Of a DNA stretch of 64,000 bases, positions 1-64,000 are shown piece after piece. The translations under genes were made by a program, and so were the position numbers. Source of the DNA: an uncultured Poribacteria bacterium (GTDB taxonomy: Bacteria; Poribacteria; WGA-4E; WGA-3G); NCBI GenBank assembly GCA_958296135.2, contig CATQHZ020000001.1, forward strand, positions 704,001-768,000, written 5' to 3'. The notes below the pieces were generated by a model. That model saw nothing but the letters and a program-made list of their open reading frames with translations. It had not been told where the DNA came from and did not search any database. How positions within the stretch are numbered: position 1 is the stretch's first letter; each line of letters begins with the position of its first letter.

Positions 1-995
1 CCGCGGGGTAGCGTGCCTGCGATGGGGCGCGTCTGGACAAGCCCGTCCTCTACCCGCACCATCATTTCCGGCGATGCGCCGACAATCTCAAAATCGTTGA
101 GTTTCAGGTAATACATGTAAGGCGATGGGTTGACGACACGCAACGCCCGATAGACATCAAACCCGTCCACGGCTATAGGCCGGCTGAACCGCTGTGAAGG
201 CACGCTCTGGATGATGTCGCCTGCGGCGATGTATTCCTTGGCGCGCTGCACCGCTGCTTCATACTCCTGCTTCGTAAAATTCGATTCGATGCGTCGGTTG
301 CACGGGCCAGGCTCTCGCGTTCCGGGGCTGGTGACGTTTGCGAGGTGCGCGGCTTTAAGTTTCTCAACGATTGCGTCAATCCGTTCGATCGCCTCGGCGT
401 AGGTTGCATCGATGTCGCCATCAATCCGTGCGTTCGCGACAACCTTAATCTGATGATTCACGTGATCGAACACCAGCAAGGTTTCGGCGAGCATGAAAAA
501 GCAGTCGGGTAACGCGAGTTCGTCTTCTGTCTCATCGGGGAGTTCTTCGACAAAGCGCACCATGTCGTAACTCAGGTATCCGACTGCGCCGCCGTGGAAT
601 GGCGGTAACCCGTCTACCTGCACAGGTCTGTAGCGATGCATCAGGTCTTCCAATGCTTGCAGCGGGTCATCGCATGTTTGCGTCACCGTTACGCCGCCAC
701 TTTGCCGGTCTGGTTTCCCGGGTCTTCCATGTTCCTCGCCTTTTGAGAGATAATCGATTGTTACCTGATGCCCTTTGCTCTGGAAAAGCACGGATGGCTG
801 GCTTCCGAGGAAGGAGTAGCGTGCGATGGTTTCGCCGCCTTCGACGCTCTCCAAGAGGAATGCGAAGTCATCGGGCATTAATTTGTAGAATGCGGACACC
901 GGTGTCTCCATATCAGCCAAAATGGGGCGATATACCGGGACCGTGTTTCCGAATTTCGCTTTCTCGCGAAATTCCGCCAATGTTGGATAATACAT
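1..995 (-). CDS. trpE: anthranilate synthase component I (3' end outside window)
   Basis: Manual translation from ATG at 995: MYYPTLAEFREKAKFGNTVPVYRPILADMETPVSAFYKL...FAFLLESVEGGETIARYS...FHGGAVGYLSYD...GDIIQ...YRALRVVNPSPYMY...GASPE; these are TrpE motifs. Missing from the ORF track because it is truncated. Confidence 0.92.
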   Translation of the reverse strand, partial: MYYPTLAEFREKAKFGNTVPVYRPILADMETPVSAFYKLMPDDFAFLLESVEGGETIARYSFLGSQPSVLFQSKGHQVTIDYLSKGEEHGRPGKPDRQSGGVTVTQTCDDPLQALEDLMHRYRPVQVDGLPPFHGGAVGYLSYDMVRFVEELPDETEDELALPDCFFMLAETLLVFDHVNHQIKVVANARIDGDIDATYAEAIERIDAIVEKLKAAHLANVTSPGTREPGPCNRRIESNFTKQEYEAAVQRAKEYIAAGDIIQSVPSQRFSRPIAVDGFDVYRALRVVNPSPYMYYLKLNDFEIVGASPEMMVRVEDGLVQTRPIAGTLPR

Positions 996-1049
996 AGTTG
1001 TTCCTAGTTTCTGTAAGTCAAGTTCGCCCGCTCTTGACTTGTCGGGCCC

Positions 1050-1076
1050 GTAGGCGCGCATTGTAAGCGCGCCTAC
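1050..1076. repeat. GTAG-type REP-like palindrome, family A (GTAGGCGCG-N9-CGCGCCTAC)
   Basis: gtaggcgcgcattgtaagcgcgcctac. Near-identical copies at 7355-7381, 12541-12567, 29334-29360 and 48134-48160; partial copies at about 8770, 8810, 10578, 22943, 22981, 24214, 32995, 39302, 46904, 53610, 55765, 57281, 57311 and 63362. Confidence 0.9.
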
Positions 1077-1175
1077 CCGTCAGAGACATCGAGTTGTGCC
1101 AATATCTGTAGTTTCGGCGTAACGGGCAGGCTCGGGCGCGCCTGCCCTAGATGCGTGACAACTGAATCGTTCTGA

Positions 1176-1556
1176 CTAATACACTGATTCTGCCTCAAAA
1201 ATCTTTTCGCCCACAACATGCGTGGTGTCGCCATCGGGGGAGACTTCCCGAAAGAAGCAGGAACGATAGCCGGTGTGGCATGCTGCTACCTTTTGTTCAA
1301 CCTTGATGAGCAGGGCATCGCCATCGCAATCGATTGCGATAGACTTGACAGTCTGCGTATGCCCGGAAGTCTCCCCCTTTCGCCAGAGTTTCTGGCGGGA
1401 GCGGCTCCAGAAGCAGACGCGGCCGGTGTCGCAGGTTTCGGTTATGGCCTCAGTGTTCATATATCCGAGCATGAGGACTTGGTTATTTGTTTCGTCCTGA
1501 ATGATGGCGGCGATGAGTCCATCGCGGTCGAATTTAAGTTCCGATAAGATTTGCAT
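1176..1556 (-). CDS. hisI: phosphoribosyl-AMP cyclohydrolase
   Basis: Motifs [26 protein letters not shown] and [17 protein letters not shown] before ATG at 1556. Confidence 0.95.
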
Positions 1557-1617
1557 TTTGCGTTTCTCCAACCGGGCGGATAGAGGGCTCTGGCTTTACA
1601 GCTGTCCTTGTTAGAAC

Positions 1618-1649
1618 GTAGCGCGAGTGCCTGTCCCTCGCGCTACGGT
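1618..1649. repeat. REP-like palindrome, family B (GTAGCGCGAG..CCTGTCCCTCGCGCTACGG)
   Basis: gtagcgcgagtgcctgtccctcgcgctacggt. Relatives at 2871-3145, 41796-41857, 47778-47838 and 60441-60456, and inside valS at 31581-31607. Confidence 0.85.
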
Positions 1650-1672
1650 GATGCGAGATGGTTCGCGTTTTA

Positions 1673-2767
1673 TCAACCACACGGCAGCATTTTCAGGCAG
1701 ACAGGCATCGGGACTTCGGTGACGTGTCCCGTCGCGTTGAGCGCGCCGGTCTCGGTGTCAATCGCAAACGTGACAATCGTATCTGTCTGCTGATTGGCGG
1801 CGAAGAGGAAGGTGCCTTCCGGGTTGAGCCCGAAATTGCGCGGCGTTTTGCCTCGCGTCGATTCACAACCGATGGAGGACAGCAATCCGGTTTCCGCATC
1901 GATTGCACAGATGGCGATGCTATCGTGTCCCCGGTTTGAACCGTAGAGGAATTTGCCGTTAGGATGCACATGCACATCGGCGCAGTGACTGGTGCCGTCA
2001 AAATCATCGGGCAGGGTGGAAAGCGTTTGGAGCTCGGTAAGCGTGCCAGTGGTCCTGTCGTAGGCAAACGTCGTGAAGGTAGAGTCCAACTCGTTAATCA
2101 CATACGCGTATTTGCCGTTTGGGTGGAAATCGAAGTGGCGCGGTCCTGCGCCCGGATGCACGCGGACCCAAGGTTGCGCGTTCGGCGTTAAGGTGCCGTT
2201 TTCAGTATCCAATTGGTAAATCAAGATTTTGTCCAGCCCGAGGTCTGGTGCGAAGGCGTAACGGTTGCCCGGGTCAATCATAATTGCGTGTGCGTGCGGT
2301 TCCATCTGCCGCTGCGGATTGATGCTGGAACCTTGGTGCTGAACGAAATCGGATGCCTCGCCGAGTCTGCCGTCTGATTCGATCGGAAAAGCGACGACGC
2401 TGCCTCCGCCGTAGTTCGCGATAAGTAGGAACTTCCCGGTTGCATCGACGCTGAGGTGACACGGCGCGCCGCCCCCGGTCGCGCGCTTGTTGAGGAAGCT
2501 CATCTCCCCGGTGTCCTGATGGATGTAAAACGCGGTGACGGAGCCGCTTGGCTTCCCCTCGTATTGGTCAAGTTCGTTGACAGCGTAGAGGTACCGCCCA
2601 CTTGGGTGAATCTCCACAAATGAGGGTTGCTCAACACCGGTTGCTTTGCTTGCATAGTCCAACGCGCCGGTCGCGCCATCCAGGCGATAGACATAGATGC
2701 CTTCGCTGTCACTGTGCGTATAGGTACCGACATAAACGAAATAGTCTTGACTGTTTTGTTGCGCCAT
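1673..2767 (-). CDS. pgl: 6-phosphogluconolactonase / lactonase family beta-propeller
   Basis: VYVGTYT, ANYGGGSV, PHAH, GAGPRH, SNRGHDSI and TPRNF motifs. Confidence 0.88.
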   Translation of the reverse strand: MAQQNSQDYFVYVGTYTHSDSEGIYVYRLDGATGALDYASKATGVEQPSFVEIHPSGRYLYAVNELDQYEGKPSGSVTAFYIHQDTGEMSFLNKRATGGGAPCHLSVDATGKFLLIANYGGGSVVAFPIESDGRLGEASDFVQHQGSSINPQRQMEPHAHAIMIDPGNRYAFAPDLGLDKILIYQLDTENGTLTPNAQPWVRVHPGAGPRHFDFHPNGKYAYVINELDSTFTTFAYDRTTGTLTELQTLSTLPDDFDGTSHCADVHVHPNGKFLYGSNRGHDSIAICAIDAETGLLSSIGCESTRGKTPRNFGLNPEGTFLFAANQQTDTIVTFAIDTETGALNATGHVTEVPMPVCLKMLPCG

Positions 2768-2870
2768 TGTTTCTGTCCTCTGCCAAAATTGGGTTTGTTT
2801 TAAGGATACCATAAAATGGATAAGATGTCAAGGGAATTGCAGTGAACGCGATGGAACGCCCGATGCCACC

Positions 2871-3145
2871 GTAGGGCGAGGGCCTGTGCATCGCGCGAAC
2901 GATCCCTGGCGCGATGGGAAAAGGGGCATTTCTTGTCGGTAGGAGATCGCGGCGGACAGGCCGCCGCGCTACGGTAAAAGGGGCCGTCTGGCGAGGGATT
3001 CGCGAGGGACAGGGCTGGTGGCCGCCGTAGGGCGCGGTCCTGTGCCTCGCCATGCTTCGACCCGCAGAGAAGATGGCGGTGCCCTTCGGGGTTGCAGCTG
3101 TTTTTTGTGGGGCGGGAGATCGCGGCGGCCTGTCCGCCGCGCTAC
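2871..3145. repeat. tandem pair of REPIN/BIME-like doublets (family B)
   Basis: Two 100-120 bp units, each gtagggcg...cctgtgc.tcgc [spacer] ggagatcgcggcgg-N5-ccgccgcgctacggt. Confidence 0.8.
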
Positions 3146-3156
3146 GGTGAAAGGGG

Positions 3157-3525
3157 GTGAAAAGGGGCCGTTTTGAGGGAGATAGGCTAACGAAGCTGGA
3201 GGTGCAGACTGCCCCTATTCCCCAGATGCAAACTGATATCAAGCAGACGCAGGCAGATGTGAAGCAGACGCAGGCAGATGTGAAGCAGACGCAGGTGGAT
3301 GGAAAACAGACGCAGGCAGATGTGAAGCAGACGCAGGCGGATGTTGCGGATGTTAAAGTAGACGTTGCGTGGATACGCGGTACGCTTGAAGAGCGTGCGC
3401 GTAATGAGGTCAATGCCCATCATGCCAAGACTCGGTTAGGGATGTGGATTTTTGGCGGGGTTGCGACATTGAGTGCAATCTTGAGTTTGGCTCAGTGGCT
3501 ATTCTCTATACGTCCGTCGCCGTAG
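3157..3525 (+). CDS. coiled-coil heptad-repeat protein with C-terminal TM helix (5' end uncertain, possibly truncated)
   Basis: KQTQADV-type heptad repeated about 5 times, encoded by a 21-nt tandem repeat (about 3230-3345); hydrophobic C-terminal segment. Confidence 0.55.
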   Translation: MKRGRFEGDRLTKLEVQTAPIPQMQTDIKQTQADVKQTQADVKQTQVDGKQTQADVKQTQADVADVKVDVAWIRGTLEERARNEVNAHHAKTRLGMWIFGGVATLSAILSLAQWLFSIRPSP

Positions 3526-3710
3526 TGCGGCGAGCGACTTGGCTCTGTTGGTAGATTTCGATGCCGGTGCTAGTCTGTTCCATCTTGTCAGACTTGGGGA
3601 TTTCTTGGATGATAAGTTCGGGTGCAAGGTGGATGTGGTGTTGCGTCGTGCCCTTCGTAAAGAGGTTCGTGACGCTGTTTCCAAGGAGCTGGTGCGCCTA
3701 TATCACGAGA
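3505..3710 (+). pseudogene. degenerate minimal nucleotidyltransferase (MNT-type antitoxin) remnant
   Basis: YVRRRSAASDLALLVDFDAGASLFHLVRLGDFLDDKFGCKVDVVLRRALRKEVRDAVSKE resembles the MNT C-terminal half. The GS-x10-DxD motif is broken and there is no proper start. Confidence 0.65.
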
Positions 3711-3865
3711 ATGTCGATGGCATGTATGGGTTTGATGTTCATGGTTTCTATTCTCCTATTAGAATGAACGGGCGTTCGCGCCGGCTGACACCCGTTCACT
3801 GAAAGCGCGTCCGTAACCTAAAACCCCAATCTACGTAGCATCTCGCACGCCAAGGGATGCAGCGG

Positions 3866-4954
3866 CTAAAAAGGGGGATGGCCGCTTGACGACTTGCCGG
3901 CCTTTATCTGGCTCCATTGCGTGGTGAGTTTCCCCGTAGTGGAAACAGGAAGACTGTGAGCTGTCCAGTCCGCCGCCCAATCCTCACTAGGATGGTTAGT
4001 GAGGTTGGTAATCTGTCGACTGGCAAGTTCATAGCGATAGATATCGTAAGGCGGCCTAACTGTGTCCATCAAGGAGTCAGTTTCGGATGCAGCAAAAAGA
4101 ATCACCGCTCCCTCCTCAGCCCAGCACGCTGCGTTGAGTCGCCAAGTGTCTGGGGTGTCAAGGGCTCGGGGGTTGGCACCCTGTCTGTCGCGAATGATGA
4201 AACGTGCCGAAGCCAATCGAAAGGTGTTTCCTTCTAGTACGGACGTCACCGCGCGATAGAGAATACGTTCACCGTCCGGTGCCCAGCGTGGACTGAAGTT
4301 CATCAAGGTTGTCCCTAGGATAAGGGGTGCTTGCTTGACGAGGGGCCGATTCCGTTTTCCATCCGCATCCATGATGTAGATGTGCCGGCCTTGCCCGGGC
4401 AACGCGAGCTCGTAGGCAATCTCGCGGCCATTGGGCGCCCAGTCCGGTGCCATTGCGTATCCACCGACTTCCGCCTCGCTGTGCGTCAGTTGCTGGAGTG
4501 CCCCGCTATTGAGATGCATCACATAGATTTCCAATAGGCCGTTCCGCGTGCTTGAAAAGGCAATGCGCTGGCCATCGGGGGCCCAAGCCACCTGGCCATC
4601 TAGCGCCGGATGTTCGATGAGTGTCTGCACCCGGTGCCTGCCCAGAAGCATCAGGAAGATGTCATTCTGTTTCTCCTCGCCGGGAGTGACGGGGGCTAAA
4701 TCCATGGAAAACAGGAGGTGTCTGCCATCGGGAGACCACCGTACGAGCCTTTTCCGGTGTCCATCGTATGTTATCCGGCGGACGTTGCTGCCCTCATCGT
4801 TCATGATGTAGATTTCGTTGTCAAGCGACGCTAGTTGTCCATCGCGGTTGGAGGTGAAGACGATGTCTGCAACCGTGGGACGGTGAACGCATAAGCAGAG
4901 GAGGCAGAGCGCGGCGGCGTATCGCCAAACGCTGCCGATTTTGTGTCTGTTCAT
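3866..4954 (-). CDS. secreted TolB-like (PD40/WD40-like) beta-propeller protein with conserved C-terminal tail
   Basis: Signal peptide, IVFTSNRDG, repeated WSPDG/WAPDG/WAPNG; ends LPVSTTGKLTTQWSQIK. Confidence 0.85.
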   Translation of the reverse strand: MNRHKIGSVWRYAAALCLLCLCVHRPTVADIVFTSNRDGQLASLDNEIYIMNDEGSNVRRITYDGHRKRLVRWSPDGRHLLFSMDLAPVTPGEEKQNDIFLMLLGRHRVQTLIEHPALDGQVAWAPDGQRIAFSSTRNGLLEIYVMHLNSGALQQLTHSEAEVGGYAMAPDWAPNGREIAYELALPGQGRHIYIMDADGKRNRPLVKQAPLILGTTLMNFSPRWAPDGERILYRAVTSVLEGNTFRLASARFIIRDRQGANPRALDTPDTWRLNAACWAEEGAVILFAASETDSLMDTVRPPYDIYRYELASRQITNLTNHPSEDWAADWTAHSLPVSTTGKLTTQWSQIKAGKSSSGHPPF

Positions 4955-4993
4955 GGGTATTTCTCCTGCTCTTAAGAGCGGTGCCGTTGCCTG

Positions 4994-5454
4994 TCACCCC
5001 CTCAGCGTGACAGGCAACGCGGCTGCGGCGGCTGAAGCCGCCTTAGCAGAGACTGTAAACATGCCGTTAGGCTCGATCCCAAGCCTGTTGAGATTGGTAA
5101 ATCCGAGACTCGCTGTCTTCATGAAGACAGCGTCCTCATCGGGCTTAAGCGTTACCTCCACCGGTGGGTTAGGCATCTTTATCTCATGCCCCCGCCTTCG
5201 AGGATTGAATGCTTAAACTCGTAAAGGTAACTCGCGTTGAAGTCGCTCTCGTTAGAGACAGAGACGTGGTGCGAGGTGCTTGTACGGGGGTGATTCCAAC
5301 TGAGCCCCCATATCTCAACCGAACCGTAGACGTTGCCTACCCAGCGAGATTCCTGCCTTGAGGGCGGGTGATCCGTGGGAGCAATATCGGTGATAACAAG
5401 GCTGCACAGCGCAAGTATCCCGATGAGCGTTAGGCATTTCACTGCCGTTTTCAT
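4994..5454 (-). pseudogene. secreted hypothetical protein split by an apparent 1-nt frameshift
   Basis: GGAGG RBS and signal peptide MKTAVKCLTL... One extra G in the GGCGGGGGC run near 5190 would join ORF 5179-5454 to ORF 4994-5176 (...EGGGHEIKMPNPP...). Confidence 0.5.
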
Positions 5455-5692
5455 TTTGATTTCCTCCGTTTGCCTCCCTCTAAAAGAGAGACTGTTGACA
5501 TGCGGAAAAATCCATCGCCAATGTTGCTCAGCATCATTATATATCCTCATTGTAGGGCATTTTTTCACAAGTGGCCCAACTTTTTGAAGATATACCCGCT
5601 TTTAAATCCTATAGACGTTGATCTGAGGCAAAAGGTACCACAAATGATGCAAAAAAATGTTTTTTTGCATTTTATAGAAAATTCTTGATTTT

Positions 5693-7255
5693 TTAAGGCG
5701 CGGGCATTTGATAAAGGGAGAATTCTTCGTCGCTGATGGTAGAACCGGTAAAATGTGCCACGTTGATGAGACGATACCGTTCCTGCAGCTGCGCGCTCAC
5801 GGCGCGGTTCAGGATAATCAGCACCGGTTGTGAAGTCTGCGTACTTAACACTTTTGCCGCTTCAATGACATCTGCGTCGGGAACATCCGCGGTGCGCGCG
5901 CTGTCCCAACGGATAAATGAACCGAACCGCCTTCCGCGCGGATAGTAAATAACCGCTTTCTCTAAATACCCGACGATGGTGCTAGCGGCGAAATCTGTGT
6001 CGCCTACCATCGGCATCTCCTGCATCCCTTGCGCCTTGATATATTCAGCTGTCTGTTTGCCGCAAGAGAAAATATGTCGGGTATCCATGCTAACGGCGAT
6101 GACACCACCAATAAAATGGCAGCCGAGGATGAGGGTGAGGATGATGCTGAACGCGCGTTCCGGACGCGTTTCCTCGCTGTCGGTAGGCGCGGTTTTCAAC
6201 TGCGCATCTGTCCCTATCTCCGGACACTCCCGATAAATCCACGCAACCGTCAGAAATGTCAGGAATAGGAATCCGTGGTGACGGATGCTGCCGTAATACT
6301 TGACATAGAAAAACGCGAGCAGTCCGAGCGTTGCGGTGAGATAGATGAGCAAGGCGGTAGGGCGTTTACATGTCACCCCTACGCCGAAGAGAATGAGGAG
6401 AAAACAGAGCGGCATCTGGAGGGTTTGGAAGAGCGGGTATGCCTCAAGTTGCTGCGAATTCCAAAAGTGGCGCGTTGGCTTCGGGATAGGCAGATATGCG
6501 CGCGAGATGAGCTTCAGCACTTTGAAGAAGTGCTCTGTTTCGTAGTCAAATTTCCAATCGATGGCGAATCCGGTATTCGGCGGCGGCTTGAGTTGCGCGA
6601 TGGAAGTCAAAATCCCGATGCCGATGAGCGCGAAACTGAGCCAAACCCATTTTTTATCGGCAGGCGAGGTTTGTAACCCCGCGGGCTGCTTCGTGCGAAG
6701 ATAGAGATACTCACAAAAGAGGGCGAAACCTATCGCGATGGTGACAATCAAGGCGTGAACGCTGGTATGCGCCAGGAGAAATAGCACCCCGCCTATCCAC
6801 AGTGGCCGTTTGTAGCGTTCTCTGAAAAGCACGCAAAAGAGAGTGATGAACAGCAAACCGAGTGCGTAGTTTCGCGCGACGATGGCGTATTCATAAAGCG
6901 CGAAGTAACCGAAACAGCATAGAAACTTCTGGAGGCGATTGAAGGGCGCGTATCGGGCGAAGAGGTAGACGGTAGTGCCCGCGATGAACAGATGGAACGC
7001 CTGCATGATAATAGGCGATGTGGTAATGTGGCTGAGTGGCATCAGGCAGAGGTGCCACAGGCCCGGGTGTCCCTCATATTTGAGGTGCGCGAAGAGTTCA
7101 AAGAGGGACGCGCTGTCCCGCGCGAGCAGCCACGCTTGGATTTCGTCGCGCCACATTTCATGGTGGAATGCGGTGAAGCCTCCCAAAATAAGGAAGCCGG
7201 ATGTCAAACCGAGGGCATAACGCGCATTGTCTCGCTGTGTGCAGTGACTATTCAT
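5693..7255 (-). CDS. polytopic membrane protein, GT-C glycosyltransferase-like
   Basis: HEMWRDEIQAW and YEGHPGLW loop motifs plus about 10-12 TM segments. Confidence 0.65.
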   Translation of the reverse strand: MNSHCTQRDNARYALGLTSGFLILGGFTAFHHEMWRDEIQAWLLARDSASLFELFAHLKYEGHPGLWHLCLMPLSHITTSPIIMQAFHLFIAGTTVYLFARYAPFNRLQKFLCCFGYFALYEYAIVARNYALGLLFITLFCVLFRERYKRPLWIGGVLFLLAHTSVHALIVTIAIGFALFCEYLYLRTKQPAGLQTSPADKKWVWLSFALIGIGILTSIAQLKPPPNTGFAIDWKFDYETEHFFKVLKLISRAYLPIPKPTRHFWNSQQLEAYPLFQTLQMPLCFLLILFGVGVTCKRPTALLIYLTATLGLLAFFYVKYYGSIRHHGFLFLTFLTVAWIYRECPEIGTDAQLKTAPTDSEETRPERAFSIILTLILGCHFIGGVIAVSMDTRHIFSCGKQTAEYIKAQGMQEMPMVGDTDFAASTIVGYLEKAVIYYPRGRRFGSFIRWDSARTADVPDADVIEAAKVLSTQTSQPVLIILNRAVSAQLQERYRLINVAHFTGSTISDEEFSLYQMPAP

Positions 7256-7435
7256 TTTGCGGTTGCCAACCTTGCTGGATTAAGGTATACTGTTAAGATA
7301 ACAGAAGAACGGTTGTTTTGCAACCTTCATTCACCGAACCAGATACCAAACCCGGTAGGCGCGGTTTCAAACCGCGCCTACCGAAACAGGGATTTTGGCA
7401 TTTGCGTAAGTGCTAACAAAAAGGAGGATTGAACC

Positions 7436-8713
7436 ATGAGACGTTTAGACTTCGGACAGATGAGAACTCTGTCCAGGATATGCCTCGCGCTTGCCATTGC
7501 AATTTGCGTTTTGCAAGGGTGCGGTGACATTCAGAAGCCATTTCTCGCTGTTACCGGCACGACAGGGGACGACACAGCGGCGTTCTCCGGCCGTGTTGTA
7601 GATGCCGAGGGAGCTCCGATTGCCGGGCTCGCGTTGACGATTGAACCGAGTCCTTGGGATGACTTTGACGATGACGCTGTGGGGCAGCGGCAGCCGCCGC
7701 CCAAAACCGTAACCAATCCGGCGGGGGCTTTCTCGCTTGCTGGCATCACTTCGGGGCGCGTCGCTGTGACATTGCTGCCGGATAACTATGAAGAGGATGT
7801 CTACGCTGAACCGGAATATGAGATTCTTTCCATCAAACTTGGGGAAATCCTTTACCACCAGAATGAGTCGTCGCCTTTTGGGGGAATCACGTTTACTATC
7901 ACCCCCGGCATCCATGTCCAAGACGCGGTGGTCACCGTGAGCCGTCGGATGCGCATTGCGGGACGAATCGTTTTCAAAGATGGCACCCCTCTTGCGGACG
8001 CACGCCTTTCTCTGAACGTGGAACAACGTGATTTGGATGGGAACGGTAGTTCAAGTTCTGGTGGAAGCGCGCATACGGATGTGGATGGAAGCTTCATCGA
8101 ATACGTCGATGAAGCCGGGCTGTTCTGGGTTTCAGTTGAATATGAGGGACTTTCCGCCACGTCGGAGGAGTTCGTGCTTAACGATGGCGAACGCCGAGAA
8201 GACCTGGTTTTGACGTTTGACAGCGAGCCGATTGAACCCATGGACGAGGGAACGGGCGTTACTGCGCAGATTCCGCGGACACCCAACGATGGCACTGTGT
8301 GGGTAGTGAACCCTTCAAACGGGCATGCCTACAAAGCCGTTTATGCTGAAAACCCCGATGAGGCACGGCAACTGGCGGCCGCTGAAAATGCCCACCTCGT
8401 CACAATCAACGACGAGGCAGAACAGGGGTGGATTGAGGGAATCTTCGGCCGAAACCCGTTTTGGCTCGGATTGAGCGATGCACAAACGGAAGGTGACTGG
8501 CAGTGGGATAGCGGCGAGCCGGTTACCTATACTAATTGGAGTGCCACGGAAATTTTTCCCGACCGCGGGGAGGGTGCCGACAAGGACTATGCTGTCTTCA
8601 CTTTCGGGGCAGAATGGCAGGCAGTTGGCCCCGAAAGCCCGTTCTGGCGCATAACCCATAGGGCAATCCTTGAAGCCGAAGAGGTGCCTCCCGATATGCC
8701 GATGGAAGAATAG
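7436..8713 (+). CDS. lipoprotein with two carboxypeptidase-regulatory-like domains and a C-terminal C-type lectin domain
   Basis: Lipobox LQGC; GRVVDAEGAP and GRIVFKDGTP repeats; NGHAY...AHLVTINDEAEQ...FWLGLSD...EGDWQWDSGEPVTYTNW. AGGAGG RBS. Confidence 0.85.
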   Translation: MRRLDFGQMRTLSRICLALAIAICVLQGCGDIQKPFLAVTGTTGDDTAAFSGRVVDAEGAPIAGLALTIEPSPWDDFDDDAVGQRQPPPKTVTNPAGAFSLAGITSGRVAVTLLPDNYEEDVYAEPEYEILSIKLGEILYHQNESSPFGGITFTITPGIHVQDAVVTVSRRMRIAGRIVFKDGTPLADARLSLNVEQRDLDGNGSSSSGGSAHTDVDGSFIEYVDEAGLFWVSVEYEGLSATSEEFVLNDGERREDLVLTFDSEPIEPMDEGTGVTAQIPRTPNDGTVWVVNPSNGHAYKAVYAENPDEARQLAAAENAHLVTINDEAEQGWIEGIFGRNPFWLGLSDAQTEGDWQWDSGEPVTYTNWSATEIFPDRGEGADKDYAVFTFGAEWQAVGPESPFWRITHRAILEAEEVPPDMPMEE

Positions 8714-8884
8714 GCACGTTATAATAGGGCGGAAGCACCGGCTCCTGCCTTTGCACGGCAAGAACCCGATAGGCGCGGTTTCAAACCGCATTGACGAGAC
8801 TGAAACCCGGTAGGCGCGGTTTCAAGCAGTGCCTATCGAATTGGATTTTGGCATTTGCGAAATCGAAAAAAAGAGAATTGAACC

Positions 8885-9125
8885 ATGAACGCTTAAACCT
8901 CACGCGCACCCTCGCGCTTCTCACGGGAATCGCGGTGATGTGCCTTCATGGCATCACAGTGGAAGACGCAGCAGACATGGCTACGTTCGCCGGGCGCGTT
9001 GTTGATATGGAGGGAAATCCCGTTGCCAACGCGCAAATTATGGTAGAAACAATCTATCAAGAGTTAGGTGGGCTCACAAACGGGGGCTCAAGAGGAACAA
9101 GGCGGACAGACGTTGATGGTGATGT
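8885..9125 (+). pseudogene. truncated and frameshifted paralog of the 7436 gene
   Basis: Upstream sequence mirrors the leader of 7436 (ggattttggcatttgcg...ttgaaccATG). ATG at 8885 reads ATG AAC GCT TAA, out of frame with the signal peptide and TFAGRVVDMEGNP...RRTDVDG that follow. Confidence 0.65.
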
Positions 9126-9252
9126 TGGGCGCGAGGGTTTCCAAGAACATCTTCAGATGCGGCAGCAGGAAGAGTTCTGGCGTAGCATGCGCGCTTTTGC
9201 GCGTGCTGTCAATATTTTGCAAATAGGCGTGGCATTGGCGTTGAACATCCAT
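9088..9252 (-). pseudogene. N-terminal remnant of a probable Type IIG/ISP-like R-M gene
   Basis: MDVQRQCHAYLQNIDSTRKSAHATPELFLLPHLKMFLETLAP resembles the 'YL...ATE/PE.S.R..LK.LLE' start of such enzymes and lies directly behind a consensus promoter. Confidence 0.45.
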
Positions 9253-9262
9253 ATTATGATGT

Positions 9263-9292
9263 ATTATAGCCCCAACGGTTTTTAACTGTCAA
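9263..9292 (-). promoter_or_regulatory. consensus sigma70 promoter
   Basis: Minus strand reads TTGACA-18 nt-TATAAT. Confidence 0.7.
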
Positions 9293-9353
9293 TGTGTTTC
9301 TTGCCAGGCACCGGAATTTATGGTATCATTGTTACACCTAATCTCTGTACCTC

Positions 9354-10430
9354 CTATGTGTCAACAAGGCATCCACAATAGGCGCAGACAGCGAACATGT
9401 CGCCGAGAGTCTCGCGTTCGGGTGCCAAATAGGTTTCGTGGTGTGTGACGCACCCGGGGTTGTTGCACGGCTCCTCTGCCGCGCCGATGTTGCGCTGCGG
9501 CGGCTGCGTCAAAATCAGTTGCTCCAATCCAAGCAGGCTGGAGATGAGTGCCATCCGAATCGGCACGGCGTTGGCGGATTGTTCAAAGTAGGCGGCGCGC
9601 GGGTCATCGTCCAATTCATAGGAGAGCTCATTGACACGCGGCAGCGGATGCATAATCATCGCATCTGGTTTTGCGTGTTTCATTACCGCGGTGTTCAGCA
9701 AATAGCTGCCGCGCACTTCCTCCGGATTCACTTCTGGTGGGAGCCGCTCCTCCTGAAGTCGATTAACGTAGATGACATCTAGCGACGCGATAACGTCTCG
9801 GATTTGCTCCACTTCAATCGGTGTCTGCGTGTGGAGTTTGTCCAACCGTGTCAGCACCCACGGCGGCATCTGAAGTCCGCTGGGCCCGATGTGGATGAGT
9901 TTTCCGCCGAATCTGGCCACGGCGAGTGAGAATGAATGCGCCGCCCGTCCATAGCGCAAATCGCCGCAAACACCGACAGTCAAACCTTCTACTTGTCCTT
10001 TTCGTCTGATGATAGTATAGAGGTCTGTGAGTGCTTGTGTGGGGTGCGCGTGGCTGCCATCGCCGCCGTTAATGACAGGGATGTTAGCGTAGCGAGCCAT
10101 CACTTGTGCCGCCCCCGCCCAGTTGTGCCGCACGACAATCAAGTCTGTGTAGTTCGTCACCATTCGCGCGGTATCGGCGAGGGTTTCGCCTTTAGTGGCG
10201 GAGGTGCCGCTCGGGTCTGCGAAGCCGAGTGTTCCGCCGTTGAGGCGTTCCATGGCACTTTCAAAGGAGAGCCGGGTGCGAGTGCTCGGTTCGTAAAACA
10301 GTGTCGCCAGCAATTTACTACGGCAGATGCCGGCCCAGGTTTCAAGTTGGGCTTGCATGCCGGCGGCGAGCCGAAAAACGCCTTCAATTTCAACATTAGA
10401 CAAATCGTCAAGGGTTACCAGATGTCTCAT
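9354..10430 (-). CDS. pyrB: aspartate carbamoyltransferase with fused PyrI-like C-terminal Zn-binding domain
   Basis: FYEPSTRTRLSFE, KGETLADT, HPTQALTD and HPLPR; tail CNNPGCVTHHE...CAYC. Confidence 0.92.
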   Translation of the reverse strand: MRHLVTLDDLSNVEIEGVFRLAAGMQAQLETWAGICRSKLLATLFYEPSTRTRLSFESAMERLNGGTLGFADPSGTSATKGETLADTARMVTNYTDLIVVRHNWAGAAQVMARYANIPVINGGDGSHAHPTQALTDLYTIIRRKGQVEGLTVGVCGDLRYGRAAHSFSLAVARFGGKLIHIGPSGLQMPPWVLTRLDKLHTQTPIEVEQIRDVIASLDVIYVNRLQEERLPPEVNPEEVRGSYLLNTAVMKHAKPDAMIMHPLPRVNELSYELDDDPRAAYFEQSANAVPIRMALISSLLGLEQLILTQPPQRNIGAAEEPCNNPGCVTHHETYLAPERETLGDMFAVCAYCGCLVDT

Positions 10431-10490
10431 TTTCTCCTCTATTGCGCTGAGATGAAGATTGAAAAAATAAACGGGTTATTTTGGTCATGG

Positions 10491-10520
10491 CTACGGGCGG
10501 ATATAGAAATCTGCCCTTAC
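10491..10520. repeat. REP-like palindrome, family C (GTAAGGGC[AG]GAT-TTCTAT-ATC[CT]GCCC)
   Basis: Copies at 43833-43861, 45877-45904 and 48167-48197; degenerate copies inside the CRTAC1 gene at 57823-57887. Confidence 0.8.
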
Positions 10521-10586
10521 AAACGCTGGATGGGCACGCTTTCCGAAAATAGCCCCATTAAATTCTGTAACTTCATGAAAGCGCGC

Positions 10587-11510
10587 CTACAACCTTAGAC
10601 TGCCTACTAACTGTTGGATTGATGCCATCTTCGCCTTTTTCAAATACGCGCGAATGCCGTTGACAACCTCCAGAGACGCGTTGGGGTTCACAAAATTCGC
10701 GGTGCCGACTGCGACAGCTGATGCGCCGGCGATGAGAAATTCGACTGCATCGGTAGCGTTCATAATGCCGCCCATGCCGACGATGGGAATGGAGACGTTT
10801 TTGTAAACCTCCCACACTAGGCGGAGGGCCACCGGCTTTATGGCGGGCCCTGAAAGTCCGCCTGTCACATTTGCGAGTTCTGGGGTGCGCGTTTCGGCGT
10901 TAATTGCCATGCCGAGGAGGGTGTTAATCGCCGAGAGCGCGTCCGCGCCGGCATCCGCAACGGCGCGCGCGATGACGGTAATATCCGTGACGTTCGGCGA
11001 CAACTTCACTAACAGCGGCAGCTGTGTCTTCTCTCGAACCTGTTTGACGAGTTGATGCGCTAGATTTGCATCCACTCCGAAACTCATTCCGCCGCAATCT
11101 AGGTTGGGACAGGAGATGTTGAGTTCTACGCCGGCGATGCCATCGGCATGGTTGAGTTTTTCGATAATCGTGAGGTATTCTTCCACGGTCTTGCCACAGA
11201 CATTGACGATGACTGGCACGTCAAAATCGCGGAGGTAGGGGAGTTTCTGTAAAATAAAGCCATCTACGCCGACGTTTTGGAGTCCGATGGCGTTCAACAT
11301 ACCGGCTGGCGTTTCCATAATGCGTTGCATCGGGTTGCCGGGCCACGGCGTGCTCGTTACGCCTTTGACGACAATGGCACCGAGCCGGTCCAAATCGACG
11401 AAATCGGCGTATTCACTGCCGTAGCCGAAGGTGCCGGATGCTGTCATGATGGGGTTACGCATCTGAATGCCGCCAATATTTACGTTGAGTGAGATGTGGG
11501 GTGTCTCCAT
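10587..11510 (-). CDS. pyrD: dihydroorotate dehydrogenase family 1B catalytic subunit
   Basis: ASGTFG, NAIGLQN, ELNISCPN, VKLSPN and GGLSGPAIKP. TTGACA-17-TATCAT lies 7 nt upstream of ATG 11510. Confidence 0.95.
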   Translation of the reverse strand: METPHISLNVNIGGIQMRNPIMTASGTFGYGSEYADFVDLDRLGAIVVKGVTSTPWPGNPMQRIMETPAGMLNAIGLQNVGVDGFILQKLPYLRDFDVPVIVNVCGKTVEEYLTIIEKLNHADGIAGVELNISCPNLDCGGMSFGVDANLAHQLVKQVREKTQLPLLVKLSPNVTDITVIARAVADAGADALSAINTLLGMAINAETRTPELANVTGGLSGPAIKPVALRLVWEVYKNVSIPIVGMGGIMNATDAVEFLIAGASAVAVGTANFVNPNASLEVVNGIRAYLKKAKMASIQQLVGSLRL

Positions 11511-11729
11511 AGGAATTATGATAACAGATTTGGTGGGAAATGTCAAGGTGCCGAATTCAGGTATAGGATATTCAGTTTGCGGTTTTTGCTGTCACCCGTG
11601 AAAATTAACGAGGGGCTCCCTCCCTATAGGTGCCCGATCCTGCCCTGTTTGAGTTTCCTGCGGAGCGTGGAGATTTCAAACGACAGAAACGGGATAACTA
11701 AATGCTTCTGGTGCAATATGAAAAAAAAT

Positions 11730-11758
11730 TTGACAAAACGCAAAAAATGTGGTATTAT
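11730..11758 (+). promoter_or_regulatory. sigma70 promoter about 400 nt upstream of the RRM gene
   Basis: TTGACA-17-TATTAT with a TG extended -10 and an A-rich UP element. Confidence 0.7.
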
Positions 11759-12156
11759 ATTGTATGTTTATGTGTAAGGGAAATTGAAGAGTGTCCGCTG
11801 ACAAAGTTACGAGTAGTGTTTTGACAGTTTTACCGGTTGGAACCGAGTGCTTTCTTACGGACGTAAGCGGGTTCTCTTGTTCTGACAAGAGTTGGATAAG
11901 CGTTCATTTGCCAATCTACGCTTGCTGCCAAATTCCTGCCGATAGAGAGTGATTCTTGCCTGCGGTGAGTTTCGGGCTGCGCGCTTTCGTGCGCGCGGTG
12001 CCGAGCACGTGCAGGTGTCAGACTCCTGACAGTGCCCAGTTTCTCATTTTCCCGTTATTTTTAACCAGAAGGACAGGCCCGGTGCGAGACAGGTGGGCGT
12101 GCTTCAATCGCGCGTCACCGAGGTTTCTCTAGCGCCGGTTCTTAAGGAGAAACGCG

Positions 12157-12429
12157 ATGAATATCTACGTTGGCAACGTGCCATACGCAGCGACGGAAAA
12201 CGATTTGGAAGAGCTTTTTGGAGAGTATGGGCCGGTGGCTACCGCCACGATTATCCGTGACCGGTATGACGGCCGCTCCAAAGGGTTTGGCTTCGTTGAG
12301 ATGGAAAATCAAGAGGATGGTACGCGGGCGATAGAAGCATTGGACGGCTATGACATGATGGGACGTCCGCTGAAAGTCAACCAGGCGCGTCCTCGCGAAG
12401 AGCGTCGGCCTCGTCACTACGATGCCTAG
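12157..12429 (+). CDS. RRM-domain RNA-binding protein
   Basis: RNP2 IYVGNV, RNP1 SKGFGFVEM, LKVNQARPRE; AAGGAG RBS. Confidence 0.95.
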   Translation: MNIYVGNVPYAATENDLEELFGEYGPVATATIIRDRYDGRSKGFGFVEMENQEDGTRAIEALDGYDMMGRPLKVNQARPREERRPRHYDA

Positions 12430-12478
12430 GCCTCTCGGCGGCATCTCGCTAGCGATGTGTCGCAGCTAACAACGTTTC

Positions 12479-12524
12479 GCCCCGGATGCGGGAGCCATCG
12501 TCGGCTTCCCTCCGGGGCTTTTCT
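12479..12524 (+). terminator. intrinsic terminator after the RRM gene
   Basis: gccccgga..gggagcc/ggcttccc..tccggggc stem followed by ttttctgtttt. Confidence 0.65.
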
Positions 12525-12620
12525 GTTTTGCACGAAACGGGTAGGCGCGCTTTGAAAGCGCGCCTACGGATTGGGTGCTGCACAAACCTGGTAGGTGTGC
12601 GTTGCAAGCGCGTCTTGGGA

Positions 12621-13394
12621 TTAATCCTTCCGCTTGAGTTGTCCCCAGATGACGGCGGCTTTTCCTGCCGGCTCCACGGCGACACCCAACGCGGTTAGCC
12701 CGTTATTCATAATATCGGCAATATCGTCATCTTCCAGCGGTGAGTGGAAGATGGCGACTTCGTCCATCGCGCCTGTGAACCAATTGCCTGTGCCATCCCA
12801 AATGCCGCAACCGCCGATATTCACGTTGAAATCGGAACGCCCGTGGTTGGGCCAATCCCCTTTTTTCTCCGTGGGTGTTCCATCGACATAAACCTTCGTG
12901 GCCTCGCGCGTTGCGACGGTGGCGACGTGATGCCATTCACCCGGCGGATGTTCGTAAGGATTCTCGTTCCCACCCGCTGTGGGAGTCCACAGCATGACGG
13001 TAGTGGGATTGATAAACCCGAATTCGGGAGAATCGTTCTGCCCTACCAACCCGATGCGGTTGGCGGTGATATTCCCCGGTTTTATCCAAGCGACGATTGT
13101 AAATTCGCGCAAGCCGTTCAGGAGCTTCTTTCCGGTTTGGACGCAATTGCCAGCACCATCAAAGGCTAAGGCACCGCCGAACCGTCCGTCTATCCAGGCC
13201 GGCGCGTTGACAATCGTGCCGTGATTATTGTTACCGGAGGAGTCCATGGCGGTACTCCCCGTGCCATCATCAAACAGCCAAACGCCGACAACTTTGCTCA
13301 TGTCCACATCGGCACTGCTACTCGTGACTGCGACGAGACTGAGAACTATCAGACTCAGGCTGAACAGGATACCTGTTAAAACATTCAATTTCAT
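12621..13394 (-). CDS. secreted LamG-like jellyroll (ConA-like lectin/glucanase) protein
   Basis: Signal peptide, VGVWLFDDG, GRFGGALAFDG, WHHV and FTGAMDEVAIF; tail AVEPAGKAAVIWGQLK. Confidence 0.88.
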   Translation of the reverse strand: MKLNVLTGILFSLSLIVLSLVAVTSSSADVDMSKVVGVWLFDDGTGSTAMDSSGNNNHGTIVNAPAWIDGRFGGALAFDGAGNCVQTGKKLLNGLREFTIVAWIKPGNITANRIGLVGQNDSPEFGFINPTTVMLWTPTAGGNENPYEHPPGEWHHVATVATREATKVYVDGTPTEKKGDWPNHGRSDFNVNIGGCGIWDGTGNWFTGAMDEVAIFHSPLEDDDIADIMNNGLTALGVAVEPAGKAAVIWGQLKRKD

Positions 13395-13586
13395 TTTAAT
13401 CCTCTCACTTTCTTAAAATTTACCTCGCCTCACGGCGGGTGTTTATGATAGAAACCACTTCACAACAGCAAAAACCCTTGCGGGAATACGCATGCGCCGC
13501 CGGTGGCAACTGTTCGGAGCGATCTCCAGATCGCGATACCTAGTGTCTCACACTCTGGCACTCTGGAAATGAGAAGGTTTTCGCTT

Positions 13587-13618
13587 GCCCTATGCCCTAT
13601 GCCCTATGCACTATGCAT
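13587..13618. repeat. short heptamer tandem repeat (tgcccta x3 + tgcacta)
   Basis: tgccctatgccctatgccctatgcactatgca in the leader region of the LamG gene. Confidence 0.8.
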
Positions 13619-13702
13619 TTGCAAGCGGCGTGACCTGGGCCAGAATTGAGCACATATTTATTTTGACATATTTTTCATAAAAATGCAAGTCTTTTTTTAT
13701 TC

Positions 13703-13731
13703 TTGACATTTAAACGCGAGTGAGGTATCAT
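13703..13731 (+). promoter_or_regulatory. sigma70 promoter for the NHL gene
   Basis: TTGACA-17-TATCAT. Confidence 0.65.
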
Positions 13732-13845
13732 AATTAAAGGACTAACGCAGCCTGAACTCCGTAGGCGTAACGGTGGATACGGTTCGCATTTGCGTCCGTC
13801 CTCTTAAAAAATTCCAGTAGGAGCGACTTCCATACGACAAAAAAA

Positions 13846-15843
13846 ATGAAACAAACAGTCTTAATCACACTACTTCTCTTCATCTTCGGGCTGATGCCTG
13901 CTTTTTCGGTGGATTTTATTACCTTGGAGCGCGAATTCGGCGGCAAAGGTTCAACGGAAGGCGCGTTTGGCAAGCAGATCCGTCTTGCTTTTCGCGATAA
14001 TATCTACGTCAGCGATAAGGAGCATCGGCTCATCCAAAAATTATCGCCGATGGGAACGTTCCTTCTGCAGATTCCCGCACAACCAACTTCGCCTGAAAAT
14101 ATCTTGCGGAAACCGGGGCATCTCGCCGTGGATGCGGCGGAAAATATCTACGTCGCTGATGTCACCGCGCATCACATCGCCGAGACGACGGAACCGAAAA
14201 TCTACATGTTCGCGCCGTGCGTGCACAAATTCAGCGCAACCGGCGAACTATTAGACACCTATTTCGTAGAACCGGTGGATGAGCGGCCGCGCATTGTTTT
14301 AACCGGCGCGCTCATCGTTGACGAAGAGGGAAAAACCGCCTTCGGCATTCAACCGCAAGGATACGACAGGGCCCTCCGTGTCGCTGTTAATTCACAAAAT
14401 CAACTCTACGTTTTAGACGCAAAACGGGGACGCATCCACAAATTTGATGTTGATGGAAAGGTGTTGCGCACCTTCGGCCGCTATGGCGCAGGCGATGGCG
14501 AGTTCGATCTGGATGCATCCGACATTGCGATTGACGCGCGCGGCAATGTGCTTATCGCCGATACCGGCAATCATCGCATCGTTCAATTTGATGGAGATGG
14601 CACGTTTATCCGCAGTTTCGGCAGGAAAGGCCGCGGCAACGGGCAATTCACAAAGCCGATGGCACTCGTCGCGCTGCCCACGGGCGAAATCCTGGTCAAA
14701 GATGCGAGTCAATTCCGGCGCAAAGTCGGCGGCTTGCCGGAGGTTGTCGCGCTATCCCCGACATTGACGCAACTCAATGAAAGCACCCCGGGTCAAACCG
14801 AACTCGCCGATGTGATTACTGACGCGACCCGGCCGGCATACGGCCCCTTCACACATGGGACCGGCGCGACAGCGAATCTCGCTGCGCTCAATCGCCGCGT
14901 GCGGCTGCTGGAAGAAGCGGCATACAGCCAATACTATGAGACTGAGGGCGACGACGAAGACAAGGCGGAATTGGTAGAGGAACTCAAGCGGAAGGACATC
15001 CGGCTGACACTCTTTCATAACGTCATCTCGCGCGTCCAGAAGTTTGACAGCAATGGCAGATACACCGGGCGAATCATTTACGAGACCGATCAGCTTAGCG
15101 AGGATAAGCACGACGTAAGCTTTCTCGCACTCGATCCTGCCGGACATCTCTATTTGCGTGACGCGAGCGATTTCACCGTCGCGCAATATTCCATCAGCGG
15201 GTTCACGATTAAACCTTCGCACATGAATGGGTTCTATAGCGTGCGTGCTGCTAACCTTGATAACGAATATCTGGAAGATTACGAGGATATTGATGTCTCA
15301 ACCGATGTGCAGGATGAACTCAGTCAGTTGGAATTAAAAAATATGTTCGGGTGGACATATAGCCTCTCGGAACAGTGGCACTTGACATTCCTTGACGAGC
15401 TCACCTATGGCGAACAGGACGAACGTTATGTCACGCCTGCCAAGGTTGAGGATAGTTACAATTTTCAGACACAGGCATTGGAGAATGCGTTTGCCGCGAA
15501 CCTGAAATTCATCACGAATCCGAATCCGTATCGGTATAAGGAGTTGAATTTGTCCATCGGGCGCGTTGACGGCACCTCCGATTTGACGCAGGACGCGCTG
15601 TTTCCGGAGCTCAACCGTCAGCACCGCGAAGATACCGGGGATGCGAATTCGACAGTGATTGAACTCAACTGGGATCTATGGGCGCGGACGAATTTGTGGT
15701 TCCGCTACGCCGATCTGAATCCTGCGGAGACGAGCCGTAACTTTGTGCGCCGCTTCTACGATGTCTCCGGTGATTTGTATGAGGTGTTCGGGAGCCGCAA
15801 TCAGGCGCGGCAGTTCCTTGGTGAATTGACGATAAAATTCTAA
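13846..15843 (+). CDS. secreted NHL-repeat protein with a putative C-terminal outer-membrane beta-barrel
   Basis: Signal peptide; NHL motifs (GRYGAGDGEF, DIAIDARGNVLIADTGNHRI, GRGNGQFTKP); amphipathic C-terminal region ending FLGELTIKF. Confidence 0.8.
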   Translation: MKQTVLITLLLFIFGLMPAFSVDFITLEREFGGKGSTEGAFGKQIRLAFRDNIYVSDKEHRLIQKLSPMGTFLLQIPAQPTSPENILRKPGHLAVDAAENIYVADVTAHHIAETTEPKIYMFAPCVHKFSATGELLDTYFVEPVDERPRIVLTGALIVDEEGKTAFGIQPQGYDRALRVAVNSQNQLYVLDAKRGRIHKFDVDGKVLRTFGRYGAGDGEFDLDASDIAIDARGNVLIADTGNHRIVQFDGDGTFIRSFGRKGRGNGQFTKPMALVALPTGEILVKDASQFRRKVGGLPEVVALSPTLTQLNESTPGQTELADVITDATRPAYGPFTHGTGATANLAALNRRVRLLEEAAYSQYYETEGDDEDKAELVEELKRKDIRLTLFHNVISRVQKFDSNGRYTGRIIYETDQLSEDKHDVSFLALDPAGHLYLRDASDFTVAQYSISGFTIKPSHMNGFYSVRAANLDNEYLEDYEDIDVSTDVQDELSQLELKNMFGWTYSLSEQWHLTFLDELTYGEQDERYVTPAKVEDSYNFQTQALENAFAANLKFITNPNPYRYKELNLSIGRVDGTSDLTQDALFPELNRQHREDTGDANSTVIELNWDLWARTNLWFRYADLNPAETSRNFVRRFYDVSGDLYEVFGSRNQARQFLGELTIKF

Positions 15844-15954
15844 ACTGGGAGCCTGCCGAAAAACTTGACATTCTCCTGCAAGAAGTGCGAGACTGTCACG
15901 ACATCGCCTGGTCTTCCCTAGGCCCGGGCGATGCCCGAAAGGAACCGTATCTGC

Positions 15955-16455
15955 ATGCCAAATCAATACTTGAACGAGCCAGAACACGATAGGGTCCCGT
16001 TTCTCGGTGTGAAGCGTCGGTGGGTAGGCTATGCGTTATTCATCTTTGTCATCAGCCTTCTTGTCTATGCGGGCTTCTCTGCGGCGGACTCCCTGACTAC
16101 CGATGGGTGGCGTGGGTTCAAAACAGTCCGCGCGATTCTTCACGATACGTCGCAAGCCCTGCCGATTTTGGGTGTTGTGCCTATCGTTATCCTGGTGATA
16201 TGGGAGTTTCTGATGATTCTTTATGAAATCGTGAAAGAGCAAATCGAGGCGCGTCAGCGTGCGCGTATTGCGGCGCACGAGGCGCGCGGTGAGGAGCGGG
16301 GTATCAAACTCGGCGAGGAGCAGGGCAGGGCATTAGAACGCGATGCCTGGGTTGACTGGCTTGAACGCCGAGACGCAGCGGCAGCGGCGGGCGAACCCTT
16401 CACCGAACCGAATCCTGCCGAGGAACACAACGGCACCTCGCCCCCTGCACTCTAG
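15955..16455 (+). CDS. hypothetical two-TM protein with charged RGEERG-type tail
   Basis: TTGACA promoter, 5' hairpin and GAAAGGA RBS; two hydrophobic helices followed by EARGEERGIKLGEEQG...AGEPFTEPNP. Confidence 0.6.
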   Translation: MPNQYLNEPEHDRVPFLGVKRRWVGYALFIFVISLLVYAGFSAADSLTTDGWRGFKTVRAILHDTSQALPILGVVPIVILVIWEFLMILYEIVKEQIEARQRARIAAHEARGEERGIKLGEEQGRALERDAWVDWLERRDAAAAAGEPFTEPNPAEEHNGTSPPAL

Positions 16456-16519
16456 CGGCACCTCGCTAGTGCTTGGGGAGAGAATGGTGAATGTAGTCTG
16501 ATGGGAGAACTACCAAACA

Positions 16520-17482
16520 ATGGAATTTCGTGCATTGCACTCTGAAGAATTAGAACCATGGTTCGACCACGTCGGACATGTTTTCTCAACGTCTCGGCAA
16601 TACTTTGTTAAGCATTGGCAAAACGATCCGTGGAAAGCCGTTGAGGGCATCCGTGTCGCTGTTGACAATGGCAGAATTGTCAGCACGCTACGCGTCTTTA
16701 TCCGCCGGATGTTCCTGCATGGCGAGCGGGTTTCCGTGGGCGGCATCGGTGAGGTAAGCACGCTGCCGGAATACCGCCGACGCGGGCTTGCGACGCAGCT
16801 GCTCAAGGATGCCATCCGATTCATGGAAGAACGCGAGATTGCCATCTCATCGCTCCATGGAAGTCAGCGCATCTATTCGGTTGAGGGGTGGGAGAGCGTG
16901 CCGCGCTATTATGCCAAAAAAACGTTCCTAGTAGGAGGTTCCTCTAGTCCTGATACCGAGTGGACGATTCGCCCGGTCGATTTCCAGTCTCAAAGTGAAC
17001 TTGCCCAAATTGCCGCGCTTTACGCCGGTTATTCTCGCAAATTCAACGGCACTTTTGTCAGGGATGACACGGCGTATTGGAGAGATTGGGTGCAAACCGA
17101 ATCTCCGGATGCGTGGGTTGCGGAAACATCGGGGACGCTGGAAGGCTATATCGCTGTCGCTGGCAAATTGAGAGTCAAAGAGTTCGCCGTTTCTGATGCG
17201 CAGTTTGCGCAGGATAGCGGCAAACGGCTGTTTGAGGCGATGCTTGCGCAGATTATTGCACAAAAGGGTGGGGAAGCGTTGGAGGTGGAATACGCGGCAC
17301 CGCTCGCCGATGGGTTTAATGCGCCTAAAATTCATGAATACGGCGGCACGATGTATCGCGTCATTAACGCCGACAAAATTCCGAGTTGTGATGCACTTTC
17401 GGCGTTACTGCATGGGCAGCCAGAGCCCTTAGCGCAAGGCATCCGGTCGCATCATGTTTTTTGGCCTACGGATGGGTTTTAG
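16520..17482 (+). CDS. GNAT (Eis-like) N-acetyltransferase
   Basis: GGIGEVSTLPEYRRRGLA acetyl-CoA-binding motif. Confidence 0.85.
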   Translation: MEFRALHSEELEPWFDHVGHVFSTSRQYFVKHWQNDPWKAVEGIRVAVDNGRIVSTLRVFIRRMFLHGERVSVGGIGEVSTLPEYRRRGLATQLLKDAIRFMEEREIAISSLHGSQRIYSVEGWESVPRYYAKKTFLVGGSSSPDTEWTIRPVDFQSQSELAQIAALYAGYSRKFNGTFVRDDTAYWRDWVQTESPDAWVAETSGTLEGYIAVAGKLRVKEFAVSDAQFAQDSGKRLFEAMLAQIIAQKGGEALEVEYAAPLADGFNAPKIHEYGGTMYRVINADKIPSCDALSALLHGQPEPLAQGIRSHHVFWPTDGF

Positions 17483-17536
17483 AAGTTACCCGATAGGCAC
17501 GCCTACGGACAAGTACTGCTTGAGGAGGACACGAAC

Positions 17537-18535
17537 ATGGCAAAACTACGCGTTGGAGTTATTGGATGTAGCGGCATCGGCACGACGCACGCCTCCGGCT
17601 TAGTCGGATTGCCGAACGTTGAACTCGCCGCCGGGTGCGACTTTGTGCAAAGCACCCTCGATGCCTTCAAAGAGAAGTGGCAGGATAAGTGGGGAGACAT
17701 CTCCCTTTATACCAACCATCAGGAAATGCTCGCCGGTGCGGCGTTAGACATCGTCACCGTTGCAACGTCTGACCATCGGCATGCAAACCTGGTTGTTGAC
17801 GCGGCGAACGCTGGCATAAAGGGCATCTTCTGCGAGAAACCGATGGCTACCAGCGTTGAAGATGCCGATAGGATGCTGGAGGCAACTGAACGGAACAATA
17901 CGATTCTCTCGATCGATCACACGCGCCGGTGGCAGCCGTTGTGGCGGCATACCAAAGAGGCAGTCGTCGGAGGCGGCACCATCGGGAATGTCCAGTATGT
18001 CATCGGCACGTTGAGCGGCGGGCGCGCGATGCTCTTCCGCAACGGCACGCATCTCATCGATGCCATCTGCTACTTCGCCGATTCGTCACCGGAATGGGTT
18101 TCGGCAGAATTGGAAGATGGCTACGAGGCGTATAGCGAGTATCAAGGTGACGGCGGACATGTCCCCGCTACCGAACCGTCGGCACATGGGTATATCCACT
18201 TCGCGAACGGCGTGCGCGGCTATTATGCCGGCGGTCCGAAGACGACGGTTGCAGGCTTCCGTGTTGAAATCGTCGGCACGAACGGCTATATTCTCATCAG
18301 CGACAAAGGCGCGATGCTTCACCAAGGTGACGATGTCGGTGAGATTATTGCACCGACGTGGGATGTCGTTGGCATTCCGGCGGGAGTGCAAGAGCTCGTC
18401 AGTCTTGTTGCGGAGGGGGGCGAACCAGTCTCGCCCGGCAGTGAGGGCCACAAAGTGGTTGAGATTATCATCGGTTTCCTAACCTCGCAGCAGCGGGACA
18501 ATGGAAAGGTGCGCCTGCCGTTGCCGCGGGGATAG
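17537..18535 (+). CDS. Gfo/Idh/MocA family oxidoreductase
   Basis: VGVIGCSGIG, IFCEKPMA and NGTHLID. Confidence 0.9.
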   Translation: MAKLRVGVIGCSGIGTTHASGLVGLPNVELAAGCDFVQSTLDAFKEKWQDKWGDISLYTNHQEMLAGAALDIVTVATSDHRHANLVVDAANAGIKGIFCEKPMATSVEDADRMLEATERNNTILSIDHTRRWQPLWRHTKEAVVGGGTIGNVQYVIGTLSGGRAMLFRNGTHLIDAICYFADSSPEWVSAELEDGYEAYSEYQGDGGHVPATEPSAHGYIHFANGVRGYYAGGPKTTVAGFRVEIVGTNGYILISDKGAMLHQGDDVGEIIAPTWDVVGIPAGVQELVSLVAEGGEPVSPGSEGHKVVEIIIGFLTSQQRDNGKVRLPLPRG

Positions 18536-19035
18536 TGGAGAAAGTTATGGAAGAGACTTTTCGTCCCGAGAAATTCCAAAAGGTACTGATGTCGTATTTA
18601 ATCATGTGGGGCATCTTATGGACGGTGAGCGTGCTGATCGTCAGCTTTGCGCCGCCGCATCGTGTTTACGGGAAAGTTATCCTATACGGCACAACCTCAG
18701 TCGGTTACTTTGCAAACGGTTTATTTTCTCTCGGCATAGTGACGATCAGTCCAATTGTCTCGGTTGGGGTTATCGCTATCGGCCCGGGTGCCTGTGGGGT
18801 TATTGCGCTCGGCGGTGGCGGTGCCTGTGGGATTTACGCTGTCGGCGTGCACGCGGTAGGCGTTTTTGCCATCGGTATGAACGCCATCGGAGTCTACACG
18901 TTGTCGCATTCGGGAAGCGGCAGCGGCAGGTATGTGTTCTCACCGAAACGCCAAGATGCGAGGGCGGTAAAACTATATACGCGTTGGTTTCCACAGTTTA
19001 AGCGCGCGTATCTGCCGGATGCTGAGGATGAATGA
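18535..19035 (+). CDS. hypothetical membrane protein with Gly-rich hydrophobic repeats
   Basis: Repeated GxxAxG units; start overlaps the upstream stop. Confidence 0.6.
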   Translation: MEKVMEETFRPEKFQKVLMSYLIMWGILWTVSVLIVSFAPPHRVYGKVILYGTTSVGYFANGLFSLGIVTISPIVSVGVIAIGPGACGVIALGGGGACGIYAVGVHAVGVFAIGMNAIGVYTLSHSGSGSGRYVFSPKRQDARAVKLYTRWFPQFKRAYLPDAEDE

Positions 19036-19097
19036 TGGCGCGCCTGTTGTCACCTCGCATTTCGTATTCTTGAAGTATCGCAATCTGGGGTTCGCTC

Positions 19098-20195
19098 TTA
19101 CCCAATTAGAACAATCGCATTCCCTGCGCGCCAGGTGAGAGACACCTTATCGCCACGCTGAAACCGCCGCGTCTCACCCGCGCCAGTGTTCTGTTGATGC
19201 ACGATGACAGGGGTAGGATAATCCGTTTGCACCGTGTATTGGAGCGTCGTGCCGAGGTAACTTTCGTCTTGAATAGTGCCGCTTAATTGATTGACTGAAT
19301 CGGGACGAGGCGCACTGTCTAAATCAATGCGTTCTGGCCGAATCGCCACGGTGACAGATGCACCATCTTGGACATTGCTGTTGAGTCTGCCGACGATCTT
19401 AATGGGGGGTTCGGTTGCCAATTCAACTGTTGCGAGTTCACCTTCTCTGGGAGACAACGTCCCCTGAAAAAAATTAGAGGTGCCGATAAAATCGGCGACG
19501 AAACGATTTTGCGGTGCGTCGTATATTTCGGCGGGGGTGCCGACTTGTAGGAGTTTGCCATCGCGCATTACTGCAATCCGGTCGGAGAGTGCCAACGCTT
19601 CGCCCTGGTCGTGCGTGACGTAGACGAACGTGATGCCCACTTGGCGTTGCAACGTTTTGAGTTCCAGTTGCATCTGCTTTCGCAACTGTAGATCGAGCGC
19701 GGCGAGGGGTTCGTCTAGCAGCAGGATAGTGGGGTGATTAATCAACGCGCGGGCGAGTGCCACCCGTTGCTTTTCGCCCCCGGAGAGTTCGCTTGGTTTC
19801 CGGGTGCCGTAGCCGGGGAGGCGAATGAGTTCTAGGAAACGTTCCACTTCGGCTGCGGTTTTTGCCTTCGGCATCTTCTTCATTTGCAGTCCAAAGGCGA
19901 TGTTTTGCGCGACGGTTTTATGCGGAAACAGCGCGTAATTTTGGAAAACGGTGTTAACAGGCCGGCGATAGGGCGGCGTTTGCTTCATCGGTTCTCCGTT
20001 AATGAAAACCTTTCCCGATGTCGGGTAGACAAATCCGCCGATGATGCGTAACGTGGTGGTTTTTCCGCAGCCGCTCGGTCCGAGCAGCGAAAAAAATTCG
20101 CCGCCTTCTATCTGCAGTGAGACATTGTCCACGGCGCGCGTGTCGCCAAATTGTTTCGTTACCGATGTGAGGGTAATCTGGCCTACGTTTTCCAT
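19098..20195 (-). CDS. potA: polyamine (PotA-like) ABC transporter ATP-binding protein
   Basis: GPSGCGKTT, RPVNTVFQNYALFPH, LSGGEKQR, LLLDEP and a TOBE-like C-terminus. Confidence 0.8.
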   Translation of the reverse strand: MENVGQITLTSVTKQFGDTRAVDNVSLQIEGGEFFSLLGPSGCGKTTTLRIIGGFVYPTSGKVFINGEPMKQTPPYRRPVNTVFQNYALFPHKTVAQNIAFGLQMKKMPKAKTAAEVERFLELIRLPGYGTRKPSELSGGEKQRVALARALINHPTILLLDEPLAALDLQLRKQMQLELKTLQRQVGITFVYVTHDQGEALALSDRIAVMRDGKLLQVGTPAEIYDAPQNRFVADFIGTSNFFQGTLSPREGELATVELATEPPIKIVGRLNSNVQDGASVTVAIRPERIDLDSAPRPDSVNQLSGTIQDESYLGTTLQYTVQTDYPTPVIVHQQNTGAGETRRFQRGDKVSLTWRAGNAIVLIG

Positions 20196-20197
20196 AT

Positions 20198-21450
20198 TCA
20201 GGGGGTTGTTCTCTGGCAAACGACGATGTTTTCTTCGTGCATTGTTGCGGCGGTTTTCCCTGCAACGTTGGAGGGACTATTCTTTGTCGGCATCCGTTTA
20301 TTCGGGATGTTCCGAACGATAGTCTTTCGATGTGAAAATCCGTGCTGTCCAAACTCGGAAATCACAAACGCGTCTGTCGGAAGCATTACGCCTTTCACAC
20401 TGCGATTACCGACAACATAGCACACCGTCGCGCGGGAAGAGAGCATCTTCGCGACGAAGTGGATACTGCTCCCGAGGTCGGTGTAGAAAGCGGCGACCTG
20501 GTTTGCCCGCTTTTCATCAACAGAACGGATTTCCTCAATAGCCTCAGTTACCGGCGAATCGGCTAATTTGCTTTCGGTACGATGGCCACCCATTGCAAGC
20601 CTGTCTACTTTGCGCGCGTTCGGAAAACCAATCCACTCGGATGCGAGCCGTGAGAATTGTCCATACGCAACCGTCGTGTGTGAATCGCCGTAGGGAGGAG
20701 ATGTTACGACGATGTCATATCCACCTAACGGACGCGGCATTGGGAACTCTCCGTGAACTGTATTGGCACTGGAGACTGATGCCTCGACGTTTTGGCGTTT
20801 CTCCATGAATATCGCCAACCCGTGCTGATTTCGGCTCAGTTTCTTGCGAAAGATGCCGAAAACGTCGGGTTGAAAGTGCGCGAGTTTCTCGGCAGGCATC
20901 CGATGCAATTTGAATTCGCCGTTGCGGGTATAGGAACATTCGCGCACCGTTTCCGAAAAGGCTACCCACAGAAAGTTGCGAACTGTCTCCTCTTCCACCT
21001 CGTCTATCCATGCGCGCAGAAAAGCGAGAGTTCTGATGACTTCTTCAGAAAACCAATAGGCGAGATTCGGAATCTCCGGAACGGGTTTGTCCGGCACCTT
21101 GCAGGAGAACTCCACCTGAAAGAGACAATCGTTCAACTTGTCAAGATGCGCAGCGAGGAGTCTCGGTGGAATTGGAGTCAACTTGGCTGTGGTTATCAGG
21201 CGCACGAGGGGGTTGATGTCGCATCCAAGCTGTGCATGCCGAACAGCGATGCCTCCACCAACGAGGTGCCTGTGCCGCAATACGGGTCGAGCAGCCATCT
21301 GCCTTCCACGCCGTAACGCTTCAGAAGTTTCCGCGCGATTTGCGGAATCATCATGGCGGGATAAGTGTGGAAGCAGTGGGTATATTCCTTTGTGTTGGCT
21401 TCGGGCAAATCCCAAGTTTCGTCTCTGTATTTCACGGTTCTTGCGCGCAT
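20198..21450 (-). pseudogene. orphan N4-cytosine DNA methyltransferase (M.MvaI-like) with a 1-nt frameshift near 21229
   Basis: N-part: NTKEYTHCFHTYPAMMIPQ...LDPYCGTGTSLVE. C-part: GCDINPL, AFSETVR...TRNGEFKL, TSPPYGDSHTTVAYGQFSRL and IPNKRMPTKNSP. The frame changes at AGC|TT GGA TGC GAC. Confidence 0.85.
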
Positions 21451-21456
21451 TTTCCC

Positions 21457-22902
21457 TTATTCTTCGGATAGCACCCGCGTCAAAATCTGATTGACGAGTT
21501 GCGGGTTCGCCTTGCCGCGCGTCGCGCGCATGACCTGGCCGACAAGGAACCCAATCGCCTTCTTCTTGCCATCGCGGTAATCCTGCGCGGGACCGGGATG
21601 CGCTTCCACTACCTGCAGCACAATCGCCTCGATTTCCGAGGTATCCGTAATCTGCGATAACCCCTTCTCTTTCACGATATCCTTCGGCATTTTGCCTGTT
21701 TCAAAGGCATCGTCAAGCACCGATTTGGCAATCTTGCCGCTGATGGTAGCATCGTTAATCAACTGGATGAGCTCACTCAGATGCGCGGGCGTAACCTTTG
21801 CGTCTTGGATGTCCATCTCTGCAGCGTTAAGTAACCGCGACACATCACCCATAATCCAGTTTGCACACGCTGTCGGTTCGCTGCCGCACTGCACTGCTTC
21901 GTCAAAGAAGTCAGCGAGGTGTCGGGTAGCGGTGAGGAATTCAGCGTTTTCGGCGGAGATGCTGTAGTCGGCGATGAACCGTTCGCGGCGCGCGGCGGGA
22001 AGCTCCGGCAGCGTCGGCTGAATCTCGGTGAGCCAGTCTGCATTGATTTGAACGTGAACCAGGTCTGGTTCAGGGAAATAGCGGTAGTCGTCCGCTTCTT
22101 CTTTGCCGCGCATGGCTGCAGTTTTGCCGGTGCTGGCATCAAACAGCAGTGTCTCTTGGATAACCTCGCCTCCCTCATCTAGAATTCGTGCCTGCCGTTG
22201 CACCTCGTATTGCATCGCGTCAAGCAGTTCCTGAAACGAGTTCTTGTTTTTAATTTCGGTGCGCGTGCCTAATTGTTGGCTGCCCATGGGACGGAGGGAG
22301 AGGTTCGGTTCGCAGCGGAGGCTTCCCTCTTCCATATTGCAATCGCTTACGCCGATGTATTCCAAAATCTCTTTGACAGCGCGGCAGTAGGCGATAGCCT
22401 CTTCGGGGGAATGGATTTCGGGTTCGCTCACAATTTCCAATAGCGGCACGCCGGCGCGATTGAAGTCCATGAAGCTCCGCGTTGCATCGCCGGTGACTTC
22501 GGCGTGGACTGATTTGCCGGTATCCTCTTCCAAATGGATTCGGCGGAGGGCGACGGTGCGGCGTTCGCCGTTAAAGTCAAACGTCACCTGTCCGTTCTGG
22601 CATAACGGCAGGTCATACTGCGAGATCTGGTAGTTTTTCGGCAGGTCTGGGTAAAAGTAGTTTTTCCTGTCAAACTTGCTGTATGATGTGATGTCGCAAT
22701 CCATTGCCAAACCGGCGCGCACGGCAAACGCCACCGCATTCTTGTTGATAACCGGCAGCGTGCCTGGCATCCCCAGGCAGATGGGGCAGGTGCAGTCGTT
22801 CGCTGCTGCGCCGAAGGTATACGCGCAATGGCAGAAGAGTTTGCTTTCCGTGCACAATTCCGCGTGAATTTCTAAGCCGATAACCGTTTCGTATTTTTGC
22901 AT
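21457..22902 (-). CDS. gatB: Asp-tRNA(Asn)/Glu-tRNA(Gln) amidotransferase subunit B
   Basis: VIGLEIHAEL, FDRKNYFYPDLPKNYQISQ, RIHLEED and DYRYFPEPDL. Confidence 0.97.
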   Translation of the reverse strand: MQKYETVIGLEIHAELCTESKLFCHCAYTFGAAANDCTCPICLGMPGTLPVINKNAVAFAVRAGLAMDCDITSYSKFDRKNYFYPDLPKNYQISQYDLPLCQNGQVTFDFNGERRTVALRRIHLEEDTGKSVHAEVTGDATRSFMDFNRAGVPLLEIVSEPEIHSPEEAIAYCRAVKEILEYIGVSDCNMEEGSLRCEPNLSLRPMGSQQLGTRTEIKNKNSFQELLDAMQYEVQRQARILDEGGEVIQETLLFDASTGKTAAMRGKEEADDYRYFPEPDLVHVQINADWLTEIQPTLPELPAARRERFIADYSISAENAEFLTATRHLADFFDEAVQCGSEPTACANWIMGDVSRLLNAAEMDIQDAKVTPAHLSELIQLINDATISGKIAKSVLDDAFETGKMPKDIVKEKGLSQITDTSEIEAIVLQVVEAHPGPAQDYRDGKKKAIGFLVGQVMRATRGKANPQLVNQILTRVLSEE

Positions 22903-23040
22903 GAGTTTTCCTATTTCTTAGAATGGACGCGGCCTCTACGCCGTAGGCGCGCTTTGTAAACGCACCCCGTGCCCTCGTGCGCGGTTGCAAACCGCGCCTA
23001 CCGTTGGGGAATGATGGCCTTTGCGTTTTTCCTGTTTCTC

Positions 23041-23200
23041 CTATCGCTGTCGTATGGAGCCCACCCTCCTGATACCCATTTGATGGACACTGGCAAACCC
23101 AATGCGCAAACGGTAAACCATCGCATTGGGATTTTTTGCACGCACCCGGTCCAAGGCAATTGCAATCTTATCGTCGATTTCGTAGTGCCTGTCTTCACGA
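23041..23200 (-). pseudogene. C-terminal remnant of a small hypothetical protein
   Basis: HYEIDDKIAIALDRVRAKNPNAMVYRLRIGFASVHQMG resembles the C-half of a widespread ~90-aa family. It has no credible start and is flanked by REPs. Confidence 0.4.
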
Positions 23201-23383
23201 TGCATGTCAACTCGTTGGGCGGTGCGCGCAGGACGATTCAGTTGTCCCGTTTTTGATGTCACCCGCAAGAATGAACACCGGGGTCTCTGTCCTGTTTGCG
23301 ATGCGGCGAACTCATCTCAAACGACAGATAGGGGACAACTGAATGTTTCTGTAGGGAGCGCGTGGAACGCACGCCTACCGGTG

Positions 23384-24148
23384 TTATTGCGATAACTCGT
23401 TGACAATCGCCACGTTCGCTTCGACTTCGCTGCGGGAAGTCATCCCGATAGTCATCGCGTGAACGCAGTCCAGGCCCATCACGAATTCGATTGCGTCTCG
23501 GGCACCGCCTGCCTCTTTGGCGAGTTTGCTTTGTCCGAGCACTTTCATGCCGTAGATACCCTTGCCCGCGAACGCCATGAGTTCCATCGTTCGGATGACA
23601 TCCGCTGGCGATGCGTCCATGTGGACACCGGCGTAGTTAATCCGTGCGAGTACCACGTCCACCCATGCTGTCATGGCGGCGGTTTGGAACGCGCCGTAAT
23701 CGTGGCAAGACACGCCGTGCGCGTGGATGAGCCCCTGTTCCTTACAGCGCGCGAGTCCCTCCATCGCGTCCGGATACCGCTTTGGCCAATCCACTTGTGT
23801 GAGGCAGTGGAGCAACACGATATCCACATAGTCCGAACCGATTTCGGTGAGGAACCGCTTGACATCGGTTTCCACGTCCTCGCGCGTGCGCGATACTGTT
23901 TTCGTGGTGATGGTGACGCTGCGCCTGTCTACGTGTCTAAGAGCTTCTCGGACATGCGGATGACTCCCGTACTGGTCTGCCGAGTCCCAGAACGTCACGC
24001 CTTTGTCGTGCGAGAATAGCAGCAGGTCGCGAAGGCCTTCCAATCCCAAGTCTGTCTGGTTTGAGCGGCCGTTCCAGCCGTTCGACCCGGTGCCGATGGA
24101 GAGCCGTGAAACGTTTAACCCTGTTTTTCCAAGTGCGACAATTTCCAT
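23384..24148 (-). CDS. aldo/keto reductase
   Basis: LGKTGLNVSRLSIG, FWDSADQYG, DYVDIVLLH and GVSCH. Confidence 0.88.
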   Translation of the reverse strand: MEIVALGKTGLNVSRLSIGTGSNGWNGRSNQTDLGLEGLRDLLLFSHDKGVTFWDSADQYGSHPHVREALRHVDRRSVTITTKTVSRTREDVETDVKRFLTEIGSDYVDIVLLHCLTQVDWPKRYPDAMEGLARCKEQGLIHAHGVSCHDYGAFQTAAMTAWVDVVLARINYAGVHMDASPADVIRTMELMAFAGKGIYGMKVLGQSKLAKEAGGARDAIEFVMGLDCVHAMTIGMTSRSEVEANVAIVNELSQ

Positions 24149-24498
24149 TGAAATTCTCCTGCCGGTCAAGTTACGTTTAATAGGACGGACGCAAATCCGA
24201 AAACGCCCGTTCGGTAGGCGCGCTTTGAAAGCGCGCCGCCGGGGTTTGTTCTGCGTAAGTCCGAGTTTAAGTATAGCAGAAGCTGTCTCAATATGTCAAG
24301 CAATTTTTCGCCCTCTTATCTTTTTTGTTGCTTTTTGCCGATAAGACACGTTATAATTAGGAAGGAATGAAGGACGTATTCCGAAGAAAACTTAGCCAAG
24401 GCGCGCCCAGCGTTTGGCCGATACGCAAAGCGCGGTGCGCTGCGCGAATCGCCTTTGCCGAACGCGTGGTGCCCATACAGAAAATAGGAAAGAAATAT

Positions 24499-26763
24499 AT
24501 GCACTTTTTTATTCACACCCGAGGCCTTCACCGCTATTGGAAAATCCTGAGTCTGTTGCTGCTAGGCTGTTGCTGCTTTCTCGCGGCCGTGCCGGGTTCC
24601 GCGGACGAGCTGCACATCCATCTTGCCGACAGCAGTGCTCTCGTCTTCGTGGATAAAGGTAACTACAAACGCGCCATTTCAAAGTTGGAGAGTTTGTTGC
24701 GGGCCGAATTATCCGAGCGCGAGAAGAAAGAGATTCATCATGTGCTAGGCTATTGCTATGAAAAGCTGCGGAATCGCCCGAAAGCGATTGGGAATTACGC
24801 CCGAGTTGCTTCGCCGACGTATCCGCTTGCCGATTGCGCTGTGTATCGCCTTGCCCGACTCTATGCCGAGATGAAAGACGATGCGAAAGCTGTCAAGTGG
24901 TATAGGCAGCTCGTGCAGGACTATCCGGCGAGTTTCTATCGCGCTGAAGCACAGTTCGTGTTGGCGCGTCTCCACCTCAAGCGGAAAGAGTGGGCTGCCG
25001 CGAAACCGTTGTTTGCTGCTCTGCACGAGGAGCCGCGCTATGCACGAAAGGCGGCGCAGGGAGTCGCGCGCTGTGATGAGGGACTCGGGGATGTGACAGC
25101 CGCCTTTGAAGCCTACCGGGTGCTGTTGCGGGCAAATCCGACTGATGCAGTCGCCGAGGAGGCACTCGGCCGGTTCAAGCTGCTGGCGAGGACGCATAAG
25201 ACACTGACGCTGACATCGCAAGACCGGCTGATTTGCGGGCAAGTCTTCTTAAATCGTAAGAAGTGGACATCGGCTGTTTCGGAATTTCAGCGCATCGCTG
25301 CTGCGAAAAACCTGAAACTTCGGGGGCAAGCACGCTACTTGATGGGGCAGGCGTATCAGGGCCGGAAGTGGTATAACACCGCTATCAAGCAGTATAACGT
25401 CGTCATTGCCCTCGGTGGGAAGAGCGACTATTTGACGCGCGCACACTACCAGAAAGCGGTATGCTATCAGCGGAAGGGGCACCTGAAAACGGCTACGAGT
25501 CAACTGGAACCGTTCGCGCGCCTCTATCCGTGGAGCGAATTACGCGATGACGCGTTTTACACGCTGGCGCAAATCTATGAGAAGCGTGGAAAATCTACAC
25601 TCGCCGGTGAGGCGTACGCTCAGCTTATTGAGGTATCGCCGGAGAGTCCGTATGCAGATGTCGCGGCGTGGCGCGTCGGCTGGCGGCGGTTTGACGAGAA
25701 ACGTTACGAAGAGAGTTACCGGGCCTTTCAAGGTTTGAAAGAAAACTTCCCCGGCAATCGGTATGCGATGGGCGCGCATTTCTGGATGGCGAAAATCCAT
25801 GAACGCCAGAACCGCCCCGAGCTGGCGAGAGAACTCTACACCGAAGTGGCAGAGGCAAATTATTGGTATTACAGCGCGAGAGCCAAAGCGATTCTCGGTA
25901 TCACCGGCTCCGAATTGGAACCACGGGCGGTGCCGGATGCAGAACTGCCGCCGCAGGCAGCCTGCCCGAAGCAGGCGATGGCGTTAATGTCGCTCCGGCT
26001 GTATGAGGATGCAATTGCGCAGCTCACACATCACATTGCATCGCCTGTCCATCAGCCGGACAAAGAGTGTTTCTACGCGTTGATGACGTGTTATGAACGT
26101 CAGGCGCGATACGATGAGGCACGGGAGGTGGCAGAACAGGCGTTGAAGAACCCAGCCTTCGCGAATCCAGACGCAGTGGATGCGAAGCAGTTGCGACAGG
26201 TGCTTTACCCGCGTTATTATGAACGGCTGATTGAGAAATACGCGAAGACGTATGAGGTGGATGCCTACCTGATGTTCGCGATGATATTAGAGGAGAGCCG
26301 GTATCGTGCCGATGCGGTGAGTTGGGCGGGGGCGATAGGGTTGATGCAGATTATGCCTGCTACCGGGAAGGAACTCGCGCGGCAACTGAAAATCCGCCGA
26401 TTCCGGGCATCGATGCTAAAAAGGCCCGAGGTGAACATCCGGATGGGTGCGAAGTATATCGCCTACCTCAATTCACTGTTTGACGGCGATGCGATGCTTG
26501 TCACCGGGGCATATAACGGCGGCCCCGGCAGAATGCGCCGGTGGGTAGCGTCGAAGAACATCAAGGACATCGACGAATTCGTGGAGAAAATCACGATTCG
26601 CGAGACGCGGTTGCATATCAAGAAGGTTATCCACAGTTACGATAACTACGTTGAACTCTACGGGCAAACTGAGATACCGGCTATGAATTCTGCCTGGGAT
26701 ACGCAGCGGTTTCGTTCCGGTAAACGGCTAGGGAGTCCGTTCATCGGCCGGCGGAGCGAGTAA
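24499..26763 (+). CDS. TPR-containing soluble lytic transglycosylase (Slt70-like)
   Basis: TPR/BamD-like helices; catalytic motifs MILEESRY, GAIGLMQIMP, AYNGGPG and ETRLHIKKV. Start codon uncertain. Confidence 0.88.
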   Translation: MHFFIHTRGLHRYWKILSLLLLGCCCFLAAVPGSADELHIHLADSSALVFVDKGNYKRAISKLESLLRAELSEREKKEIHHVLGYCYEKLRNRPKAIGNYARVASPTYPLADCAVYRLARLYAEMKDDAKAVKWYRQLVQDYPASFYRAEAQFVLARLHLKRKEWAAAKPLFAALHEEPRYARKAAQGVARCDEGLGDVTAAFEAYRVLLRANPTDAVAEEALGRFKLLARTHKTLTLTSQDRLICGQVFLNRKKWTSAVSEFQRIAAAKNLKLRGQARYLMGQAYQGRKWYNTAIKQYNVVIALGGKSDYLTRAHYQKAVCYQRKGHLKTATSQLEPFARLYPWSELRDDAFYTLAQIYEKRGKSTLAGEAYAQLIEVSPESPYADVAAWRVGWRRFDEKRYEESYRAFQGLKENFPGNRYAMGAHFWMAKIHERQNRPELARELYTEVAEANYWYYSARAKAILGITGSELEPRAVPDAELPPQAACPKQAMALMSLRLYEDAIAQLTHHIASPVHQPDKECFYALMTCYERQARYDEAREVAEQALKNPAFANPDAVDAKQLRQVLYPRYYERLIEKYAKTYEVDAYLMFAMILEESRYRADAVSWAGAIGLMQIMPATGKELARQLKIRRFRASMLKRPEVNIRMGAKYIAYLNSLFDGDAMLVTGAYNGGPGRMRRWVASKNIKDIDEFVEKITIRETRLHIKKVIHSYDNYVELYGQTEIPAMNSAWDTQRFRSGKRLGSPFIGRRSE

Positions 26764-26831
26764 ACGTCGCAGGCACACTGTAGCGTGATGGCTTCGCACG
26801 ATGACGTGGCGAGAAGCAGTGTTTCTCAGAC

Positions 26832-27107
26832 TTGGAAAAATACATCCATTCGGATGCAAAAGAGCCCGCGTTGATTCAATGCGCGCTCGTTCATTACCAA
26901 TTTGAGGCAATTCACCCGTTCGTTGATGGAAACGGAAGAATCGGCAGGCTGCTTATCATCTTGATGCTCATAGAAAAAAAGTTGTTATCGCAACCGGTGC
27001 TCTTCCTTTCGGATTTTTTTGAGGCGCATAGAGACGCGTATTATCAATCGCTGTTGAATGTTAGCGAAAAAGGAAATTGGAAAGCGTGGCTCACCTTATC
27101 CTCATGA
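26832..27107 (+). pseudogene. Fic-domain core fragment
   Basis: HYQFEAIHPFVDGNGRIGR. Lacks the N-terminal region and C-terminal HTH; no RBS or ATG. Confidence 0.75.
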
Positions 27108-27163
27108 CAGAACAAACGCGCTCGGTGCGTCCTAAAGTGAGTTAATCAAAGCGCGTCGCATCC

Positions 27164-28792
27164 TTAGCGTTCCAACTCTATCCATTGCGGTGCTTTGTCT
27201 CGGGTGAGGATGATGCGGCGGTGCCATGCCGTATCGTCCCTCTCTGGGAAGTCAGAACGGTAATGCGCGCCGCGGCTTTCTGTCCGGAGCAGTGCTGCCT
27301 CCGTGATACACCGGGCGACATCCAGCATATTCGCTGCTTCACAGGTGCCTTGTGTGTATTGTTCTCCCTCGTCCCCCAGGCTGAGCGGTGTGCACGCGGC
27401 TTCTGCCACTTCCTGCAATTGCGCGAGCGTTTCTTGTAACCCTTCCCCGTTGCGTTCAATACCGACGTTTTTCCAGAGTGTCTCCCGAATCGTGTGTCTT
27501 ATATCATCAACCTTGTCCGCGGAAACCATCGTTGCTGTGTCGGGGATATGGCTGTCGGCGGGTGTCACCCCCACGGTTTGGGTTTGCGCGAAGGCGGCGG
27601 CGTTCGTGCCAGCCCGCGCTCCGTAGACGAGGCATTCCAACAGCGAATTACTGGCCAAGCGGTTTGCGCCATGCACGCCGGTGCATGCCACTTCGCCACA
27701 GGCGTAGAGTCCCCGCACGTTCGTCTCTGCTTCTGTGTTGGTGCGGATGCCGCCCATCATAAAGTGCGCGCCGGGACGGACGGGGATGACATCGATGCGG
27801 ATATCTAACCCGTAGCGTTGTGTTGTCTCGAAAATTGTGGGAAAGCGTTCGACGATAAAATCGGCGGGTTTGTGTGTAACATCAAGATAGACGCACGGGA
27901 AGCCGGTCTGGTTTATTTCGTTCTGGATGGCGCGGCTGACGACATCGCGCGGGGCGAGTTCACCGAGTTCATGGTATTTTTCCATGAAGCGTTCCCCGCG
28001 GATGGTGATGAGTTGTCCGCCTTCGCCGCGCACAGCTTCGGAGATGAGGAAATTCGGTGCGCCATCGAGGCAGAGCGTAGTCGGGTGGAACTGAACGAAT
28101 TCCATGTCAATGAGTTCACACCCGGCGCGCCACGCGGCGGCGATGCCGTCACCGGTGGCTACCTCTGGATTGGAGGTGCAGGGATAGAGGCGGCCGAGCC
28201 CGCCTGTCGCCAAAATCGTCACTTTGGCATGGAGTAAGACAGGTTCGCCCTCCACGAGTGCTATCACGCCGTAGCACTGTCCTTCTGCTGTCAACACCTC
28301 CACGGCGAAGGCGTTGGTGAGGACGCGAATGCGTGCTGTATTTACGACTTGTTGCACCAAGACATCGGTAGTCTCCCTGCCGGTCGCGTCTCCTTTGTGG
28401 ACGATGCGGCGGCGGCTGTGAGCGGCTTCTTGCGTGAACCGCGGCAGCGTGCCTTCCCAATCAAAATTCGCGCCCCAATCTAGGAGTTCGGATACGCGTG
28501 GCACCCCTTCGGCTACCATCGCTTCGACAGCGGCCCTGTCGCAAATTCCTGCGCCGGCGACGAGTGTGTCTTGGACGTGCAACGCGAGGGTATCGTCCAC
28601 GTTCATGGCGACAGCGATGCCGCCTTGCGCATAGCGCGTGTTGCTCTCCTTGAGGGCGGATTTTGTCAGCAACGTCACGTCAACACCTGGCGCGGTTGCC
28701 GCGGCGGCGAGGGCGGCGCGCAAGCCGGCAGCCCCACTGCCGATGATGAGGACATCTGTTTTTTCGGATGTCGTAATGCGTTCGTTGTGCAT
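27164..28792 (-). CDS. nadB: L-aspartate oxidase
   Basis: IIGSGAAG, YAQGGIA, QFHPT, LAPRDVV, GVHGANRLASNSLLE and ESRGAH. Confidence 0.95.
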   Translation of the reverse strand: MHNERITTSEKTDVLIIGSGAAGLRAALAAAATAPGVDVTLLTKSALKESNTRYAQGGIAVAMNVDDTLALHVQDTLVAGAGICDRAAVEAMVAEGVPRVSELLDWGANFDWEGTLPRFTQEAAHSRRRIVHKGDATGRETTDVLVQQVVNTARIRVLTNAFAVEVLTAEGQCYGVIALVEGEPVLLHAKVTILATGGLGRLYPCTSNPEVATGDGIAAAWRAGCELIDMEFVQFHPTTLCLDGAPNFLISEAVRGEGGQLITIRGERFMEKYHELGELAPRDVVSRAIQNEINQTGFPCVYLDVTHKPADFIVERFPTIFETTQRYGLDIRIDVIPVRPGAHFMMGGIRTNTEAETNVRGLYACGEVACTGVHGANRLASNSLLECLVYGARAGTNAAAFAQTQTVGVTPADSHIPDTATMVSADKVDDIRHTIRETLWKNVGIERNGEGLQETLAQLQEVAEAACTPLSLGDEGEQYTQGTCEAANMLDVARCITEAALLRTESRGAHYRSDFPERDDTAWHRRIILTRDKAPQWIELER

Positions 28793-28909
28793 TTTTGGTT
28801 GTTTGACGGTTGTCGTCGTAGTGCCGTCATCGACAACGTCGATGACTACGTTTTTTCTCCTAAACCAAAATTCTTCCCTGAGCAGTGATTATAGCAGAGA
28901 CTGCCCCAC

Positions 28910-29305
28910 CTACAAAGGCATAACCTTCCCGCTACCGGTGGCGATGAGGGTGCCATCTTCCAACGTGACAGTCGCGTCGGCTGCTACGAGACGACGGGAG
29001 GCTTTGACGCGTTGCGCGGCAACCGTCAGTTTCACCCCGGTCGGCGATGGGTTGCGGAATCGGACATCGAGCTGTGCCGTGACAGCGGGTTTCCCGAACG
29101 TGGCGATACCGACATAGGTTATCGCTTCATCAAGCAAGGTGCTGAGGATGCCACCGTGGAGGACATCGGCCCAGCCTTGCAGGTGCGAGGGCGGTGTGCA
29201 TTCAATCGTGACCTGGGTACCATCTTCACTGATGTGCGGTGTCACTCGTAAGCCAAACGGATTTTTCGTGCCGCACACGAAGCAAAAATCGTTGTTTTCA
29301 AGCAT
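28910..29305 (-). CDS. PaaI family thioesterase
   Basis: CFVCG.KNPFGL and HGGILSTLLDE. Confidence 0.88.
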   Translation of the reverse strand: MLENNDFCFVCGTKNPFGLRVTPHISEDGTQVTIECTPPSHLQGWADVLHGGILSTLLDEAITYVGIATFGKPAVTAQLDVRFRNPSPTGVKLTVAAQRVKASRRLVAADATVTLEDGTLIATGSGKVMPL

Positions 29306-29417
29306 CTTTTGTCTTTCCTAGGGCAGGCACCCCGTAGGCGCGCTTTGCAAGCGCGCCTACGGGGTTTGCCTATCCTTAATCCTCAGGCGAGCCCGAACGA
29401 CAGAGATTCAGTGGGTA

Positions 29418-32219
29418 TCAAACGCTTTGCGTCAATACAGACAAACTGCGTGCGAGTTTTTCTTCTTCTGCTAATAGGCGTTCCAGATGTTCCCGCTTCT
29501 GTGCTACCACCTTTTCGGGTGCGCGCTGGATGAAATTCGGGTTATCCAACGTCTTCTGTGCCGCTGCCACGTCCTTGGCTGCCTGTTGGTGCCGCTTGGT
29601 AAGCCGCGCGCGCTCCGAGTCCAGATCGATGACACCGGCGAGCGGGATGTAAATCACCATCTCACCGATGACGGCCTCGGCGGCGGCAGGCGGTTTCGGT
29701 AGTGCTTCGGCGACGGTGATGTCTGCAACCTTTGTAAACGCGGGGAGATGCTGGCTGAGATGCGTCGCGAGCCGTTCGCGCAGGGCGGCATCGGGCGATT
29801 GGATGAGGACTTCCACCGATGCCCCGAGTGGCACGTTCAGTTCGCCTCGGATGCTCCGCACGCTCTCAATTACCTCAGTCACTGTCGCCATCGTTGCCTC
29901 TATTTCTGGATTCTCGCCGGCGGCTTCTGGCCATGGCGCGATGCAGAGAGAGGGAGTTTCGCTGTGGTTGAGTTGCTGCCAAATCTCCTCACTCAAAAAG
30001 GGCATAAAGGGGTGCAGGAGCCGCATCGTCTGTTCTAGCACGTCGGCGGCTACCCAGAGTGCTTCGGGTTCGCCGTGGGCGAGCCGCTGTTTGACGAATT
30101 CGAGGTACCAGTCGCAGAATTCGTGCCAGAGGAACGCGTAGACAGTCTGCGCTGCTTCGTGGAAACGGAAGTTTTCAAGCGCGTCGGTTGTCGTTGTGAT
30201 AGCGTGGCTCAGGCGGCTGCGTATCCACGCGATTTCCAGTTTTTCGTCGTTCGCATCGGTGGCGTGCTGACGCGGGGCGACGCGCGCAGTTTTGAAGAGG
30301 CGTTCCCGTTCGGCGTGCATCTCCAGTGGTTGGCCTGTTGTCTTCCCATGCCGAGTTGTCACGTCTTGCCTTTCTTTCTCCCGTTCTGGATAGCCTGCAG
30401 GTATGGGATGCTTTTCAAGATTCATCAGCGTGAATCGGGCGGCGTTCCAGATTTTATTGGCGAACCGTTTGCCTGCTTCAATCTGCGATTCGGGCAGTGG
30501 GACATACGGATTCGGCGTGCCAGCGTTTGCAAGCGCGAACCGGAACGCATCGGTGCCGTAGGTGGCAATCGTCTCCAGCGGATCGATGCTATTCCCCTTC
30601 GATTTGCTCATCTTCTGTCCTTTTTCATCGGCGACGAGGCCGTGCAGATAGACGGTGCGGAACGGCACTTCGTCCATGCATGCAAGCCCGAGCATTATCA
30701 TGCGCGCCACCCAGAAAAAGAGGATGTCCCACCCCGTAACTAGGACAGAAGTCGGATAGAAGGTTTTAAGCACCGCTGTCTCTTCGGGCCAGCCCATCGT
30801 GGAGAAGGGCCAGAGCCCGGAACTGAACCACGTGTCTAGCACATCTTCGTCTTGCCGCAGTTCGGTGCAGCTGCACATTTCGCACGCTTGCGGCGTGTCC
30901 ATGGCGGCGGTGACAGCGTTGCATGCATCGCAGTACCAAATAGGGAGGCGGTGTCCCCACCACCGTTGTCTTGAAATGGGCCACGGCTCAATGTTCTCCA
31001 TCCAGTGCATGAACCGCGCTGTCTCTCGTTCCGGTATGAATTTCACATCGCCGTTTTTGGCGGCTTCCATGGCGCGTTGGGCGAGTGGCTGGACGTTCAT
31101 AAACCACTGCAATGAGATTGCGGGTTCGACGATGGTGCCGCACCTGTCGTGATGGCCGACGGCATGTCGATGCGGAACGATTTTGACGAGGTATCCCTGC
31201 TCTCGCAAATCGGCGACGACGCGTTCACGGCATTCCCAGCGGGATAGGCCGACATAAGGTTCGCCGGCGTGTTCGTTCATTCGCCCATCTTTTGTGAAAA
31301 TTGTCCGCTGTTCCAAATCGTGCCGCAGGCCTATCTCATAATCGTTCGCATCGTGTCCCGGTGTCACCTTCAGGGCACCGGTACCGAATTCGGTGTCAAC
31401 ATAAGCATCGCCGATGATGGGTACCACGCGTTCCTGTAAGGGTAGCATCGCCGTTTTACCGATGAGGTGTTGATAACGTTCGTCTTCGGGATGCACGGCG
31501 ACAGCGGTATCGCCTAACATCGTTTCGGGGCGCGTCGTCGCAATTTCTAGAAACGCGGTCTTCTCTGTTGTTGAGGGTTCTCGGGGGACAGGCCCCTGCG
31601 CTACGGGATAACGGATGTGATAAAAGTTTCCCTCTATCTCCATCGGTTCGACTTCGAGGTTGCTGACGGCGGTGTTGCATTGCGGGCACCAATTCACCAT
31701 GTAGGTATCGCGGTAGATGAGCCCCTGGTTGTAAAGTGCCACAAACGCGGTGCGGACAGCTTTGGAGAGCCCTTCGTCCAACGTGAACCGTTCGCGTTCC
31801 CAATCACAAGAGCATCCAAGTTGCTGGAGTTGCGCGACAATATAACCCGCGGATTCTTCCTTCCACTGCCACATCCGGTCGGTGAATTGTTCGCGGCCGA
31901 GTTCGGTGCGGGTTGTGCCTTCCTCGGCGAGTTTTCGCTCCATGATAAGTTCGGTGACGATGCCGGCGTGGTCTGTCCCAGGCATCCATAGGGTGTTGTA
32001 TCCCTGCATGCGTCGCCAGCGGATGAGACAATCTTGGAGCGTATTATCCAGCGCGTGTCCGATGTGCAAACTGCCGGTGATATTCGGGGGTGGAATCACA
32101 ATGGCGTAGGGCGGCTTATCCGATGTCGCCTCGGCATGAAAATAGCCGTTTTCTTGCCAAAATTGATACCACTTCGCCTTGATGTGCTGCGGTTCGTAAA
32201 TTTTCGGGAGATGTGTCAT
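29418..32219 (-). CDS. valS: valine--tRNA ligase (with two atypical insertions)
   Basis: PPPNITGSLHIGH, ATTRPET, DVLDTWFSS, KMSKS and a C-terminal coiled coil. Confidence 0.97.
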   Translation of the reverse strand: MTHLPKIYEPQHIKAKWYQFWQENGYFHAEATSDKPPYAIVIPPPNITGSLHIGHALDNTLQDCLIRWRRMQGYNTLWMPGTDHAGIVTELIMERKLAEEGTTRTELGREQFTDRMWQWKEESAGYIVAQLQQLGCSCDWERERFTLDEGLSKAVRTAFVALYNQGLIYRDTYMVNWCPQCNTAVSNLEVEPMEIEGNFYHIRYPVAQGPVPREPSTTEKTAFLEIATTRPETMLGDTAVAVHPEDERYQHLIGKTAMLPLQERVVPIIGDAYVDTEFGTGALKVTPGHDANDYEIGLRHDLEQRTIFTKDGRMNEHAGEPYVGLSRWECRERVVADLREQGYLVKIVPHRHAVGHHDRCGTIVEPAISLQWFMNVQPLAQRAMEAAKNGDVKFIPERETARFMHWMENIEPWPISRQRWWGHRLPIWYCDACNAVTAAMDTPQACEMCSCTELRQDEDVLDTWFSSGLWPFSTMGWPEETAVLKTFYPTSVLVTGWDILFFWVARMIMLGLACMDEVPFRTVYLHGLVADEKGQKMSKSKGNSIDPLETIATYGTDAFRFALANAGTPNPYVPLPESQIEAGKRFANKIWNAARFTLMNLEKHPIPAGYPEREKERQDVTTRHGKTTGQPLEMHAERERLFKTARVAPRQHATDANDEKLEIAWIRSRLSHAITTTTDALENFRFHEAAQTVYAFLWHEFCDWYLEFVKQRLAHGEPEALWVAADVLEQTMRLLHPFMPFLSEEIWQQLNHSETPSLCIAPWPEAAGENPEIEATMATVTEVIESVRSIRGELNVPLGASVEVLIQSPDAALRERLATHLSQHLPAFTKVADITVAEALPKPPAAAEAVIGEMVIYIPLAGVIDLDSERARLTKRHQQAAKDVAAAQKTLDNPNFIQRAPEKVVAQKREHLERLLAEEEKLARSLSVLTQSV

Positions 32220-32221
32220 GG

Positions 32222-32800
32222 TTACGTAAAGAGCGGGACTACCCACCCGTACGCGCCTCCTTCCGTTTGATAAAGTAGATTCACCTGCCGGGTCTCGGCG
32301 TTTAAGAAGAGGAGCAGCGAGTCGCCGCCGGTGTGGAGTTCGTTTGCGGCTTCCGCCACGGTCATCGGTTTCGCGGCAAACTTCTCCGGTGCTTCAATGA
32401 TGCGCGGTGTCTCCGCGGTATCGGGGATGTCTGTCGAAGGTTCGGTTTCCTGAAGTGCCTCGGTTTCGGGAGGGTTCAGGTGTGCGACGACATCGCGATG
32501 CGGGAGCTGGTGCCGCCGGTCTTTCACGCGTTCCTTGTAACGGCGGATTTGGCTGAGGATTTTGTCTGTCACACCGTCTAGCGCGGCGAAAAGTTCATGG
32601 GTTTGGCTCTCGGCGTGAAACGATGCGCGGTTGGCTGTGACGCTCATCTCCGTTTCAAAGCGGTGCTTTTCGGCGGTGATGACGACGTGGATTTCAAGCA
32701 TCGGGCCGAAACGTGCTTCAATTTTATCGGCACGTTTTTGCAGATAAGCCCGAATATCATCGGTGATTTTGAGATGGCGGCCGGTGATGCGGATTTTCAT
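32222..32800 (-). CDS. hpf: ribosome hibernation factor (long HPF / RaiA family)
   Basis: MKIRITGRHLKIT, ELFAALD..KI..QIRRYKE and C-terminal KPMTVAEA; lies downstream of rpoN. Confidence 0.88.
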   Translation of the reverse strand: MKIRITGRHLKITDDIRAYLQKRADKIEARFGPMLEIHVVITAEKHRFETEMSVTANRASFHAESQTHELFAALDGVTDKILSQIRRYKERVKDRRHQLPHRDVVAHLNPPETEALQETEPSTDIPDTAETPRIIEAPEKFAAKPMTVAEAANELHTGGDSLLLFLNAETRQVNLLYQTEGGAYGWVVPLFT

Positions 32801-32882
32801 TTTTCGTATTTCCTTTCGGTTGTTCAACTGCCATTGGGCAGCGAAGGTTGTCTTCTCAGAAGCATTCATACCCAATTCATCA

Positions 32883-32966
32883 CTGTAGTTCGGGCTCGCC
32901 CCCTCCGATGTTAGTGACATCGGGCGCCAAAATGAGGCAAGGTACGGCGAGCTGGTTTCCCTACAG
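32883..32966. mobile_element. MITE-like element bounded by CTGTAG...CTACAG (family D)
   Basis: ctgtagttcgggctcgcc...ggcaaggtacggcgagctggtttccctacag. Homologs at 44745-44805, 45925-45985 (inverted) and partly at 29383-29403. Confidence 0.6.
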
Positions 32967-33111
32967 AGGACGAGACTTACGTAGCACAAACCCCGTAGGC
33001 GCGCGTTGTAAGCGCGCCGCCCGAACGGGCGTTTTCAGCATTTGCTTCTGTCCTGTTAGTGACAAGCGTGGCACCGTGGTTGTCCGTACAACATCCCTGC
33101 GGAAGAGATGT

Positions 33112-34674
33112 TTATTGAACGCTTGGTGCCGATACAGCGGTACTTTTCACCCGCTCGCGTGAGGGCGGAATCCCCAGTTCATCACGATATTTTTGGACGG
33201 TGCGGCGTGCAAGGAGGATGCCGTTCGCTCTCAAAGCATTGCTTACACCCTGGTCGCTCAGCGGTTTCGTCGGTTCTTCGTCGCGAATGAGGGCCCGTAT
33301 CTGGTGTTTCACCTGATTTGCGGAGACAGCACCGCCTTGCCGCGTGGCGACTTTGTTACTGAAGAAAGCCCTTAACGGAAACGTGCCGTAGGGGGTTTGG
33401 ACATATTTATTACTAGTGGCGCGACTGACCGTGGATTCGTGGAAACCGATTTTTTCCGCAATATCTCGGAGCGTTAAGGGTTCAAGGTTATGAGTTCCGT
33501 GTGTGAGAAACGCCGATTGCACGTCAAAAATCGCCTCCGTGACTTGCACAATAGTGTGCGCGCGTTGGCCTAGACTGTGGAGGATAGCCGTTGCTTCTTC
33601 ATAACGTTCTTCAAGCCATTCCTGTTCCTCTGGCGTTAACGTATCGCTGCGTTCCTGCAGGAGATGACGGTAGTCAGCGTTCATCTTAAGACGTGGCATG
33701 TCGCCATCGGCAAGGATGGTGTAAAACGGGCTGTGCTGCACCCCGTCTTTGGAAAACGTTCCGAATTCCATTGAGCGAATCTCGACATCAGGGATGACCG
33801 GGTATGCAGTGTCGGCAGTTACGGCGACAGCGTGCGCTGCGCGGGCATTCGCATCGGTGAAGGCGCGCCCCGGATAGGGTGTCAGCGTTCCTATCCATTC
33901 AACGGTGGCCTCAATCTCTCGGATGTCGACGTTTAAGGCATCGGCGATTTTGTTGAACTTGCGATGTAGCATCTCGGTAAAGTGATGCACGATGATGTCG
34001 CGGGCGAGCGGCGGAGGCCCGGTACCGTTGGTTGCGTCCCAGTTGCGTATCTGAATGAGCAGTGCCTCGCGCGTATCGCGATAGGCGATGCCAGTTGGCT
34101 CAAAGGTGTCCTGAATTTTGCGCAGGACGCGCGCCACTTTCCTCTGGGAGCATCCCACTGCTTTGGCGATGTCTTCCAACGTGAAGTCTGAGACATCGAG
34201 GTGTCCATTGTCGTCTACATTTTCGATGAGGTGTTCGCCGATAGCGAATTCAGTTTCGGTGAAGTCGGCGAGCCGCAGTTGTTCTTCTAGAGAGTCGTGC
34301 AGGGTGCAGACTTGCGCGATTTCCGGGAGTTCTGCATCGGGATGTTGGGTAGCGCGCCATTCGCTGCGAGAACTCCGGTCATCGAATGCAAGTTCCCAGT
34401 CGATGTCAACAGTGGTATCCTCCCGGTCGATGTTTTCTTCAGGGGCGTTCCACTCCGGGGCCGGGTCAAGTTCTTCAATAGGCAAGAAGTCAGTTTCGTC
34501 TGGTTCCTCATATTCAAGAAACGGGTTTTGCTCGGATTGCCGCAGCATGAATTTTTTGAGTTCCAGTTTCGGCATGAGCAGCACCTCCAGTGCTTGTTGC
34601 AGCTGGGGGTGCATGACAACCTTGGGCTTGATTTTCTGTTGGACAGCGGACTTGTCGTTTTTCTGTTTGAACAT
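33112..34674 (-). CDS. rpoN: RNA polymerase sigma-54 factor
   Basis: PQLQQAL, NPFLE, HESTVSRA, PLSDQ and RpoN box ARRTVQKYR. Confidence 0.95.
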   Translation of the reverse strand: MFKQKNDKSAVQQKIKPKVVMHPQLQQALEVLLMPKLELKKFMLRQSEQNPFLEYEEPDETDFLPIEELDPAPEWNAPEENIDREDTTVDIDWELAFDDRSSRSEWRATQHPDAELPEIAQVCTLHDSLEEQLRLADFTETEFAIGEHLIENVDDNGHLDVSDFTLEDIAKAVGCSQRKVARVLRKIQDTFEPTGIAYRDTREALLIQIRNWDATNGTGPPPLARDIIVHHFTEMLHRKFNKIADALNVDIREIEATVEWIGTLTPYPGRAFTDANARAAHAVAVTADTAYPVIPDVEIRSMEFGTFSKDGVQHSPFYTILADGDMPRLKMNADYRHLLQERSDTLTPEEQEWLEERYEEATAILHSLGQRAHTIVQVTEAIFDVQSAFLTHGTHNLEPLTLRDIAEKIGFHESTVSRATSNKYVQTPYGTFPLRAFFSNKVATRQGGAVSANQVKHQIRALIRDEEPTKPLSDQGVSNALRANGILLARRTVQKYRDELGIPPSRERVKSTAVSAPSVQ

Positions 34675-34737
34675 TTTTGCCCCCGATTGCGATGTCTGGC
34701 GAAGGAGACTGCGTCTCCTGGCTAGAACAAACAGGTC

Positions 34738-35484
34738 TCACGCGTTTTGTCGATTCCATTGGAAGTGATGTCCGAAATAGAGTTCTCTGGCAATTTTGCT
34801 GCTGAGCAATTCCTCCGGGGTGCCGGCGAGGGTAATCTTTCCATCGGCGATGAGGTAGGCTCTATCGACAATGTCAAGCGTTTCGGCGGCGTTGTGGTCT
34901 GTAATGAGGACCCCGAGGTTCCGGTCGCGTAAGTGCGAGATGAGCTGCTTGATATCGGCAATCGCGATCGGATCGATGCCGGAGAGGGGTTCGTCCAACA
35001 AGATGAACGCGGGCTCGGCGGCGAGGGCGCGCGCGATTTCGGCACGCCGACATTCACCCCCAGAGAGCGTGTAGGCTCGCCGCGCGAGGAGATGCGAGAT
35101 GCCGAGTTCGGTTGTCAATGCGCGCACGCGCGGTTCGCGCTCAGCTTTCGGTACGCCGCGTGCCTCCAGAATCGCCTCGATGTTCTGCCGAATGGTGAGT
35201 TTGCGGAAAATCGAGGTCTCCTGCGCGAGGTAGCCGATCCCGAGCCGGGCGCGTTGATACATCGGGAGAAAGGTGATGTCCTTCCCGCCGTAGGTAATCC
35301 GCCCGGCGTTGGGTTGGATAAGCCCGACTACCATGTAGAACGTGGTGGATTTGCCTGCACCGTTCGGACCGAGCAAACCGACAATTTCGCCTTGGCGGAC
35401 AGATAAACTCACCTCGTTGACGACGAGGGGACCGCGCCGGGTATAGCGTTTGACAAGGTTGTGTGCTTGAAGTTCACTGTTCAT
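34738..35484 (-). CDS. lptB: LPS export ABC transporter ATP-binding protein
   Basis: GLLGPNGAGKSTTFYM, PMYQRARLGIGYL and GVLITDHN; lies upstream of rpoN. Confidence 0.93.
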   Translation of the reverse strand: MNSELQAHNLVKRYTRRGPLVVNEVSLSVRQGEIVGLLGPNGAGKSTTFYMVVGLIQPNAGRITYGGKDITFLPMYQRARLGIGYLAQETSIFRKLTIRQNIEAILEARGVPKAEREPRVRALTTELGISHLLARRAYTLSGGECRRAEIARALAAEPAFILLDEPLSGIDPIAIADIKQLISHLRDRNLGVLITDHNAAETLDIVDRAYLIADGKITLAGTPEELLSSKIARELYFGHHFQWNRQNA

Positions 35485-36362
35485 TCGTTTTCGTCCGTTT
35501 CGTTTTCTGCGTCTTCTTTTTCCTCGTTGGGCTCAGGCGAACCCGACCGGGCATCTTCCTCAGTGCTAGCGTCATCGGGATTTCCTTCAGCGTCTTCCTC
35601 AGCGGGGGCTGCCTCGCCCTCTTCTGGCGCGGGAGGCGCGTCTGCTTCCCCTGTTTCAGTTTCCTTTTCGTCCGTGTCGTCCGCTGTGTCTGCTGTCGCT
35701 TTTTCGTCTGTCTCCGCGTCCGCTTTTGATGATTCTTCTGCTGGCACCGGTTCTGCTTCGATGACGCGCACTTTGAACTTCACGTCGCCTTCGGCAGTCT
35801 GTTCACCTGTCGTGCGGTTATAGGTGAAGAGGACTGTCTCAAGCCGGTCTTTGTTTTGTATCACCACCACGTCTGTCTTGAGGATAATGGTATTCGTGAG
35901 ATGGTTCATGGTGGCGTGCTCGCACGTGGCGAAAAGTTCTGCATCCCGGATTTCGACGTTACTCTCGGCAACCGTTCGCACAGTGTCACCGGTAATCGGG
36001 TCCGTGTAGAAGGTGACTTTATCGGCATTGAGGTAGCCGTCGGTGCGCAAGATCTTCACGTTACCGGTGAGAACGGTGATGCCATCTTTCTCGTACCGTT
36101 CTAAAGTATCTGCGCTGCCGTTGATTTCTTCGCCTTCTTCCACGTCTTCCGCCGCTGCTGCGTCGATTTTCTCGCTCTCTTTCATCTCAGGCGAGTTTGC
36201 GTTCCGTTCTTCGCTCTGAACGGTTGCGTCCGGGGTTTTCTCGGAAGTTTTTTCTGTTTCAGCGGCAGCACTCCATGCTATGAGGCTGCCGATGAAGAGC
36301 GTGAAGAGACTCAGCCAGAGTGTCTTATTTTGACTGTGGTTGCGTTTCATGGGTTTTTTCAT
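35481..36362 (-). CDS. lptA: LptA/OstA family protein with acidic disordered tail
   Basis: Signal peptide, beta-jellyroll pattern (VLTGNVKI, LNADKV) and synteny with lptC-lptB. Confidence 0.75.
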   Translation of the reverse strand: MKKPMKRNHSQNKTLWLSLFTLFIGSLIAWSAAAETEKTSEKTPDATVQSEERNANSPEMKESEKIDAAAAEDVEEGEEINGSADTLERYEKDGITVLTGNVKILRTDGYLNADKVTFYTDPITGDTVRTVAESNVEIRDAELFATCEHATMNHLTNTIILKTDVVVIQNKDRLETVLFTYNRTTGEQTAEGDVKFKVRVIEAEPVPAEESSKADAETDEKATADTADDTDEKETETGEADAPPAPEEGEAAPAEEDAEGNPDDASTEEDARSGSPEPNEEKEDAENETDENE

Positions 36363-36930
36363 CCCTCGGGTAAAGCTGAAATCGATTGTTTGTCATTTTA
36401 ACGGTTTCTAGTGTCGGATCGGCGCGCATTTCGGTGCCGTGCCAAGTGGATGTGCCGCGGACGACGGTTGCCTCATTCGGTGCATATAGGATGCCCGCGC
36501 GGTTTCTCCAATGGAGTTCGTCGGTGTATAATTTGCCGTCTTTACTGACACCGACGACATCCCCGGAGAGGTGCAGGTTATCCTTGTCGGTGCCAGTGAG
36601 AAACTGCACGCCCTTTTTACTGGTTAACGTGATGGCTACCTCGCCGTTTTCAAAAATCTCCACGGTAGGATTCTCAATATGGACGGTGTCCTGATGGAGT
36701 GTGGATGCTTCGCCGACGAGCGTCCATTTGAGGATGCCGGCTTCGGTGTGCTGTGTAGAAAACCGGTCCAACTTTTGCGTCGGTTTCGGTGCCTCAGGTT
36801 CTGTCAGAGGTTCCTCGGTGTTCTGACATCCATTCGTGAAGGGCATCAGGCAGAAAAGGAACACTGCTGCTACGGTGTGCCGGAGGAGGCTTCTACCGCT
36901 TCTCTTCGGGCCGGGTTTTCCACCGTTCAT
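36325..36930 (-). CDS. lptC: LPS export periplasmic protein LptC
   Basis: Hydrophobic anchor followed by WTLVG...LSGDVV...LYTDELHW...GTEM; synteny. Start uncertain. Confidence 0.75.
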   Translation of the reverse strand: MNGGKPGPKRSGRSLLRHTVAAVFLFCLMPFTNGCQNTEEPLTEPEAPKPTQKLDRFSTQHTEAGILKWTLVGEASTLHQDTVHIENPTVEIFENGEVAITLTSKKGVQFLTGTDKDNLHLSGDVVGVSKDGKLYTDELHWRNRAGILYAPNEATVVRGTSTWHGTEMRADPTLETVKMTNNRFQLYPRDEKTHETQPQSK

Positions 36931-37777
36931 GCATCCAGATCCACTGCTCTGGGTATCGCCGGATGTATCCCTCAATAATTTTGGTAAATTTCTGTGTGTT
37001 GATAACAAGTTCTTCCTCGTTGCCCGCTGTGCGTTCCAACGCCAAAGGCGGTTCAATGATGGCTCGATGCGTGCCATCGGGTTGCCGAATAATGAAAGAA
37101 GGTAGTATCGCGGCCCCGGTTTTGAGTGCGATGGCGATGGGACTGTAAGGCGTATAGGCGGGTTTGCCGAAGAAATCGACGAACACGCCGTTGACGGTAG
37201 TATCCACATCGGCGACGATGCCGAGCAGTTGATTGCGTTTGAGGCATCGGAGCGCGCTGCGCAGTCCGGTATCCCTGTCAATCGTGGCATAACCGGCTCG
37301 CGCGCGGTAGCTGCTGACGAGAGCGTTTAACCGAGCGGAACGCAATTCGCGCACGATGGGCATCAACGGTGCCACAGTCACAGAGATGCTTGCGGCGAGC
37401 AGTTCCCAGTTGCCGAAATGTCCTGTCAGGATAATCGCGCCTTTTCCGCGTGCGAGGGCTCTCTTGATATGCGATGCGCCTTCAAAAGTGACGGCCTGTT
37501 GCAGTTGCGCTGCGTCCATGCGCGGAAACCGCATAAATTCTACCACATTCTTGCCGAGGTTTTCAAAGCACCGCTTCGCCATTGCGGCAGCGCGCTGATT
37601 CTCTGAAATGTTCAGGCTCCGCTGGAGTTGTTCGCATGCGCGGGCTCTTTCCGTTGCGGCGAGCCAGAAGGCGAGTCTGCCTAGCCCGGCACCGATGGTT
37701 AATGCCATTCCTCTCGGCAGTCGGGAGACACAAGCCCCTATCCATTTGGCGGCACATTCATAACACCAATCTTTCAT
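36893..37777 (-). CDS. lpxL: lipid A lauroyl/late acyltransferase (LpxL/HtrB family)
   Basis: GHFGNWE, VFVDFFG and PEQWIWMHERWK. Confidence 0.85.
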   Translation of the reverse strand: MKDWCYECAAKWIGACVSRLPRGMALTIGAGLGRLAFWLAATERARACEQLQRSLNISENQRAAAMAKRCFENLGKNVVEFMRFPRMDAAQLQQAVTFEGASHIKRALARGKGAIILTGHFGNWELLAASISVTVAPLMPIVRELRSARLNALVSSYRARAGYATIDRDTGLRSALRCLKRNQLLGIVADVDTTVNGVFVDFFGKPAYTPYSPIAIALKTGAAILPSFIIRQPDGTHRAIIEPPLALERTAGNEEELVINTQKFTKIIEGYIRRYPEQWIWMHERWKTRPEEKR

Positions 37778-37908
37778 TACTATATAGTATAGCAAATTTC
37801 ACGTGAAATTGCAAATTAATTTAATGTTTTGTTGCATTTTCGGCGAAATTTCTTTAGGTTACGTGCGACTTGATTTCTATTCGCATTTCGGGTAAACTTT
37901 AAATTGCT

Positions 37909-39210
37909 ATGCACACATCCGAGAATCTCAACAACCAGATTATCCGGCTCGCCATCCCGAATATCGTCAGCAATTTTTCTATCCCGTTGTTAGGCGCGGT
38001 GGACACCGCGTTGATGGGCCGGTTGGATTCCGAGCACTACTTAGGTGCTGTCGGTATCGGCGGTGTGATTTTCAGTTTTGTCTACTGGGGATTCGGGTTT
38101 CTCCGGATGGCGATGACGGGGCTTGTCGCGCAGGCGTTCGGTAAAAACGACGAGCTGGAATGTGGCCGTTTACTCCTGCGCGGACTTTTCATCGGCGTTG
38201 CGGGCAGTATGCTGCTCATCGGCCTCCAATGGATTCTCGCCGAGGTGAGTTTTAGGTTCATTGATGCGAGCGCGGAAGTGGAACGACTGGCCCGCGTCTA
38301 TTTTCACATCCGCATCGCTGCAGCACCGGCGACGCTCTGTCTGCACGCCTTCCACGGCACATTTTTGGGCTTACAGAACGCGCGCTACCCGATGTTCCTG
38401 ACGATTCTGGTGAATCTCGCCAACATCGCGCTGAATCTGGTTTTCGTGAAAGGGCTTGGGATGACGGTGGAAGGCGTTGCGTTGGCAACCGTCATTGCGC
38501 AGTATATCGGGCTCTTCTTGGCAAGCGCGCTATGGTTGACGCGTTATCGGTGCCTGATGCGCGGGTGGCATATCCGGAGGGTGTTGTCCCCTGTGCAACT
38601 GAAGCGGTTTCTGAGCATTAGCGGCGATATTTTCATCAGGACCTGTTTGCTCGTATTTAGCCACGCCTTTTTCATAGCGAAATCTGCCGAATTAAGCGAT
38701 GCTGTCTTGGCAATTAACACTATCTTGCTCCAGTTCATTAATCTGCTGTCTTACGCGATTGATGGCTTCGCGTTCGCGGCGGAGAGCCTGGTCGGCAAAT
38801 ACAAGGGCGCGCAGGATACGCATAATCTCAAACGGACAACGCGCTATATCTTCCGGTGGGCGTTTCTGTTTGGCGGCGTGTTGATGATAATTTTCGGGCT
38901 GTTTGGAGAACCGTTGCTACATCTCTTCACAAATCAGATAGAGTTGGTGACTCAAGCGAAGCAGTATCTTTTCTGGCTCTTCATCGCGCCTGTCGTTAAC
39001 GTTGCCGCCTATATTTGGGATGGGATTTTCCTCGGCGCAACTGCGTCTAGGCCGTTGCGGGACACGGTGATTTTTTCAACCGTGCTGTTTTTGGGTGCGG
39101 CGTATTTGCTGCAGCCTTATGGGAATCAGGGGCTTTGGGGCGCGTTGACGTTGCTTTTAGTGGCGCGCGGTGTGTCGTTGACAGTGCTGGCGCGGAAACA
39201 TATCATTTGA
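37909..39210 (+). CDS. MATE family efflux protein (DinF-like)
   Basis: LAIPNIVSN..PLLGAVDTA, FGFLRM and DGFAFAAE; about 12 TM segments. Confidence 0.9.
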   Translation: MHTSENLNNQIIRLAIPNIVSNFSIPLLGAVDTALMGRLDSEHYLGAVGIGGVIFSFVYWGFGFLRMAMTGLVAQAFGKNDELECGRLLLRGLFIGVAGSMLLIGLQWILAEVSFRFIDASAEVERLARVYFHIRIAAAPATLCLHAFHGTFLGLQNARYPMFLTILVNLANIALNLVFVKGLGMTVEGVALATVIAQYIGLFLASALWLTRYRCLMRGWHIRRVLSPVQLKRFLSISGDIFIRTCLLVFSHAFFIAKSAELSDAVLAINTILLQFINLLSYAIDGFAFAAESLVGKYKGAQDTHNLKRTTRYIFRWAFLFGGVLMIIFGLFGEPLLHLFTNQIELVTQAKQYLFWLFIAPVVNVAAYIWDGIFLGATASRPLRDTVIFSTVLFLGAAYLLQPYGNQGLWGALTLLLVARGVSLTVLARKHII

Positions 39211-39347
39211 TTTGAAACACATCGCGTTTTATGCTACATTAATTAAACGAAACGAAACACCTTGCGCAAATGAGGCATTACCTATAAAAACGTTCTCTGT
39301 CGGCGCGGTTTGAGACCGGGTCTACCGGGGCGGATGGATGAAAAAAT

Positions 39348-41732
39348 ATGAGATGGGCATTTTCCATTATCCTTTTGTTTATTATCGGGTGCGACCTGGG
39401 CCAGCCGCCGCGGCGCACAAACCCAGAATTCGCGGTGCAGTATCAGGCGGGCGTGGACGCACTTCTCAACGGCAACCTTGAGGAAGCCGAGGAGGCGTTC
39501 CTCGCGTGTTTGGAGATCGACCCGGATTCTGTCAATGCGCGCATGCAGCTCTCCCGCGTCTATATCAAACAGCAACACTTTGAAAAAGCAGAAGAAACGT
39601 TAGACAGGCTTGACGAAACCTTCGCAAACCCGGAGTTGTTGCTCAGTCCCGAAGAACTGGCTGAGGCTTATGTCGTCTTGGCGCAAATCCATAGTTACCA
39701 ACGGGAGTTCAGCGAGGCTACCGATGCGCTATCCCGCGCCTTAGAGTTGAATCCAAAGGACATCAATGCGCGGATGCGATTGGGCTATTTCCTCGGCGCG
39801 CCGCAACAGATGCTGGTTCCAGATCTCGCCGCGTCAAAACGGCAATTTGAGGAGGTGCTGCAGCAAGATCCGACGCATCGCGAGGCGATGCTCCAACTCG
39901 GCCTGGCTGAGTTCCGATTGGGCGAGGCGGACAATGCAGCGCAAAGGTTCAGAGACATCATCGAAAACTACGGCCGCCACGCCGGTGCCTACTACTACCT
40001 TGGTGTCTATCATCTCCGGCAAGGCAATCTGGAAAAGGCAATTGAAAATTTCAACGAATCTCTCAAGGTTCGACCGGAGGATTTGGAGACAATCTGGAAC
40101 CTCTCTACCGCGCAGCGGGTAGGCGGATACGCTGACAATGTGTTAAACGCATTTCTTGACTTGCCAACGGAGGTGCAGCCCGATGCGGAGAGCACGCCTA
40201 CCGGAGAGAATCAAGATGAGGAAGTTGCTTCTACCGCGGAGAAAAGCAACCCTGCCAAGGCGAAGCGATTCATGGAGCTCGCACCGGCTTTAGGGCTGGA
40301 CAAAGTGGATGGGGGCCGCGGCAGTGCCTGGGGCGATTACGATGCCGATGGCGATCTGGATATCGTTGCGGTTGGGACATATCAGCCGCACGCGCTCTAT
40401 CGGAATAACGGCGATGGCACGTTCACGAACGTCGCCAAGGAAGCACGCCTCGCTGACCCGAGAGGCGGCTGGGGTTCACTCTTTGCTGACTACAATAACG
40501 ATGGTTACCCAGATCTCTATATCACGCGCGGCGGCTGGTCTGGTGCAGCGGACAACACGCTCTATCATAACAATGGCGATGGCACGTTTACCGATGTGAC
40601 GCGGCGCGCCGGCGTGCGCGCGCCTCAGAGCAGCTTCTGCGCCGCCTGGGCCGATTACGATAACGATGGCTACCTCGATCTCTACATCGCGAACGGGGTT
40701 ATCAGCGATGGTGCAGCAAATGTGCTTTACCGCAACAACGGCGATGGAACGTTTACCGATACTGCCGAAGAGGCAGGCGTTGCTCATACCGGGAGCTCGC
40801 TTGGCACCGCTTGGGGCGATTACAATAAAGACGGCCACATCGATCTGCACGTCGTCAATTACGCCGAACAGAACATTCTCTATCAAAATAATGGCGATGG
40901 TACGTTCACCAACGTTACGTCGAAAACCGGCATGGACCTGAACATCACCGATCCGTTTGTGACTTTTTTCCTTGACTACGATAACGATGCGGATTTGGAC
41001 ATTTTCATCTCTAATTCCGGTGCCTATCTTTCGTTTATCTTGTCCCAATTGAAAGGGAAGGCATCGCACGAAAGGGACCGGCAGGTGCTTTATCGCAACA
41101 ACGGCGATGGCACGTTCACGGACGTAACCGAGGCGTCCGGGCTTTACCAGGCGTTTGGCGCGATGGGCGCGAACTTTGGCGATGTCAACGGCGATGGTAA
41201 TCTTGACATTTATCTAGCGACAGGCGCGCCGCAGATGGGACGATTGGAACGCGACGCGCTCTTCCAAAATAATGGCGATGGCACGTTTACGGATACGACG
41301 TTCGATTTAGGGTTAGGCAACCTCGGGAAAGGACATGGCGTTACCTTCGGCGATGCCGATGCTGACGGAGACCAGGATATTTACGTCTCTGTCGGCGGCG
41401 CATTCATCGGGGACCAGTGGCCCAACTTGTTCTATCAAAACCAGGGCCCGCCAAGCAATTGGCTCACCGTCACACCGGTCGGTGTCAAGAGCAACCGAGA
41501 TGGCATCGGCGCGAGAGTGACGGTAACCGTCGGCGACAGGAAGCTTTACCGGGAGGTCAGCGGCGGGTGTGGGTTCGGTTCAACGAACAGCATCCCGCTG
41601 GAAATCGGGCTGGGAGATGTTACACAGGTGGATAGATTGGAAATCGTCTGGCCCTCCGGACAGGTGGATACGTATGAAAACCTGTCTGTGAATCAGGCAT
41701 TCGTCGCGACGGAAGGGGGCGGTTTGGAATGA
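39348..41732 (+). CDS. lipoprotein with TPR repeats + FG-GAP (CRTAC1/ASPIC-UnbV) domain
   Basis: IIGC lipobox, TPR helices, repeated D[YF]DxDGxxD / NNGDGTFTDV, and C-terminal SNRDGIGARV...IVWPSG. Confidence 0.9.
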   Translation: MRWAFSIILLFIIGCDLGQPPRRTNPEFAVQYQAGVDALLNGNLEEAEEAFLACLEIDPDSVNARMQLSRVYIKQQHFEKAEETLDRLDETFANPELLLSPEELAEAYVVLAQIHSYQREFSEATDALSRALELNPKDINARMRLGYFLGAPQQMLVPDLAASKRQFEEVLQQDPTHREAMLQLGLAEFRLGEADNAAQRFRDIIENYGRHAGAYYYLGVYHLRQGNLEKAIENFNESLKVRPEDLETIWNLSTAQRVGGYADNVLNAFLDLPTEVQPDAESTPTGENQDEEVASTAEKSNPAKAKRFMELAPALGLDKVDGGRGSAWGDYDADGDLDIVAVGTYQPHALYRNNGDGTFTNVAKEARLADPRGGWGSLFADYNNDGYPDLYITRGGWSGAADNTLYHNNGDGTFTDVTRRAGVRAPQSSFCAAWADYDNDGYLDLYIANGVISDGAANVLYRNNGDGTFTDTAEEAGVAHTGSSLGTAWGDYNKDGHIDLHVVNYAEQNILYQNNGDGTFTNVTSKTGMDLNITDPFVTFFLDYDNDADLDIFISNSGAYLSFILSQLKGKASHERDRQVLYRNNGDGTFTDVTEASGLYQAFGAMGANFGDVNGDGNLDIYLATGAPQMGRLERDALFQNNGDGTFTDTTFDLGLGNLGKGHGVTFGDADADGDQDIYVSVGGAFIGDQWPNLFYQNQGPPSNWLTVTPVGVKSNRDGIGARVTVTVGDRKLYREVSGGCGFGSTNSIPLEIGLGDVTQVDRLEIVWPSGQVDTYENLSVNQAFVATEGGGLE

Positions 41733-41883
41733 CGCAGAACGTCCTCGGTAGGTGCGGTTTGAGATGCCTGTCCCTCCCATATCGTCCTCAACACCGTAGG
41801 GCGAGGGCCTGTCCCTCGCCAGGTGCCGGTGCGCGCGGGGGACAGGCCCCCGCGCTAAGTGCCAGGGGCATCCTATGAAGAGC

Positions 41884-43791
41884 TCACCAAATAAAGCGAT
41901 ACATCGGTTTGTGGAGGAATATGCCCAAGAGGCCCCAAACACTGCCGATGAAGAATTCGCCGACGATGAGCCCTAAAAAGAAGGGCGCGACGCGGCGGAA
42001 CGTCCGAACGCCACCGAAACGGAGGATGGTTAACTTGATGAAATAACTGATAAATACCGAAAACCAGAAAAAGTTGACTGCCCAAGTCCCAGAGATGGCG
42101 TAGCCGATCGGATAGAGCGGCCACCAAAAAAAGCGGAGCCGCACTAAGGTGAACCCAAACGCGAAGAGCAGTCCGCAGAGCATGGCAATCACCGAGGGGA
42201 TATCGATAGGCATCGGGTTCGTCAGCCACTTTTGCGTGCGGTTGAATACTGAGCCAGACCAGACTTCAATCGCGCCGTGTTCATAACCGATGTGAAGTGC
42301 CACCCAGAATGCGACGAACGGGCTGAACACCATCGCCAGTAGCATTGCGACAGCGATGCGCCTCGGCGAACTATTCGCCCGTTCTGCTAATTTCAATCCT
42401 TCCAATTGATGGGGCATCGCATTGCCGCGGTAGGCGCGGTTGAAGCAGAAGACTAAGGCGAAGAGGGTTAAATTCTGTGCGCCGATGCGGCGCATCCCGA
42501 ACATTTTAGGCAGCAACACATCGGGGCCCATGGAGCGTAAATCGTGGATAGGCGGTCCCAACTCGGCGCGGATTCGCGTAATCACCGTAACCGTGGTCAG
42601 GTGGATGACGAAAACGAGGATGGCAACCCAGAGGGACATGCCTGCCATCCACCAGAAGCCGGTGAGCAGCAGGAATCCGCCGGTTAACCCTAGCACAGCG
42701 GTGCGATAGGACATTGCGTCGCCTTTCTCTTCTTCAGCAGGGTGCCATATCCGTGCTAGCACGTTTCGCAGATGGTGCCTTGCACTCCACAGTGTCATCG
42801 ACAGCACGCCGACGCAGACTCCAAACGACTGATCGAAGATAAACGGGAAGCCCGGAATCCGCTGTAATCCTGCTGCACTGCCGAAGATTAGCTCCAACTT
42901 CCAGAAAATGTAGAAAAACCAGAAGGTAAACGAGAGTTCTAGTGGGATAAAGTATGCCATCCCGATAACAAAGGGGAAGATGACGACAGGTGTCCATCCG
43001 ATAGCGTTCCACGGTTTCGTCGTGAACAGCGGCCGCAAATCGTAGAATTCGCCGCCGAGCCCCGGAAAGTTCGGGTAGAGGAAATGGAGGCCGTTGATAA
43101 CGTCAATGCTGCCGGCGAGAAGGATGCCTACCCACAGTGGTTTTGACCGGAAAAAGCGCGCCGTTGTCATCTGATACGGCAGTTCAATAATCGGGTAACT
43201 GAGTCGTTCCACTTCGATCCACTGCTTCCGCAGGATGACGTTAATGCAGAACGTCGTGAAGAGCAGGACGATGATGAACCCACTCCACGCCAGCACCGGC
43301 TTCCACCATAATTCCAGATGCTGCCTGAGATAGAGGCTGGATTCGCCGGTGAAGTAGACGGTGAGTCGGTTTTTATCGGTTAAGGCGAGCCAGTCCGGGA
43401 GATACCGGTGGAAGAGTGTCCGCCATTCATTTTCCTCTGTTGCCAGCCATCCTACCGTGGCGATGTTGGTGATAATCACCTCAACCAGGTCATGCCCACA
43501 GATGGCCGATGCTATGGCGAGCATGGCGTAAAGCGTTAGCAATTCGCCTTGCGTCAAGGCAGCCTTCGGAAAGAACCTGTGCGCCACTGCGTTGAGAGCA
43601 ATCAGTACACACAGCGCGAAGATGGTGTTAAAAAAAAGGGACATCGTCGTTGGGAACCCTTCGTCCCAACGCAGCGATGCGAACACCCAGTAGTTGTTGA
43701 AGGGGATGAGGGATAAACCGAGCCAGATGACCCGCCAGCGAATTTTTGAGGCGGATTTTTGAGATGGGCCTCTGCCTGGCGTGTTTCGCAT
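41884..43791 (-). CDS. large polytopic membrane protein (OPT-like; recalled as DUF6785/DUF6784-type)
   Basis: W..VERLSYPI, RIRAELG and WWPLYPIGY motifs; about 15 TM segments. Confidence 0.7.
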   Translation of the reverse strand: MRNTPGRGPSQKSASKIRWRVIWLGLSLIPFNNYWVFASLRWDEGFPTTMSLFFNTIFALCVLIALNAVAHRFFPKAALTQGELLTLYAMLAIASAICGHDLVEVIITNIATVGWLATEENEWRTLFHRYLPDWLALTDKNRLTVYFTGESSLYLRQHLELWWKPVLAWSGFIIVLLFTTFCINVILRKQWIEVERLSYPIIELPYQMTTARFFRSKPLWVGILLAGSIDVINGLHFLYPNFPGLGGEFYDLRPLFTTKPWNAIGWTPVVIFPFVIGMAYFIPLELSFTFWFFYIFWKLELIFGSAAGLQRIPGFPFIFDQSFGVCVGVLSMTLWSARHHLRNVLARIWHPAEEEKGDAMSYRTAVLGLTGGFLLLTGFWWMAGMSLWVAILVFVIHLTTVTVITRIRAELGPPIHDLRSMGPDVLLPKMFGMRRIGAQNLTLFALVFCFNRAYRGNAMPHQLEGLKLAERANSSPRRIAVAMLLAMVFSPFVAFWVALHIGYEHGAIEVWSGSVFNRTQKWLTNPMPIDIPSVIAMLCGLLFAFGFTLVRLRFFWWPLYPIGYAISGTWAVNFFWFSVFISYFIKLTILRFGGVRTFRRVAPFFLGLIVGEFFIGSVWGLLGIFLHKPMYRFIW

Positions 43792-43904
43792 TTTGGCGTA
43801 TCCCTCATTTGATGATGGCCGGATTTTTATTCTAAGGGCGGATAGAGACATCCGCCCTGACACTTTCGGCGCGTGCAGCGGGCTGAATCTCTCTAAAGCC
43901 CCGG

Positions 43905-44675
43905 CTATTCTTTAATCACAAAGAATTTTTCCTCTTTAATCCGTTCTTCAGGGAACCGTGCGCGCGCCCAGATGGCTTTCGCGTTCTCGATCATCTGAGG
44001 GTGTCCACACGCATAAACGACTGCGTTGGTGTGCTCGAAGCCTTGCGCGTCCCCATATTTGCGGACGATATCTTCGGCGCGGCCGCTTTCTCCCTGCCAG
44101 GCCGGGTCTTCCCATGGACGACTGACTGTGGGGACAAAATTGAACCATTCTTCTTGTGCGGCGAGTTCGTTGAGTTCGTCCATGTAGTAGCCGAGTTCCC
44201 ATGAGCGGCTTGCGCCGACGATGGCGAGGAGTTGGTGCGGGCTCGGTTCGCCGCGTTCCTGCTCGATTTTCTGGGTGCGCGCGATGCTGATATAGGGGGC
44301 CGCGCCCGTGACGGTGCCGGCCATGAGGTGCCGCGTCATGCCGCTCTCGGTGTCCATGACAAACTTCCCGACGAGGCGTTCCCGGAAAAACACGCTGTCG
44401 CCGAGTTTCAATTCCCAGAACAGCGGTGTCGTCGCACCTTCCGGCACCAATTCCACGAACACTTCCATGAACGGTTCATGCGGCGAGGAGACGATGGAAT
44501 AGGGACGTTGGACAATCTTCTCACCGACCTGAAAGCCGATAGTGGCGTATTGCCCCGGAATAAACGGAAGTTGCTTCTCAGTCCGAAATTTGAACGCCGC
44601 CAAGTCTTCGGAAAAGTCCTCACGTTCAATGAGTTCGCCTTTACAATACTGCGTTCTGGCGCGTCTTCTTTGCAT
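43905..44675 (-). CDS. fpr: ferredoxin--NADP(+) reductase
   Basis: FIPGQY, RPYSIVS, VSRP and YACGHPQMI. Confidence 0.85.
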   Translation of the reverse strand: MQRRRARTQYCKGELIEREDFSEDLAAFKFRTEKQLPFIPGQYATIGFQVGEKIVQRPYSIVSSPHEPFMEVFVELVPEGATTPLFWELKLGDSVFFRERLVGKFVMDTESGMTRHLMAGTVTGAAPYISIARTQKIEQERGEPSPHQLLAIVGASRSWELGYYMDELNELAAQEEWFNFVPTVSRPWEDPAWQGESGRAEDIVRKYGDAQGFEHTNAVVYACGHPQMIENAKAIWARARFPEERIKEEKFFVIKE

Positions 44676-45058
44676 AATAAGTTCCTTCACAATTAAATCA
44701 AGTTACGTCAAAAACCTCCGCAGAACGACTCAGGTCTCCCCGTTTGTAGTTTGGGCTCAGGCGAGCCTGAACGGGGCAAGATCCGGCGGTCTGGTTTCCC
44801 AACAGGGCGGGGCCCATTGTTGATTTTCACGGTGGTTTCCGTTAAAAACGGAAAACTACATCGTACTGAAAACCTCTGAACAAGTTTTTGACAATCGGGT
44901 TTGGTTGCATCTTTGCAGTATTATATATGAAAAACCAACGTGGATCAAGTTAAAACTTTTTCCTTGAAATATAATGCGGGTTTGGTTAATATGTGTAACG
45001 TAACCTAGACGCATCAAACTGCGTTTTTAAACGAAAACTATAGGAGGATAGAATCATC

Positions 45059-45838
45059 ATGTTGAAATTTATGAACGTCTTCGCTGTTGTCATCGTGCTG
45101 GTTGCGGGGTTCGTTTTCAGCGTCCAAGGCGCGAGGGATGACTGCGAAAATATTGATGGCAAAGGCGCGAAGCCCATCGATGAAGTCGGGAAAGAAAAGG
45201 ATGCCGTTCAAAACGATTACGACGAAGTCGTTGAAGAGGACGAACGCAAAGGGGTTACTTACCTCTCCCTCATTGGCGGCAGTCAACCCAAACCGAACGC
45301 CTGTGGACTCAATCCGAAAAATAAGGAAGATGAGTGGACTGGCTGGGGTGGCCCGCTGGATACCGACAACGCGACTATCGGTGAAGGTGTCGGCACGCGG
45401 AACGAAATCGTTATCGGTGGCATTTATTTTCCGCGCGGCATCGGCACACATACCATTGGCACACTCGTCTATGATCTTTCCGGTGACGACTACCTCAAAT
45501 TTGAGGGATACATCGGCATGGCAGACGAGAAGGACCCGGGCGAGTGCGGGCACGGCGGCAGCGGCGATTTCATCTTTAATATTGATGGCAAGGAAGCCTA
45601 TGCGTCCAAGACACTCCAGGGCACCGAAGATGGCAAGAATGTTGACGCAGTGAAAGTTGAGATTGACATTCCGGCGAACGCGAAGGAATTGGAGATTATC
45701 ATGGGCGATGGCGGCGATGGGCTCGGCTGTGACCATTCCGCAATTGGCGATGCGAAGCTGCTCAACGCGCAGGCACTTGTTGTTGAACCGGCAAATAAGC
45801 TTCCGACGATCTGGGGGCATCTGAAAACTCGGTACTAG
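45059..45838 (+). CDS. secreted NPCBM/NEW2 carbohydrate-binding domain protein
   Basis: Signal peptide, TYLS, GWG..DTD, IGG.YFPRGIGTH, GDG..CDHSAIGDAKL; tail VVEPANKLPTIWGHLK. Confidence 0.85.
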   Translation: MLKFMNVFAVVIVLVAGFVFSVQGARDDCENIDGKGAKPIDEVGKEKDAVQNDYDEVVEEDERKGVTYLSLIGGSQPKPNACGLNPKNKEDEWTGWGGPLDTDNATIGEGVGTRNEIVIGGIYFPRGIGTHTIGTLVYDLSGDDYLKFEGYIGMADEKDPGECGHGGSGDFIFNIDGKEAYASKTLQGTEDGKNVDAVKVEIDIPANAKELEIIMGDGGDGLGCDHSAIGDAKLLNAQALVVEPANKLPTIWGHLKTRY

Positions 45839-45878
45839 GAAGCGTGTGTGGGAGCTTGCTCCTACCGGTATGAAATGT

Positions 45879-45909
45879 AAGGACAGATTTCTATATCTGT
45901 CCTTTTTTT
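45879..45909 (+). terminator. intrinsic terminator formed by a family-C REP palindrome
   Basis: aaggacagat-ttctat-atctgtcctt followed by a T-run. Confidence 0.7.
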
Positions 45910-46139
45910 GTGCAAACACAGATTCTGTAGAGAAACCAGCTCGCCGGATCTTGCCCTGCTTTGTTTAGGCGAGCTCAAACTACAGGTATGTAACAACTGA
46001 ATCGCTCTTGGGGCAAACGCGTTTTTCCTTGCAATTTTATTTCGTTTATGGTATCATATTAAAAAGAGTTGCTACGCCTGAACCGTGGCGTGGTATTTTA
46101 CGTTCAAAACGAACTTCATTTCGTAAGGAGAAAAATCGA

Positions 46140-46907
46140 ATGAAAAAAGTTATTTTGACCCTCGGCGTGCTGGTTTTCAGCCTCATCGCTGTGCACATCA
46201 GCACCGCCGAGATTGACCTGGGGACAGCCGTCGGTATCTGGCTCTTTGACGAAGGTAAAGGCGAAGTTGCCGGTGACCTGTCTGACGCAGGAAATGATGG
46301 CGATCTGGTAAAATCGCCTGCCTGGGTGAAAGGCAAATACGGGATGGCTCTTGAATTTGATGGGAAAGCCAGCTGTGTCAAAACCGAACAGAAGCTCCTT
46401 GATGGTTTAGAGGAGTTCACGATTATTACGTGGGTGCAGACCGGGGACATCACGGCGAACCGTATCGGCCTCGTCGGGCAAAACGATTCGCCGGAATTCG
46501 GGTTTATCAATCCAAACGAGTTGAACCTCTGGACACCCACCGCTGGTGGAACCTCGAACCCGTGGAAATTCAAGCACGATGATGGCGAGTGGCACCACGT
46601 CGGTTGTGTCGCCACGACAGACTATGTCCACGTCTACATTGATGGCGAGTATGTTGAGAAGAAGGGCGGTTGGGCAGATCACGGCGCGTCCGGCTTTAAC
46701 GTGAACATCGGCGGTTGCGGCGTGTGGGATCCCAACGGCAACTTTTTCACGGGTGCCATGGACGAAGTCGCCATCTTCCACTCTGCGCTAGAGCAAGAGG
46801 ATATCCAGACGTTGATGGATGGCTTCCAGACCTATTTGGCGGTTGAACCGGCGAATAAGTTGAGCGTGACGTGGGGCCATCTGAAATCGATTAATCATTT
46901 CCGGTAG
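46140..46907 (+). CDS. secreted LamG-like jellyroll protein (tandem copy 1)
   Basis: AAGGAG RBS, signal peptide and LamG motifs; tail AVEPANKLSVTWGHLK. Confidence 0.9.
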   Translation: MKKVILTLGVLVFSLIAVHISTAEIDLGTAVGIWLFDEGKGEVAGDLSDAGNDGDLVKSPAWVKGKYGMALEFDGKASCVKTEQKLLDGLEEFTIITWVQTGDITANRIGLVGQNDSPEFGFINPNELNLWTPTAGGTSNPWKFKHDDGEWHHVGCVATTDYVHVYIDGEYVEKKGGWADHGASGFNVNIGGCGVWDPNGNFFTGAMDEVAIFHSALEQEDIQTLMDGFQTYLAVEPANKLSVTWGHLKSINHFR

Positions 46908-46975
46908 GCGCGGTTTGTAAGCACCCCGGTTGTCCGGGGTGCATAAGTCCTCATTTCATAAAGGAGAAGAATTGT

Positions 46976-47743
46976 ATGAAAAAAGTTGTATTAACCCTCG
47001 GTGTGCTGGTTTTCAGCCTCATCGCTGCACACATCAGCACCGCCGAGATTGATCTGGAGACAGCCGTCGGCATCTGGCTTTTTGACGAAGGTAAAGGCGA
47101 AGTTGCCGGGGACTTTTCTGACGCAGGAAACGATGGCGAGCTGGTGGACTCGCCTGCTTGGGTGAAAGGCAAATTCGGGATGGCTCTTGAATTTGACGGG
47201 AAAGCCAGCTGCGTCAAAACCGAGCAGAAGCTCCTTGATAGTTTGGAAGAGTTCACGATTATTACGTGGGTGCAGACCGGGGACATCACGGCGAACCGTA
47301 TCGGCCTCGTCGGGCAGAACGATGCGCCGGAATTCGGGTTTGGTAATCCGAAGGAGCTGGCTCTCTGGACACCGACCTCGGGTTGGAACCCGCACCCTTG
47401 GAAATTGAAGCACGGCGATGGCGAGTGGCACCACGTCGGTTGTGTCGCCACGACGGACTATGTCCACGTCTACATTGATGGCGAATATACCGAGAAGAAG
47501 GGCGGTTGGGCCAATCACGGCGCGTCCGGCTTTAACGTGAACATCGGCGGTTGCGGCGTGTGGGATCCCAATGGCAACTTTTTCACGGGTGCCATGGACG
47601 AAGTCGCCATCTTCCATGCCGCGCTGGAGCAAGAGGATATCCAGACGCTGATGGGTGGCTTCAACGCGTATTTGGCGGTTGAACCGGCGAATAAGCTGAG
47701 CGTGACGTGGGGCCATCTGAAATCGATTAATCATTTCCGGTAA
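46976..47743 (+). CDS. secreted LamG-like jellyroll protein (tandem copy 2)
   Basis: Near-identical to 46140..46907, including the RBS region. Confidence 0.9.
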   Translation: MKKVVLTLGVLVFSLIAAHISTAEIDLETAVGIWLFDEGKGEVAGDFSDAGNDGELVDSPAWVKGKFGMALEFDGKASCVKTEQKLLDSLEEFTIITWVQTGDITANRIGLVGQNDAPEFGFGNPKELALWTPTSGWNPHPWKLKHGDGEWHHVGCVATTDYVHVYIDGEYTEKKGGWANHGASGFNVNIGGCGVWDPNGNFFTGAMDEVAIFHAALEQEDIQTLMGGFNAYLAVEPANKLSVTWGHLKSINHFR

Positions 47744-47901
47744 GCCCTTCCAGATCTGGTTCTCTTTTGTTGGAGACGTAGGGCGGGGGCTTGTCCTTCG
47801 CCTCTCCATCGTATGCGAGAAACAGTGCCTCGCGCTACGGTAAAAGGCGCGAGGGTTGCGAGTTGAAAATCCGTACACGTGGTTGCAGGGAGTCATACAA
47901 A

Positions 47902-48120
47902 ATGAACCTACAGAAAATGCTGACGCAGGAGATGCATGAACTGCGTCGCCGCAATCCAGCGTTTCACGCGCTTTTGAATCAACTCCTGCATTACAAAGGC
48001 GGCACGGGAAATTATTCGGTCGACCGGCACGAACGGTTGGACGATGACCCGGATATTGAGACGCTCGCAGCGCGAATCCAACGCAGACGCGGGGCCGCGC
48101 CGAAGAACGAAAGCGCGTAA
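47902..48120 (+). CDS. small hypothetical protein (72 aa)
   Basis: GGGAG RBS then MNLQKMLTQEMHELRRRNP...; flanked by REPs. Confidence 0.45.
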   Translation: MNLQKMLTQEMHELRRRNPAFHALLNQLLHYKGGTGNYSVDRHERLDDDPDIETLAARIQRRRGAAPKNESA

Positions 48121-48210
48121 ACGAAAACCACCGGTAGGCGCGGTTACAAACCGCGCCTACCGAATTGTAAGGGCGGATGTCTCTATCCGCCCTACCGCTC
48201 TGAAAAAACG

Positions 48211-51200
48211 ATGCCAACACTCAACCTCAAACCCCACCACACTGCTGTCAAAGAATACTACGCGGCGCAGGAACGATACGCGCAGCAGAATGTCACGCGC
48301 GAAACCGCCGTGCGCGGTGCATTCGTCCCACTTCTAGAAACCTGCGCACGCCAAATGCACTGGACGCTCCTCCTCGAAGAGCCGCTCCACACTCAGCAAA
48401 ACCGGCGGATTGTCATCGATGGCGTGCTTGTTGACGATTTCCGATTGCCGCAAGGCTACTACGAAGCGAAGGATATTGACGATAATCTGGATGCTGAAAT
48501 TGACAAGAAAACCGCTGCTGGCTACCCGCTTGATAATACCCTCTTCCAAAACCCGGAACGGGCAATTCTCTATCAAAACGGCGAGAAGGTGATGGAGGCA
48601 GACCTGGGGGATGAGGCACAACTTGTCGAAATCCTCAAGGCGTTCTGTGCTTACCGTGCGGATAACGTCGCCGAATGGCAGGCGGCGGTGGCAGAATTCA
48701 AGACGCAGGTGCAGGCACTCGGACAACAGGCGACGCGCCTCATCCAAGCCGAACTGCAGGAAAACCCGCACTTTCAAGAGGTGTTCACCAGTTTCCACCA
48801 ACACTGCCGAGACTCGATTAACCCGAACCTCTCTGCAGCCGCTGTGGAAGAGATGTTGGTGCAGCATCTGTTGACGGAACGCACTTTCCGCACGGTATTC
48901 AATAACCCGGATTTCACGCAGCGGAACGTCATCGCCCGTGAAATCGCGAACGTTATCAGCGTGCTAACCGAGCAGGAGTTCAGCCAAGGCGAATTCCTCA
49001 AACCGCTAGACCGGTTTTACGACACCATTGAACGCACCGCCGCGGATTTGAAGGACTTCTCCCAAAAACAGCATTTTCTTAACACGGTCTACGAACAGTT
49101 CTTCCAAGGCTTTTCTGTCGATGTAGCGGATACGCACGGCATCGTCTATACGCCGCAACCCATCGTCAGTTTCATGGTGAAAAGCGTTGAACAGATTCTG
49201 CAAACCGAGTTTAACCGTTCGCTTTCGGATGCGGGGGTGCATCTCATCGATGCGTTCGTCGGCACCGGCAACTTCATCGTTCATCTGATGCGCGAAATCG
49301 GCGAGAAGAGCAAAATCGCGCTGATGGACAAATACGCCGGCGAACTCTGGTGCAACGAGGTGCTACTGCTCCCATACTACATTGCGACGCTCAACATTGA
49401 GCATGAATTTTACGTCACCACCGGGAGGTACCGTCCGTTTGAGGGTATCTGCCTCGTGGATACGTTTGATTTGGCGGAGGGGCGGCAGACGGAGATGTTC
49501 GCGCCTGATAATACGCAGCGCGTTGAAAAACAGAAGGCATCGCCGATGTTCATCGTTATCGGGAATCCGCCCTATAATATCGGGCAAGTGAATCAGAACG
49601 ATAACAACAAGAACCGGAAGTATCCGATGATGGATGCGCGTGTGCGGGAGACGTATACGCGAGCCTCCAACGCGCAAAATAACAAACCGCTGGCAGACCC
49701 GTATGTTAAGTCAATTCGGTGGGCTTCCGACAGAATCGGCAAGGAAGGCATCGTCGCTCTCGTCACAAACAACAGTTTTCTCAACGATAGGGCATTTGAT
49801 GGGATGCGGAAACAACTCGCAGCCGACTTTGATGCCCTCTACATTATGGATTTAGGCGGCAACGTTCGCCAGAATCCAAAAATCTCCGGCACCAAGCATA
49901 ACGTTTTCGGCATTCAGGTTGGAGTGTGCATCAGCTTTTTCGTGAAAAAAAGTAGTGCATCCGATTCCCAGACCGGCATATTCTACGCGCGGCTTGATGA
50001 GTTCGCGACGAAGGAAGATAAGTATCGCTATCTCAACGCGACAGAACATTGCGGGAACGTTGAATGGAAACGGATAACACCTGACGAACGACAGACGTGG
50101 TTAACCGAAGGGCTCCAAGCCGAATTTGAGTCCTTTCTTCCGATGGGACGTAAGGAAGTTAAGAATGGAAAAGCGGAACCGGTTAATACGATTTTTAAAA
50201 CGTATAGTCTCGGCGTGGTGACGAACCGGGATGCATGGGCGTGCAATTTCGACGCGCGCGCCTTGACAGAGAATCTGTCTCGGATGATGGAGTTCTACAA
50301 CACTGAAGTTGGCAGATGGGAACGGCGGATGGACAGGGATATCAGCGTCACCGATTTTGTGGATACCGATAAGACCAAGGTTAAGTGGACTCGGAGTCTG
50401 CTGTCAAAACTGCGCAATGGCAGACAGGCTGCATTTTCGCCGGAAAAGGTGCGGACGGCTCACTATCGGCCGTTTACGAAACTGAATCTCTACTTCGATC
50501 GGATGATGAACGAGTGCGTTTATGTGATGCCATCTATCTTTCCGATACCTGAAACCGAGAAGGAAAATCGCGTGATTTGCGTCAGCGGTCCAGCGAGTAA
50601 AAAACCGTTTCAGGTCTTCATGGTAGATGTGATTCCGTGCATGGATCTGCTTGAAAAAACGCAGTGCTTCCCTTTCTATACTTACGATGAGGATGGCACG
50701 AACCGGCGTGAAAACATCACGGATTGGACGTTAGCAGCGTTCCGGTCGCGCTACGGCGATGCTTCCATCACGAAGTGGGATATTTTCAACTATACCTACG
50801 GGCTGTTGCATCATCCTTCGTATAGCGAGGCGTATCAGGCGAATCTGCGTCGCGATTTGCCGCATCTCCCGTTTGCGCCCGATTTCTGGGCATTTGCGAA
50901 GGCGGGGGCGCAGTTGGCTGAGTTACACGTCAACTATGAGTCGCAGCCGGAGTATCCGTTGCGGCTGGAGGAGAATCCTGATGCTTCTCCCGATTGGCGC
51001 GTGGAAAAGATGAAGTTGTCCAAGGACAAGACGGAGATTCGGTATAACGAATGGTTAACGCTGGCGGATATTCCAGCCGAGGCGTTTGCGTATCGGTTAG
51101 GCGCGATTTCGGCGTTGGAGTGGGTGGTGGAGCGGTATCGTGTTAAACGCGACAAACCGAGCGGCATCGTGAACGATGCGAATTGTGCGGCGGCGGAGCG

Positions 51201-51285
51201 TTCTATCGTGGAGCTCATTCGGAAGGTGACGTGGGTGAGTTTAGAGACGGTTCGGGTTGTTGCGGGTTTGCCTGCGTTGATTTGA
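48211..51285 (+). CDS. fused restriction-modification enzyme (Type IIG / ISP-like: nuclease + N6-adenine MTase + specificity domain, no helicase)
   Basis: IDG...YYEAKD nuclease-like motif, HGIVYTPQPIV, DAFVGTGNF, GNPPY, GVVTNRDAW, YRPF and SALEWVVERY. Confidence 0.88.
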   Translation: MPTLNLKPHHTAVKEYYAAQERYAQQNVTRETAVRGAFVPLLETCARQMHWTLLLEEPLHTQQNRRIVIDGVLVDDFRLPQGYYEAKDIDDNLDAEIDKKTAAGYPLDNTLFQNPERAILYQNGEKVMEADLGDEAQLVEILKAFCAYRADNVAEWQAAVAEFKTQVQALGQQATRLIQAELQENPHFQEVFTSFHQHCRDSINPNLSAAAVEEMLVQHLLTERTFRTVFNNPDFTQRNVIAREIANVISVLTEQEFSQGEFLKPLDRFYDTIERTAADLKDFSQKQHFLNTVYEQFFQGFSVDVADTHGIVYTPQPIVSFMVKSVEQILQTEFNRSLSDAGVHLIDAFVGTGNFIVHLMREIGEKSKIALMDKYAGELWCNEVLLLPYYIATLNIEHEFYVTTGRYRPFEGICLVDTFDLAEGRQTEMFAPDNTQRVEKQKASPMFIVIGNPPYNIGQVNQNDNNKNRKYPMMDARVRETYTRASNAQNNKPLADPYVKSIRWASDRIGKEGIVALVTNNSFLNDRAFDGMRKQLAADFDALYIMDLGGNVRQNPKISGTKHNVFGIQVGVCISFFVKKSSASDSQTGIFYARLDEFATKEDKYRYLNATEHCGNVEWKRITPDERQTWLTEGLQAEFESFLPMGRKEVKNGKAEPVNTIFKTYSLGVVTNRDAWACNFDARALTENLSRMMEFYNTEVGRWERRMDRDISVTDFVDTDKTKVKWTRSLLSKLRNGRQAAFSPEKVRTAHYRPFTKLNLYFDRMMNECVYVMPSIFPIPETEKENRVICVSGPASKKPFQVFMVDVIPCMDLLEKTQCFPFYTYDEDGTNRRENITDWTLAAFRSRYGDASITKWDIFNYTYGLLHHPSYSEAYQANLRRDLPHLPFAPDFWAFAKAGAQLAELHVNYESQPEYPLRLEENPDASPDWRVEKMKLSKDKTEIRYNEWLTLADIPAEAFAYRLGAISALEWVVERYRVKRDKPSGIVNDANCAAAERSIVELIRKVTWVSLETVRVVAGLPALI

Positions 51286-51326
51286 GCGGGGGTGCCGTTT
51301 TGCCTGTGTTGGGCGGAGGTATTGAA

Positions 51327-51899
51327 ATGAAAGGCATTGTTGTTTTGATATTGGCGTTGTTTTTGGCTGCGCCGGTGCACGGGCAGCTCACCGAAGAGAA
51401 AGTGGCGCAGATTATGAATGCCGCCCTTGTGCCGGTGATGAACGAGTTGCGCGTCATGAAGGAGGAATTCCGCGTCATGAAAGAAGATGTCCGTGTCGTG
51501 AAAGAAGATGTCCGCGAACTGAAAGAGGAGTTCAGCGAACTGAAAGAGGAGTTCAGCGTGGTGAAAAAGACGGTCCAAGCGGGGGAAGTTGCGCTCAGCG
51601 GACTGCAGAGCGAGGTCCGCGGGAACGGGACTCGGATTACCGATGTGCGAGTGCAACTGACTTGGCAGTCAAGTGCGCTGCTAACGGTGTCAGGCTTGCT
51701 GGTGACGCTGCTGCTGTGGCTGCTCAAGCGGGCGTGGGATGAGCGTCGTGCGGAGCGCGAAGAGTTGGCGGAGAAGCAGGTAGAGTTGGCGGAGAAGCAG
51801 GCAGAGATTGTCCAGTTGCGCGCCGAGAACGAACGGCTCAAACCGCAGATTTTCACGGAACGTGGGGAGCCTGCCAATGTTTCCAGGAACGTGCCTTAA
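51327..51899 (+). CDS. secreted/membrane coiled-coil protein with heptad repeats
   Basis: GGAGG RBS, signal peptide, (R/S)(V/E)(M/V/L)KE(E/D)(F/V) x5-6, TM helix and ELAEKQ x2. Confidence 0.75.
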   Translation: MKGIVVLILALFLAAPVHGQLTEEKVAQIMNAALVPVMNELRVMKEEFRVMKEDVRVVKEDVRELKEEFSELKEEFSVVKKTVQAGEVALSGLQSEVRGNGTRITDVRVQLTWQSSALLTVSGLLVTLLLWLLKRAWDERRAEREELAEKQVELAEKQAEIVQLRAENERLKPQIFTERGEPANVSRNVP

Positions 51900-51964
51900 C
51901 CCGAAAGCGGGTGAGTCAACAGCCTGCGCCGATGCGAAAGCAATAATATCCGAGGAGGGGAAAT

Positions 51965-53572
51965 ATGGCAGCTACCAAATTTTTTGAGACGCGTGGACCT
52001 GTTGATCCGGCGTTGCACTATGTAGTGGCTCGCACGGTGGAGTTGGCGGAGTTGATGCGTCGTATAAAACTAGGGCGGTATCTCGTCATCTTTGCGCCGC
52101 GTCAGACGGGGAAGACGACGTTCTTTCGGTGGGCACTTGCGGCGCTTGCGGCTGAGGACGAAACCTATTTTCCGATTCAATTGGATTTTGAGGCGTATAA
52201 AAACTACTCTCCCGCTGATTTCTACGCGAACCTCCACGAAGATATTCTTGAGGAGATAGAGTCTGTTTTCCAGCATCGGGGCAGCGTGATGCCCTCGGCT
52301 TTAACGCAGTTTTTAGCGGGCGCGACGCTGACGGACCACGTTGCCATGATAAGGTTTTTTAGTCGGTTTGCGCGCGTGCTAGGGCATCCGCGGGTTGTGC
52401 TGCTGATAGACGAATTCGATGGCATCCCGTCGGCTGTGGTGAGTGATTTTCTGTATGCCCTTCGGCGTGTCTATGTCTCTAAGTTTCGCGATGCCCGGTG
52501 TCCGTATAGTATAGGCATTGTTGGTGTCAAGAATATCACGCAGTTGAACTACGATAGGACTATCTCTCCGTTTAAGATCCAAGATGAGTTCCAGTTGCCC
52601 GGCTTCACGCTGGCACAGGTGCAGGAGCTGCTCGGCCAGTATACCGCCGAAGTGGGACAGCCGTTTGCCTCCGAAGTCGTTGCGACGTTGCATCGGCAGA
52701 CAGGGGGACAACCGTTTCTCGTCAACCGGCTTGCGCAGCTGCTCACCCAGGAGATGGATATCCCGCGAGACACTGTCATTTCCCTGGAACACTTTGCCGA
52801 GGCACATCGGGTGCTCCTGACAGAAGACAATGTCAACTTCAATCATTTGACGACGAATGTCCAGCGAGATCCGCGGTTTGAACGGCTGCTGATGCGCATT
52901 GCTTCGTCGGCGCAGCCCCTCAGTTTCAACCCGCGTAATGATGTCATGAAGGAACTGACAACCTACGGTGTCATCGCGAAAGGGACAGATGGAAATTGTG
53001 AGATTGTCAATCCGATTTACCAGTCTTGCGTGTTGCAGGCATTCCAGCCGGTGATAAACGGGTTGGAGGCCGACTACTTTCCCGCGGGTACCAAAAGCGG
53101 TTATCAGGATTACGTCACATCGTCAGGGGAGCTTGCGCTGGGGCCCTTGCTGGATAACTTCCGTGATTTCATTGTTCGTGCGGGGTTTCGTATTCTTGAA
53201 GTGCCGCGTCTTCCGAGTGAATCGGTTGGGCAGCACCTCTTGGCGGCTTATCTTGATGGTTTTGTGAAAGCGGTGGGGGGTTTCCTGTATCTGGAGGTTC
53301 CAACGGGGCGCGGTCGGACAGATTTGATTATTCTTCATCATCGTAGGAAGTATATCGTAGAGACGAAGGTGTGGGGTGGTGCGGAGCTATATGCGGCAGG
53401 GAAGCGTCAGCTTGCTGCGTATCTGAAGTTGGAGGGTGCGGTTGAGGGTTACTATGTGGTGTTCGATCATCGTCAGTCTCCGGTGCCGCGTGTTGAAACG
53501 GAGCGGGTGGATGGTGTTTCGATTCGGAGTTATGTGATTCCGGTGGTGCAGTCTCGCCCTTCGGATGTTTGA
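51965..53572 (+). CDS. AAA-like ATPase with C-terminal PD-(D/E)xK nuclease-like domain
   Basis: Walker A APRQTGKTT, Walker B LLIDEFD, TGGQPFLV and GRTDL...YIVETK. Confidence 0.85.
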   Translation: MAATKFFETRGPVDPALHYVVARTVELAELMRRIKLGRYLVIFAPRQTGKTTFFRWALAALAAEDETYFPIQLDFEAYKNYSPADFYANLHEDILEEIESVFQHRGSVMPSALTQFLAGATLTDHVAMIRFFSRFARVLGHPRVVLLIDEFDGIPSAVVSDFLYALRRVYVSKFRDARCPYSIGIVGVKNITQLNYDRTISPFKIQDEFQLPGFTLAQVQELLGQYTAEVGQPFASEVVATLHRQTGGQPFLVNRLAQLLTQEMDIPRDTVISLEHFAEAHRVLLTEDNVNFNHLTTNVQRDPRFERLLMRIASSAQPLSFNPRNDVMKELTTYGVIAKGTDGNCEIVNPIYQSCVLQAFQPVINGLEADYFPAGTKSGYQDYVTSSGELALGPLLDNFRDFIVRAGFRILEVPRLPSESVGQHLLAAYLDGFVKAVGGFLYLEVPTGRGRTDLIILHHRRKYIVETKVWGGAELYAAGKRQLAAYLKLEGAVEGYYVVFDHRQSPVPRVETERVDGVSIRSYVIPVVQSRPSDV

Positions 53573-53581
53573 GGAAACGCG

Positions 53582-55768
53582 ATGGTTCGGGTAAAAAATC
53601 GATTCCACAGCGCGCTTGGAAAGCGCGCCTACCGGGGGTATCTGCTCTGTTTTTTGATGTGCACCGTGCCCCTCGTCGGGCATCCGCAAGGCACATGGCT
53701 GCCGATGTCAGCCGGTCCGCCGAGTGCGCGATGGCTCCATACCGCTGTCTGGACCGGGGAAGCGTTCATCGTCTGGGGCGGCATTGATACAAACGGCCCG
53801 CTTCAGACTGGCGGCAGTTACACGCCAGCGACGAACGCTTGGATGCCTCTTCCCACCGATGGCGCGCCCGCTGCACGCGCAGACCACGGTGCTATCTGGA
53901 CAGGCACGCAGATGGTTGTTTGGGGCGGGTTTGATAAAGAAAACACGCCGCTGCAGCGTGGCGGCATTTACTCGCCGATGCATCGGAAGTGGGATAGCCT
54001 CGCTATCCAGAGTGCCCCGGATGCGCGCGGCGGCCACACCGCTGTCTGGAACGGACAGGAACTGATTATCTGGGGTGGATGGGATGGCAGGCACACACAT
54101 TTTAGCACCGGGGGCCGCTATTCGCCAGAAAGCGACGTGTGGAAGCCGATGTCTACCCTGCACGCGCCTCAGCCGCGGACAAGTCACACCGCTGTCTGGA
54201 CAGGAGCTCGAATGCTGGTTTGGGGTGGTTTTGATAGGCACAAACAACCCTTGCAAATCGGCGGTGCTTATTCCCCGAAAACCGATTCATGGCAGCTTCT
54301 TTCCGCTGCAGATGCTCCCTCACCTCGCGCAGTGCATACTGCTGTCTGGACCGGGGATGCGATGATTATCTGGGGTGGGCTGGACACTGCGCAACACCCT
54401 CTCCACACCGGCGGCATTTACTCGCCGGGGACAGAGACGTGGAAACCCATCTCTACTGCTGGCGCGCCGAGTGCCCGCGCAGGCCACACCGCAATGTGGA
54501 TAGGTGACAAGATGCTGATATGGGGAGGATTTGGCCGGAACGGGCAACTCCTGCAGACAGGCGCGCTTTATGAACCGAGAACGGATACATGGGTGCCGCT
54601 TCCGGTGCAAAACGCACCTATCGGCAGACTGGGGCACGCAGCCGCTTGGACAGGCACGCAGCTGTTCGTCTGGGGGGGCACCGATAAGCGGCGTTATCTG
54701 GATACCGGCAATCGGTATATTCCGGGAACCGCGCGGTGGGTAGCACTTCCAGACGAGCGCGGTGCCTCGGCGCGGGGCGGGCACACAGCTGTCTGGACAG
54801 GGGAGCAGCTGCTCATCTGGGGCGGCACATCGCGGACGGGCTATCTCAATACCGGCGGCAGTTACACGCTCCAGACTGAGGTGTGGCAGCCGCTGTCAAC
54901 TGATGGTGCGCCTGCCGCGCGCGCCGGCCATACGGCAGTCTGGACAGGGGAGCAGATGTTCATCTGGGGTGGCACATCGCAGATGGGACACCTCAATACC
55001 GGCGGCAGTTACACGCCACAAACCGATATGTGGAAACCGCTCGCCACGCATCAGGCACCCGAAAGCGCGTTCCTTCACAGCGCGGTGTGGACAGGCACGC
55101 AGTTCATCGTGTGGGGCGGGTTGAATCCCGATGAAACGCCGGTGCAGACAGGGGGGATTTACACTCCGAATAGTGACGTTTGGATACCTACTTCCATGGA
55201 AGGCGCGCCGAGTCCTCGTAGCGGGCATACCGCCGTGTGGAGCGGCGACGCGATGCTCGTCTGGGGAGGTACGACGCAGGAGGGATATGTCAACACAGGA
55301 GGATGGTATCATCCCGCGACAGATACGTGGGGCCCGCTGAGCCTCTCTGGTGCGCCGGAGGGGAGGTTCGGCCACACCGCCGTTTGGACAGGCACGCGCA
55401 TGCTGATTTGGGGCGGTACCGATGGCGTGCAGCCGCTCAACACCGGGAGAATCTACGATGCGAAAACGGACACATGGCACCCTCTCTCTACACAAAACGC
55501 GCCCGATGCCCGCTTTGGACATCGGGCAGTCTGGAACGGCTCAGTGATGGTTGTCTGGGGTGGTTACGGTAACAAAGGCAAACCGCTGAAGACAGGTGGT
55601 ATGTATGAACCGAAAACCGACACGTGGCACGCGCTTTCCACAGAGGGAGTTCCAGATGGACAAGTGCTTCACACTGCGGTTTGGACAGGCGATAAGATGA
55701 TTGTTTGGGGTGGCACTGATGGGAAGTTCCCTCAGCATACGGGCGCGGTGTGGATACCGTCCCCGTAG
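53582..55768 (+). CDS. secreted Kelch-repeat protein (14 repeats)
   Basis: Fourteen H(T/S/G)AVW(T/N/S)G..(M/L)(I/V)(I/V)WGG units of about 50 aa after a signal peptide. Confidence 0.9.
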   Translation: MVRVKNRFHSALGKRAYRGYLLCFLMCTVPLVGHPQGTWLPMSAGPPSARWLHTAVWTGEAFIVWGGIDTNGPLQTGGSYTPATNAWMPLPTDGAPAARADHGAIWTGTQMVVWGGFDKENTPLQRGGIYSPMHRKWDSLAIQSAPDARGGHTAVWNGQELIIWGGWDGRHTHFSTGGRYSPESDVWKPMSTLHAPQPRTSHTAVWTGARMLVWGGFDRHKQPLQIGGAYSPKTDSWQLLSAADAPSPRAVHTAVWTGDAMIIWGGLDTAQHPLHTGGIYSPGTETWKPISTAGAPSARAGHTAMWIGDKMLIWGGFGRNGQLLQTGALYEPRTDTWVPLPVQNAPIGRLGHAAAWTGTQLFVWGGTDKRRYLDTGNRYIPGTARWVALPDERGASARGGHTAVWTGEQLLIWGGTSRTGYLNTGGSYTLQTEVWQPLSTDGAPAARAGHTAVWTGEQMFIWGGTSQMGHLNTGGSYTPQTDMWKPLATHQAPESAFLHSAVWTGTQFIVWGGLNPDETPVQTGGIYTPNSDVWIPTSMEGAPSPRSGHTAVWSGDAMLVWGGTTQEGYVNTGGWYHPATDTWGPLSLSGAPEGRFGHTAVWTGTRMLIWGGTDGVQPLNTGRIYDAKTDTWHPLSTQNAPDARFGHRAVWNGSVMVVWGGYGNKGKPLKTGGMYEPKTDTWHALSTEGVPDGQVLHTAVWTGDKMIVWGGTDGKFPQHTGAVWIPSP

Positions 55769-55860
55769 GCGCGCGTTGGATGCGCACCTCCCCGTGGGCG
55801 CGATATGGAGGCAGAGCCCGTAGGTGAACGTTTTAGGAATTTGTGTAAGGCCTGTGGGCA

Positions 55861-57357
55861 TTATTTCACTTCGCGGAGTTGCGTGAGCATCTCCATCGCG
55901 TGCTTATTCTCCGGCTCCAACTGTAACACTTTTTCAAAAGCGGCGATTGCTTCCGAGACGTTCCCAAGTTTATGGAGCGCGAACCCTAAGGCACCGTAAG
56001 CACGAACGTGCGCCGCATCAAGTGCCAGCACCTTTTCAAACCGCGCCACCGCCTTCTCGTAGTGCTCCTGCGTCAAAAAGATTAAGCCGAGTCTGTAAAC
56101 CGCTTGCACATCCGTTTCATCGTCGGCGATGGCGACTTTGTAGTGCGGTTCGGCTTTGGCATACGCCTGTTTTTTCCAATACACCTCGGCGAGCGCGCGG
56201 TGCAACACAGGGGTGTGTGGCGTGAGTGCCAGTGCCTTTTGATACTGCGCAATGGCCGACACATTCCTCCCAAGCTTATCATAGACGCGCCCCAAATAAT
56301 AGTGAACTTCCGCGGTCAAATCGGTAATCTCCGGGGGTGTTTTGTCCGTTTCACTGCGGAGTAACACGTGTGCGCTCTCAAACGCGGCGATTGCCTCATT
56401 ATACCGTTCCGTGTGAAGCAACGCGATGCCGTAATCCCGCCACACCTCTACATCTTTTTGTTTATGCGAGATGAGCGGTTCAAATTCCGCGGCGGCTCTG
56501 ACAAAATCGCCTTCTGCCAGATGGTGTCTGCCGCGCTCTGCATAGAGCGGCGCGGTTACCCCCGCGCGTAACACCTCCCACCACAGCGGGTCGCGTAACT
56601 TGTTGTACTGGCTAGGTTGGCGGGCTGATGCTGCATGCCGTTTCGCCGCCGCTGTTTCGCCCGAGGCGAGTTGCACTTGCGCCATCAAGGCGTGTGCCTC
56701 ACGCTGATTCGGGTTAATCCGAAGGGCGCGTGCCAAATGTGTCTTGGCAAGTCCAATTTGCTGTCTCGCGAGGGCAATCTCCCCGAGCCAGAGTGCCGAA
56801 AACGGATTGTCGGGTTGGAGGTTCTTCGCGCGTTCTAAATGGTGCTTCGCCTCATCGAGCCGCCCGAGCACCCGAAGCGCAGCGGCGAGATAGAGATGCG
56901 CCGGCACGTCCGTAGCATCCAACTGAAGCGCGCGGGTGAATGCCTTCACTGCCGCTTGCGGTGCTCGCTGCACCGTCATCCGTCCGAGAAAATAGTGCCA
57001 CCGGAATTCATCTGGCGCAAGGCGACTTGCACGGCGGTAACACGGCACCGAGGGCTCCTCCCATCCGTGGACGAGGTAGACATGCCCTAGTTTCCCCCAT
57101 GCTTCGGCATCGTCGGGGGCATTGCGGACTGCTTTTTGCGCCGTTGCAATTGCATCCAACAGCAATTTTTCCTCAACGAGGTTCAGATCGGCGGGTTCTG
57201 GCACCTCAATTTCTTCGGCTGCCAGTAGCATCGCGTTCATCAGAATAAGCAGCAGGGTAACACCGAAAAGGCTCCGTGGCCGCGCGTTGTAAGCGCGCCC
57301 ACGGGGTGAAGCGCGGTTGGAAACCGCGCCTACCGGCAGACGTGGATTTTTGTGCAT
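55861..57357 (-). CDS. secreted TPR-repeat protein
   Basis: Many TPR motifs (PDDAEAWGKLG, ALQLD, LEPENKHA); lies directly downstream of the CRTAC1 gene. Confidence 0.88.
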   Translation of the reverse strand: MHKNPRLPVGAVSNRASPRGRAYNARPRSLFGVTLLLILMNAMLLAAEEIEVPEPADLNLVEEKLLLDAIATAQKAVRNAPDDAEAWGKLGHVYLVHGWEEPSVPCYRRASRLAPDEFRWHYFLGRMTVQRAPQAAVKAFTRALQLDATDVPAHLYLAAALRVLGRLDEAKHHLERAKNLQPDNPFSALWLGEIALARQQIGLAKTHLARALRINPNQREAHALMAQVQLASGETAAAKRHAASARQPSQYNKLRDPLWWEVLRAGVTAPLYAERGRHHLAEGDFVRAAAEFEPLISHKQKDVEVWRDYGIALLHTERYNEAIAAFESAHVLLRSETDKTPPEITDLTAEVHYYLGRVYDKLGRNVSAIAQYQKALALTPHTPVLHRALAEVYWKKQAYAKAEPHYKVAIADDETDVQAVYRLGLIFLTQEHYEKAVARFEKVLALDAAHVRAYGALGFALHKLGNVSEAIAAFEKVLQLEPENKHAMEMLTQLREVK

Positions 57358-57362
57358 GAATT

Positions 57363-59105
57363 TCAAAACAGTTCCCCCTTTCCTTGATAAACTGTCACCC
57401 GCTGGTTAACAGCAGTGCCGGGAAATCTTTCACGACTGCCATCGGGCCACCGCACCTCAATTGCTTGGAGCTCGTCAATAGTGCCCAAGCCGAAATGCAC
57501 ACTCGGTTCGCTGCTGCTGAGATAACTGCTATGCGGCAGGACAAATCCCGTTCGCGATGCTTTTCCGCCAATCTTAAGCGTTACTTGCGCACCAAGCGCG
57601 TCCCTATTTTGGCTGATAGCCTGCACGAAAAGCCAGTTGTGTTCGGGTGGCGGCGCATCGTTTTGACAGACACGGATGCGATTGTCAAGGGTGCTGACAA
57701 CCAGGTCCAAGTCGCCATCTCTATCAATATCGCCGAAAGCCATGCCGCGACTCACCTCAATCTGTCCCGTGAAATCTGAAGCACGCGAACTGACATCGGT
57801 GAAAACCGGCGGTTGTGAATGCGAGGACGAATTTCCATATCTCTCTGTCTTCTTGTTTTGTAAGGTTGGATTTCTATATCCGTCCGCTCCACCGTTCCTA
57901 GCATTCTGAAAAAGCAGATTCGGTTCTGCGTAAAAATTCCAGAATTCACCTGCGTTCGCGCCTTCAATTACGGGCCCGCGTTTCACTCTGCCGTTGACAA
58001 CGGCGATATCCAGAGCTGCGTCGTTATCAAAATCGATGAACCCGCATCCAAATCCCGTAAACGGCACATCGCCCCCTGCGAACCCCGCCATCTCTGTCAT
58101 ATCCATAAACGTCGCGTCCAGCGAACTGCGATAGAAGGTGTTCGTTTCGTCGGTTAAGTGCGTTACAAACAGGTCTGGGTGCGTGTCGCCGTTGACATCT
58201 CCGACAGCGATGCCCATGCTTCCTTCGGGTTGTCCGTAGGTGTTGAAGGCGAGCCCGCGCAAGATAGCCTCCTCAGCAAAGGTGCCATCCTTCTGATTTA
58301 CCCAGAGGTGGTTCGCTTCGCCATCGTTAGCGACATAGAAATCGGCCCAGCCGTCTCCCGTTAAATCAAGGCAGACAACGCCGAGCCCGCGGCCGGGAGT
58401 TGCGGCGATGCCGGCCTGTTCCGTTACGTCGGTGAAGGTGCCGTCGCCGTTGTTGAGGAATAGCCGGTCTGGGGCGGGGTTGAACCTTTGCGGATTGCAA
58501 TAATCTTGCGCGCCGTGTTTGCCTCGGCAAATCGCATCCGCATCGAATTGAACGTAGTTTGTTACATAGAGATCGAGGTGTCCATCCCGATTCACATCGC
58601 CAAACGCCGCGGATGTCCCCCATGCGTCGTTGGAGAGTCCAGCGGCATCTAACACAAAAGTGCCGTCGCCATTGTTGCGGTAGAATGCATCGGGGCCGTA
58701 GTTCGTCACGTAGACATCGGCATCGCTGTCGTTGTCCACATCGCCGATAGCGATGCCTTGGCCGTAGCCCGTATGCCCGATACCCGCGGCTTCCGTAACG
58801 TCAAGGAACGTGCCATCGGGTTGTTGCTGATACAGCCGATTCGGCGCGGGCGCGTGTGGTTGCCCGGGCGGCGGAAATCGGACGTGCAGGATATCTAGCG
58901 CGTCATCTCCGTTGTAGTCGAACAGCGCAACCCCGCCTCCGATGACTTCATGCAGCGCGTAAGTGCCGGGGGGCCACAATGTATCGGTGTGCTGAAATCC
59001 GAGTTCAGCGGTTATCTCGACAAATAGCGGCGCGGCCGTTTCCGCTTGGCTGACGCATGTCACTATCGCGGCGATGATAAATGCAAGGGCGTATCGTTTA
59101 AACAC
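57363..59105 (-). CDS. CRTAC1/FG-GAP + ASPIC-UnbV protein
   Basis: GGVALFDYNGD, GDVDND, DFYVAND, SRGMAFGDIDRDGDLD and SYLSSS..VHFGLG..VRWPDG. Likely GTG start at 59105 (VFKRYALAF signal peptide). Confidence 0.88.
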   Translation of the reverse strand: MFKRYALAFIIAAIVTCVSQAETAAPLFVEITAELGFQHTDTLWPPGTYALHEVIGGGVALFDYNGDDALDILHVRFPPPGQPHAPAPNRLYQQQPDGTFLDVTEAAGIGHTGYGQGIAIGDVDNDSDADVYVTNYGPDAFYRNNGDGTFVLDAAGLSNDAWGTSAAFGDVNRDGHLDLYVTNYVQFDADAICRGKHGAQDYCNPQRFNPAPDRLFLNNGDGTFTDVTEQAGIAATPGRGLGVVCLDLTGDGWADFYVANDGEANHLWVNQKDGTFAEEAILRGLAFNTYGQPEGSMGIAVGDVNGDTHPDLFVTHLTDETNTFYRSSLDATFMDMTEMAGFAGGDVPFTGFGCGFIDFDNDAALDIAVVNGRVKRGPVIEGANAGEFWNFYAEPNLLFQNARNGGADGYRNPTLQNKKTERYGNSSSHSQPPVFTDVSSRASDFTGQIEVSRGMAFGDIDRDGDLDLVVSTLDNRIRVCQNDAPPPEHNWLFVQAISQNRDALGAQVTLKIGGKASRTGFVLPHSSYLSSSEPSVHFGLGTIDELQAIEVRWPDGSRERFPGTAVNQRVTVYQGKGELF

Positions 59106-59130
59106 GTTATTTTGCGAACCCTCATTTTTC

Positions 59131-59180
59131 TTGAATAAAAACGTTTCATTGTGTATCATATATATCATATATATCATATA
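59131..59180 (+). promoter_or_regulatory. sigma70 promoter whose -10 box lies in a 9-bp x3 tandem repeat
   Basis: TTGAAT-17-TATCAT; (tatcatata)x3 at 59154-59180. Confidence 0.55.
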
Positions 59181-59202
59181 GACGCTTTACAAGGAGAAGA
59201 GC

Positions 59203-60108
59203 ATGAAAGCGAAATTCACGTTTCTGGCAATCGCTCTTGTTGTGCTGCTGTGTCTTCCTGCGGCAGTGCTCGCGCAACAGAGGATAGACATTCCATCAAA
59301 CGCGGTAAACGGTGGCGAGAGACTTGTCTTGGACTCCGCCGAGCGTTTGGGGATAACCCCTGCCGAGTTGCAGGAGCTCTCCAAAGTTTTCTCCGAGGGC
59401 GCGACGATTGAGTTGCTGAAACCCGTAGATGCCACCGCGCAGCCGAAAGACCTGGTTTTCAGCAAGGTTAGTTGGATGCGCGATGCTAACGATTCAAACA
59501 TCCAAACATTTCTGGACAGTGGCGAGACAGTTCGATTGCAAATTCATCGCGACCCGGGGGAACCCCGAGAGGTGCATGTCCTCACGGGAATCCGGTCAAG
59601 ACCGGTGCAGATTGTGCTTTACAACACGACAAAGAGTCGTATCGATTTGCGGGGATGGCAACTTCGGATAACACCCGGTGCTATTCCCGATGAAACCGAT
59701 GCAGCTATTGACAGGATGAGCAACGTCGACATAGATTTTTCGCAAAACCCCGGACAGGATACCAAGGAAATCATCCTACCGCCGAACGAGTTTTCAATGC
59801 TGCGCAAGATAGATTACGCCAGTGTCAATGACCCGGGCAAAACGCGGATGGAACAGTTGCGCGGTATCCCCGATGGCATCGATGCGAAAAGTTGGGGAAC
59901 CAGCGCGGCATTTGAAGCCGAAATGGTTGAAATTGACAGCAGGTTCGGTGGGAGTGACTGGATGGAGTTGCGCAACACCACCGATAAGCCAATCGATTTC
60001 AAAAAGTGGATTCTGTTGGTGCATCCTGAGGAGGACGACAGGAGCGTTCGCCCGAAGGGAACGCTGCGCCTTCAGAAACCGGCCGAACCTTTCATCGAAG
60101 ACCGGTAG
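59203..60108 (+). CDS. secreted hypothetical protein with lamin-tail-domain-like segments
   Basis: AAGGAG RBS and signal peptide; IVLYNTTKSRIDLRGWQL and WMELRNTTDKPIDFKKWIL resemble the LTD 'W[IV]EL.N....IDL.GW' motif. Confidence 0.6.
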   Translation: MKAKFTFLAIALVVLLCLPAAVLAQQRIDIPSNAVNGGERLVLDSAERLGITPAELQELSKVFSEGATIELLKPVDATAQPKDLVFSKVSWMRDANDSNIQTFLDSGETVRLQIHRDPGEPREVHVLTGIRSRPVQIVLYNTTKSRIDLRGWQLRITPGAIPDETDAAIDRMSNVDIDFSQNPGQDTKEIILPPNEFSMLRKIDYASVNDPGKTRMEQLRGIPDGIDAKSWGTSAAFEAEMVEIDSRFGGSDWMELRNTTDKPIDFKKWILLVHPEEDDRSVRPKGTLRLQKPAEPFIEDR

Positions 60109-60210
60109 TTCCTCCTGCGTTTTTCGCGGCGGTTGCAGGTTCGCGAGGGACAGTGGACATCTCTGCAGCGAGGCTGCAGAGATGACAAAGTTAAAGTAAG
60201 TAAGGTAGCG

Positions 60211-60435
60211 TGTTTACGCGGGGCGACACACGCACATTTTCTGTAGACGTGACCGTGCTTTCGCGAGGCGACACACGCACGTTTGCTGTAGACGTGACCG
60301 TGCTGACGCGGGGCGACACACGCACATTTTCTGTAGGCGTAACCGTGCTTACACGGGGCGACACACGCACGTTTGCTGTAGGCGTGACCGTGCTGACGCG
60401 GGGCGACACACGCACATTTTCTGTAGACGTGACCG
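60211..60435. repeat. 45-bp x5 tandem repeat (alternating variants, 90-bp higher-order unit)
   Basis: Unit tgctgacgcggggcgacacacgcacattttctgtagacgtgaccg. Units 1, 3 and 5 carry cattttct; units 2 and 4 carry cgtttgct. Confidence 0.95.
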
Positions 60436-60525
60436 TGACGGCCCTCGCGCTACGGGGCCGCGGCCCGAGATGATGCTCGGTGCATCTATCGCGCTCGCGC
60501 TATGGGGCCGGGGTGGTTTCCTTCG

Positions 60526-61608
60526 CTAAGTCAAATCAAGGACACTCCGCGCGACTTCCCCTTTTCCCAGAGCCTCAAACGCATCGTTAATCCCCTCCAG
60601 CGGATAGGTGCGCGTGACGAGTTCATCCAGTTTCAGGTGCCCTGCTTTATAGAGGGAAACCAACCGCGGGAAATCAATGTGCGGCCGCGCCGTGCCATAC
60701 ATGGAGCCGATGACTGTTTTTTCAGCCATCAACATCCGGGCATCGAAATCGACAGGCGTATTTTCAGGTGCGTGCCCGACGAAGACTGTCACGCCGCGGC
60801 TGCGCGTGCAGAGAATCGCTTGGCGGAACGTTTCGCCTATCAGGCCGATTGCCTCAAACGCGTAGTGGGCACCGCGCCCATCGGTAATCTCCCGAATCTT
60901 TTCGACCGGGTCTGTTTTGGCGGCGTTCACGGTATGCGTCGCGCCGAATTGCCTGCCGAGTTCCAGTTTGTTGTCCAGCACATCAACGGCGATGAGCGGG
61001 TCCGCGCCTGACATACTTGCGCCTTGGATGCAGTTGAGCCCAACGCCGCCGCATCCGAACACCGCCACCGAGTTGCCGGGGGCAACCTGCGCAGTATTGA
61101 TGGCAGCACCGACACCTGTCATCACGCCGCATCCGATGAGCGCGGCTTGTGGGAGCGGCATGGCTTTATCAATCGGCACAACTGCGTCTTGCGGCACGAG
61201 TGTTTCGGTGCTAAAGGTGCCCAGCCCTGCCATCTTGTCGATCTCGCTGCCTCCTGCTTTCTTGGCGGGGCGACCGGAGTTATCGGAAGGTAAGGCGCAC
61301 AGATTCGGGAATCCCTTCTGGCACATTTCGCAGAACCCGCAGTTCCGTTTCCATGAGAGGATAACGTGGTCTCCGACTTGGATCTGGGTGACTTCGCTTC
61401 CGATTTCTTCGACGATGCCAGCACCTTCGTGCCCAAGGATGATGGGGAGTCCGACGTGGGGCCATTCTCCTTTAACGATGTGCCAATCGGAGTGGCAGAC
61501 CCCGCTTGCTACCAAGCGCACGCGCACCTGATTCGGCCCCGTATCGGGTAAGTCAAACTCTTCAATTTTCAAGTGTGTCTCAATGTCATACAACACAGCG
61601 GCTTTCAT
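60526..61608 (-). CDS. Zn-dependent alcohol dehydrogenase (MDR family)
   Basis: GVCHSD, GHEGAG, CGFCEMC...NLC, IGCGVMTG and GCGGVG. Confidence 0.92.
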   Translation of the reverse strand: MKAAVLYDIETHLKIEEFDLPDTGPNQVRVRLVASGVCHSDWHIVKGEWPHVGLPIILGHEGAGIVEEIGSEVTQIQVGDHVILSWKRNCGFCEMCQKGFPNLCALPSDNSGRPAKKAGGSEIDKMAGLGTFSTETLVPQDAVVPIDKAMPLPQAALIGCGVMTGVGAAINTAQVAPGNSVAVFGCGGVGLNCIQGASMSGADPLIAVDVLDNKLELGRQFGATHTVNAAKTDPVEKIREITDGRGAHYAFEAIGLIGETFRQAILCTRSRGVTVFVGHAPENTPVDFDARMLMAEKTVIGSMYGTARPHIDFPRLVSLYKAGHLKLDELVTRTYPLEGINDAFEALGKGEVARSVLDLT

Positions 61609-61767
61609 GAGGTTCCTCCATTTTGGAATGGCTTGGGGGTATTATAGCGGTTTTGAAAAAAACATGCAAGCAGAACCATTCAGTTCGCCGATAACATTTC
61701 ATCGGTGCTTTTCTTATTGACATCATCCGCGAAAAAAAGTAAAATAAAAACAGGAGGTTCATCAAAC

Positions 61768-62262
61768 ATGTTTCACCGCAAAATGATGAAGCCGATACTC
61801 TTCGGCATTTCTGTCCTCGCGCTGTTTTCGTGCGGCAGTGGGGAAATCCAAAATTTTGAAGGCATCCAAATTCACTCCGACCCCCGGGTCGACCGGATCG
61901 ACCTCAGAATTTATCTGGTGGATAGAAACGGAACGCCGCTGATCTGGAACCAGAGCATTCTCAGTCCGAGCGTCGGCCTCAGCACTATCTCGGAGGCGGA
62001 TTTTACCACGAACGCCAAGGTTTACTCCATACGCAATGGGCAAAAACATCGGAAGGTTTACGATGGCCGCCTCATCGATCTGCGCTGGTCCCAGGAATTG
62101 AACAGGCTGGATAGACTCATGACGGCGGAGATCCCGCGCGCGCTCATTGAAGAAGACCCCGAGCGCGACACGCCCTTAGGTATCATCACCGTGGAAATTG
62201 AGACTGAGAAACAAGGGCCTTTTTTCGATACGTTGGAGCGGACGGCTATCTATAAGTATTAA
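61768..62262 (+). CDS. hypothetical lipoprotein
   Basis: AGGAGG RBS and lipobox LFSC; TTGACA-17-TAAAAT promoter upstream. Confidence 0.7.
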   Translation: MFHRKMMKPILFGISVLALFSCGSGEIQNFEGIQIHSDPRVDRIDLRIYLVDRNGTPLIWNQSILSPSVGLSTISEADFTTNAKVYSIRNGQKHRKVYDGRLIDLRWSQELNRLDRLMTAEIPRALIEEDPERDTPLGIITVEIETEKQGPFFDTLERTAIYKY

Positions 62263-62267
62263 GGGAA

Positions 62268-62336
62268 CGGACTCGCGACCGGGAGGTTGCGCCTATCAGC
62301 AGAGGAGGACTCGCGACCGGGCGGTCGCGCCTACCG
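62268..62336. repeat. direct pair of REP-like units (tcgcgaccggg.ggt.gcgccta[ct])
   Basis: ggactcgcgaccgggaggttgcgcctatc and ggactcgcgaccgggcggtcgcgcctacc. Confidence 0.75.
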
Positions 62337-62340
62337 AAAC

Positions 62341-63201
62341 ATGCCTATTCACACACAAGACTATCGACATTGGGAAGGCACACTGAAACCGCACAACGCC
62401 ATGCGCTGGTGGGTGATTACAAAGGCGGAACTGAAGCTGCTCGCGCAGCGGAAGTTCGTCCGGCTCATCGTCGCGATTCCGCCGACGATTTACGTTTTAG
62501 TGCACGCAGTGCTGATTTATCTCGGCAATCAGTTCCCGGAGGGACTGCCGTTTGAGATAGACAAGGCGTTTTTTCATCGCTTCTTTTTCAGTTTCCGCTT
62601 TGTGTTCCTATCGGGGTTCCTCGTGGCACTGGTGACGATTTTCGGGGGTTCAGGCCTCATCGCCACCGATTTGAAGAACAACGCGCTTTCGCTCTACCTC
62701 TCTAAACCGATTTCGTGGGTAGATTACCTCCTCGGGAAATTTGCGGTTGTCGGCATCCTGCTCGCCTGTATGCTGCTGATTCCCGGGCTGCTGCTATTTC
62801 TGGAACATGTGCTGTTAACCGACACCGACTTTTTCCAAAAAAACTATTGGCTGCCGTTCTCCATGGTCGCGTATTCAGCGATTATCATCACTTCGACGAG
62901 TCTGCTGATGCTGCTATTTTCATCGCTTACGTCGAACCCGCGCTACGCTACGATAGGCTTCTGTGCCGTTTGGTTTGGTTCAAGTGCTGTCTATGGCGTT
63001 CTCCAAGAGATTACGCGGAGCGGCAAAGTGGCACTGGTGTCGATGTGGGCAAACTACGATAGACTTGGCACCGCGCTGTTCGGGCTGCCTTATAACTATT
63101 CTGTGCATTGGTTTTGGGCGTTGCTGATATTGGGGGTGTTGGCGGCGTTGTGCCTCTTGGTGCTGCGTCACCGTATTCGTGCCGTTGAAATTGTGAAGTA
63201 A
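62341..63201 (+). CDS. ABC-2 type transporter permease subunit
   Basis: MPIHTQDYRHWEG and GSGLIATDLKNNALSLYLSKPISWVDYLLGK; 6-7 TM segments. Confidence 0.8.
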   Translation: MPIHTQDYRHWEGTLKPHNAMRWWVITKAELKLLAQRKFVRLIVAIPPTIYVLVHAVLIYLGNQFPEGLPFEIDKAFFHRFFFSFRFVFLSGFLVALVTIFGGSGLIATDLKNNALSLYLSKPISWVDYLLGKFAVVGILLACMLLIPGLLLFLEHVLLTDTDFFQKNYWLPFSMVAYSAIIITSTSLLMLLFSSLTSNPRYATIGFCAVWFGSSAVYGVLQEITRSGKVALVSMWANYDRLGTALFGLPYNYSVHWFWALLILGVLAALCLLVLRHRIRAVEIVK

Positions 63202-63401
63202 CGTCTCTTTAGGGCTGTAGGACCTGAATAAGGTTTCGTCTCATGAGGAGGTAACACTCCGTGAAATACCACCTTTCATTTCCAAAACATCATGCGAGTT
63301 TGCCCTACAGACGCGAGATGCATCAAATGAATTTGGTATAAGGCGAGAGCACGCACTACAAGCGCGGTTTGAAACCGCGCCTACCGGGGGCCGTGCGGTT
63401 A

Positions 63402-64000
63402 TCAGTCTGGCACCGGCGCATAGGTATTAAACCCCCCTGTCCTATCCTCGCCTTGCAATAGGTAGATTTGGTGCTTGGGCCGCCATTCGGCACCTGGATA
63501 CCGCACATCTGCCGGCATGTAGCGCATCGTGTAGCCGCACCGTCGTTGCTGCGATACGTTCGGGCTAGAGTTGTGAATTGTCCATGCGTCGTGAAAATGG
63601 CATTCGCCGATTTCCAATTCCAGATCGGCAGCGCGCGAGATGTCCAAGTCTTCGTCCACAACTTCGCTGCCGAAGAGGTTGTTTTGTCTGTTCACCGCTT
63701 CATAGCGGCGGTCGCGGAGCCGATGGCTGCCGGGGATGACACGCATGCACCCGTTTTCCACTGTGGAGGCATCTACTGCCAGCCACATGGTGATGACGTG
63801 CATAGGTTCGAGGGATTTGCCCCAGTAGACACCGTCTTGATGCCACGGCACCGCCATGCCGTCGCTCTCGCGCTTGCTAATGAAGTGGCTGGACCAGAGC
63901 ACGATATCCGGCCCGATGAACCGTTCTATTACTTTCAGCACGCGCGGGTGCGTGAGGTATTTGAACAAGAAGGGGTGCTCAAAATGCGGCACGTCCATCT
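63402..64000 (-). CDS. phytanoyl-CoA dioxygenase (PhyH) family protein, 5' end outside window
   Basis: PWHQDGVYW, WLAVD..VENGCMRVIPGSH and HNSSPN.S..RR. Confidence 0.88.
   Translation of the reverse strand, partial: MDVPHFEHPFLFKYLTHPRVLKVIERFIGPDIVLWSSHFISKRESDGMAVPWHQDGVYWGKSLEPMHVITMWLAVDASTVENGCMRVIPGSHRLRDRRYEAVNRQNNLFGSEVVDEDLDISRAADLELEIGECHFHDAWTIHNSSPNVSQQRRCGYTMRYMPADVRYPGAEWRPKHQIYLLQGEDRTGGFNTYAPVPD

Follow-up and report, generated by a model that had tools for sequence, protein, structure and literature searches.

A composite repeat read in frame in the valyl-tRNA synthetase gene of an uncultured Poribacteria bacterium

Repeats that are translated as part of conserved proteins have precedents in other bacteria. 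The Rickettsia palindromic elements (RPEs) were reportedly described by Ogata in 2000 and 2002. According to two accounts, Rickettsia genomes carry non-coding repeats of 100-150 nt that lie between genes and also in frame within unrelated conserved genes, where they are apparently tolerated (PMC2229807, PMC10969869). Intragenic GTAG REPs are described in another report as in-frame copies in DNA-repair genes and tRNA synthetases that also overlap gene ends (PMC3733652). The enzyme RAYT, according to a further study, cuts single strands at CT, distant from the GTAG hairpin, and performs strand transfer (PMC3479197). Literature searches brought up no paper that treats the Poribacteria repeats described below or reports a ValRS with a repeat inserted in it; a ValRS may be among the REP-carrying synthetases named in Additional file 3 of PMC3733652. 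Two general questions attach to such repeats: how those of the REP type spread, and whether in-frame copies contribute anything to proteins.

Here we describe an insert in the valS gene of an uncultured Poribacteria bacterium, found in a window of 64,000 nucleotides (assembly GCA_958296135.2, contig CATQHZ020000001.1, positions 704,001 to 768,000). The genome of this window is referred to as G000 and its two same-genus relatives as G001 and G002. The insert consists of a repeat, element B (about two thirds of its length), that encloses a second repeat, module A; it is read in frame and has no counterpart in the relatives (Table 1).

Borders and make-up of the ValRS insert

The G000 genome contains valS as its sole full-length copy. 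The HIGH and KMSKS motifs are invariant across a 28-sequence ValRS alignment, and the nearest named ValRS (77%) is that of Candidatus Poribacteria. Since valS is single-copy, the ValRS with its insert is presumably expressed and active. An earlier note on this DNA had pointed to an unusually long spacing between MNL and LEIAW, and this was borne out: the spacing is 59 residues here versus 15 in G001 and G002, with the loop being 44 residues longer than in both relatives. The NA..CDW spacing is 109 residues in the G000 ValRS, compared to 62-90 in the 98 others that were measured (11 of the 110 ValRS loci were not measurable). T. thermophilus ValRS (1gax) aligns to residues 4-602 and 663-927, with 12 residues between. 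Pfam Anticodon_1 begins at residue 665, and the insert site is a variable loop just N-terminal of it, between two helices; the insert region itself has no Pfam match. The AlphaFold model, which is poor as a whole (mean pLDDT 53, pTM 0.42) and was used solely for the local helix-loop-helix, assigns the insert a pLDDT below 50 between two confident helices. As modeled, the insert occupies a variable, floppy surface loop of ValRS. A second, shorter variable stretch is present in the editing domain (residues ~207-221), where the protein is ~12 residues longer than T. thermophilus ValRS.

Table 1. Repeat features of the window and their coordinates
Feature	Position	Strand	Description	Basis
valS	29418..32219	-	933 aa; open frame reaches GTG at 32246; single copy; HIGH, KMSKS intact	
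Whole in-frame insert	30240..30377	-	138 nt = 46 codons, K615-K660; replaces ~3 loop codons, net +44	alignments with relatives
Element B, 5' part	30307..30377	-	hairpin minus 6 nt of right arm, frame kept	gap-tolerant alignment to B copies; BLAST
Module A	30259..30306	+	48-nt divergent version of the 45-bp unit, within B's small 3' hairpin, antisense to valS	HMM; 48-nt alignment gap
Exact 19-mer	30263..30281	+	inside module A of the valS insert	
Element B, 3' (outer) end with A-run	30240..30258	-	abuts conserved LEIAW helix codons	same junction in G002
Second B copy, intact	28759..28854	-	3' third fused in frame to nadB N-terminus; first residues repeat-derived	
Left arm of host GTAG-REP and hairpin cassette	60142..60208	+	ahead of the A units	sequence; context common to most A loci
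Tandem array of A units	60209..60437	+	5.1 units, period 45; inside loop cassette of GTAG-REP	
Right arm of host REP	60440..60453	-	ends in GTAG (minus strand)	same REP flanks a RAYT gene

Aligning ValRS with its relatives moves the borders of the insert from 30245-30410, as given in the earlier note, to those listed in Table 1. The exact identity of 30263-30281 with 60299-60317 that the note reported is real, with no extension on either side. A BLAST search of the genome with the 45-bp unit, which it had also proposed, returned 124 matches in 77 loci, revealing a dispersed family. That this 45-bp family as such had entered ValRS is correct only in part: the family is dispersed, but just 48 nt of the 138 match the unit, and the remaining 90 nt are element B. 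The opposite pattern, a stretch without other genomic copies that is conserved in relatives free of the repeat, is not what we found: the insert is absent from G001 and G002.

The match to module A exceeds chance, because the valS copy reaches E=9.7e-4 with an A-unit HMM from whose training it was left out, compared to a best E=2.7 on the reversed genome. The 19-mer occurs four times on contig C1: in valS, in two array units and at one other locus. The array 30 kb away is not the closest kin of the valS copy, which is ~80% like its best relatives; array units are not among these (best score elsewhere 39.5, best array unit 36). For element B, gap-tolerant alignment of the natural insert against 175 full-length B copies gave top scores of 66, 63.5 and 63, compared to a maximum of 18.5 for 53 random coding 138-mers, and two of the three best B alignments place a 48-nt gap exactly over module A. 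An initial B HMM detected the valS copy (E=1.6e-6), but its seeds had been chosen for resemblance to the insert; the genome-wide B HMM left the split valS copy undetected at E<10.

The B copy in valS has lost its hairpin and has no GTAG. The insert folds no better than shuffled sequences (z +0.5 and +0.6), whereas the intact B copy at nadB has a z of -2.3; its encoded peptide has a mean hydropathy of -1.58. An Rfam scan of the window gave 0 matches at gathering score. No contig joint that excises precisely the insert was present in four runs of one sample, though rare alleles could escape contigs. Just past the valS stop, at 29335-29362, lies a perfect GTAG-type palindrome of another abundant REP family. 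The 144-kb G000 contig C2 has a G+C content of 36.8%, versus 54.4% for C1, and may be foreign to the genome.

Module A and element B across the genus

Module A is nearly all intergenic and in most cases sits as cargo in the loop of a GTAG-REP. At E<=0.05 the HMM trained in the absence of the valS copy found 153 copies, of which 150 lie outside called genes, and 87 of the 111 merged A loci have a downstream REP arm by a loose pattern. A RAYT gene of G000 (L241, C1:4791155) is flanked by cassette-filled REPs of the family that hosts module A. The young form of A is present in one of 41 genomes, G000. We dropped the idea that A as a whole is confined to G000: diverged copies exist in G002 and G001, though a degenerate A pattern gave 0 hits in five relatives. 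A second in-gene A copy (L067, G000:C1:626410-626456) lies in a 710-codon gene with an N-terminal sulfatase-modifying-factor-like match.

Element B is ~100 nt long, with 292 copies in G000 at E<0.01 by iterated HMMs and 0 on the reversed genome. A 9-bp 5' hairpin, with GTAG at its foot in part of the copies, is followed by a tail of ~70 nt that carries a 3-bp 3' hairpin and an A-run. Both ends are A-rich, and there is neither a terminal inverted repeat on a single B nor an element-long stem-loop. Eight of the nine hairpin pairs change on both sides (94 cells versus 28.3 in shuffled alignments, reached in 0 of 500 shuffles; the copies are related, so this yields no probability). An exact GTAG stands at the hairpin foot in 66 of 87 copies in G001 and 50 of 137 in G000. 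Hairpin decay is alike for in-gene and other copies (7.0 versus 7.4 pairs, p=0.16). By the sequence patterns used here, B is multi-copy only in this genus: its end pattern has 76 hits in G000, 206 in G001 and 69 in G002, and 0 in 38 other genomes, while in a sample of the phylum five of the 149 genomes from other genera show one hit each and the others none. A 17-base metagenome scan yielded 120 loci with a best B-HMM hit of E=0.91, the pattern being too unspecific.

In-frame repeat insertion of this type is common in the genus. Using gene calls from a simple gene model built for this analysis, we located 47 B copies in sense orientation within 38 called G000 genes and four in antisense (p=6e-15). 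Of these hosts, 32 match NCBIfam families; they include EF-G, SMC, MutL, RecN, UvrA, GcvP, BamA, AroE, PdxJ, HisH and MtaB, and some inserts are N-terminal (GlgC, RNase J, AnmK). B is translated in several frames, and because the reading frame differs among hosts there is no conserved B peptide. The sense bias is not due to stop codons, because antisense frames are more often open (179 antisense versus 119 sense open frames in 145 full-length copies outside genes). The sense peptide has a mean hydropathy of -0.91, compared to +0.49 for antisense, and selection for hydrophilic loops may underlie the sense bias. Intergenic copies are also strand-biased, the downstream gene being on the same strand in 183 cases versus 58, which peptide selection cannot explain.

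Orthologues were checked for five B hosts. The inserts in RecN, AroE and GcvP are confined to G000 (AroE has no match in G001); at the PdxJ site G000 has the full insert and G002 a 3' fragment of it, and in G001 the site is empty. The EF-G site (L031, G000:C1:106450-106598) is filled in all three genus members, and given this genus-wide retention some B inserts may be under selection. In G001, 17 of 60 mappable B clusters are in genes; 14 are sense-only and 12 alter length by a multiple of three, three of these 12 with unreliable flanks (the 87 clusters were sampled from regions picked for B hits).

Several hosts carry more than a single simple insert. EF-G of G000 has two extra 27-nt duplications of the 3' end of B. 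An indolepyruvate oxidoreductase gene (L047, G000:C1:3327935-3331786) has four B inserts, and aroE and recN beside it have one each, forming a local cluster on a single strand. In G001, one 2695-codon frame that is PorU-like by its G000 match (L071, G001:C100, 7865-15950) holds about eight in-frame B copies or fragments, and nadB contains a different B copy, internal and near the C-terminus (L256). Lon protease of G000 (L070, G000:C1:82223-82313) carries one of the four antisense copies, in frame. A double-length UvrA of 1957 aa (L062, G000:C1:469254-475127) has a B fragment inside.

The two ends of B behave differently at gene boundaries. Where a gene faces B, its stop codon is <=6 nt away from the 3' end of B in 17 of 35 cases, compared to four of 101 for the 5' end (p=8e-9). 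Where the gene is on the same strand, the 3' end is followed by an ATG in 48 of 110 cases versus 12-16 in shifted windows. The valS insert, taken descriptively, has its 3' end directly against the LEIAW helix and leaves 12 loop residues on its 5' side; the AroE, GcvP and EF-G junctions resemble this polarity, again as a description only. B insertion often replaces target DNA, with no fixed duplication: none is seen at valS, AroE or GcvP, and an A-tract is present at both ends in RecN and PdxJ only.

Origin of the insert

We consider it likely that a mobile, non-autonomous repeat makes up the insert and is translated along with valS as a passenger peptide; the best reading is that of a tolerated passenger in a variable loop, which we infer to be neutral. 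Module A would first have been captured into B, probably via a few bases shared at the junctions, and the resulting B[A] composite may have entered valS in one step in the lineage of this species, replacing ~3 valS codons without a target duplication. It could have persisted through the combination of a naturally variable loop, a length that is a multiple of three and a B sense strand that encodes hydrophilic residues. Later decay would have removed the hairpin while the frame was kept, the insert presumably having no function of its own. Movement would likely have been by copying or transferring single-strand DNA in the manner of REP/RAYT (HUH) systems. The search for a mobilising enzyme found none: B copies are absent from the surroundings of both RAYT-like genes in G000 and both Y1_Tnp loci in G002, and G001, the most B-rich genome (86% complete), has no Y1_Tnp match.

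The order of these events is best read from G002, where the same A|B junction occurs at two non-valS loci, at one exactly and at the other with a single extra base. It is therefore simpler to suppose that the composite was already formed and entered valS in one step, A most likely riding in as B's cargo. At one of the two G002 loci, the orthologous site of G000 holds a plain B. Two successive hits on valS, with B entering first (90 nt, in frame) and A then entering the small hairpin of B (48 nt, in frame), are unlikely; they keep some weight because G000 has no second B[A] copy with the valS junction, and because A lies inside B at two more G000 loci, at other positions. Either step by itself preserves the frame, and the young A expansion is found only in G000 among the 41 genomes. 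However, the identical junction at two unrelated G002 loci would require repeated hits on the same bases, and the valS A copy is just ~80% like young G000 copies. Domestication, with the insert changing how ValRS contacts tRNA or binds partners, how stable it is or how the valS mRNA is controlled, is very improbable. The gene is single-copy and presumably essential, the site adjoins the anticodon-binding domain and the EF-G insert has lasted across the genus, but the ValRS insert is present in one of three genus members, matches no Pfam family, has a pLDDT below 50 between confident helices (in a poor model, mean 53) and lacks a stable DNA fold, and B is read in differing frames with no conserved peptide.

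For element B itself, the inverted doublets could suggest that a single B represents one end of a MITE or IS-type element, the doublet being the full element and its outer ends causing transposase-driven adjacent deletions up to coding boundaries. In line with this, 27 of the 87 G001 clusters are divergent pairs with outer ends outward and none are convergent, and outer ends pile up at stops and starts. Nevertheless we rate this as very improbable: singles predominate (261 of 275 G000 clusters), a single B lacks terminal inverted repeats, junctions are heterogeneous and no multi-copy IS or long repeat with B ends, which could be an autonomous parent, was seen among the matches listed or at four Y1_Tnp loci. 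The probability is close to negligible that the insert is a chance match or an assembly error, or that B is a reverse-transcribed, SINE-like RNA. As in retroposition, the A-rich 3' end is kept in 248 of 292 B hits while 88 begin after model position 10, and 3'-end duplications of B occur, but there is no RVT_1 match in five genomes. The HMM and random-fragment controls argue against chance; against an assembly error, four runs gave contigs that cover the insert region with 0 differences, but all from a single sample that may itself be the source.

Beyond the passenger reading, B could be an undescribed polar mobile element whose hairpin end recruits an HUH-type enzyme and whose A-rich end invades by short homology, overwriting host DNA until it meets a base or residue that cannot be spared, and which picks up cargo hairpins such as A and carries them into essential proteins. 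We hold this to be a doubtful, tentative proposal. If it were true, nature would have scanned whole genomes of this genus by insertion for protein loops that tolerate it, and the genus would also be a source of new N-termini.

Comparison with known systems

Taken alone, the ValRS insert most likely represents a known kind of neutral passenger. The genus provides three genomes in which dozens of sites can be compared filled and empty, and its element has a fixed polarity and a nested marker; this makes both questions, how REP-type repeats spread and whether in-frame copies add anything to proteins, testable. By analogy, the valS insert appears to work like RPEs and intragenic GTAG REPs, and such events are known from other bacteria.

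Like GTAG REPs, B has a covarying hairpin, in part of the copies with GTAG at its foot, forms inverted dimers, lies in frame in DNA-repair genes and tRNA synthetases and overlaps gene ends. GTAG REPs are 20-40 bp long, whereas B is ~100 nt with its tail of ~70 nt; and they are described mostly at gene 3' ends, where GTAG supplies the stop, whereas B meets starts and stops with its tail and not with its GTAG end. A likeness to E. coli REP/BIME with TnpA-REP is that the host REP of module A flanks a RAYT gene in G000; unlike that system, no B-flanked RAYT was found at the four Y1_Tnp loci of G000 and G002. B resembles RPEs in being multi-copy, in frame within unrelated conserved genes and absent from orthologues. 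By their descriptions, an RPE is one long palindrome with terminal inverted repeats, whereas B is polar, with a 9-bp hairpin at its 5' side and a 3-bp hairpin at its 3' side. B also differs from RPEs in being read in several frames without a conserved peptide, in often replacing target codons and in carrying a second repeat in valS. What is new here is this nesting of A in B, together with the polarity and strand statistics.
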